DNA of 37,318 bases from a virus (lineage: Duplodnaviria; Caudoviricetes). A program made the translations under genes and the position numbers. Each line of letters starts with the position of its first letter. Position 1 is the first letter of the stretch. The stretch lies in the IMG/VR virus record IMGVR_UViG_3300025502_000065, positions 1 through 37,318 of that record. One strand, written 5' to 3'. This document shows, one piece after another, positions 1 to 37,318 of this stretch. The notes below the pieces were generated by a model. The model searched no databases, had not been told where the DNA came from, and saw nothing but the letters and a program-made list of their open reading frames with translations.

Positions 1-9
1 ACTCGACCC
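1..9 (+). repeat. Left copy of terminal 9-bp direct repeat ACTCGACCC
   Basis: Identical to 37310-37318. Confidence 0.8.
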
Positions 10-193
10 TGATATGAGGAGGAAGCCCCAGAAGGACCCGTAACTGTCTATGGATGGGCCACTTACGCCTAATGCAATCATTTTGCGTGCCCCGCTTTCC
101 TTGGGTTTTCGCTCGCTGTCATAAATCGTAATCCTTTTGCATTTTAGGCTTGACTGCTTTCTTGTGATTTCGCTAGAATGGTCATGCCCCTGA

Positions 194-349
194 TTAGATC
201 AGGTCATCCATCATCTCCGTAAGGCTGTCCACGATCTCCCCGGCGAATGTGTCGGGATTGGTTGCGATGTTATCCTCAAGGTAATCGCGGAACTCATCCT
301 CCATTTCGATCATGAACGCTCTCAATGTCTCGATGTGATCCAATTTCAT
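194..349 (-). CDS. Small highly acidic protein (51 aa), not in ORF track
   Basis: MKLDHIETLRAFMIEMEDEFRDYLEDNIATNPDTFAGEIVDSLTEMMDDLI; ATGA overlap with the stop of 346..663. Confidence 0.7.
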   Translation of the reverse strand: MKLDHIETLRAFMIEMEDEFRDYLEDNIATNPDTFAGEIVDSLTEMMDDLI

Positions 350-663
350 AAACCGTATCTTTGTCTGAGTCTGCCAATCGTTTCGAGCGCATCCCTGAAT
401 TGGCGTTCTTCTCTCTCCCGATCCTGATTGCCCCTCGCCTCAGTCTCTTCATCGGTTTCTGGCCTCTCGTAGCTTATCTCATACGATAGCTCGGGGCATC
501 CGTAAGACTCGGTTGCTATCATTTCGACTTTTGCCGAGCCGTGAAATTCAACCGGGATTGATCGAAGCTGATAGTAAAGCCATGGAACCAACTGCCCCAG
601 ATTCTCGGGCGGAAGTGAGTTGTCCCCGTTATCAATGTCGTAAATGATGACTTTCTTATTCAT
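346..663 (-). CDS. Hypothetical phage protein
   Basis: 105-aa ORF co-oriented with the early region; charged C-terminal helix. Confidence 0.8.
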   Translation of the reverse strand: MNKKVIIYDIDNGDNSLPPENLGQLVPWLYYQLRSIPVEFHGSAKVEMIATESYGCPELSYEISYERPETDEETEARGNQDREREERQFRDALETIGRLRQRYGL

Positions 664-722
664 GGTTTAATCATTCCGTGGAGGTTGCCCGCAAGGCTGC
701 GGCCTCGATTCTGGTGCGGGTG

Positions 723-780
723 TTATCGTCCATATCTTAGGCCTTTATCGTCCATATTTTAGGGGTTTAATTTCCATATT
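723..780. repeat. Imperfect 22-bp tandem repeat (2.6 copies)
   Basis: ttatcgtccatatcttaggcct / ttatcgtccatattttaggggt / ttaatttccatatt. Confidence 0.75.
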
Positions 781-1072
781 AAAAAGGCATGTCGTCCCCT
801 CCGTCCGTTGCGTGTCCCGCCGTTGCGCCCGAATCGACAGTTGCGGTCGTTTCCCGCCTTTCGCTAATCTCTTTCCAGTTGCCGAGGATTGCCCCTCGCT
901 CGCCTGCCAGCCGACGATCCTTGCCGAGATCCTGCGTGACGAACCCGAGGTTTCCGTATTGGTCGGCACCTTCTCGGTTGTCGAACAACACAATATCAAT
1001 GTATTTACCGCTCTTGCCTTCGTAAATGGCGCTTTTGTCGATCTTGGTCACGTCAATTCTGATGGTCCTCAT
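779..1072 (-). CDS. Putative single-stranded DNA-binding protein
   Basis: Beta-rich 97-aa protein with a flexible acidic tail ending DGGDDMPF, as in SSB tips. Confidence 0.6.
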   Translation of the reverse strand: MRTIRIDVTKIDKSAIYEGKSGKYIDIVLFDNREGADQYGNLGFVTQDLGKDRRLAGERGAILGNWKEISERRETTATVDSGATAGHATDGGDDMPF

Positions 1073-1325
1073 AAAGTCTTTTAATCCCTTATCGCGCTAG
1101 CGCAAGTCATTTCTGATTATGTTACTTTCGACAGAGCTTGATCGTAAGCCGCCCGAGTCGTTTCCGCTCATCGTCGATTGCTAGAATGGGATCTGTTGCC
1201 GGTATCGTTCATATCGCATAAAATTTGCAAACGTCCTCCCGGTGCCGGTTCACGATCGGTGCTCCCTCAAAGATTTGACGGCAGCCCTTGCAGCAGGTCG
1301 TGAGTGATTGGATTCCGTTCATTTC

Positions 1326-1778
1326 TCAATTCACAGGGACAAACCCGAGTCCCTTGCATGGTTCGCACCGCCCCATGTCAGCGCCGGTGCATTCGTCCAG
1401 CAGTCTCCCTTGTGAGCCGGGGAGGCTACAGAGCGAGCATTCGCGCATTTCGCCGCTTGCGTCAAATTCGGCGAGCAGTTCCAGCGCCTCCATTTTATCC
1501 TCCAGGCAATCAAAGGCATTCCCATCAATGCATTCTCGTAATTCCGAAATTATGGATTCAGCTTTCCTGGTGTTGTCGTAATCTGAAGGAAGGGGAATCG
1601 ACCGCAGCGCCATCACTGCCTCTTGGCCAAACTCATGCGCCCCCGTCTCGCGGTCGCTTATCGTCGCCTGTCGGACGCCTACGAGGGCAGCGAGTTGCGT
1701 TTGGGTAAGCCCTCGCGCCTTGCGGTCGCGCTTGTATTCCGCCGCCCGCTCCATCGGTGTTTGTTCTGGTTCGCTCAT
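1326..1778 (-). CDS. XRE-family HTH protein with C-terminal CxxC/CxxC zinc-finger
   Basis: RKARGLTQTQLAALVGVRQATISDRETG; CSLC...CEPCKG; start placed at MSEPEQ. Confidence 0.85.
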   Translation of the reverse strand: MSEPEQTPMERAAEYKRDRKARGLTQTQLAALVGVRQATISDRETGAHEFGQEAVMALRSIPLPSDYDNTRKAESIISELRECIDGNAFDCLEDKMEALELLAEFDASGEMRECSLCSLPGSQGRLLDECTGADMGRCEPCKGLGFVPVN

Positions 1779-1783
1779 GATGT

Positions 1784-1987
1784 TCAGCCCCATCGGGCGG
1801 AGTGCATTTCGGACCATTCTCGGGTGACTAGGTCGAGCCAGCCCTTGCCGTTGATACGGGTGACTTTCCCGCCTTCGCGATTAGCCATCCGTGCGGCGCT
1901 TCTGGCTGCATTTTTCCCGCAAAAGGAAAACGAATTGCGCCTGTCGGGGTATGTCACGACGTGGTAGATTTTTAGATAGTTGTTCAT
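1784..1987 (-). CDS. Hypothetical protein
   Basis: 67-aa ORF tightly packed in the operon with an A-rich leader. Confidence 0.65.
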   Translation of the reverse strand: MNNYLKIYHVVTYPDRRNSFSFCGKNAARSAARMANREGGKVTRINGKGWLDLVTREWSEMHSARWG

Positions 1988-2028
1988 TTTTTCAATTCTG
2001 GTTTGGTTTGCAGAGTCGTCTTGACTCC

Positions 2029-2358
2029 CTACCGCCTACCGTTGCCGATAGGCGGGCGGGAATTTAGCAGGATCATTTTTTCGCCCAATAAAGAACATTT
2101 TGAGTGGTTTTCCAGTTGCCCCGCGCCGAGGCAGCGACTGCGCAAACAAACAAATCGGCCTCGCGCCCCGCTCACGAGATCATGTTTCGAGATTTCGGTC
2201 AACAAGTCATCCTCCTCTTGGACGAGGCGACTCGTGAAGACAACCTCAGCTTTGCCGCCGTCCTCCATCGCGTCGTAGAGATCGGAAATTTCGGTTTTCG
2301 TGAAGTTGGATTCAATGTTCATATTCGTTCTTTCGTTCTTGTTCGTCGTCCGGCTCAT
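2029..2358 (-). CDS. Hypothetical protein (alternative start 2322)
   Basis: ORF directly downstream of a candidate promoter. Confidence 0.65.
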   Translation of the reverse strand: MSRTTNKNERTNMNIESNFTKTEISDLYDAMEDGGKAEVVFTSRLVQEEDDLLTEISKHDLVSGARGRFVCLRSRCLGAGQLENHSKCSLLGEKMILLNSRPPIGNGRR

Positions 2359-2372
2359 CCTTCCGACACCCC

Positions 2373-2400
2373 ATTATCCGGCAACCGTTTAAAGGCGCAA
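2373..2400 (-). promoter_or_regulatory. Candidate sigma70-type promoter
   Basis: Minus strand TTGCGC-16 nt-GATAAT with an AT-rich upstream tract. Confidence 0.45.
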
Positions 2401-2429
2401 GTGCTTTTTTCAATTATTCTCAATTATTT

Positions 2430-3731
2430 TCAGTCGTCGTTTTCTTCCGGCTGATGAGACGCCTCGGCGAACCGGGTCGAAGGCCCGTCAAAGTCCATCA
2501 GAATGTCTCCCCGGCGTCCACCTCTGACCTTGGCGACAATGGCCAGAGTCTGAGTTTTGCTCTCAGGATGGAGTAGCAAGATCGTATTTGCATCCTGCTC
2601 GATGCTTCCCGAGTCGCGCAGGTTTGAGGGTTTCGGCTTGGCATCCTTGCCATCGCTCGCCCGGTTGAGTTGTGCTAATGCAACGATGCCAATTCCAATC
2701 TCTTTTCCGAGTTGCTTCAGCCCGTTCGACAATCGCCTGACCGCATCTTCCCTGTTTCGGCTGCCCTCTTCCTCTTTGAGCAACTGTAGATAATCGACAA
2801 ACGCGATCTTTACCCCGTGCTCGCTCACTGCTCGCCTCAGCCCAACCTTGATGTCGATCAAGCGCATATTCGCGCGATCATCCACGTAAATCGGATTACC
2901 CATCAGCCTTTGGACCGCGCCCGCGATTTTCGGGAGATCTGGCTTTTTCAGGTATCCATTCTGAATTTTCAGAGAATCGATCCTACTTTCGGCCGCGACG
3001 GCTCGTGTCGCCAGCTCAATCGCGAGCATCTCGGCGCTGAAAAAGGCCACTGGGATTCCGCGCCGCGCGATGTTTTCCGCGACTTGGAACGCGAACGCGG
3101 TTTTTCCGGCCCCGGGTCGCGCGCCGATCACCCATAGCTGCCCTGCATGGATACCGCCTGTCATCTCGTCGAGTATCGGGAATCCCGTAGGCGTGCCCGC
3201 GCTTTTGCCGCCATCCTCGAACCGGCATTGCAAGTCCTCGATGAAATCAGACAACACGCGCCCCCACGTTTTAAGCCCGTCCTCGGATACACTGGCAAGG
3301 ATCCGCTTTATCCCGCCGTCGATTGACTGAGCCGCGTCCTCGGGTTTGATTGCCATGTCCCGCGCTTGCCGGATTGCATTTTCCGCGACCTCGTGAATCT
3401 GCCGCCTCATAAGCGCATCCTTGGCAAGCGTGAGCAGGTCCGGCAAGATGGCGCTGGTCGGCACATCATCGAACATCTCCCCGAGGTATGCAGGCCCGCC
3501 AACGGAGGCGATTGTTTGCGCCTGAGTCAGTTTTGCAATGACCGTCACGAGGCTGATTTGCACTCTTTCGCCGTGCATGGCCGCAAGGGCGCGCCAGAGC
3601 GTCTTGTGTGCCGGGACGTAAAAGAGCGCGTCTCCGCCCGCTAAAGCCACTGTATCGAGCTTTTGAGGCCATTGAAGGCACGCTGAAAGGATTCCCCGCT
3701 CTGCGTCGGGTGATGATGGTAAATTTGTCAT
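2430..3731 (-). CDS. dnaB: Replicative DNA helicase, DnaB family
   Basis: N-terminal AERGIL; Walker A GARPGAGKT; DYLQ; AQLNR; LRDSGSIEQDA. Confidence 0.97.
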   Translation of the reverse strand: MTNLPSSPDAERGILSACLQWPQKLDTVALAGGDALFYVPAHKTLWRALAAMHGERVQISLVTVIAKLTQAQTIASVGGPAYLGEMFDDVPTSAILPDLLTLAKDALMRRQIHEVAENAIRQARDMAIKPEDAAQSIDGGIKRILASVSEDGLKTWGRVLSDFIEDLQCRFEDGGKSAGTPTGFPILDEMTGGIHAGQLWVIGARPGAGKTAFAFQVAENIARRGIPVAFFSAEMLAIELATRAVAAESRIDSLKIQNGYLKKPDLPKIAGAVQRLMGNPIYVDDRANMRLIDIKVGLRRAVSEHGVKIAFVDYLQLLKEEEGSRNREDAVRRLSNGLKQLGKEIGIGIVALAQLNRASDGKDAKPKPSNLRDSGSIEQDANTILLLHPESKTQTLAIVAKVRGGRRGDILMDFDGPSTRFAEASHQPEENDD

Positions 3732-3741
3732 GGGTTTTGCG

Positions 3742-3933
3742 TCAAATTAAAAGCGACGGGGGCGACCAATGCGCTGCGCGGCATTCGGGACACCTAACGA
3801 CGTAGGCGTCTCCAATGTGTGAGTTCATAACGTATATGGCGTCGTCTGCCGTGAAATTGAATTTGCATGAACATCGACATTCGACGGTCACGGACTTCGT
3901 TTTGCTTAGTTTGCCTGATCTTATTATTTTCAT
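3742..3933 (-). CDS. Small zinc-ribbon protein
   Basis: CRCSC ... CPEC. Confidence 0.7.
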   Translation of the reverse strand: MKIIRSGKLSKTKSVTVECRCSCKFNFTADDAIYVMNSHIGDAYVVRCPECRAAHWSPPSLLI

Positions 3934-3937
3934 TGTT

Positions 3938-4849
3938 TTACGGGTTTGACGCCGCGATAACCGCCGCTTTTTCTTTGCTCGTCAGTTGTGACCACTCAGG
4001 GGATTGATAGGCTCCATCAGGATCGTAGTAGGCTCGGTCGTCCATTGGTTCGTAGATCTGCTCCCAGCCATCGGGTGCGGGGATCTCGGGAGGTTTCGGG
4101 GCTTTGGTTTGCCCTTCGACTTCATTCATCCAGTGGCCCTTGTTTAGCCATGTTGCGGGATAGGGGATGAATTGTCCCCCGTCCTTTATCCATGCGTCGG
4201 TTTGCTTTTGGGATTGAATGGCGTTGAGTATTTCTTCTATGGTGGCGGTCTTGGTGGCTTTCCTGAATGCGTTTTCAGCGTCAACCTTCCCCAGCCTTCT
4301 CGGGTAGGCTTCCCAGAAATCTTCAAAACCCGCGCAAGAGAAAGCTTTAGCTTTCGACTTCTTGGTTTTTGTTTTTGTATCTGCATCTGCATCTGCATCT
4401 GTATCTGCTATGTGCATGTTTTGCGTTACCGAAGCGTTACCTTGCGTTACCGAAGCGTTACCTTGCGTTACCGAAGCGTTACCTTTTTGCCTCTCTTTAA
4501 ACTTCCTCTGGCGCTCCGCATTGGCGTTTTTGGTGTCTTCCCTCGATGCCATGGCGCGATATTTGGCGTGGTTCAAAAGCTCCCAGCCTCCGTTTATTGG
4601 CAGCGCCCGACGCCCCTCATGGTCGGCGGTCCTAGAGTATTTGTCCGGCGAGAGGAACTTTACGATTGCCGCCTCGCAGTCATCGACAGAGACGCCTGCG
4701 ACACGGGCAAGGCCGGGGATGCTGGCCATGACCTCACCGTGTTGATTTGAAAGCGCGAGCATCGTGATCCAGACGATTCGCGTTTTGTCGTCCTCGGTCC
4801 AGATGGTTGAGGTGACGATAGAGTTGAATAATTTTGTGTAATTTGGCAT
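3938..4849 (-). CDS. Phage replication initiator (lambda O/DnaD-like architecture)
   Basis: N-terminal wHTH-like region, internal repeats, FEDFWEAYPRR...QFIPYPATWLN domain; lies just upstream of dnaB. Confidence 0.88.
   Translation of the reverse strand: MPNYTKLFNSIVTSTIWTEDDKTRIVWITMLALSNQHGEVMASIPGLARVAGVSVDDCEAAIVKFLSPDKYSRTADHEGRRALPINGGWELLNHAKYRAMASREDTKNANAERQRKFKERQKGNASVTQGNASVTQGNASVTQNMHIADTDADADADTKTKTKKSKAKAFSCAGFEDFWEAYPRRLGKVDAENAFRKATKTATIEEILNAIQSQKQTDAWIKDGGQFIPYPATWLNKGHWMNEVEGQTKAPKPPEIPAPDGWEQIYEPMDDRAYYDPDGAYQSPEWSQLTSKEKAAVIAASNP
4421..4483. repeat. 3 x 21-bp iterons inside initiator (probable phage ori)
   Basis: ttgcgttaccgaagcgttacc x3, next to (tctgca)n hexamers and a T-rich tract at ~4360-4410. 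Confidence 0.8.
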
Positions 4850-4879
4850 TGTGTTATCGGTAACGGGTTGGCGTTACTT

Positions 4880-5191
4880 CTAGTTTGCCCGAAATATCCC
4901 CGCCGCGCAAAGGTTTTTTGCGTCGGTTAGGATTTCCGGAAACATTTCCGGCGTGATCGGACTCCATTTTAGCGCATCCCGCAGGCCATCTTTGTATTGA
5001 CGCGATCCGAGGCGAGAAACGTAAACCCTGCCCTTGTTGGCGAGGATGAAGATGCAGCCGCCCGTTCGACGCCATCGCTTCGTGGCCATCATCCTAGCGG
5101 CGTTGGCGTGCCCGTAGGCGATTGTCTCGCCCGTGATCGGGTCGTGAAGCTCAACGCTCAAGATACCGGCCTCCATTTGATGATATCGCAT
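4880..5191 (-). CDS. Hypothetical protein (start may be 5176)
   Basis: ORF in operon orientation. Confidence 0.6.
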   Translation of the reverse strand: MRYHQMEAGILSVELHDPITGETIAYGHANAARMMATKRWRRTGGCIFILANKGRVYVSRLGSRQYKDGLRDALKWSPITPEMFPEILTDAKNLCAAGIFRAN

Positions 5192-5469
5192 TCGTCACCG
5201 ATCCAATCCCACTTATGATATTCAGGATTGTCCCAGCAATATCTAGTCTGGCCGCGAAACAGGAATTCAATTTTCTGCCCCGCCTTGCACGGCATTTCCC
5301 CGCCGTCGTGGTCGATCCATGGGGTTTCCGCCTCCGGCTCGCAGCCATCGGCCCATAACGTGATCGTCGTCGTCGTTGTCCGGCTCACCCCGAGACATTG
5401 CAGAATCTCAGCGTGTTTGATCGTGGGCTTCGAATAGCCGACCCGGTAAACGTAGGAATGTGATTTCAT
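5158..5469 (-). CDS. Hypothetical phage protein
   Basis: WIDHDGGEMP...DIIKWR motif typical of small phage early proteins; ATGA overlap. Confidence 0.7.
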   Translation of the reverse strand: MKSHSYVYRVGYSKPTIKHAEILQCLGVSRTTTTTITLWADGCEPEAETPWIDHDGGEMPCKAGQKIEFLFRGQTRYCWDNPEYHKWDWIGDECDIIKWRPVS

Positions 5470-5828
5470 GGTTTGTAGTGGGTGATGTGACAATCCTTAT
5501 CCTCTGTCGTGTGATTCCAAGAAGCTTTAGGCCAGCTAATTTTATCGCAGGCCTCTTCGCGCTCTTCGCCGTCTGCAAACCGGACCGCGCTGCACGTCTC
5601 GGGAATCGGGTCAGTCGGGACGCGGACGAGCCAGGTGTCATCAGGCGCAACTGCCGAGGATTGCTCGGTAGTTGGCTCATGTTTCGCGCATTCGGCGAGG
5701 AGGGCTTTAGCTGCGGAGACGGCACCTTCAGCCACGTTGGGGAGTGAAACCCGGTCCCACGCCGAACTTGCCAGCATCCCAGCCATCAGCCTCGACGCCA
5801 CTTCTTCCAGTTTGGTCAGGTTGCTCAT
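5466..5828 (-). CDS. Hypothetical phage protein
   Basis: ASRLMAGMLAS...AVSAAKALLAE helical motif; ATGA overlaps. Confidence 0.75.
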   Translation of the reverse strand: MSNLTKLEEVASRLMAGMLASSAWDRVSLPNVAEGAVSAAKALLAECAKHEPTTEQSSAVAPDDTWLVRVPTDPIPETCSAVRFADGEEREEACDKISWPKASWNHTTEDKDCHITHYKP

Positions 5829-6049
5829 GCGCTCACCTCCTTCCAGCCGGTGAGTTTCAGCCTGTGAATCAGCGCTACCGTAGCCTCGCGCTCAGTCTCG
5901 CCGCTCTCATGATCGATGGCGAAAAACCAGTCGATTTCTGCCCACCATGTGCCGGACTGGTCGTTGTATTTTGCGGTTATGCCGTGCGTGTCCGCAAGCT
6001 CGCGCCATTTCGGGACGGACTCAGGAATGTGAATTAGTGTATCGTTCAT
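5825..6049 (-). CDS. Hypothetical protein
   Basis: ATGA-coupled to neighbours. Confidence 0.7.
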   Translation of the reverse strand: MNDTLIHIPESVPKWRELADTHGITAKYNDQSGTWWAEIDWFFAIDHESGETEREATVALIHRLKLTGWKEVSA

Positions 6050-6276
6050 GCTTTTTCTTTCTCCAATGCTTCGTCGATTTGTTTCGCCAGCCAGTCAAGG
6101 CTCGCCCCGTCCCGATCCTCGAAATAGAGAATGTCAGGAAATGCAATATCGACTTGTTCCAGTGCCGCTCGGAGCTGGTTGCACTTGCGCTCTAGGTTGA
6201 CAGCCAGAATGGCAAGCGGGAGGACCTTTTCGACATATTGCTTTAGCGCCTCATCGGTTCTCGGTGTATCGCTCAT
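6046..6276 (-). CDS. Hypothetical phage protein
   Basis: MSDTPRTD start and LER coiled-coil; ATGA overlap. Confidence 0.7.
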   Translation of the reverse strand: MSDTPRTDEALKQYVEKVLPLAILAVNLERKCNQLRAALEQVDIAFPDILYFEDRDGASLDWLAKQIDEALEKEKA

Positions 6277-6518
6277 GCTTCCTCCTTTATTTTCCAATCA
6301 CCATCCTCATCGAGAACAATGACCGTGATTTTGCCCGTGCGCTTGACCGAGCGGAACGTAGGCTGTAGCCCGTGACGGGTAGCCCATTCGTCCATGACGG
6401 TTCTGAGATCGGCCTTTCGCTCCTCGTCCAGCGTTGCCGCCAGGTGAAATGCTATCGCGATGATTGCCCCGCCACACATGATGGCGAGGATTCCGGTGAT
6501 TCGTTCGTTGTTTTTCAT
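6273..6518 (-). CDS. Small membrane-anchored protein
   Basis: Hydrophobic ITGILAIMCGGAIIAIAFHLA; ATGA overlap. Confidence 0.7.
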   Translation of the reverse strand: MKNNERITGILAIMCGGAIIAIAFHLAATLDEERKADLRTVMDEWATRHGLQPTFRSVKRTGKITVIVLDEDGDWKIKEEA

Positions 6519-6736
6519 TTTTCGTTGTTCAAGATTTGCAAACACGTTGCGGCCAGATCTCTGGCCTCGTCATAAATCCGCGACTCATCGCCGCCCTCAT
6601 GCACAAATTGAAGGATGGCTTGGCAGACTTCGCCCATCTCTTCCGCTGCGACAAGCCCGAGCGTTTCGAGTGGTTGATGTCCCCATTTTCCGATGTTGGC
6701 ATCGGCCTGCTTTTGGATTCGTTCCAGTTGAGTCAT
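6515..6736 (-). CDS. MazG-like nucleotide pyrophosphohydrolase domain protein
   Basis: EEMGEV...DEARDLAA acidic helical motif. Confidence 0.7.
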   Translation of the reverse strand: MTQLERIQKQADANIGKWGHQPLETLGLVAAEEMGEVCQAILQFVHEGGDESRIYDEARDLAATCLQILNNEK

Positions 6737-6737
6737 G

Positions 6738-8942
6738 TCAAAAAAGCTCCAGTTGATTTTTTGCCGTGGCGAGGTTTTCACAAACCTGTTTAAAGTAGCT
6801 TTCTTTCAGTTCGCTGCCGATGAAGTTGCGATCAAGTTTAAGTGCCCCGTATCCCTCGCTGCCGATTCCGGCGAACGGTGAATAGACGGTTTCGCCTTGG
6901 TTGCTCCATAGCGCAATAGCCCGCTCGATCACGTCGAGTTGCAACGGGCAGATGTGTTTTTCGTCAGCATGATCCCTCGCCCCATTGCGATTCAAGACCC
7001 GCCCTTGATCGACTGTCATCCATACAGGTGATGCGACTTCCTGCCACCAGTCCACCGAGAATCGCGAGCGGTCTTTTGTGATCGGTTTCGGGTTGTCCCC
7101 CGGCGCTTTAAACACGAGTAGATAATCAGGCGCGCCCGTTCTTGAGTGCGACGAATCCGCGCAAAGCGTCTTGTAAAGCAGCCCGTGCGCCTTCGTCCTT
7201 TGCATCTCGGTCACGGGACTTTTCCAGATCGTGATGCGAGAATGCAGGGTAAAGCCGTGCTCCCAGAACGCTCTGATGATCTCGCCCGAGAAGTCCTGGA
7301 ATCCGATGTAGCCATGCTTCCATTTCGTGCTGAGCAGATCAACGCAATGGACCGCGACCTCGCGACCAGGGACCATGATGCGAGCGATTTCAGCGATGAG
7401 GATTTTGAAATGCCCTTGGAACTCTTGTAAGTCAGAGCAGTTACCCATGTCCTGTGGGTCATCGGAGTAGGTGAACAGGTCAGCGAACGGAGGCGAGAAC
7501 ACGGAGAAGTCGATTGACTGATCCGGTATCGACTTCGCCACCCTCACGCAATCGCCGTGATGCACCGTCCATCCATTGCCGGATTCGGTTTTAATGTCTG
7601 TCTTGGCCTTTGTTTCCTTCATCCGTGACTCACGGAAACAATCCGACGCGGCTTTCATTTGCAGTTGCATTTCTTTATGTTGTTCTATTTTTCGATTGAT
7701 GGTTTTGAGGATCGCGTCCTCGGTTGAGGCCTGAATAATGTAGGCGTTCACTTCCTTCTTTTGCCCGAAACGGTAAGTCCGCCTAAGCGCCTGATAAAAA
7801 TCCTCGAACGAGTATGACAGCCCGACAAAGGCGACGTTTGAGCAATGTTGGAAATTGAGGCCATAGCCAAACATTCCGGGCTTGCTTATCAGAACTCGCA
7901 CTGAGCCGTTGATAAATCCCTCTATCGCATTCTCTTTGTGCTTTGCGGTATCGCTGCCCTTAACCTCGACGGAATCGGCAATCGCTTTCGATAGCCGCGA
8001 TGACTCATCATTTGTGTTGCACCATACTAGCCAGCATTGATCGGACGCATTTACAAGCGACGCGACTTCCTCGACACGGGCCGGTGAAGTCATCCTCATC
8101 TCCTTGTGCATTGTCGTGGCCGATAGCGTCGAGTGCCTGAATAGTTGCCCGTCATCAGCGCCGTCAGAATGATCAACCTTAACGATTCGCGTTTGCAGAT
8201 TGAGCGCGGGGAGGATATAACCATCGTCGCAATATCCAATGTCAGACGGCTTACCTACGCAAGCGGCCCATGATGAAACCCATTCCCAGAACTCGCTTTG
8301 AGCGTGCTTCTTGAGACGCCAATCACCAGTATTAAAGGTGTCGTTAATAAAATAGGTGCACAGCATCTGCTCCCTAGTGCATACCCCGAGGAAGTCCGCA
8401 TGCTGCCCAAACTCAGTGTAATCATTCGGCGAAGGCGTAGCCGTGCAGCATAGCCGATACGGAGTCTCAGCGAATGACGACGTGAGAAGCCGCCTCATCT
8501 TGCCTGTAAAGTTTTTGAGGATGGAGCTTTCATCCAGCACCACTCCCGCGAATGACTCCGCGTTGAACTTTTCGAGCTTTTCGTAGTTCGTGATGTAAAT
8601 ACCGGCCTCAGTAATATCATCTTGCGACTCCACTACCCTCGCGACGATCCCGAATTGATCGGCCTCCCGCGCCGTTTGACGTGCGACAGAAAGCGGCGTC
8701 AGTATCAATACCGATTCCCCCGTATGCCGGAATACCTGGCTCGCCCATTCAAGTTGTTGAATGGTTTTTCCGAGTCCGCAATCCTCGAAAAGAGCAGCGC
8801 GGCCTTGCTTCACCGCCCATCCGACAACGTGCTGTTGCCAGTCGAAAAGTGGTGCAATAAATGGCAGTGCATCAAATCCGTGAGATTGATTCCGCCGTGT
8901 TTTTGCCTCAATAAAGGCGTTGTAGTCGTCCAGTGATTTCAT
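6738..8942 (-). CDS. SF2/SNF2 helicase fused to N4/N6 DNA methyltransferase
   Basis: DCGLGKT, LDES, TATP, GLNFQ, QALRRTYRFGQ; then HGDC, FSPPF and SPFAGIGS in beta-class order. Confidence 0.92.
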   Translation of the reverse strand: MKSLDDYNAFIEAKTRRNQSHGFDALPFIAPLFDWQQHVVGWAVKQGRAALFEDCGLGKTIQQLEWASQVFRHTGESVLILTPLSVARQTAREADQFGIVARVVESQDDITEAGIYITNYEKLEKFNAESFAGVVLDESSILKNFTGKMRRLLTSSFAETPYRLCCTATPSPNDYTEFGQHADFLGVCTREQMLCTYFINDTFNTGDWRLKKHAQSEFWEWVSSWAACVGKPSDIGYCDDGYILPALNLQTRIVKVDHSDGADDGQLFRHSTLSATTMHKEMRMTSPARVEEVASLVNASDQCWLVWCNTNDESSRLSKAIADSVEVKGSDTAKHKENAIEGFINGSVRVLISKPGMFGYGLNFQHCSNVAFVGLSYSFEDFYQALRRTYRFGQKKEVNAYIIQASTEDAILKTINRKIEQHKEMQLQMKAASDCFRESRMKETKAKTDIKTESGNGWTVHHGDCVRVAKSIPDQSIDFSVFSPPFADLFTYSDDPQDMGNCSDLQEFQGHFKILIAEIARIMVPGREVAVHCVDLLSTKWKHGYIGFQDFSGEIIRAFWEHGFTLHSRITIWKSPVTEMQRTKAHGLLYKTLCADSSHSRTGAPDYLLVFKAPGDNPKPITKDRSRFSVDWWQEVASPVWMTVDQGRVLNRNGARDHADEKHICPLQLDVIERAIALWSNQGETVYSPFAGIGSEGYGALKLDRNFIGSELKESYFKQVCENLATAKNQLELF

Positions 8943-9325
8943 GATAAATAATCTAGCAGGGTTTTCTTGGCCTCGTCGCGACCGTAGCAGACGACGGCGC
9001 GGTATCCGTGAAACTTTAGCGTCATCAGCCAGCGCATTTGCAGCTCAGACACGCCGCCCATTCCTTTTGGTGTTTTTGGTTTATTGCCAACGGTTTTCAT
9101 CTCGATAAAGAGTCCGTGAAAGCCCTGCCTCGCGACCGGCAAGAACAAATCAGGGACGCCCGGCTTGACGCCCTCGGCCTTCATTTTTTTCGCGACCAGC
9201 ATGTTTCGATGGCCCCCGTTCGGGATGGCAAAGAGCAGATCAAGCTCAGGGATTTCCCGCGCGATAACTGCCGCCCATGTCATGAGTGACCTCTGTTCGT
9301 CGTGCTCTAGTGGGTAGGCTCTCAT
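8939..9325 (-). CDS. VRR-NUC domain nuclease
   Basis: EHDEQ, AIPNGG, GVPDL, FIEMK, Q..W. Confidence 0.92.
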   Translation of the reverse strand: MRAYPLEHDEQRSLMTWAAVIAREIPELDLLFAIPNGGHRNMLVAKKMKAEGVKPGVPDLFLPVARQGFHGLFIEMKTVGNKPKTPKGMGGVSELQMRWLMTLKFHGYRAVVCYGRDEAKKTLLDYLS

Positions 9326-10146
9326 GCCGAACCTCCGAATCCATCCTGCCCAGCAGCCCCTCGCTTAGCCCAATACGGAAGCCCGATGATCTTTACCTCG
9401 TCATCCCACGGTGAAGGGTAGTGGCCCGTCTCGATCGAATGACGCCATTGTTCCAGTGCCGTGAGATACCACGCCCGCCCGATGGCAATGTCCGCACGAT
9501 CAAGCTCTACGACCGCGATTTCATAAGGTGCGGAAGACTCCTGAAAAATCAACTTCCATCGATCTCGTTTCTCGCTGGTGCATAGGTTGTAAAGATCGAG
9601 ATACCACGCAGCTTGGACGTGATAGCCAAAATCAGCGATGGTTGATGGCATCTTGTCGAGTGAGTTGGTTGTTTTTAAATCGACCAGAGTGTCGGCAAAC
9701 TCGCCCTGAGGAACAAGGTCGAGCCTGCACTTTCCAACTCCGATGGACTTGAGCGGACCAACGCATGAAACCTGCGTGTCAGCGCCGTCAAGAAGCGCCC
9801 CAGCAAAGTGATGACCCTTGACTAGTTCTGCAGCCTTCGACGCCTCGTTTAGAGTCTCGCTGGTAATCACGGGATTCAACTGAGACTTTCGCCACGTCTG
9901 AGCGTCCTTCGTGCGGAAGTCAGAAAATGGCGATACTGAGAAGCATTTCGCCAGTTCATGCGGTTGCAGAATTAGGCAATCGACGAGACTCCCCCATATC
10001 ATGGCGTCAGTCTGAACGAATGGAATCTCGCGTGTCTTGTGCCACTTCGCCGGGTTCTTCGCGAACTTCCAGAGCGTTGATTTCGAGATCGCGGGAAAGG
10101 CGTGATATTCCAGTTCCGAAATGTTGCGGTTGATCCCGATGTTCAT
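9322..10146 (-). CDS. RecE/exonuclease VIII-like PD-(D/E)XK nuclease
   Basis: YHA..AISKS, KCRLD, DLKTT, YHVQAAWY. Confidence 0.9.
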   Translation of the reverse strand: MNIGINRNISELEYHAFPAISKSTLWKFAKNPAKWHKTREIPFVQTDAMIWGSLVDCLILQPHELAKCFSVSPFSDFRTKDAQTWRKSQLNPVITSETLNEASKAAELVKGHHFAGALLDGADTQVSCVGPLKSIGVGKCRLDLVPQGEFADTLVDLKTTNSLDKMPSTIADFGYHVQAAWYLDLYNLCTSEKRDRWKLIFQESSAPYEIAVVELDRADIAIGRAWYLTALEQWRHSIETGHYPSPWDDEVKIIGLPYWAKRGAAGQDGFGGSA

Positions 10147-10424
10147 GAGTGGCCCTCCGCCTCGATCATTTTAACGCAACGGATGCGGCCTTGCATTGCG
10201 ATCGCATCAGCCTCCTCCCGTGTAGGATGGAATATGGGATCGCCCGTGGAGTAAAAATTAGCCCAGCAGACAAAGGGCGCAGGCTTAACGCGGTAGTCGC
10301 AGACGCCAAATTCCCACAACGGTGATCCTGTAAAGCGCCACTGACCACCGTGCGCTTGATGTTCCACGTCGGCCCCGTCACGGTGCGCGGTCACTACGGC
10401 AATGATTTCGTCGTGTGTCATCAT
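10143..10424 (-). CDS. Hypothetical phage protein
   Basis: PLWEF...DYRVKP motif; overlapping stop/start. Confidence 0.75.
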   Translation of the reverse strand: MMTHDEIIAVVTAHRDGADVEHQAHGGQWRFTGSPLWEFGVCDYRVKPAPFVCWANFYSTGDPIFHPTREEADAIAMQGRIRCVKMIEAEGHS

Positions 10425-11287
10425 GCCGCACCTCCCGCCTGGCGAATGTCAAACACGGCATTCTCGATGACTTCCCAATCGCTCACGATCATCGCGTGAA
10501 TCTCGGGAGCCAGCTTGGAAACCGGCGTCTTGCCGTCGCCAAGCCCCATGGATTCGAGCGCCTTGACGATCTCGGTCGGAGTAATGGCATCGTCCGGAGT
10601 AGCGCCTGCCGTTTCCATAAGCTCCTTGATCGTGTCGATATCGGATTGCACGAGTTTCATGATGCGCTCGACCGGCGTATCGACCTCGGGCGTTGTCTCG
10701 ATGGACTTCCACGGGTTGCCCTGTGGCGTCACATTACGCTCTGGCTCGGAGTCCTCAAGTTCATCCCGAGTATAGATCCCGAGAAGCACGTCAGGGAAGT
10801 GGCGCCGACAAAGCGACCGGCTCGAAAAGTAGAACAACTGCTGGTCAGGGTCGGCCTTCCAGAGCGGAGAGTTTTTCGTGGTGATCGAACTAATTTCAGG
10901 CGACTCATACACGACCTCTCCGCCGTCGCTCAGTGTTGCGGAAACTTTGCATTTCCGGGTTGATCCAGATCCCGAGTAAGCGACGGCAAAGCGACCATGG
11001 ATAGGAGCACGCCGCAGGATGACGGCATTGATGAGTTGAGCCTCATACCCGAGTCGGTCATTTACCGAATAGGATTTATTGGCGACGGCAAACGGTGACA
11101 TTTGCCATTCGCTCGCCTGAATCGCGATAGCCATGCAAGCGCCGGGTTGGTCGCGCAGGTGTTTCGGAATCGCAATCGCCGACTTCGACATGAGGATTGC
11201 GAATGATTCGATTTCCGTCATTGAGCGGAAGGCAAAGCCTCCGATGACTGGAAGATGATTTGATGTAGTGGTAGTGATTTCGTTCAT
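10421..11287 (-). CDS. recT: RecT-family single-strand annealing recombinase
   Basis: IPKHLR.QPGACMAI, W.MSPFAVANK, NSPLWK.DP.QQL, PDVLLGIYT.DEL. Confidence 0.88.
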   Translation of the reverse strand: MNEITTTTSNHLPVIGGFAFRSMTEIESFAILMSKSAIAIPKHLRDQPGACMAIAIQASEWQMSPFAVANKSYSVNDRLGYEAQLINAVILRRAPIHGRFAVAYSGSGSTRKCKVSATLSDGGEVVYESPEISSITTKNSPLWKADPDQQLFYFSSRSLCRRHFPDVLLGIYTRDELEDSEPERNVTPQGNPWKSIETTPEVDTPVERIMKLVQSDIDTIKELMETAGATPDDAITPTEIVKALESMGLGDGKTPVSKLAPEIHAMIVSDWEVIENAVFDIRQAGGAA

Positions 11288-11295
11288 GATATTTT

Positions 11296-11331
11296 CCGCG
11301 TGTAGGATGCGCGGCCCCCGTTGCGGAACGG
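11296..11331 (-). promoter_or_regulatory. Twin stem-loops in recT leader
   Basis: Minus strand CCGTT-ccgc-AACGG ggg CCGCG-catcctaca-CGCGG, 8 nt before the ATG. Confidence 0.45.
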
Positions 11332-12396
11332 TTAAAAATTGATTGTGATGCCGGATACTTTGCCCGCTTCGATAATGCTTACGATTGAAATAGCGATCGG
11401 ACCGGAGAATCCCCCGGCCACCAGGTCAGATACTGCCGCCTCACGAATGGCTGTCCGGTGATTTTTGTTCGCCGCGAGTTTTGCGGCAGCTACTTTATCG
11501 GCCTCAATGCCAGCCAGCCGGGCAGATTCTTTCTCTTGCGCCTCGATCCGCGTAGCTTCCGCAAAATCAGCGAGTTGTTTTTTGTGCTTCTCCTCGGCTT
11601 GGATTTTAGACCGCTCAAGCGCCGCAATCCGGTCAGCTTCAGCCTTCCGCTCGGCATCCCGCGCCGCTTGAGCTTTGCGGCCTTCCTCCGCAATCCGGTC
11701 AGCCTCAGCCTTAGCAGCCCTTTCCGCCTCGATGCGGGCATTGTCAGCGGCATCCCGCGCAATCTGCGACTCACGGTCAGCCTGAGCCTTCGCGGCACTG
11801 TCAGCGGCCTCTTGCGCGATGCGGTCAGCTTCGACTTGCGCCTCGTGAAGCTCGTCACTGAGAGCATTCAGTCGGTGGAGTCCCGCAGCCCGTTCAGTTT
11901 CAGCGCTGGCTGTAAACTCCTCGAATCCCGAAAGATTCATGCCCTGGAGTGAGAAAAGCGCCTCATCAATTTGAAGCATGTCCCGCGATGCGATGGCGGA
12001 ATCCGCGATCCCGCGAATCCATGTGACGTTCTCGCGGTGCTTTGCGACCCGCGCTTTCTCGCGATCCTCGTAATCCGTCAGCGGCTTCCGCACCTCATCC
12101 TTGAGGGCGTCGAGTTCCGCGACGATCACGCGACGCTCTGAGTTAATGATGTCGATTGTGGCGCGAGCCTCCTCCCCGAGCTTTTTCCCCATGGCGTAGA
12201 GTGTCGTTTTGGACCGCGCCACCTTGTAGGCGAGACTCGCGATTTCTTTCCGTCCCGCGTCAGTGGTGGCGTCAATCACTACGGACCGCGCCTCCGACTT
12301 AATGTCGTCGAGGATGCCGCGCACGGCTCCCCCGGTGTAGACTTGGATCGGGGTCAGCCCCTCGATGGATTCAATGGTGTATAATTCGTTCTTCAT
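11332..12396 (-). CDS. Phage coiled-coil protein
   Basis: GRKEIASLAYKVARSKT N-domain plus a long Ala/Glu/Arg-rich coiled coil. Confidence 0.85.
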   Translation of the reverse strand: MKNELYTIESIEGLTPIQVYTGGAVRGILDDIKSEARSVVIDATTDAGRKEIASLAYKVARSKTTLYAMGKKLGEEARATIDIINSERRVIVAELDALKDEVRKPLTDYEDREKARVAKHRENVTWIRGIADSAIASRDMLQIDEALFSLQGMNLSGFEEFTASAETERAAGLHRLNALSDELHEAQVEADRIAQEAADSAAKAQADRESQIARDAADNARIEAERAAKAEADRIAEEGRKAQAARDAERKAEADRIAALERSKIQAEEKHKKQLADFAEATRIEAQEKESARLAGIEADKVAAAKLAANKNHRTAIREAAVSDLVAGGFSGPIAISIVSIIEAGKVSGITINF

Positions 12397-12416
12397 TTTC
12401 GTTCAGTTTTCTGGTT
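12384..12416. repeat. 33-bp direct repeat, copy A
   Basis: attcgttcttcattttcgttcagttttctggtt, identical to 13209-13241. Confidence 0.9.
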
Positions 12417-12417
12417 T

Positions 12418-13221
12418 TTAAAATGATGCAAGCGGTTCTCCTGGGAGCCATTTCAATACCTTGAGCTGTCGCCCTTCGGAGTGAGCTTTCATAGCCTTGA
12501 GTCCCAGCGCAATAATCTCATCTTGAGGAATCTTCCCTCTGTTTTTGTTCGACTCCCGCACGAGGACTTTACGAAACGCGATAGCCGATTGCGATCCCAC
12601 CGAAGTTTCTAGCGCGTTGAAAAATGAAGTTGTAAGCTCCTGCCCCATCCGCTCGTATCCGTATGAGCCCAGGAACACACGACGAGTCTGAGAGATTATC
12701 CCCTCAATCGAAGCCCATCGAAAGAAGGCCCACGCGATTGACTCTTCATGCTCGCGGTATGATTCGAGAAGCTCCTTTTTAGACGAGCGATAATTGCGGG
12801 GCGATCCTCCCGCGCCGTAGGTTTTCCAGGCATTGCAAGCACTTGACGCGCCCGCGTAGTTAGGAATCCCTGCGTGTTTGAACGCATCTGAATATGTGCG
12901 GGAAATGCCGGAATCAATATCGGAGTAAGACTCCGCCGTCAACCCTTTGACTACGATCACCGAGGGGAACTCGTCAGCCTCAATGAATGCAAGGAGTCGG
13001 TGTTGCCCGTCGATAAGCGCTCCGGTGACATCAAAACAGATTGTCGCTCCGTTAAATGTCCACCGATTAGCCTTCAAGTCTCTCGCGAGAGCTTTGACGG
13101 AACCGGGTTTAACGCTCCGTTGATGTTCAGGGAGTGACTCTAGCCACTGCTTGCATGTTGTGGCTGATGTATTCTCGACGCTAATTTCAGCGCCTTCGTG
13201 TTGCAGGTATTCGTTCTTCAT
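12418..13221 (-). CDS. ParB/Srx-like DGQHR-domain protein
   Basis: QRSV, W.FNGATI.FD..G.LIDGQHRL.A, DSG..R. Confidence 0.85.
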   Translation of the reverse strand: MKNEYLQHEGAEISVENTSATTCKQWLESLPEHQRSVKPGSVKALARDLKANRWTFNGATICFDVTGALIDGQHRLLAFIEADEFPSVIVVKGLTAESYSDIDSGISRTYSDAFKHAGIPNYAGASSACNAWKTYGAGGSPRNYRSSKKELLESYREHEESIAWAFFRWASIEGIISQTRRVFLGSYGYERMGQELTTSFFNALETSVGSQSAIAFRKVLVRESNKNRGKIPQDEIIALGLKAMKAHSEGRQLKVLKWLPGEPLASF

Positions 13222-13241
13222 TTTCGTTCAGTTTTCTGGTT
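13209..13241. repeat. 33-bp direct repeat, copy B
   Basis: Identical to 12384-12416. Confidence 0.9.
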
Positions 13242-13461
13242 GATGGAGGATTAGGTCTCCTTCAAAGTCTAGGGTAAAGAAGGTTTCCGCGTCGTCTTTG
13301 TCGGGATCGGATTGGAGTAGTTTGAGAATCCTTCTCTCGGAAGCTTCGGACAGCCGAAGCATTGGCCAATTACCGCCGGGGAATATGTTCACCTCGGCGT
13401 AAATGTGAGCGCCGCGCTCGATCTCTTCCGCCGCCTTTTGTGCTGTGAGGTATTGTCTCAT
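13228..13461 (-). CDS. Hypothetical protein
   Basis: ATGA overlap with the methyltransferase stop. Confidence 0.7.
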   Translation of the reverse strand: MRQYLTAQKAAEEIERGAHIYAEVNIFPGGNWPMLRLSEASERRILKLLQSDPDKDDAETFFTLDFEGDLILHQPEN

Positions 13462-14051
13462 GATTGCCCCCACTGTTGCGCCATTGCGTCGGCGATCCCT
13501 TGGTATGTCGTGGATCTCAGCTTCCAGCGGTCATCGCTGGGCGCGAGTTTGTTCTGTCCGCCGTCCGTCTGGTTTGCCCATCGGGGCTTTCCATTGACCA
13601 TTCGAGGCGGGACGTTTTCCGTTGGCTGGAGCTTCGGGAGGTTTTTCAGCCACAGACACGTTCGCTTGCTCGCGTCGTGCCCGAACTGGTGAGGATGTAT
13701 GATTTGATCGGGCTTGCGGATCTTGCTGGAGATGATCGACACAGGGTTTTCCAGCGCGATGCGCGGGATGTTTGCCCCCAACAGCAGCCGCACGAAGTCC
13801 AGGGCTTTCTCTGTCTCTTCCCATCCGCGCCCGCGATTGTTCCAGTGGATTCCCGACACGCTCAGGTAGGTGCATGGAGGATGCGCTATCATCAGATCCC
13901 AGCCGTTGCCAAGCACGTCCCGCACGTCTCCAATGTAATGCGGGCCAGGAACGTCAGTGGGCAGCAGATCGCACGACATGGCATCGTGACCAAGTGCAGC
14001 GAAGGCGTCCCGGACGGTGCCGGAATATTCGCATGCAACGAGAACTTTCAT
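13458..14051 (-). CDS. Short C5-cytosine DNA methyltransferase-like protein
   Basis: VLVACEYSG (motif I variant), HPPC (IV), ENP (VI), RS.TY.GIA.AMA.QW. Confidence 0.88.
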   Translation of the reverse strand: MKVLVACEYSGTVRDAFAALGHDAMSCDLLPTDVPGPHYIGDVRDVLGNGWDLMIAHPPCTYLSVSGIHWNNRGRGWEETEKALDFVRLLLGANIPRIALENPVSIISSKIRKPDQIIHPHQFGHDASKRTCLWLKNLPKLQPTENVPPRMVNGKPRWANQTDGGQNKLAPSDDRWKLRSTTYQGIADAMAQQWGQS

Positions 14052-14344
14052 ACTCCCGCCTCCCCTTGCGCGGCCTTTACGGTCTCTCGGATGCCGTCAA
14101 TTATCGCTCCGGTTTCAGGCCATGGGAGGATTGGGGACGGATTCTGCCGAAGCCGTTCCGCATCCATGGCGATCTGGCGCTCGATGATCGCGTCGTCTTG
14201 CGCGGCGTTTACTCCGGCGGTGAAAGCTCCTGAAACTAACTCTGCGAGATCCCCGTATGTTTCAAGACGAATTGAGCCGACTATGAATCCGTGCAGCCTA
14301 TTTGCGGTATGCTTATGCTTAATCGCGTCGATTCGGTCGTTCAT
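14048..14344 (-). CDS. Hypothetical protein
   Basis: ATGA-coupled ORF. Confidence 0.7.
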   Translation of the reverse strand: MNDRIDAIKHKHTANRLHGFIVGSIRLETYGDLAELVSGAFTAGVNAAQDDAIIERQIAMDAERLRQNPSPILPWPETGAIIDGIRETVKAAQGEAGV

Positions 14345-14580
14345 ACTTCCCCCTTTACGATTTCAAGGATTGCGCCCCATGGGACAAACTCGGACGCAAA
14401 TCGCTGCGACGAGTTAATCACTCTCAATCCCGACGAGTTAATCACTCTCAATCCGGTGCCGGAGATGTTGAGAATGGTTCCTGTGCGGACCTGGTTCGTG
14501 TGGCTCGATCGGTATTTCATCCGCGACCCTAGCGCCCGGTGGACGGTCATCGCGAGGATTTGTTGAGCGGGAGGATTCAT
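14341..14580 (-). CDS. Hypothetical protein with internal 8-aa duplication
   Basis: ATGA-coupled; GLRVINSS x2. Confidence 0.7.
   Translation of the reverse strand: MNPPAQQILAMTVHRALGSRMKYRSSHTNQVRTGTILNISGTGLRVINSSGLRVINSSQRFASEFVPWGAILEIVKGEV
14407..14454. repeat. Perfect 24-bp tandem duplication
   Basis: cgacgagttaatcactctcaatcc x2. Confidence 0.95.
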
Positions 14581-14792
14581 GATCCGACCTCCTTGCGACC
14601 ATGGCCGCAGGCGTGAGCCGCGAGGCCAGTCGGGTCGGCTTCCATTTCGTCAAGCGCTCGCCTGATTCGCCGCAAATCAATGCCCTCTCGGACGAGCATT
14701 CGAGCCAGTCCGGTAACGCTCCGATCCTCGTGTTTCGCAAGAGCGACCAGTGCGGTCTCCTCTTGCCCTTTAATTTCGATCAGAATTTTCAT
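14577..14792 (-). CDS. Ribbon-helix-helix (CopG/Arc-like) regulator, first gene of early operon
   Basis: KILIEI strand + LVALAKHEDRSVTGLARMLVREGI. Confidence 0.78.
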   Translation of the reverse strand: MKILIEIKGQEETALVALAKHEDRSVTGLARMLVREGIDLRRIRRALDEMEADPTGLAAHACGHGRKEVGS

Positions 14793-14826
14793 CCCCGCAT
14801 TCTAGAGCGGGAATTTAAGGCGTCAA
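14793..14826 (-). promoter_or_regulatory. Sigma70-type early promoter, leaderless
   Basis: TTGACG-16 nt-TAGAAT-6 nt-ATG; AT-rich tract upstream. Confidence 0.75.
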
Positions 14827-14860
14827 CAGGAAACTTTAGAAAATGTAATATTTCCTTAAA

Positions 14861-14983
14861 TCACCGAAACCCGCCCGGCCAATCGGTGAAGTCGTCGTCG
14901 CCGCCATCACGCGGGAGCAGCCTCGCCACCGCGACAACTGCCGCAATGACGAACAAAGCTCCAAAGATGGTCGTTGCGATCAT
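14861..14983 (-). CDS. 40-aa single-TM peptide in lysis cassette, not in ORF track
   Basis: MIATTIFGALFVIAAVVAVARLLPRDGGDDDFTDWPGGFR; ATGA overlap with the endolysin stop. Confidence 0.6.
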   Translation of the reverse strand: MIATTIFGALFVIAAVVAVARLLPRDGGDDDFTDWPGGFR

Positions 14984-15669
14984 GCCTCGTTGATTGATAC
15001 GCGCCCGTCACTGGCGACAGTTTCGAGGCTCCCCGTAGGATCAAAGCCCGCAGGCCATCGGTAGGAAGTCACGCGGGACGTGTCGAACGGCTTGATGTTA
15101 ACCGCGTCCCCTTGGTTGCCGCCAAGGACCATCACGTTTCCGTATTGGTCTTTGCCGGTGACAAATCCGACATGGCCTGAGCCGGAGCTTTTTGACCCGC
15201 GCCAGAAAGTGACGACCGCGCCCGGTATCTGTTGGCAGGGTTGCCCCCACTTTTCGTAACTCCGAGCCATGCCTGAGCGCGTCGATTTAATCCCGCAATC
15301 CTCAAGCATTGCTCCGACGAATCCCGCGCACCATGGCGTTTCATCATCCCGGAAAGGGAGTTTCGCAAGCTCCCACCATGAGAGGATTCTCAAATTGTGC
15401 CTCGATCCCGAAATCTCGCGTTGCCCGATCTCAAGCCGCGCACGACGCAACCAGACGGGATCGCCCGAGACTTTCGCCGGGACGATGACGCCCGGTGCGG
15501 CACGTAGCGCGGCCTCGGTGATTGGCCCGACGTAGGCGCGAGAGGCCAGCCCTTTTGAGACTTTGAACAAAATGATTGCCGCCCGAGTCTTCGGCCCGAT
15601 AGCGCCGTCGATGGGTCCGGGACTGAATCCGTGCGCGGCCAGCCGAGTTTGGATCTCGCGGGTTGTCAT
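14980..15669 (-). CDS. Endolysin: peptidoglycan-binding domain + TIGR02594-type (CHAP/NlpC-like) domain
   Basis: IQ.RL...G...GPIDG..GPKTRAAI; DETPWCA; GHVGFV; LGGNQ. Confidence 0.92.
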   Translation of the reverse strand: MTTREIQTRLAAHGFSPGPIDGAIGPKTRAAIILFKVSKGLASRAYVGPITEAALRAAPGVIVPAKVSGDPVWLRRARLEIGQREISGSRHNLRILSWWELAKLPFRDDETPWCAGFVGAMLEDCGIKSTRSGMARSYEKWGQPCQQIPGAVVTFWRGSKSSGSGHVGFVTGKDQYGNVMVLGGNQGDAVNIKPFDTSRVTSYRWPAGFDPTGSLETVASDGRVSINEA

Positions 15670-15875
15670 GCCTGAGCGGATGCTAGTTTTTTAGCCGCCA
15701 TGCGCTTTTGCAGCCACGACATGCCGAGGCCGATCAGGATGAGGACAGCGCCGGAGATCGTCTCCGTTTGCGCCCCGTCGAGGGTTCCCGATGCGACGAG
15801 ACCGCCGCCGATTGCCTGGACTGCCGCGCGGACGATGAGCCCGGTGAGAGTTGTGAGTGAAACTTTATTCTGCAT
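15666..15875 (-). CDS. Putative holin (2 TM)
   Basis: 69 aa, two hydrophobic segments, basic C-terminus, coupled to the endolysin. Confidence 0.8.
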   Translation of the reverse strand: MQNKVSLTTLTGLIVRAAVQAIGGGLVASGTLDGAQTETISGAVLILIGLGMSWLQKRMAAKKLASAQA

Positions 15876-15910
15876 CGCCTAACGTATTCCCAAAAGCTCC
15901 TAATTTGCAA
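15876..15910 (-). promoter_or_regulatory. Lysis operon promoter, leaderless, two TTAGG boxes
   Basis: TTGCAA aTTAGGagcttttgggaatacgTTAGGcg ATG. Confidence 0.55.
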
Positions 15911-15911
15911 G

Positions 15912-15945
15912 TTGAATCTGCGATATATTAGGGGCTTGTTAGGGC
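15912..15945 (+). promoter_or_regulatory. Conserved late promoter motif (tape-measure operon)
   Basis: TTGAAT ctgcgatatattagggg CTTGTT agggc ATG. Confidence 0.75.
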
Positions 15946-17754
15946 ATGGCTTCAAACCGCGCCAATCTCCAAACGATCATTTCAGCGGACGCGTCGCGAT
16001 TTTCTGCGACAATGCGTAAGGCGGGCGGGACTGCTGCCGCTACGGGAAAGCGTATTGCTAAGGGGATTGCCGTAGGCGGTGCCGCTCTTGCCGCCATAGG
16101 AGTAGCCGCCGCCGCTTTTGTTGGCGTAATGTCAGGGCGCAAAATGGCAGGGGGCATCAAAAACGCTCTAGATCTAGGCGGCGCGCTGTCGGACGTGGCC
16201 GCGCAAACGGGATTGAGCGCAGGGCAGGTCGCTGTGCTTCAGCGAGCCTTTACCGATAATGGCATTTCGGGGGATAAGCTCGGCGGTGTCATCAACAAGA
16301 TGCAAAAAGCAATTATCGACATGGGCGACGGACTCAAAGCGCCGACTGATGCCTTTGCCGAGCTTGGCATTTCGATTGAGGACATTAAAGACCTTTCGCC
16401 GTCCGATCAGTTTGCCCTGATTGCAAAAAGGATCTCCGCCATCAGCGACCCTGCCATGAGAGCCGCTGCTTCCATGAGGATTTTTGGAAAGTCGGGTGGC
16501 GAACTCAACGTGCTCTTTGCTGATGGAGGCGCAATCGACAAGGCCGGTAAGTCACTCGGGAGGCAAGCGGAAATCCTTGATCGTCGCGCCGGTGACTTTG
16601 ATCGCGCTGCCGACCTTCTCGCAGGCGCGGGAGTAAAGGTCCAAGGCTTCTTTGTCGGCATGGCCGACAAGGTTGTCGATCCACTTCTTAAAATTCTAAA
16701 CCGTTTTGACAAAATTGACTTCGCTTCGCTGGGTCAGCAGGTCGGTCAGTCTCTCGCGCCGCTTTTTGAAAAAGTAGCAGCGAACATTGATGGGATTGTT
16801 TTAGGCATGACGACCGCGCTTGAATACGCGGGGCGGTTCATTTCGACGCTTGCGTCGTCAGAAATCTCGGAGTCTTACTCTAAGTTTGTCCCAATATATT
16901 TCGAGTCGCTTAAATTGGGCGGAAGATTACTCGCCGAATATCTCATTAAAGGATTTGCCGCCGCGCTTGCATTTTTTAAAGATACTTTTTCAAAGGTGAC
17001 CGTGCTGGACATGGGCAAGGCCCTATTTCGAACATTTGCAAGAATCTTGTTTGAAGTCGGCGATGCCATTGACCTCCTCCTAAAGGGAACGTTCACAAAG
17101 TCGATAGAAGGCGCGGGATCCACCCTTGAGGATTCGATTAACGCTGCCTTTGGCGGGATTGACTGGGGACTTAGCGAGGAAAGCGAGAATGCCGCGAAGG
17201 AATGGAAGCAGCTATTCAAGGATCTTTTCCCCGAGGTGAATCCGTCCGCTCCGAGCGGATCAACATCCGAGTCCGATTTATACGATCAGGAATCCGAGGA
17301 TCAGAAAAGGCGAGTGATGGCAGACGAAGCGGCAGCAGCCGCCGCGAAATCGGGAGCATTCCCGGCATTCGGCACTGACTACGGACCGCGTGACCCATTT
17401 GAGCAAGCAGGGCCTTCAAAATCATTGATCAATAAGGATGTTGCTGCATCCGCCGCAAAATCAACGGAACTGGCAAGGTCTGGTTTTTCCGGTCTGTCGG
17501 AACTGGCGAGAATGCAAGCCGATAAGGCGGGAGGTTTTGCAGTAGGTAGCGGGTCTTCCCTTTCTCTAGCAAATCAAAAGAATCCGGGCGGAGCTTTTGG
17601 CAGGTCGTCGGGACTCCAAACCGGATCCCTAGGAGCTAAACGCAAAGTCGGCGGTGACAAGGAAAGCAAGAAAGCGGAGACGCTGCAAGAAAAGCAAGTA
17701 AGCTCACTCGAAAGCATCGACGGGAAACTAACTCAAGCTCTAACAGTAGGATAA
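15946..17754 (+). CDS. Tail tape measure protein
   Basis: 602 aa, Ala/Gly-rich helical; ISADASRF start; LSDVAAQTG; IFGKSGGEL. Confidence 0.92.
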   Translation: MASNRANLQTIISADASRFSATMRKAGGTAAATGKRIAKGIAVGGAALAAIGVAAAAFVGVMSGRKMAGGIKNALDLGGALSDVAAQTGLSAGQVAVLQRAFTDNGISGDKLGGVINKMQKAIIDMGDGLKAPTDAFAELGISIEDIKDLSPSDQFALIAKRISAISDPAMRAAASMRIFGKSGGELNVLFADGGAIDKAGKSLGRQAEILDRRAGDFDRAADLLAGAGVKVQGFFVGMADKVVDPLLKILNRFDKIDFASLGQQVGQSLAPLFEKVAANIDGIVLGMTTALEYAGRFISTLASSEISESYSKFVPIYFESLKLGGRLLAEYLIKGFAAALAFFKDTFSKVTVLDMGKALFRTFARILFEVGDAIDLLLKGTFTKSIEGAGSTLEDSINAAFGGIDWGLSEESENAAKEWKQLFKDLFPEVNPSAPSGSTSESDLYDQESEDQKRRVMADEAAAAAAKSGAFPAFGTDYGPRDPFEQAGPSKSLINKDVAASAAKSTELARSGFSGLSELARMQADKAGGFAVGSGSSLSLANQKNPGGAFGRSSGLQTGSLGAKRKVGGDKESKKAETLQEKQVSSLESIDGKLTQALTVG

Positions 17755-17755
17755 T

Positions 17756-18376
17756 ATGCCGACTCCAATCTCAGTTGCAAATACCGCTTTCCGCGAGGTA
17801 TCCGTTCAGGAAACGAAAAATCGCGGCGGCATGGATTCCGTTTCTATCCGATTGCGCGGGGCTGCATCTGCTCTAGCTGCCGCAAAAGCGACCTATCGGC
17901 GCGCCGGTCGATACGGATCGTATCGCACAATGGGAATTGAAACCATCGACTCAACCGAAAGCGGACCCGTTGCCGAGATCAACATTACCATACTTGGATT
18001 CATTGATACCATTGATTCGCAAAATGGAGTCGTCTCAATCACCGATGACATTTCAGCTCAGAGCGTCACGATCAACACTGACGACGACGAAAATATTACG
18101 TTTAATTATTTCGCTCAAAAGACATCGGTGAGATACATCAGCCGGACGGAACAATCCCCGCGAAATACGAAATACCCTGGTATTGTCCCGAGCGCCATCC
18201 CAACGGACACTTTGTTTCAACCTAACCCGCCAAAATACACGGGCAGCATTTCAGGCCGCTATAAACTGGTTGGCCGATTGATTTCATTTCAGCGGGAGCG
18301 TATTGCCGATAATGTTTGGGCGGTTGCCGAAACATGGTCCAACTTGATTGAGCCGGTGCAAGAAGTGGGAACATAA
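17756..18376 (+). CDS. Putative tail tip/distal tail protein
   Basis: Immediately downstream of the tape measure; beta-rich. Confidence 0.6.
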   Translation: MPTPISVANTAFREVSVQETKNRGGMDSVSIRLRGAASALAAAKATYRRAGRYGSYRTMGIETIDSTESGPVAEINITILGFIDTIDSQNGVVSITDDISAQSVTINTDDDENITFNYFAQKTSVRYISRTEQSPRNTKYPGIVPSAIPTDTLFQPNPPKYTGSISGRYKLVGRLISFQRERIADNVWAVAETWSNLIEPVQEVGT

Positions 18377-18984
18377 TGAAAGAAAAGCCAGTATTTAAAA
18401 GCGGTAATACGGCGATGGTCGCTGGGCTTAACTCCGTAGCCGATTACGCACGCGAACATGGAGTTAACCCCGGCGGCTCGCCCGGATGGTTGCAAACTCC
18501 TGATGGTTGGAAACCGCCATCAGTATTTATGGCAGCGAGTGTTGAAAGCCCTTGGGATCTGGTAGCGGGTGAAGATGAAGGAACTTTTAAACTCCGCGCC
18601 CCCGTGGTTGTAGCTGGAATCACGGACCTCGGAACCGTAATCGTAATAGACAACACGCCAATCACGCTTGAGTCCGATAAGTTTGTAGTCCTCAAAATTG
18701 ACGACGTTATAGCAGATCCATACACGTTTACACTCGCACTCAAGGAAGTAGACGAATCGGGCGGCCTTGAAGTTTACACATTTACCGACGACGACGAACT
18801 CGAAACAGCCAACCTCCCGCTCTATAAGCTGGCAGACGTATCTTCTGATGGCTCTGTTAGAGTGGGTGATTTCCACGCAATCAGTTATATTACACCGGGA
18901 ATCAAAGCGCTGGCATCTCATCAGGTGCTTATTCCTGATCGTCCCGCCAGTGCTTACGTGCCGCGACTGGTGCCCTTGACATGA
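18376..18984 (+). CDS. Putative tail protein
   Basis: Translationally coupled in the tail operon. Confidence 0.55.
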   Translation: MKEKPVFKSGNTAMVAGLNSVADYAREHGVNPGGSPGWLQTPDGWKPPSVFMAASVESPWDLVAGEDEGTFKLRAPVVVAGITDLGTVIVIDNTPITLESDKFVVLKIDDVIADPYTFTLALKEVDESGGLEVYTFTDDDELETANLPLYKLADVSSDGSVRVGDFHAISYITPGIKALASHQVLIPDRPASAYVPRLVPLT

Positions 18985-19775
18985 TAAGCGATTATTTACA
19001 CGGCGACTCAGGAGCGCAACAGGCGGAGGGAATCCATACGACCGTTCCAAGCGAGCTTGGCTTTTTTACTCTCACCCCTGATTCATATCGAGAAGGGGAC
19101 GATCCCAGTGATGATCCCGCCGAAAACTTTAAAACAATAACTCGCGTTTCTCCGCTATGGTTGCCGCCGCCGCTTGCGTCGAAGTTCCTTAAAACCTCAG
19201 TTTGGAATGTTAGTATAACAGTCACACCTACGGGCAGCGAGCCGGATTTCATTTCAGGAACTTTCGATTACGACATTATTGCAGGAACAACAAAGGAGCT
19301 TACGATCCAATCCGGCGTTACAATTAAGGACGAGGTGGTAAATGAGCCTGGATGGATTATTGGCCGTGAAGCTGTCGAGTCCTATGGCGGAACCTTCGGC
19401 GGCCTCAATCTTATAATCACTGAGCCTACTGGAGATGAGTTTAATCCGTTCTTTTCCTTTTACGGCTTGCAGGTTGCCGTGAGCTTAGGCAGATGGAAAC
19501 CGGCAAACAGATCAACGCGCCCGCCTGATGTAGGAGGAGCAAAGCCAAGGTGGAATAACCGGGAGGGATTAGATGAGGTCTGGATATGGGATCTTGGAGT
19601 AAGCGCCAATGTGGGATATTTCGGCCTCGGCGGAAGCATTAACCCCATATTTTCTACATCGGTTTTAAACTACGAGGGCGAAAAATCGGGCTATGTTAAT
19701 CCGCCATTCGACGATGCCGACAACGCGCATCTGCAAGTGACCGTTTCCCACGGCGCGTTTTTCGAGGAATTTTAA
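18981..19775 (+). CDS. Putative tail/baseplate protein
   Basis: ATGA-coupled, last gene of the block. Confidence 0.55.
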   Translation: MISDYLHGDSGAQQAEGIHTTVPSELGFFTLTPDSYREGDDPSDDPAENFKTITRVSPLWLPPPLASKFLKTSVWNVSITVTPTGSEPDFISGTFDYDIIAGTTKELTIQSGVTIKDEVVNEPGWIIGREAVESYGGTFGGLNLIITEPTGDEFNPFFSFYGLQVAVSLGRWKPANRSTRPPDVGGAKPRWNNREGLDEVWIWDLGVSANVGYFGLGGSINPIFSTSVLNYEGEKSGYVNPPFDDADNAHLQVTVSHGAFFEEF

Positions 19776-20035
19776 TTCTGATTCTCCGCTCGAATTGCGG
19801 GAATGTTAGGAATTGTCACGCCGGGATTTTCGCGGAGGTATTCAGCCCACGACTCGCGCTCCATGTTGTAGGTCCATGATTTCGACATGGCGCTTTTGAT
19901 TTCTCTCATCGTCGATTCCCATTCGGAAACAGTGCGAGCTAAAAAGAAAATACCTACGGTCATCGCGCATAAAATCGACAGTGAAATCGGCACGATGGCA
20001 TCTTTTGAAATTTCTGCAATTCGGTGAGTTGACAT
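19772..20035 (-). CDS. Single-TM protein with coiled coil (holin/antiholin-like?)
   Basis: IVPISLSILCAMTVGIFFLA followed by an amphipathic helix. Confidence 0.6.
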   Translation of the reverse strand: MSTHRIAEISKDAIVPISLSILCAMTVGIFFLARTVSEWESTMREIKSAMSKSWTYNMERESWAEYLRENPGVTIPNIPAIRAENQN

Positions 20036-20045
20036 AATGAAAGTG

Positions 20046-21605
20046 TTATGAGATTACGCGCCAGACGTTTTCTGAACTGCGCCAGATGTGAATAGGAACC
20101 GAGCCTGACGTGAGCACATAATCGGCGGACGCGGTGCCCGATGAGATTAGCGAGACGCCCCCCCCTCTGACGATAGTGACGCTGCCCGATGCAAGTCGGT
20201 TTGCAATCCAAAAATGAGAATTATCAGGCCATGACGCGGATGATTGCGGGGGAATGGTCAGGGAAGTCGCTGCGCTCACCGCCTCGATGTAATTGCCGTT
20301 ATGCGTCGCTACGCTGAGAGTCGCCACCGTGACCGGCGAGACTACCGCCAAGGGTAGCGCCGCGCTTGTCAGTGTGCCCGATGCGAGCGTAAGACCTGTG
20401 CCTACCGTGATCGCTTCGACCGCGCCAGTTGCCGCCGTCGATCTTCCCAAAATCCGCGCAGTTACCATCGTCGCGGTTGATGTCGTGATTAGCCCTATGT
20501 TAGTATTAAGGATGCCCGCGTCCAGCAATAGCCCCTCGCCAATCTGAATCTCCTCGGGCGCGCCAGCCGCCGCCGCAGTCCGGCCAAGAATGCGAGCGGT
20601 TGCCATCGTCAGCCCAGAAGCAGTAGCGGCCCCCGGTGCAACAAAGTCAGTTGCGGCCGTCGCCGTCCCGAGAACGCCAGCAGTTAACTTTGCAACGCCC
20701 GTTCCTGTCGCCTGCTTGAGCAGCTTCCCTGTGACGCCATCGAATAGTGCCGCGACCCCATCGACCGCCGATGCGATGCCAATAGCCGTATTTGGATTTA
20801 CTAGTGCATCACCCGCGAAGGGTCTGAGCTTCCATACTCGCTCATTTGTCGTGGCCGCGTAATCGTCAGGCCGAATGATCGTAGGCGAATCCTCGGCATC
20901 AGTGCCGCTTTCGAGTCGATACATTCTCACCCAATCATTGCCGACGTCATCGTCGTAAAAGGCGACGATGGTATCTAGTGAGCGCGCAACTGTCGCAATG
21001 GAATCGAGGTCTGCGGAAGTCCCGCCTAGCTTGCTTGTAACCGTGGGCAGCCATTCAATGCCCGCCGCCTTGAGCAGATATTGCGCCGCGTCATCGCCCG
21101 CTGCCGGAGTGCCCTCACTACCGGAAATGATGTCATGATAGAGCGTATAATTTACGGGCAGCACCGAGCTGCGCCATGAGCCGCTACCGCCCGGCTGGAA
21201 GGACAATTCAAAGCCGCACGACGCGCTTTCGATGTCGTTTTCATCGTCGCCGCTGAGACGTGCGAGGGCGGTATCAATCGGAACCGTGTTGAGGTTGAGA
21301 TAGCCAGTGTAGGTTTTTAGCACTGCGTCATTCGTCCATGACGAGTTTGCGGCAAGACTAACGCCATCAGAAAACGAGCCTGTCTCTTTGATCGCGCAGG
21401 TGATGACTGTCCCGCCGACGAGGTTTTCAGCCGTCCATGATCCAGATTGAATGATGGTTCCCGTTTCGATGGGATCAGATGATCGGCCAAATTGCAAAAC
21501 GATCTCTTGACCGTCGCCAGCCTTCCCGTCGAGTGACGAAAGAGCCGATGAACTGCCGGGGGATTGGACGAGGTAACCGAGGCGAATGTCATAGAAAAGT
21601 TTCAT
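20046..21605 (-). CDS. Tail fibre/receptor-binding protein
   Basis: Thr/Ala/Gly-rich; IIRPDDY motif; two M.TARILGR..A..GA.E.I..G.GL.L repeats; C-terminal beta domain. Confidence 0.75.
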   Translation of the reverse strand: MKLFYDIRLGYLVQSPGSSSALSSLDGKAGDGQEIVLQFGRSSDPIETGTIIQSGSWTAENLVGGTVITCAIKETGSFSDGVSLAANSSWTNDAVLKTYTGYLNLNTVPIDTALARLSGDDENDIESASCGFELSFQPGGSGSWRSSVLPVNYTLYHDIISGSEGTPAAGDDAAQYLLKAAGIEWLPTVTSKLGGTSADLDSIATVARSLDTIVAFYDDDVGNDWVRMYRLESGTDAEDSPTIIRPDDYAATTNERVWKLRPFAGDALVNPNTAIGIASAVDGVAALFDGVTGKLLKQATGTGVAKLTAGVLGTATAATDFVAPGAATASGLTMATARILGRTAAAAGAPEEIQIGEGLLLDAGILNTNIGLITTSTATMVTARILGRSTAATGAVEAITVGTGLTLASGTLTSAALPLAVVSPVTVATLSVATHNGNYIEAVSAATSLTIPPQSSASWPDNSHFWIANRLASGSVTIVRGGGVSLISSGTASADYVLTSGSVPIHIWRSSENVWRVIS

Positions 21606-21636
21606 ATTTTAAAAGTATTTGAGGTGGGCTCAATGC

Positions 21637-22923
21637 TTATGCAATTTTGGTAATTGACAGTTCGGCGTAGACCTCAGTTCCGAAGCTGGCCGCTAAACCG
21701 AGGCCGCTCGTCGCCTGAGTGATCTGGCATCTGTGTTCCAGTCGTATTGTTTTGGCCCCCGCCGTTACGATCATGCCGGACGCAATGGAAAGATTGGAAT
21801 TTGCACTGGGCCCCGACCTCGAAAAGGCGCATAAGCCTAGCGCGATGACTGATGAATCGGTAACATTGTAGATCCTGGCTTGATGCCTGTTTACGCTATA
21901 GCCAACCGCGGACGCCCTCAAAAGGTAGGTGCCTGCCGCCGCAAGAACGATATTATTCCCGGAAAGCGACGCGATTGCGTCGGGATCAAAAGTCTCCGTA
22001 TTCAGCGCCCGCGTTCGCCATGCGCCGCTTGTGAAGGTGCCTCCGTCGGTTCCGCTGGCTAGCTGATGTTGGTATATCGCCGCCTTTGTGCTTGCGCCCG
22101 TCGCGCCCGTCGCGCCCGTCGCGCCTGTCGGCCCCGTCGCGCCTGTCGGCCCCGTCGCGCCCGTCGCGCCCGTCGCGCCCGTCGGCCCCGTCGGCCCCGT
22201 TGGTCCCGTTGGTCCCTCCGGACCAGTCGCTCCCGCTGGTCCTGTTGCGCCAGTGTCGCCGGTTGCCCCCGCGCTTCCCGTCGGCCCCGTTGGTCCCGTT
22301 GGTCCCGTTGGTCCCTCCGGACCAGTCGCTCCCGCTGGTCCTGTTGCGCCAGTGTCGCCGGTTGCCCCCGCGCTTCCCGTTGGTCCCGTTGGTCCCGTTG
22401 GTCCTGCGACGGTTGAGGCTGCCCCTGTTGGCCCCGTCGCGCCAGTCGCTCCCGCTGGTCCTGCCGGACTGACTGACGCCCCCGATACCGCGACATTAAT
22501 AAGAGCGACAGCAGATACAGCTACTGAAAATTCCGCGTTAGCTTCAATGGTTGTGTCGAAATCCCCCACGTTTTCAATCCATTCAATTTCCCCTTGGTTG
22601 CGGAGGACGATATTGGCTCCGTCGTAAACGGTGATTGAGTAACCCGTCGATAATCCGGCTGTTGCGATTGAAAAGGCGTTTCCGTCGTCGTCGGTGTTTA
22701 CAGGGCTGATATTAAAAGAGATGTTGTCTGAGTTTACGGTAATTGTTGAATCCGTCCATGTCCTCGGGCGCGTCTTCCTTGAGTTTTGATTTTTGGCCGC
22801 GAGAACGGCAGTAAATCCCGTCAAATCAATGCCCGTAAATGTAAACGTCGCGCCGAAATTAGAGCCAATCGGGAGGCGTAAATCGGGAATCCTCCCAAGT
22901 CTAAAGTCGATTGTTTCGCTCAT
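21637..22923 (-). CDS. Collagen-like (Gly-X-Y) fibre protein
   Basis: Long GPT/GAT triplet run; C-terminal [15 protein letters not shown]...EVYA domain. Confidence 0.88.
22094..22465. repeat. Collagen-coding 9-bp repeats with a 99-bp internal duplication
   Basis: (gcgcccgtc)n, (ggtcccgtt)n; tccctccggaccagtcgctcccg recurs 99 bp apart. Confidence 0.9.
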
Positions 22924-22928
22924 GAAAT

Positions 22929-23489
22929 TTAGGTAGCTGCCATGATTCCAAAATCAATTAATGCCTGCCTCAATGCGTTTGCTAGCGCTTGGGTAGACGC
23001 GGCGTCTGTCGCTGCGGCAGAATTGGCAACCTGGATTCCAGACACTCCGTTAATCGCTACGGCTACCGCGAGCGTGTCCGCTACAGCTACTGAAAATGCC
23101 GTAGCCGCCGCCGTAGTCGTGGTAAAATCGCCAACCTCGGGAATCCATTCGATCTCACCTTGCATCCGCATCACGATGACGCCAGCTTCAAACACAGTCA
23201 GGCTGTAACCCGTTGAGAATCCCGCCGTAGTCACATCGAAGGCTACGGAATCATCATCGACAGTCGCTGGCGCAATGTCAAAAGAGATTGCAGCAGCCCC
23301 AACGGTGATCCCTGATTTTGACCAGAGAACCGGGCGCGCCTTGCGGGAAAGTTGATTTTGAGCCGCGAGCGTTGCCGTGTAACCCGTCAAATCAATACCC
23401 GTAAATGTAAACGCGGCGGAAAAGTTCGCCCCAATCGGAAGGCGAATGTCAGGGACTCGCCCAAGTCTGAAGTCGATTGTTTCGGCCAT
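22929..23489 (-). CDS. Virion protein, paralog of the N-domain of 21637..22923
   Basis: Shared [29 protein letters not shown] and QGEIEWI..VGDF. Confidence 0.85.
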
Positions 23490-23523
23490 GCCCTAACAAG
23501 CCCCTAAAATAAGCCGATTTCAA
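23490..23523 (-). promoter_or_regulatory. Conserved late promoter motif (fibre operon)
   Basis: TTGAAA tcggcttattttagggg CTTGTT agggc ATG. Confidence 0.72.
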
Positions 23524-23535
23524 GGAGCGTTTCAC

Positions 23536-23570
23536 TTGATTTTCAGAAAGTGCCTCGTTAGGTTTGATTC
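23536..23570 (+). promoter_or_regulatory. Leaderless sigma70-like promoter for the terminase operon
   Basis: TTGATT-17 nt-TAGGTT-6 nt-ATG. Confidence 0.6.
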
Positions 23571-24536
23571 ATGCGCCTAACATTTGACAAATTCGGGAGG
23601 ATCAGCGATATGCCGCCCTCGATTATCCTCGGTGATTCCATTGATCTTGAGTTGATCGGGAAGGACTTGGCGCTTGATGCTGCCGATTCTTACCGCATTG
23701 TTTTGGCGCTGAAAGAGGCTATCCCGATCACGGTAGGCCGCATTACATTGGGCTTCGGCGCTGGATCGGCATCGTTTCGAGCAGATCAGGCCGGGGCTTG
23801 GACGATCTCGCAGGCCCTGAACGACCTCGATGCAGTCAGCAGCGAGGGAGGCGTGACCGTGACAGGCAAGAATGGGCTGTATCAGGTCGCATTTGTTGCC
23901 GTAGGTGCGCGGGATGCAATCACCGTCTCACATTCCGCTATCGGGACACTCGCGAGCCGGTGCAGGACGGTCGTTGCGGGATCTGCGGGCGCGAAGGCAG
24001 TCTTTGAACTTGATCTAACCGTTCAGACGCTCGCCGAGGATTCGGTATTTACCTCCATTCCCGCCCAAACGGCAACGGTTGAAGCGATTTCCACGGGCTC
24101 GGTGTCTGCGTTTCAGGTTGATCGGATTGCGATCTCAGATGTTTCGGCGGGCGGAATGTTCCGCATCGCAGTCAGCGCCGGAGTCACTACGGTTTGGATG
24201 CCTGTCGGGATTTCGTCATATCGGCTTGAGCTTGAGCTTGACGCAATCTCGGAAGGATCTTTTCTGGTATCGCGCACGGCAACGGCTGAATCCGTGGCCT
24301 TTGATCTTGCGCGGACCTCGATGGGTGTAAATGCCCCGCCGACGGTTCAATCCAATTTTCCCGCTAGGCCGGGTATTGCCGTCACTCTTGAAACCGGCCT
24401 GACAAAGCCGCTAATCGCCCTGACCGATGCCGCCGCGCACGTTGCGATCTTGCTTTTCGTAACGCCTACCGAAACGCTATTCGCGCAGGAGGTTGCGCTC
24501 TCGCCGACCATTGCCGACCATCCTGCGGCCCTGTGA
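23571..24536 (+). CDS. Putative virion structural protein
   Basis: 321 aa, beta-rich; ISQALNDL.....GGVTVTG.NG.Y.V.F motif; coupled to terL. Confidence 0.65.
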   Translation: MRLTFDKFGRISDMPPSIILGDSIDLELIGKDLALDAADSYRIVLALKEAIPITVGRITLGFGAGSASFRADQAGAWTISQALNDLDAVSSEGGVTVTGKNGLYQVAFVAVGARDAITVSHSAIGTLASRCRTVVAGSAGAKAVFELDLTVQTLAEDSVFTSIPAQTATVEAISTGSVSAFQVDRIAISDVSAGGMFRIAVSAGVTTVWMPVGISSYRLELELDAISEGSFLVSRTATAESVAFDLARTSMGVNAPPTVQSNFPARPGIAVTLETGLTKPLIALTDAAAHVAILLFVTPTETLFAQEVALSPTIADHPAAL

Positions 24537-26419
24537 TGTCCGCAATTTCCGCCCTTGCTCGATACCGCAAAGAGAGCGCCCGCTATCTGTTGCAGCTCTG
24601 CCGGTTCAAGAAAACCCTGAACTGCGAGGAGTGGAGCGAATCAGTTCGCCGCATGGAGGGAGGCGGGCGGTATCGCCTATCATTCGCTCCGTATCAGCGG
24701 GAAATGATGCGGACCCCGTTTGATCCGAATGTTCAGATGACGGTATTCATGATGCCGTCTCGATCCGGTAAAACGGAAGTCATCATGAACATTATCGGGC
24801 ACGCCATTGATGAATCGAAACGGAAAATCCTTGTGACTTACCCGACCATCGGAGCCGCTGAGAAGTGGAGCAAGGAAACCTTTATGACCGGCCTGATTCG
24901 ATGCACGGAGTCGCTCGATAGGGTTTTAGGTGACGGCGAGGGCAGGCGGAAAAGCTCAAACACGATTCTTCACAAGATGTTCCCAGGGGGACTTTTAAAC
25001 GTATTCGGCGCGAATGTCCCGACCGAAATGCGACGGGCGAAAGGCAATCTTCTGATCGCAGACGAGGTTGACGCATTTAAAAACACGGATGAAGGCGACC
25101 CGCTGAAAATCTTATGGGTTCGCGGGACGGAATACCCTGACACTGTGAAAATAGCAGCGTCATACCCGAGCCTAAAGGGATCTTCGCGGATTGAAGACAT
25201 GATGCTCCAAAGCGATTATCGCGTGATGAAATACCCGTGCCCTCATTGCTCCGAGTGGTTCGTGATGCATCGCAATCAGATACGATACCAGAGGGATGCG
25301 CCGGAAGACGCATACATGGAGTGCCCGTCTAACGGATGCAAAATCACGGACGCTGAACGGCGCTCGCTCGTGTTGTCTCATGACAAATGGACCCCGACGC
25401 GGCCATTTACAGGCATTGCGGGGTTTCACGCGTCAGGAATGACCTCACCGCACCCCGTTCAAAAGGGTTTCAAGAGCCACCTTCATTACGTGGCGCAACT
25501 TGAGATTGATGCCGAGATGGCGGAAAACCGCGAGATGGCTATTCAGGTTTTGGTCAATACCTTTGACGCTGAGACATACCAAGCGCCCGAGGAGGAGAAG
25601 CCGAGCCCCGAGGGTATTGCCATGGAGGCTTACGATTTCCTCTCACGCGCCCACGACGGGGCCCTGCTCATTCCCGATAGTTGCATCATGGTCACCTTCG
25701 GCGGAGACGTTCAAGGTGACCGCGTAGAGCTTGAATTTGTCGGGCATGGCATCGACAACCAGACTTTCGGGCTTGGCTATCACGTTCTTTCTGGAAAGCC
25801 CACGGAAAACGCGGTGTGGAATGCCGTCGATAAGCTCGTTGAAGGGTCAGTCTTTCGGCATCCGTCAGGGAAAGATTTAAAGGCTGTGCGCGGGTTCATC
25901 GACTCGAAATACAAGACCGACTTTGTGCGAGCGTTTACCAGAGCCAGAAAGGCCCGTGGTATTTTTGCAATCTACGGATCAACGGTTCTTTCAAAGCCGA
26001 TTGTCTCACCCGCTAAAAAGATGGCAGGCGTCACTGTTTACGAAATCGGGACGCATGAAGCCAAGTCCCTGATTTATCAAAACGCCAATCTGAGATGGGA
26101 CAAGAAAGGCGACGCCCCGCCTGGGTATCCCCATTATCCCTTTGGGTTCGGATACACGCCGGAATATTTCAAGATGCTCCTCTGCGAGGATGTCGAAATG
26201 AAGAAAGGGCAGGATGGGAACTTTTACCAGTTTTTCTCAAACCCTAACAGATTGCGAAACGAGCCGCTCGATGTGCGGGGTTACGCGATGGCCGCAGCCC
26301 GATCTCTCAATCCAAATTATGCCAAGATCGCGCAAAACCTCGCGGGAAATACCCCTGAAAAGGCCGTAAAAGACTACCAATTAGATAAAACTCCCCGCAA
26401 TTTCGTCACGGATGCCTAA
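24536..26419 (+). CDS. terL: Terminase large subunit, lambda GpA family
   Basis: PYQRE; SRSGKT; DEVD; CPHC...CP..GC; GGDVQGDR; RNEPLD. Confidence 0.96.
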   Translation: MSAISALARYRKESARYLLQLCRFKKTLNCEEWSESVRRMEGGGRYRLSFAPYQREMMRTPFDPNVQMTVFMMPSRSGKTEVIMNIIGHAIDESKRKILVTYPTIGAAEKWSKETFMTGLIRCTESLDRVLGDGEGRRKSSNTILHKMFPGGLLNVFGANVPTEMRRAKGNLLIADEVDAFKNTDEGDPLKILWVRGTEYPDTVKIAASYPSLKGSSRIEDMMLQSDYRVMKYPCPHCSEWFVMHRNQIRYQRDAPEDAYMECPSNGCKITDAERRSLVLSHDKWTPTRPFTGIAGFHASGMTSPHPVQKGFKSHLHYVAQLEIDAEMAENREMAIQVLVNTFDAETYQAPEEEKPSPEGIAMEAYDFLSRAHDGALLIPDSCIMVTFGGDVQGDRVELEFVGHGIDNQTFGLGYHVLSGKPTENAVWNAVDKLVEGSVFRHPSGKDLKAVRGFIDSKYKTDFVRAFTRARKARGIFAIYGSTVLSKPIVSPAKKMAGVTVYEIGTHEAKSLIYQNANLRWDKKGDAPPGYPHYPFGFGYTPEYFKMLLCEDVEMKKGQDGNFYQFFSNPNRLRNEPLDVRGYAMAAARSLNPNYAKIAQNLAGNTPEKAVKDYQLDKTPRNFVTDA

Positions 26420-26427
26420 TAATAGGT

Positions 26428-26461
26428 TTGAAATGCCGATATATTAGGGCTTTGCTAGGCC
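26428..26461 (+). promoter_or_regulatory. Conserved late promoter motif (gpW-portal-terS)
   Basis: TTGAAA tgccgatatattagggc TTTGCT aggcc ATG. Confidence 0.72.
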
Positions 26462-26995
26462 ATGAGCATTCCCTCAACGGCTTACCTTGGCGATACCCTG
26501 ACATGGCGCGAAACTTTCGCAACGGGATCAAACGGAAAAGGCGTCTTGCGTCATATCGAATCCGGCGATGTCGTCGCAGTTGAGGCGGTTGTAGATGGCG
26601 CAAGTTGGAATCTCGACATTGCCGGATCACTTACTGATGGGATGCCGTCAGGGGCTTATTCCGCGTCGGTTGTCATCGACCTCGGAGCCACAAGGGAAAC
26701 CCGTCTCATCGGGTCTATCGTCATGCGCCCGCCCGTGTCCCGCCCCATAGAAGAGTCTCACGCTCGGAGGATGGTGAAGATGTTGGAAGCTCACCTTGAG
26801 GGGCGAATCAGTGACGACGAGGGGCGCGGCATCGAAAGCTACACCATCGGAAACGTCCCTATCACGAAGATCCCCATCCCGCAGGCAAAGGAACTGCTCG
26901 CCATGTATCGCGTCGATTTAAAGCGCGAGATCGCCGCCGCTCGTCTCGATGCCGGGCTCGGAACCGGGAGAATGGTTTACCCAACGTTTGAATAA
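26462..26995 (+). CDS. Head-tail joining protein (gpW-like C-domain with N-terminal extension)
   Basis: GDTLTW; SHARRM...LEA; SYTIG....K; sits between terL and portal. Confidence 0.75.
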   Translation: MSIPSTAYLGDTLTWRETFATGSNGKGVLRHIESGDVVAVEAVVDGASWNLDIAGSLTDGMPSGAYSASVVIDLGATRETRLIGSIVMRPPVSRPIEESHARRMVKMLEAHLEGRISDDEGRGIESYTIGNVPITKIPIPQAKELLAMYRVDLKREIAAARLDAGLGTGRMVYPTFE

Positions 26996-26997
26996 TT

Positions 26998-28452
26998 ATG
27001 ATACTCGACCAACACGGAAACCCCGCCACATCCGGAAAGCGGAATTTTGAGGCGGCGAAAGCCACTCGATATACTGCCGATTGGCTCGCCACATCCGGCC
27101 CCGCCGACAAGATCGGAAAACAGGATATTGCCTCTCTTCGCGACCGCGCACGGGATAGCGAGCGTAACGACGGCTACGTCGAGGGCATCCTGACTGAGCT
27201 AGAAAGCAACATCGTCGGTGAGCACGGAATTGGCGTAAAGTCCATGTGCCGAAAGGCTGATGGCCGAAACAAAGGCGGGGTTGCCGACAAGCTCGACGTG
27301 ACCGCGTGCGCGAAGGTCGATCAAGCATACGAGGAGTTTTCAAAGCGTGGAAAGTTTGACGTGACCCGCCAATATTCCCGCGCGATGCTTGCCCGTGCCA
27401 CTGTGCGAGCCGTTGCCCGTGATGGCGGGGGATTGTCGCGTCTTGTTGAAGGTATCGACAAAAACGAGTTTGGATTTATGGTGCAGGCTCTTGAGATTGA
27501 CGCGCTGAACCCGCGCACGAATGACCCGGCGAAACGAATCCACATGGGAATCGAATACGACGAATGGGATGAGCCTGTAGCCTACCATCTCGATAAACTC
27601 GACCCGCGAGGCGCGATTTACGCCCGCCATGAGACGTTCTCGGTGCCAGCCGATAACCTGTGCCACTTATTCCTTTCCAAGCGAGTATCGCAGTCTCAGG
27701 GCTTCTCGTGGCTCGCCCCCGTGCTGCTCAGGTTGCGCCACCTCGGGAAGTATGAGGAATCTGAAGTCATCGCGGCCCGCGTGTCGTCAAACAAGCTCGG
27801 GTTTTTCGAGACTACGGGCGATTCGGAATACACCGGCGCCGATGACGGGCGAGGAAATATCCTCGCGCCATCTTCGCCCGGCGCTTTCGAAACTCTGCCC
27901 GCAGGCGTGACGGCAAAAATGATTGATCCCGCACACCCTAACGCGGATTACCCAGATTTTAGAAAGGCCATTTTGCGAGGTGTTAGTGCGGGAATTTATT
28001 TGAACTATAATACGCTCGCAAAAGACTTGGAGGGGGTGTCATACTCATCGATCAGGCAGGGGACTCTTTCGGAGCGCGATACGTGGCGGATGATCTGCAA
28101 ATGGTTCATTGAATGCCACGAGATGCCGATCCGGTCCCGCTGGCTTCGCATGGCGCTGCTGATGAATCAGATTGACGGCTATTCTATTGCCGACTATGAG
28201 CGGCTGAATCACGCTGAATTTTCCGGCCGAACCTGGGATTGGGTTGATCCTCTCAATGACATTAAAACCGCCGTCGCAGAGGTTCAACTCGGGATCACGT
28301 CGAGACAGGACATTTGCCGGAAGAAAGGCAAGACCTTTGAAAAGATCGTAGCTCAAAATGAGGTTGATATTGCCCTTCTGGAAAGTGCCGGGTTGCCATC
28401 GGACCCGACAGGAGCGCCGAAACTCGCGCCGCCCGTAACAAACGCCGAATAA
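26998..28452 (+). CDS. Portal protein, lambda family
   Basis: LRDRARD..RND; GIEYD....PVAYH; Q.QGFSW.AP; SYSSIR; WDWVDP. Confidence 0.96.
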   Translation: MILDQHGNPATSGKRNFEAAKATRYTADWLATSGPADKIGKQDIASLRDRARDSERNDGYVEGILTELESNIVGEHGIGVKSMCRKADGRNKGGVADKLDVTACAKVDQAYEEFSKRGKFDVTRQYSRAMLARATVRAVARDGGGLSRLVEGIDKNEFGFMVQALEIDALNPRTNDPAKRIHMGIEYDEWDEPVAYHLDKLDPRGAIYARHETFSVPADNLCHLFLSKRVSQSQGFSWLAPVLLRLRHLGKYEESEVIAARVSSNKLGFFETTGDSEYTGADDGRGNILAPSSPGAFETLPAGVTAKMIDPAHPNADYPDFRKAILRGVSAGIYLNYNTLAKDLEGVSYSSIRQGTLSERDTWRMICKWFIECHEMPIRSRWLRMALLMNQIDGYSIADYERLNHAEFSGRTWDWVDPLNDIKTAVAEVQLGITSRQDICRKKGKTFEKIVAQNEVDIALLESAGLPSDPTGAPKLAPPVTNAE

Positions 28453-28461
28453 GGAGGGCTG

Positions 28462-28878
28462 ATGCTCAAATCAATAAACGAGATCGCTTCAATCGTCGGG
28501 GCTGACAGAGCTACGGTAAAGCGACGCGCCGACCAGCTAGGGCTTGCCGGGCAGGAAGGTGAGAAAAACTCAGTCTGTTACGATACGCGGATCATGCTTC
28601 AACTTGTGCCGGCCCCGTCGCGGAATAGCGATACCGGCGAAGGAGTGACGCTTGAGGAGGCGAGAATCCGGCAGACGGTAGCAGACGCCCGAGTGAAGGA
28701 GTTTGCCGCAGCGAAAGCGGAAGGACTGCTTGCCGACATCGAAGAATTGCTTGCCGCTCAGAATGCAATCTTTGATGTCGTGATCGGGCAGGTCAAAGCA
28801 AGCTCGATGACCGAGGATGAAAAAGAGGATTGTCTTTCGGCGATGGCGAAACAGGCGGAGTTTTGGCGGGATGTTTAA
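28462..28878 (+). CDS. terS: Terminase small subunit (Nu1-like)
   Basis: N-terminal wHTH SINEIASIVGADRATV; EEARIRQTVADAR coiled coil; G.L motif. Confidence 0.72.
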   Translation: MLKSINEIASIVGADRATVKRRADQLGLAGQEGEKNSVCYDTRIMLQLVPAPSRNSDTGEGVTLEEARIRQTVADARVKEFAAAKAEGLLADIEELLAAQNAIFDVVIGQVKASSMTEDEKEDCLSAMAKQAEFWRDV

Positions 28879-29465
28879 CGCATCCGCGCCGAGTGTCGCC
28901 TTGCGCCCTCTGCGATCTTCTTGTTGATGTATTCCCGCTTGTCCTTTGCTACGGCATCGATTCCGCTTTGCATGGCGGGCTGAATGATGTTCGCCGCGTG
29001 CTTGTCTTGGATGCCGGAAATATCAAGAACCGCCTGCGGCCGGATTGAGTTTCGCGCCCTCGTTGCCGTTGGCCCGCTCGGCAGGCTACGCCCAATCGCG
29101 GACCTCATATTGCCCCCGAGATCCTTCGCAAGCTTTAGGAAAATGGCTTTTGAATAATTGATGGCCCTCACCCTCGCGTCGAAAATCTTTTGAGCCATTT
29201 TCGCATTGCCTTGGCCCTTGACCGCCTTGCCGAACTTCGTTGCGCCGGTTGCCGCGAGCGAGTGGAATAGTTTTCCGTTGGCGTCGGCTCGTTTGATGTT
29301 GTTAGGAGTTGCCCTTTTTGCCGATCGGTTAGCGTGAAATGCAACGTCGATAGCGATTTTATTCACCGCCTCCGGTAGCGTCTTGGACGTGTAAGCCATG
29401 TAATCCCGCAGCGCCCGTTCAAGCTCGCCGGTGTCCACTCTAATTCTCACTGAGTCGTTGGTCAT
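28875..29465 (-). CDS. Putative tail completion/neck protein (HK97 gp10-like)
   Basis: Basic protein; VD..ELERAL start; IIQPAM C-terminal motif; last gene of the tail block. Confidence 0.55.
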   Translation of the reverse strand: MTNDSVRIRVDTGELERALRDYMAYTSKTLPEAVNKIAIDVAFHANRSAKRATPNNIKRADANGKLFHSLAATGATKFGKAVKGQGNAKMAQKIFDARVRAINYSKAIFLKLAKDLGGNMRSAIGRSLPSGPTATRARNSIRPQAVLDISGIQDKHAANIIQPAMQSGIDAVAKDKREYINKKIAEGARRHSARMR

Positions 29466-29474
29466 GGCCTAACA

Positions 29475-29693
29475 TTACTCCCAATCCTCGGCAAAATCGC
29501 CTAGAATCTCGCGAGCCTTTGCCTTGGCTGATCGCCCCGGCGTGACAAGCTCAACCTTCGGGATCTTCGCAAGCGAGATATTGCGGAGCTGCATCCCGAT
29601 CACGAGCGGGAGAACGTCCACATAATATTCCCACGGCATACCGGGAAGCTCAGATGCTACTGTGGAAACGTAGTCTGCATCTGACCCGATCAC
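29475..29693 (-). CDS. Tail assembly chaperone T part (probably reached by -1 frameshift)
   Basis: GTG start in the -1 frame overlapping the upstream stop; W....LPL motif. Confidence 0.6.
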   Translation of the reverse strand: MIGSDADYVSTVASELPGMPWEYYVDVLPLVIGMQLRNISLAKIPKVELVTPGRSAKAKAREILGDFAEDWE

Positions 29694-30151
29694 TCCCCCA
29701 GCGTATCGCTGTTAGCGGACCCGCCGTGAGAATCGACCGTTGCCTCTACGCCGTCGATGTCGGCCTTGATTTGCATGATGACCGCAAAGGCTTCTTCGTA
29801 TTCGCCGGATCCGCATTCGGATTCAATCCACCAGTCAAACGCCTCGCCGAACGCCTTATCGGGATTGAGCGCCGCCCTTCGTGCCCGTGTCGCATCGCCT
29901 GACAGTAGCCACATCACTTTGATCGCGCTCCGGTCGAGAAAGTCGTTTCCGGTCGCAATAACTTGTTCTCCTCCCGCAAACTCCATTTCAAAGCCGAACG
30001 GAAACGCCCTCATGAGCCTCGCCGCGTTTGAAATTAGCTTCGTCACGGGGTTTAGAGTTTTACCCCTAAAGTTGAACTCCGTGGCTCGCATTGCGGCCAT
30101 GTCAGGGTCTGCCTCGCGCTCGATGTCTTCGATTGTCAGTGTTTCGCTCAT
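29690..30151 (-). CDS. Tail assembly chaperone G
   Basis: Acidic protein ending CTG GGG GAG TGA (LGE*). Confidence 0.65.
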   Translation of the reverse strand: MSETLTIEDIEREADPDMAAMRATEFNFRGKTLNPVTKLISNAARLMRAFPFGFEMEFAGGEQVIATGNDFLDRSAIKVMWLLSGDATRARRAALNPDKAFGEAFDWWIESECGSGEYEEAFAVIMQIKADIDGVEATVDSHGGSANSDTLGE

Positions 30152-30810
30152 GTCCATTTTTTTAGTAGTTTCTGAAAGTTTTTCCCCTGCGGAATGATTA
30201 GCGGAAATCTGTCATCCCGCTCAATTTTGATCGCCTTACTGGCGCTTTTCCACGAGTCCTTGAGCTCAAGATATTGAGCGACCCATGCCTTAACCCATGC
30301 AAACATTGACGGAGTCCAGTTGGCGTCAAATGCCGACGCAAACTTCGCCCCGTTGCGACTTTTTGCGGAGCGCATAAGCCCCGCGAAGTCTGACATGATT
30401 TGCGCGGATCTCTCTTCGGCGTCAGAGACGCTTTTAGATCCGATTGGAAACTTACCCTGCTCGAAATGGCGAATGGTCGCTACGGCTCCGGTGAGGTGCA
30501 GGACTTCAATGTCATCCGCGATCTTCGCCCATTCGTCGGGCGTCTTGCACGCAACGAGCCGGGCTTTGATTGTCGCTGATTCGGCAAGCTCCGTGTCAGG
30601 CGCAGCCCATACTTTAGCGATTGCTAGAGGGTTGACGCCCTGCCCGTCGCTCAAATAAAAATGGATGTCCCCAGGTTCCCCGCGGTCGTATTTCTTGAGC
30701 TTGGAATACGTGTTTGAAATGCCGGGTGTTCCCTCGGCTAATTCGATCCCACAAACGGCGCAAGCTGCGGCAAAGCGCAGGCAATGCGTCGGAATTAGAG
30801 TGACTTGCAT
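30148..30810 (-). CDS. Hypothetical protein within tail operon
   Basis: 220-aa ORF between tail tube and chaperone. Confidence 0.75.
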   Translation of the reverse strand: MQVTLIPTHCLRFAAACAVCGIELAEGTPGISNTYSKLKKYDRGEPGDIHFYLSDGQGVNPLAIAKVWAAPDTELAESATIKARLVACKTPDEWAKIADDIEVLHLTGAVATIRHFEQGKFPIGSKSVSDAEERSAQIMSDFAGLMRSAKSRNGAKFASAFDANWTPSMFAWVKAWVAQYLELKDSWKSASKAIKIERDDRFPLIIPQGKNFQKLLKKWT

Positions 30811-30812
30811 TT

Positions 30813-31193
30813 TTAGGCAATGTCAGGAAATTTCTCAAACGATACAGATGCCGTGGCGAGCGATCCCCGATCCTGGCTGATTGAAATTTCATTCATATAC
30901 CAGCCCCCTGTGGTGACCCCGTAGCCGTCAATGCCGTTCGCTATGGTTTCCGCAACTCCCTGAGCAACGCCAAGAACGCCGGTAAGGGCGGCGGTATTCA
31001 CCTCGCCGGTGATAGTGCAAGAGCTGGAGATCAGGAAGTTGTGCACAAAGCCCGTCGGTGAACCGGCTTTGTTTTCAATGTTGATTCTCTCATTGGCCCA
31101 ACTCTGTTCAAAACCTTGAATATTGATTCCGGTTTCAACGGAGGCGACGCCTTTTTGATAGTCTGCGGCAGATACGTAGGTTGGAGTTGGCAT
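30813..31193 (-). CDS. Major tail (tube) protein
   Basis: 126 aa, beta-rich Hcp/tube-like pattern (IENKAG; CTITG; ISISQ...ATASVS). Confidence 0.68.
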   Translation of the reverse strand: MPTPTYVSAADYQKGVASVETGINIQGFEQSWANERINIENKAGSPTGFVHNFLISSSCTITGEVNTAALTGVLGVAQGVAETIANGIDGYGVTTGGWYMNEISISQDRGSLATASVSFEKFPDIA

Positions 31194-31197
31194 GGTG

Positions 31198-31611
31198 TTA
31201 GAGTGGTTGGATTGATGCTGAAAGTGATTGTGTTACGACTCGGGAGTTTTCATCTTCGACAACGCGAGAAGCGCCGATGAGTTCGACGGCCTGACCGCGA
31301 GGCATGACGAATGACCTGCCCGCGTTGGCCTCAATCGTTTCTTTAGCAGCGTGAGCCGTGCCGATCATGGCGCTCATGAGTTGGAGTTGAATACCTGAAA
31401 GGTTTTTGCATTGCACCTCAATACCCACGTCGAAAATGTTTGTCCCGATAGGATTCTCAGGGCCCGACTCCGCACGAACCCCGATAGATACGAACTGATC
31501 ATCGGCAGAATCACTATAAGACGCGACACGAACGCCGGGGAAGGCCTCACGCAAAACCGCAAGAATTGAATCCTCAACTCGAGTTGAAAGGTCTGGTTTG
31601 GTGCTAGTCAT
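31198..31611 (-). CDS. Putative tail terminator protein
   Basis: Position and size; VEDSI..VL N-terminal helix. Confidence 0.58.
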   Translation of the reverse strand: MTSTKPDLSTRVEDSILAVLREAFPGVRVASYSDSADDQFVSIGVRAESGPENPIGTNIFDVGIEVQCKNLSGIQLQLMSAMIGTAHAAKETIEANAGRSFVMPRGQAVELIGASRVVEDENSRVVTQSLSASIQPL

Positions 31612-31903
31612 TCGTTAATGTGAGTGTGAGGATTTTCTCCCCTGATTTGTTGATGGATGAAATGCGGTATTTCTTGCCGCCCCTCATCGCCGATTCGGTT
31701 TCCCTCGGTGGGTCTCCTCGGTTGATAATTGTTGCTAGGATTGTTTCGTCCCGGCTGTGTAGTCCAAATTCGGACGCCTCCATCGTGTTTGCCCCCACCT
31801 CGATATGCGCCCGGTAGTTCCGGCCCGCGATGTTGATCACCTCGCCGTCCATCGCGATCAGGTCAGATACTGCGGAGACTTGATCGTTTCTCGCGTAGCT
31901 CAT
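31604..31903 (-). CDS. Putative head closure/stopper (gpFII-like)
   Basis: GEVINI; GKKYRISSI...LTLTL. Confidence 0.62.
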   Translation of the reverse strand: MSYARNDQVSAVSDLIAMDGEVINIAGRNYRAHIEVGANTMEASEFGLHSRDETILATIINRGDPPRETESAMRGGKKYRISSINKSGEKILTLTLTND

Positions 31904-32142
31904 TTGCCGATCAGGGTTTTTACTTGCGATTCAATGCCGCTCTTGTGGTCTTCGGCAAGGAAAGATTTCAGATTGGCCCGCTCATCTTCGACGATTGCCT
32001 CAACAGCCTCCGTTTTACCGGAGAGAGTTTCGATGATCGCTAGAATTCGCTTGACCCTCGTCACGCGATCCCCATCAGGTGCATCGCCGGAACGATACGG
32101 CAATGCACCTTTGCCGGGAACGGATGGCAGAGATTCGATCAT
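31900..32142 (-). CDS. Hypothetical protein in head operon
   Basis: ATGA-coupled 80-aa ORF. Confidence 0.65.
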   Translation of the reverse strand: MIESLPSVPGKGALPYRSGDAPDGDRVTRVKRILAIIETLSGKTEAVEAIVEDERANLKSFLAEDHKSGIESQVKTLIGK

Positions 32143-32546
32143 TTGATGATTTCGCCGGTAAGAATGGTCGCGATATTGCTACCGCCCGCAGCTTCAACGG
32201 CGGCTTTGAACCCGGTAAATGCGGCCACATTCTGACCCAGCTCAAAATCGACGTAACCGGCCGCAAAGCCAGTGTCGCCGGTAATGGTGTAGGTCGAACC
32301 TGGATCGGTCGCATCGGCAAGGGTTGATGTTGCGCTGCTCTGTAGCGTGATGATCAGGGTTTTGGTCGCGACCAGAACGCTGTTGACGGGCCACGAAACA
32401 CGGAGCTTGGTGCCCTCCCGATGCGGTCCCTTGCCGCCGATTTCGATAGCGTCAGAGGTAGCGGCGGCCCCGGCGGCAGGAAGCGCCTTGGTTACAGTCA
32501 GTAGCGCATCGGATGCGTTGCGACGATTTACAATGTTAGTGCTCAT
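32139..32546 (-). CDS. Capsid cement/decoration protein (Bbp16-like jelly roll)
   Basis: DALL...A.ATSDAIEIG...L.ITLQSS pattern directly after the capsid gene. Confidence 0.62.
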   Translation of the reverse strand: MSTNIVNRRNASDALLTVTKALPAAGAAATSDAIEIGGKGPHREGTKLRVSWPVNSVLVATKTLIITLQSSATSTLADATDPGSTYTITGDTGFAAGYVDFELGQNVAAFTGFKAAVEAAGGSNIATILTGEIIK

Positions 32547-32564
32547 AATATTATTTCGTGAGGA

Positions 32565-34550
32565 TTAGACGGTTTCTGCGTTTGACAGGTTGATGGTCGA
32601 ATAGATCGGAACGCCGAAATACTCCTCCGGGAGCGGCGATGGTGAGCCGGTCGGATTGTAGGTCGTGCGAGAAACCTGTAGCTGCGACTGGCTCCGAGGA
32701 GTCATGAATATAGCATTTGGGTTCATGCCGATTTCACGGGCCTTCTGGAACGCTTGTGCGAGCAGAATGTCAGTGAGTCCTTTGCCGCTGTCAGTGCCAA
32801 CGTTCTTGACTCGGATAGCTGCGTTTTTGTTCGCGAGTCGAGGAGTGATCCTGCCCTCGATCCAGTTTTGCAAAACGCGGAGGCTATCGCCGTTAGCGTC
32901 TTGATGGGTAACCTCTTTCCAGTCGGAGAAACTAAAGGCCGAATCATTGCCGTAAACGTGATCAAGGCTGTATTGGCCAAGCTCAAGGATCCAGACGGAC
33001 GTTTTCGCGGTCGAGCCTGTCGCGTCGAGGACGTGCGTCGCAGCGGCAGAGGACTGAGCGAGAAGGCCTGGAGGTGCCTTCGTGTCGGAACTCATCGCGG
33101 TGCCGCCATACCAGCTTTGCGCTGCGACATGCTCAAGCACGTCCTTGGTTCGCGCAACGGTCTGGTTGAGGAGGAAGCGACCTGGATCACGCGAGGCATT
33201 TAGAACGCCTTGGATGTCTACGTTAATATACTCCGAGACGATACCGGTCTGGAAGACGCGGCTTTCAAACTCGGCTTTCTGGGGGGTCGTGCCCTCGTTT
33301 GCGTAGCGGAAAGATGCGGTTCCCTTTGTGGTCCTGACAGAAAGAGAAATAGTGTCACCGATGATGGTGTCAGTCGGGAAGATTCCGATTTCAGGAATCA
33401 TCTGCACCGCCTCCTCGATTACAGGATAACCGATTCCGAGGTCGCTTTTGGCAACATCGAGAAGGGTGAGCGAACCGGCCATGGAGCGGTGAAATGTCAC
33501 GCCACCGTTCCCAGTTAGGTAATTCCTCCCTTCGCTGATGACTTGGACGCGAGAAGGGATTTGAAGCCCGGCACCGCGAGCGCCAAGAGCCAGCTTTGCA
33601 GCGTTGCCCCATGCGTTTTCGGTGTGAGCGCGTGTGCCTACGCCTGCGTCCGGAATGTCTGCGGTTCCTTTTGGCATAGTGTAGGATGCAGATCCGTCGC
33701 GGAGCTTGCCGACGATGGCCGCCCGGAAATCGTCAACTGTTGCGCCTCGCTTGAGCGCGTCCTTGATGTCTTCGGCGGAAATGTCGAACTCGGTTCCCAT
33801 CTCGCGGATCTCGGTTTGACGGGCGATTTCGAGACGGGCGATTTCAGCGGCTCGCTTTTCCAGGCGGGCGGCCTCGATGACCTTATCGTTTTCGAGTTGT
33901 TCGGCGCTGCGGGTCACGACTGGCGCAACATCAACGGCGGGTTTCTCCGGCGCGACTGCTGGAGCAACGGCGCGGACTTCTTCGGTTTGAGCCTCGGACT
34001 TTTCCATAATAATTTGAGTTGATAGTTGAGCGGCACGAAGGCCGAAAATTGAAGCAGCATCCCTGACACCGACAGAATCGTCGGCAGGGATTGAGACGAC
34101 CGAGACCTCAAAAGGCTCCCAGTCATCGACTCGGTAGGTGTCTTTATTGCCGTTTTTGGCGGACTCGGAAAGAGTCATTTTGTGGACGCGATAGCCGACA
34201 GACACTTTGTTCCGGATGCCGTCTAACACATCCTGAAAGATTGCCTCACCGGCAGGAGACTTTGAGAAGCGGACAAGGGCCCGGCCCTTGCCTGACTTGA
34301 TTGATGCAGATTCGACAACGCCGATCTGATTGCGGGAATCGTGATCAAGCAGGAGTGGTGCCTTGTTATTGAGCCTGTCGAGTCTAACAGACGCTGACTT
34401 GTGGTCGAGGACTTCCCGACCGAACCATCTATCCACAGGTGCTTCGCTGGAAAAGTCCATTTCGACCGTCCGTGCATCGGCGTCAACGGATGCGCGAACA
34501 AGGTCAAAGCTCCTCGTCATCGGCTGCATTTCTTGGGAAATTCCTGACAT
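32565..34550 (-). CDS. Prohead protease (HK97 U35-type) - scaffold - major capsid fusion
   Basis: FSSE; LLLDHD..QIG; VSVGY; WEPFEVSVVSIPAD; coiled-coil linker; FRYANEG, TSVWILELG, FGVPI. Confidence 0.93.
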   Translation of the reverse strand: MSGISQEMQPMTRSFDLVRASVDADARTVEMDFSSEAPVDRWFGREVLDHKSASVRLDRLNNKAPLLLDHDSRNQIGVVESASIKSGKGRALVRFSKSPAGEAIFQDVLDGIRNKVSVGYRVHKMTLSESAKNGNKDTYRVDDWEPFEVSVVSIPADDSVGVRDAASIFGLRAAQLSTQIIMEKSEAQTEEVRAVAPAVAPEKPAVDVAPVVTRSAEQLENDKVIEAARLEKRAAEIARLEIARQTEIREMGTEFDISAEDIKDALKRGATVDDFRAAIVGKLRDGSASYTMPKGTADIPDAGVGTRAHTENAWGNAAKLALGARGAGLQIPSRVQVISEGRNYLTGNGGVTFHRSMAGSLTLLDVAKSDLGIGYPVIEEAVQMIPEIGIFPTDTIIGDTISLSVRTTKGTASFRYANEGTTPQKAEFESRVFQTGIVSEYINVDIQGVLNASRDPGRFLLNQTVARTKDVLEHVAAQSWYGGTAMSSDTKAPPGLLAQSSAAATHVLDATGSTAKTSVWILELGQYSLDHVYGNDSAFSFSDWKEVTHQDANGDSLRVLQNWIEGRITPRLANKNAAIRVKNVGTDSGKGLTDILLAQAFQKAREIGMNPNAIFMTPRSQSQLQVSRTTYNPTGSPSPLPEEYFGVPIYSTINLSNAETV

Positions 34551-34608
34551 TAGGATAAAAAGCCCCTAATATATCGCCATTGCAAGAATTATTTTCGCGG
34601 GATGTTAG
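34551..34608 (-). promoter_or_regulatory. Conserved late promoter motif (capsid/tail operon)
   Basis: TTGCAA tggcgatatattagggg CTTTTT atccta ATG. Confidence 0.78.
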
Positions 34609-34614
34609 GACACG

Positions 34615-34643
34615 AAAAAGCCCGCCGGATTAGGGCGGGCTTT
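34615..34643 (-). terminator. Intrinsic terminator upstream of capsid promoter
   Basis: Minus strand AAAGCCCGCC-ctaatcc-GGCGGGCTTTTT. Confidence 0.8.
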
Positions 34644-34664
34644 ACGGGATCGGAATGGTGGCGG

Positions 34665-34784
34665 TTAACCTCGTCGAGCGTGTTGCGCCAAATGTAGAAA
34701 CCAAAGGACAAATACCGCGATGTGAGCAGCCCAATGGATCCCGCCGATTAGGTGCATGAGGAGGAATGCAATGAGGAGAGTCAT
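34665..34784 (-). CDS. 39-aa His-rich membrane peptide, not in ORF track
   Basis: MTLLIAFLLMHLIGGIHWAAHIAVFVLWFLHLAQHARRG; ATGA overlap. Confidence 0.55.
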   Translation of the reverse strand: MTLLIAFLLMHLIGGIHWAAHIAVFVLWFLHLAQHARRG

Positions 34785-35170
34785 CGTGTCCCCTTCCCCT
34801 CAAACGCCCGAGACATGAGCTTCGACCCGATCACGTTGACGCAAGCGGCCGCGATCTTTTTGGGATCGACGAATCCCCATGCCGGAGTGTGAAACCCGAC
34901 CTCGGCGGCAATTGCCAAAATGTCATCGTCGGTAACCCGGTCTTCCTCGATTGCAATCTCATCCTCGCCTGGCTCAATGCCTGAGCCGTTGCACCATTCG
35001 CAGTTGAGGATATCGGTCACGTTGCCGTCTTCGTCATGATCCTCCAATAGACCGGTGCCGCCGCAAACCCTGCACGGGTCGCCCGCTTTCGGGATTGGCT
35101 CGGCGATGTTCTCTGTCAGGACTTGCTTTCGTGGTCTGCCCGCGCGCTTCTTTTCTGTAATATTTTCCAT
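34781..35170 (-). CDS. AT-hook + DnaJ-type CxxCxGxG zinc-finger protein
   Basis: RAGRPRK; CRVCGGTG ... CEWCNGSG. Confidence 0.75.
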   Translation of the reverse strand: MENITEKKRAGRPRKQVLTENIAEPIPKAGDPCRVCGGTGLLEDHDEDGNVTDILNCEWCNGSGIEPGEDEIAIEEDRVTDDDILAIAAEVGFHTPAWGFVDPKKIAAACVNVIGSKLMSRAFEGKGTR

Positions 35171-35376
35171 GCCGCTCGTTTCTTTTGGTTTTCTGGTATT
35201 GTTTTGATGAGCCTGATTCCCATTTCAGGAGCCAAGATGAGATTCCATGCGGTTCTTTCGAGGGCATCCGATGCCGCAGACAGGCACGTAAAGTCGAAAT
35301 GATTGGCGACCGCTGCCGTTGATGTGCCGGGGTGACCCTCGATCCATGCGATTATTCGGAGCTGTCGGTCGGTCAT
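35116..35376 (-). CDS. Putative winged-helix protein
   Basis: MTDRQLRIIAWIEGHPGTSTAAVANHF. Confidence 0.55.
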   Translation of the reverse strand: MTDRQLRIIAWIEGHPGTSTAAVANHFDFTCLSAASDALERTAWNLILAPEMGIRLIKTIPENQKKRAAWKILQKRSARADHESKS

Positions 35377-35429
35377 GCTGAGTATTCGAGGGCTACAAGG
35401 CGATAAATCGGAATTTCACCATCGCCGCA

Positions 35430-35530
35430 AAATAAAAAGCCGCCCGGAAGCAATGCCCCCAGGACAACTGGTAAAATGATTCTAGCGTTAGATTCATTTT
35501 ACCACATCTAAGGCGACTTTGCAACCGGCG
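35430..35530. repeat. ~100-bp direct repeat, copy 1 (antisense RNA module)
   Basis: aaataaaaagccgcccggaagcaatgccccc...ggtaaaatga...tcattttaccacatctaaggcgactttgcaaccggcg; slightly diverged. Confidence 0.95.
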
Positions 35531-35545
35531 GGATCATACACCGCC

Positions 35546-35596
35546 ATGACAAATTTATCAATCGAGGAGGCCAAGGAACGGCTTCCCGAAAGATAG
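35546..35596 (+). pseudogene. 16-codon remnant of primase start
   Basis: MTNLSIEEAKERLPER*, near-identical to the start of 35956..36123. Confidence 0.65.
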
Positions 35597-35657
35597 GTGG
35601 ACACGAAAGGCGGCGCTGTCCATTTATCCGCCCTCTCATGTTGGGTATTATCCCTTC

Positions 35658-35855
35658 ATGACCCCAACTCTACACCCAAAAGAAGACCGCCAACTGTCCC
35701 GCAAGGAACTGTCTGCGCGGTGGAACCTCTCGACTAAAACCCTCAAGCGCCGCGAGAAGGAGGGCATACTCCGCCCCTTGTCATTCGGAGCGCGGACGGT
35801 GCGCTATCGTCTCTCGGAAATCCTGGCCATCGAGGAGGACGCCGCCGCAAAATAA
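35658..35855 (+). CDS. AlpA/excisionase-like wHTH protein
   Basis: LSRKELSARWNLSTKTLKRREKEG...VRYRLSEI; TATTAT 6 nt before the ATG. Confidence 0.88.
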   Translation: MTPTLHPKEDRQLSRKELSARWNLSTKTLKRREKEGILRPLSFGARTVRYRLSEILAIEEDAAAK

Positions 35856-35948
35856 AAAGCCGCCCGGAAGCAATGCCCCCGGACGGCTGGTAAAATGATC
35901 TAACGCTAGATTCATTTTACCACATCTAAGGCGACTTTGCAACCGGCG
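35850..35948. repeat. ~100-bp direct repeat, copy 2
   Basis: Matches copy 3 over its length. Confidence 0.95.
35853..35908 (-). ncRNA. Predicted ~55-nt counter-transcribed RNA (also in copies 1 and 3)
   Basis: Minus-strand TTGCAA(35942-35937)-17 nt-TAAAAT(35919-35914), then AGCCGtCCGG-loop-CCGGgCGGCTTTTT terminator. Confidence 0.6.
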
Positions 35949-35955
35949 AAACGTC

Positions 35956-36123
35956 ATGAATAATTTATCACTCGACGAGGCCAAGGAACGGCTTCCGCTT
36001 CGCGAGCTGGCCCGTAGCCTGGGGCTTGAGGCACCCGATCGGGACGGGCAGACCTTTCAATGCTGGTTCGCCGCCACCCGCCACGCTAACACCCCGCGAA
36101 AATCTAACATCCCGCGAAAATAG
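35956..36123 (+). pseudogene. Truncated primase (N-terminal zinc-binding-domain fragment)
   Basis: MNNLSLDEAKERLPLRELARSLGL...FQCWF...RHAN resembles the start of a CHC2-type domain; the frame runs into the promoter copy and stops. Confidence 0.6.
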
Positions 36124-36162
36124 TTGTTGCAATGGCGATATATTAGGGGCTTCTTGGCTAGG
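36104..36162 (+). promoter_or_regulatory. Inverted copy of the capsid late promoter
   Basis: 36104-36152 equals the reverse complement of 34560-34608 at 47/49 nt. Confidence 0.9.
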
Positions 36163-36384
36163 ATGAGAAACGCCACTGAATCCAATACCGTCAAAGCCGT
36201 ATGGCTGAGAGTTCCACAAGCCGTTCAACTTACTGGGCTAAGCCGCTCCAAGGTTTACGAGCTGATATCTTCCGGAGCGATCCGAAGCGCCAGCCTGAGA
36301 GCTCCGGGGCAAAAGCACGCCACCCGATTAATTGATCGGGCCGCCTTGCTCGCCTTCATCGAGTCGCACGTTGAAACCAAATAA
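36163..36384 (+). CDS. AlpA/excisionase-like wHTH protein
   Basis: WLRVPQAVQLTGLSRSKVYELISSGAIRS...TRLIDRAAL; ATG at leaderless distance from the promoter. Confidence 0.88.
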   Translation: MRNATESNTVKAVWLRVPQAVQLTGLSRSKVYELISSGAIRSASLRAPGQKHATRLIDRAALLAFIESHVETK

Positions 36385-36477
36385 AAAGCCGCCCGGAAGC
36401 AATGCCCCCGGACGGCTGGTAAAATGATCTAACGCTAGATTCATTTTACCACATCTAAGGCGACTTTGCAACCGGCG
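36379..36477. repeat. ~100-bp direct repeat, copy 3
   Basis: Matches copy 2; continues ggatcatacaccgccatga like copy 1. Confidence 0.95.
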
Positions 36478-36564
36478 GGATCATACACCGCCATGAATAA
36501 CTCACATCACACCGCACCACTCCCTGTCACCCTCGACGCCATTATCGCAGAGGGGGGAAAGCCA

Positions 36565-36651
36565 TAAGCTGCGAAAGCTGCGAAAGCTCACCCTTCCACA
36601 CCCTTTCGCAGCTTACGCAGCTTACGCAGCTTACGCAGCTTACGCAGCTTA
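36565..36651. repeat. 9-bp iteron cluster (2 in one orientation, 5 in the other)
   Basis: agctgcgaa x2 ... ttcgcagct + tacgcagct x4. Confidence 0.9.
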
Positions 36652-36700
36652 TGGCACGGGGGTAAAAGCTGAGTAAGTAAGGATTAAACAATCGACATGA

Positions 36701-36734
36701 CCACCTCGACCGCCACCTCGACCGCCACCTCGAC
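36701..36734. repeat. 12-bp tandem repeat x3
   Basis: ccacctcgac(cg) x3, inside mini-ORF MTTSTATSTATSTSLSQ. Confidence 0.85.
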
Positions 36735-36990
36735 GAGTCTCTCGCAATAACCCGCTGGCTTAAAGATTCTTGTCATTGGAACCTTGCCGCCATCGTCCAC
36801 ACGGGAAACAAATCTCTTCATTGCTGGTTTGACCATCCCAGCGAGACCGTCCTCGCCGGATTCCGCGAGACCTTACCCGTCCTAGGAATCGACCCGAGCT
36901 TGATCGGGCACCCTGAGCATCCGGCACGACTACCGGGGCAGGTTCACGACAAGAGCGGGAATAAAAGCCGCGTCCTATATTTGCGCTGAC

Positions 36991-37260
36991 ATGGCCACCG
37001 CTGACCAATTCCCCAAAGCGCCGCCGCTACGGTTTGAACTGACCGAGGAGCAAGCCGCCCTCGTGGACGCCGCCAAGCCTGCCGGAGGTGTTGCGATTGT
37101 TGTCGGATACGCACACCGCCACCCATGGCCGGACCCGGAGAGGTTCACCCTTTGCGCCTGGTTCGTGACGATGCCAAAAGCTGAGGCCGCGTTAATGGCG
37201 GGCGGGATCATGGCGACGGGCAGGCCGAAGGTGAAGGCACCTCGACGGGGGAAAAGCTGA
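36991..37260 (+). CDS. Hypothetical protein
   Basis: 89-aa ORF with ATG start and basic C-terminus. Confidence 0.55.
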   Translation: MATADQFPKAPPLRFELTEEQAALVDAAKPAGGVAIVVGYAHRHPWPDPERFTLCAWFVTMPKAEAALMAGGIMATGRPKVKAPRRGKS

Positions 37261-37309
37261 GCTGGCGTTGCGTTTAATGCAAGTTACTTGCAACTAGCGC
37301 TTGTCGTCA

Positions 37310-37318
37310 ACTCGACCC
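37310..37318 (+). repeat. Right copy of terminal 9-bp direct repeat
   Basis: ACTCGACCC identical to 1-9. Confidence 0.8.

Follow-up and report, generated by a model that had tools for sequence, protein, structure and literature searches.

In plasmid pMV158, a 48-nt counter-transcript named RNAII lies between copG and repB and inhibits translation of repB. RNAII is described as acting in trans and causing incompatibility, with a 5' tail that matters more than the loop, where changes are tolerated (PMC4485353). P4-type satellites have a late promoter upstream of an alpA homologue, from which transcription can extend into the replication genes (PMC10111431). Satellites called VEIMEs are reported in Verrucomicrobia (PMC10803314, PMC9618062), and phage ICP1 is described as countering its satellite PLE with CRISPR nucleases and the factor Adi (PMC9638900).

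The window considered here is an entire viral record of 37,318 nt. It encodes a gpA-type terminase, a lambda-family portal, a fused protease-capsid protein, DnaB, an initiator, RecT and exonuclease VIII. It appears to be a complete cos-type phage genome, because the same 9 nt occur at both ends (positions 1-9 and the last bases before 37318, a presumed cos overlap), a separate assembly (L016) reads across the join from 37318 to 1, and the related phage L007 starts at the same cos site. Neither a scan of 55 window ORFs nor tblastn with two satellite integrases revealed an integrase. The host group is probably Verrucomicrobia. Distant blastn against GenBank phages gave no match, and 401 genomes of the order around G002 yielded only short, terminator-like matches to the unit described below, so that no close host or donor genome was found among those searched. 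Throughout, features are called late promoter, iteron, cos or tRNA att on the grounds of position and sequence.

An array of three small predicted RNA genes occupies the right end of this genome. It probably represents an antisense replication-control unit of Verrucomicrobia satellites that has been captured, at two loci, by phages that are their probable helpers. That the unit is a predicted antisense replication-control RNA gene of integrase-bearing satellites, and that the phage keeps it for incompatibility in trans, is given roughly even odds (about 0.5).

The three direct repeats begin at 35430, 35850 and 36379, with spacings of 418-420 and 529 nt (Table 1), as the first-pass annotation had reported, and they recur piecewise in separate assemblies and unitigs. 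Each unit of ~90 bp comprises a promoter, a predicted RNA of ~55 nt and a terminator. Promoter scanning and folding bear out the earlier description of a minus-strand TTGCAA-17-TAAAAT promoter, hairpin and T-run in every copy. All three share these boxes together with an extended -10 (35524, 35942 and 36471), followed by ~20 unpaired bases, a 14-bp hairpin and a U-tract; promoter-like sites number seven, compared with 1.8 +/- 1.4 in shuffles. Copies 2 and 3 are identical over the unit (88/88), and copy 1 agrees at 84 of 90 positions. Its two changes in the stem preserve pairing, as G.U, on the minus strand alone. The RNA strands of copies 2 and 3 fold with z-scores of -4.5 and -4.7, and that of copy 1 with -2.1.

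By sequence prediction, the unit has the hallmarks of a ctRNA or RNAII gene, namely its own promoter and intrinsic terminator opposite a rep leader and a length of ~45-60 nt. An Rfam scan of the unit gave nothing near a gathering score, the best result being 17.1 bits against a cut-off of 50 (E 4.2; ctRNA families, for example RF00489). Identity with the P4 CI or C4 immunity RNA is ruled out by the opposite strand and by the lack of any Rfam match to C4 (RF01695) or isrK at E<=5. The palindrome that overlaps the promoter is strong only in the lineage of the window; among distant units it rises clearly beyond shuffles in 1 of 11. A role for it as an HTH-specific operator was set aside, since the same palindrome follows each of four different HTH genes.

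Table 1. Features of the captured units, the surrounding arm and related sites (positions in the window)
Feature	Position	Strand	Remarks
Empty second site	28875..28878	.	Overlapping stops of terS and a 196-aa gene; relatives carry the unit there
Phage's own capsid-gene upstream element, putative late promoter	34557..34608	-	Source of the satellite copy; 52-bp inverted repeat with the arm copy
Satellite-derived right arm	35378..37318	+	Replaces a ~82-bp phage segment between gene 35376 and cos
3' tail (29 nt) of a third Xis/AlpA-like gene	35407..35435	+	75-aa gene complete in L007; blastn to L007 6730-6609
Unit copy 1	35430..35524	-	-35/-10 promoter, predicted ~57-nt RNA, weakened terminator (-18.4 kcal/mol, 5 G.U pairs)
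Palindrome with 16-bp arms over -10 box and RNA start	35469..35504; also 35888-35922, 36417-36451	.	Loop inverted in copy 1
16-aa stub, start of DnaG-type (zf-CHC2/Toprim) primase	35546..35596	+	13/16 identical to P0121 N-terminus
65-aa Xis/AlpA-like HTH gene	35658..35855	+	phrog_66
Unit copy 2	35850..35942	-	Predicted 55-nt RNA: ~20-nt 5' tail, 14-bp hairpin, U-tract
55-aa stub of ~338-aa zf-CHC2/Toprim primase	35956..36123	+	Cut at the promoter copy; 83% to P0121
Copy of phage capsid-gene upstream sequence, putative late promoter	36086..36156	+	Two 18-bp boxes
73-aa Xis/AlpA (HTH_17) gene of L013-type satellites	36163..36384	+	PF12728, PF05930
Unit copy 3	36379..36471	-	Identical to copy 2
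24-aa stub	36493..36567	+	Shared N-terminus of AAA_25 (L012, L013) and DUF3987 (L007, L011) rep proteins; tblastn 83%, Pfam
Opposed 9-bp repeat arrays, iteron/origin-like	36561..36670	.	Putative origin
Satellite primase-like gene	36697..36989	+	Family A2; ~0.64 kb missing here
89-aa satellite gene of no known family	36991..37260	+	After primase in L012 and L016
Satellite-type cos-proximal DNA	37177..37318	+	Ends in 9-nt terminal repeat; 96% to L013, only 79% to phage L007

The units sit within the last 1.94 kb of the window, in pieces that match satellites L012 and L013 at 90-96%. In phage L007 only 83 bp, containing a different segment of ~82 bp, separate cos from the gene at 35376, and positions 35378-37318 are therefore regarded as an added arm. 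From left to right, the arm holds a 29-nt HTH tail of the L007 type, copy 1, a primase stub, the 65-aa HTH gene and copy 2; then a longer primase stub, an L012-type promoter copy, the 73-aa HTH gene of the L013 type and copy 3; and finally an AAA/DUF3987 start, the 9-bp repeats, a primase-like gene, the 89-aa gene and L013-type cos DNA. Different satellite flanks surround each unit copy, and at least three donor satellites are represented. Because the arm is a mosaic with different flanks for each copy, the array is, as these flanks indicate, the product of serial capture from different satellites and not of the duplication of one locus. The earlier proposal that the copies were multiplied from a single locus is thus abandoned. 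Nor did the phage keep only the RNA, HTH genes and iterons, as had been suggested, since the captured DNA also includes the satellite cos arm, a copy of the late promoter and two genes, a primase-like one and that of 89 aa.

HTH genes do precede copies 2 and 3, as first described, but the gene tail before copy 1 is not from the same gene. It belongs to a third, different HTH gene that is complete in L007 (75 aa) and has a weak HTH_17 match (E 0.015). Both HTH genes in the arm match the Xis family phrog_66, and HTH_17/AlpA is matched at E<=0.01 only by the gene at 36163-36384, which has 57 homologues, many of them named as excisionase-family proteins. The DNA of the 65-aa gene is 97% identical to the L007 cassette described below and 72% identical to the genomic element L069. 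The stubs of 16, 55 and 24 aa that had been noted after the units are present, and the first two are starts of the same primase, with PF01807/PF13155 on P0122 backing this identity for the 55-aa stub. The 24-aa stub is the start of an AAA_25/DUF3987 rep protein, not of a primase.

The promoter copy in the arm forms a 52-bp inverted repeat with positions 34557-34608. The 9-bp repeats lie between rep and primase, like the repeat tracts in L012, L059, L067, L072 and L080. The primase-like gene is intact in L016 (318 aa, after the iterons) and in P0001 (314 aa), and the contig of L017 ends after the first 269 aa of it. In the window, short repeats flank the gap of ~0.64 kb in this gene, and a 685-bp unitig from run X1 holds the missing part. 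Only weak PHROG primase matches (phrog_239) are found, for 17 of the 54 members of family A2, and the primase label is accordingly a weak one.

Separate assemblies (L008, L009, L016 and L017) support the array piecewise, and every junction has a unitig across it in runs X1 and X3, with no single record covering the whole array. Repeats break short-read contigs, and the primase gap between short repeats may be a collapse, so a chimera assembled from the phage and co-packaged satellites has to be weighed. It is extremely unlikely. Single unitigs in X1 and X3 join the phage gene to copy 1 (34579-35452) and span every internal junction, and the separate assemblies agree. The triplication, for which misassembly had been named as a danger, is therefore not a simple misassembly. 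The population nevertheless looks mixed, because unitigs for the 420-bp block between copies 1 and 2 have about half the depth of their neighbours (X1, X3) and a contig in run X7 skips this block. Copy number is 2-3 among near-identical (99%) phages, with copy 3 missing from L017 and copies 1 and 2 merged in L009 and X7; run X7 also shows yet another trimming around the unit.

Exact matches to 30 nt of the unit occur in four distinct viral contigs and in seven from metagenomes, of which one is the window's own record. Three satellites carry one unit each, at the start of rep. L012 has the order integrase, copy of the phage capsid-upstream element, HTH gene, unit, AAA_25 gene, repeats, 312-aa primase-like gene and 89-aa gene. 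L013 has the order integrase, 208-aa gene, HTH gene, unit and AAA_25 gene, with cos-type DNA present, and L011 has an HTH gene, the unit and a DUF3987-type rep. The first-pass annotation had asked whether single copies sit between an AlpA-like gene and an intact replication gene in integrase-bearing islands, and L012 and L013 have this arrangement. Both encode an integrase, an AlpA/Xis protein and a primase or replicase and lack virion genes, in keeping with phage satellites of the PICMI/PICI-like kind. The L013 integrase is a PF00589 protein, and that of L012 is recognized by weak Pfam matches and homologues. The att site of L012 appears to lie in a tRNA-like sequence, as read from the sequence and its tRNA-like loose ends; ARAGORN reports no whole tRNA in L012.

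The satellites share the cos region (L013) and the capsid-upstream element (L012) with the phage, and phages of the window type are probably their helpers. In L012 the promoter copy (1590-1696) stands before the alpA-like gene and has four boxes. Such copying and amplification of the helper's capsid-promoter region suggests how minimal satellites sense infection.

The primase-like family has 220 homologues, the named ones from Verrucomicrobia, and at its 78 genomic loci an integrase, an HTH gene and a rep gene often precede. A detector requiring TTG-16/18-TAnnnT, a length of 40-52 nt, a hairpin of <= -15 kcal/mol and a U-tract reported antisense units for 11 of the 66 upstream regions examined, which total 162 kb; ten are among the 31 loci with a full-length primase. 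It found no sense-strand units and none in 1.02 Mb of other DNA. Its limits had been tightened after a looser run, in which antisense units numbered 12 of 61 and sense units 2, and downstream controls gave 4 and 3 of 48. Units in L061 and L109, which both fail the detector, were added by eye. Genomic units are 44-51 nt long, mostly 46, and have diverged in sequence. Among 13 units checked for position, each lies either 14-36 nt before the ATG of rep or inside the first ~35 rep codons; the exceptions are L077, which has several possible starts, and L086, where no start could be resolved. The antisense hairpin is more stable than the sense hairpin in 12 of 12 units (1-5 G.U pairs), a bias partly built in by the detector. 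The predicted antisense unit is thus a conserved feature of some, not all, elements of the primase family.

A 17-nt terminator pattern occurs in 36 stretches of viral contigs, with the unit only in contigs already known, and a gapped pattern for the distant subtype has six viral matches, none with a satellite layout. A search with the AAA protein found no viral relative. The primase family occurs in one viral contig, L132, where the primase lies among the contig's own replication genes and no unit is present.

A second capture site is found at the end of terS in related phages. In L010 and L014 this site holds a bare unit that is identical to the unit of satellite L012 (88/88), with promoter boxes intact; homology to L012 stops a few bases past the -35 box, and the flanks differ from those in L007. 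Four phage lineages are 86-95% identical over portal-terS, and phage backbones differ by 5-14% while the L010 unit matches that of the satellite fully. At the same site, L007 has a cassette of 2.6 kb in which two complete units and half of another accompany two HTH genes and an intact DUF3987 gene; primase and integrase are absent from it. Junctions of the L007 type recur in run X11. In L136 and L163, only a -35 remnant is left, followed by an unrelated small moron gene. The expectation that related phages keep the unit therefore holds for the second locus in L007 and L010/L014, but the L136 lineage has lost it there. Complete units occur in three of four phage lineages, at two loci. Both sites are visible in two of the lineages; in each of these, one site lacks the unit and the other has two copies or more. 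The terS-site copies are probably derived from one insertion, so two independent captures are counted.

Such a distribution could also be left behind as recombination debris. Hybrids would form easily by cos-end joining and RecET, harmful rep sequences would be purged, and at terS the unit would serve only as a terminator. It would survive as the sole sequence common to all donors, and hence as the mark of crossovers. We consider this account rather unlikely. Consistent with it, the cos region and promoter are common to satellite and phage, the phage has RecT and exonuclease VIII genes, copy number varies among the 99%-identical phages, the terS junction also accepts an unrelated moron, and activator genes and primase are kept in the arm. 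Near-identical repeats of 100-160 bp, combined with RecT/exonuclease VIII, could change copy number in the absence of selection. Loss in L136/L163, variation between two and three copies and the weakened hairpin of copy 1 are likewise compatible with drift. The unit at the terS site has its terminator directed towards the capsid operon and could be kept there for termination only. However, a terminator alone needs no -35 or -10 box, yet the bare unit of L010 keeps both, identical to those of the satellite, and capture occurred at two separate loci. Copies 1 and 3 are flanked only by an HTH tail or a rep stub.

The captures might instead be driven by the satellites, as decaying helper-embedded elements or as a selfish arm riding on the phage cos site, and not as a phage adaptation. 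Helper-embedded PICIs do exist (PMC10111431), and the arm carries satellite cos DNA together with, in L016, a primase-like gene. This possibility is nonetheless very improbable, given that no phage seen has a complete replicon, an integrase or a full pair of rep and primase, and that the L012 att is not in a phage late gene. Identity with a helper-embedded PICI was itself rejected, as neither the window nor the L007 cassette contains an integrase.

The reading preferred here, in which the phage keeps the unit against satellites, starts from a satellite build that the sequences show to be int - (X) - Xis/AlpA - unit - rep - repeats - primase-like gene, where rep is of the AAA_25, DUF3987 or, judging from the stubs, DnaG type. 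Pairing of its ~55-nt RNA with the alpA-rep leader would keep the satellite quiet. Once infection turned on the borrowed late promoter, the leader would be flooded and the satellite would replicate. The junctions described above show that phages have acquired satellite DNA both at cos and at the end of terS. As phage DNA replicates, their one to three RNA genes would enlarge the antisense pool and satellite rep would stay off. This pool would rise just as the satellite must escape the RNA, and captured iterons may add titration.

The predicted RNA covers an ATG in frame with rep in L011, L012, L013 and the DUF3987 copy of L007, which makes direct occlusion or duplex cleavage plausible. Duplexes predicted between copies 2/3 and three satellite leaders reach -94 to -107 kcal/mol, and those of the cognate RNAs reach -115 to -120. 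A refolding switch at a downstream ATG found no support, as RNA binding left predicted ATG access unchanged. Some features of the arm speak against action in trans. It keeps activator-type HTH genes, one of them behind a putative late promoter, sister assemblies have the primase-like gene, and sense leaders could soak up the RNA.

A purely local use of the array is also conceivable. The promoter of copy 1, with its weakened terminator, could drive the leftward genes of 86 and 129 aa, whose upstream region was replaced by the arm, while the other copies insulate the phage from the satellite promoter and primase. In favour of this, copy 1 has the weakest hairpin and is oriented towards gene 35376 from 54 nt upstream, and the segment upstream of this gene in L007 is a different one of 82 bp. 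Such reuse in cis is improbable. It leaves unexplained copies 2 and 3 and the units of L007 and L010 at another locus, and the unit RNA has no other target in the phage beyond an 11-nt match.

Trans action by the captured RNA predicts that phage-borne units track the local satellite sequence, as the unit of L010 does with that of L012. A slightly more tentative extension is that helper phages steal the antisense brake of satellites that share their cos, gaining a protein-free, sequence-updatable defence that is serially refreshed. If true, incompatibility imposed through a captured RNA of ~55 nt would join protein factors (CRISPR, Odn, Adi) and the protein-guided RNA of VIPR as a third kind of defence against satellites. 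Odn is said to be an anti-PLE protein factor of ICP1. Even if capture is neutral, the predicted unit would be a conserved antisense control element of Verrucomicrobia integrative satellites that matches no Rfam family at cut-off.

Among titles and abstract starts of CC-licensed PMC and bioRxiv papers, none was found on a helper phage that carries a satellite's antisense RNA, and the passages searched in PMC13376191 and PMC12597102 hold nothing relevant on phage-satellite recombinants. P4 and Gram-negative PICIs resemble the present satellites in their order of int, alpA, regulatory RNA and replication genes and in a late promoter before the alpA homologue (PMC10111431). In P4, however, CI is processed from the sense transcript, whereas the present unit has its own promoter and terminator on the opposite strand. 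PICMIs and VEIMEs are also small int - alpA - primase elements, described as using full-size capsids (PMC10803314, PMC9618062). The word 'antisense' is absent from the PICMI text, and PICMI115 is headful-packaged, whereas the present satellites share the phage cos region.

Defences of helper phages offer a second set of comparisons. The VIPR system of phage SUSP1 likewise uses phage-borne small RNAs against a satellite, but it requires the proteins Vipr and Vap1 and DNA-binding GGYNN guides (bioRxiv 10.64898/2026.10.15.759431). The present RNA would be the satellite's own regulator and would act by plain antisense pairing. Identity with VIPR was excluded by the lack of a GGYNN array, the longest run in 35401-36700 being two units. 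ICP1 also counters its satellite, and Adi is described as turning a satellite component against PLE (PMC9638900). The ICP1 factors are proteins that act on satellite DNA; the present case would involve a captured RNA regulator and no protein. Helper-embedded PICIs similarly place satellite DNA within the helper genome near late genes, but those are complete and integrase-inserted (PMC10111431), unlike the present captures, which lack an integrase or full replicon.

The pMV158 arrangement is alike in having a small DNA-binding gene and then a counter-transcript of ~50 nt, with 5' tail, hairpin and U-tract, upstream of rep. The present unit differs in belonging to integrative satellites of Verrucomicrobia with helicase/primase replicons, in showing no sequence likeness to the plasmid system and in having copies in the genome of a helper-type phage as well.

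Each copy of the antisense unit contains a palindrome, which was compared with its counterparts in the satellite contigs L011, L012 and L013. Copy 1 of the window has its 4-nt loop in the opposite orientation, and a 1-nt bulge lies on opposite arms in the satellites versus the window copies. The upstream ATG is in frame with the replication gene (rep) in the three satellites and in the DUF3987 copy of L007, a related phage; because of these palindrome changes, that frame is broken in all window-lineage copies.

Satellite L012 has copied the terminator and putative late promoter found upstream of the phage capsid gene, and its version holds four copies of an 18-bp box versus one in the phage. 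The amplified boxes and the putative late promoter together are likely to serve as an infection sensor. A contig from sequencing run X13 joins the end of a 70-aa HTH gene to the terminator preceding the late-promoter copy, a junction that is a further rearrangement of the same parts. In the window, a shorter core of the same element also precedes the tape-measure gene.

The tRNA 3' half adjoining the L012 integrase has a CAT anticodon, read from sequence, and is probably the att site. L013 terminates precisely at a cos-type 9-mer, and this end carries DNA resembling the phage left end in inverted orientation. A second, degenerate cos-like site lies ahead of the L013 integrase.

The window record is listed as linear and 43% complete. 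Despite this listing, it is likely a complete cos phage, because the sister assembly L016 reads across the 9-nt terminal direct repeat, a site that also forms the beginning of L007. Virion genes occupy both strands, with terL-portal-terS and the tape measure on the plus strand and the capsid operon on the minus strand; terS is positioned after portal. One gene product combines an SNF2-type helicase with an N6/N4 DNA methylase domain in a single fusion. No integrase or ParA was found in the window. The terS junction, where two late operons converge, is a hotspot for insertions. At this junction the related phage L136 has a ~70-aa moron gene in place of the unit, beginning directly past the unit's remaining -35 box.

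Coordinates of features in the window and in related elements
Feature	Sequence	Positions	Strand
Plus-strand segments	window	15946-19775, 23571-28878	+ (remainder -)
Helicase-methylase fusion	window	6738-8942	
Terminal repeat	window	1-9, 37310-37318	
Terminal repeat	L016	1873-1881	
Capsid-upstream element/putative late promoter	window	34554-34639, 36086-36156	
Shorter core	window	15920-15934	
Satellite copy of element	L012	1558-1698	
X13 contig	L012	1746-1944	
tRNA 3' half	L012	84-127	
Cos-type sites	L013	1-94, 4389-4530	
terS junction	window	28875-28878	
terS junction	L136	5221-5506	
Unit palindromes	window	35469-35504, 35888-35922, 36417-36451	
Primase-like family member	L132	8560-10954	

A member of the satellites' primase-like family resides among the replication genes of a different phage (L132), for which no antisense unit was detected. 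In four genomic elements with analogous antisense units (L059, L060, L062 and L082), the unit does not precede the rep reading frame but falls inside it, within its first ~35 codons.
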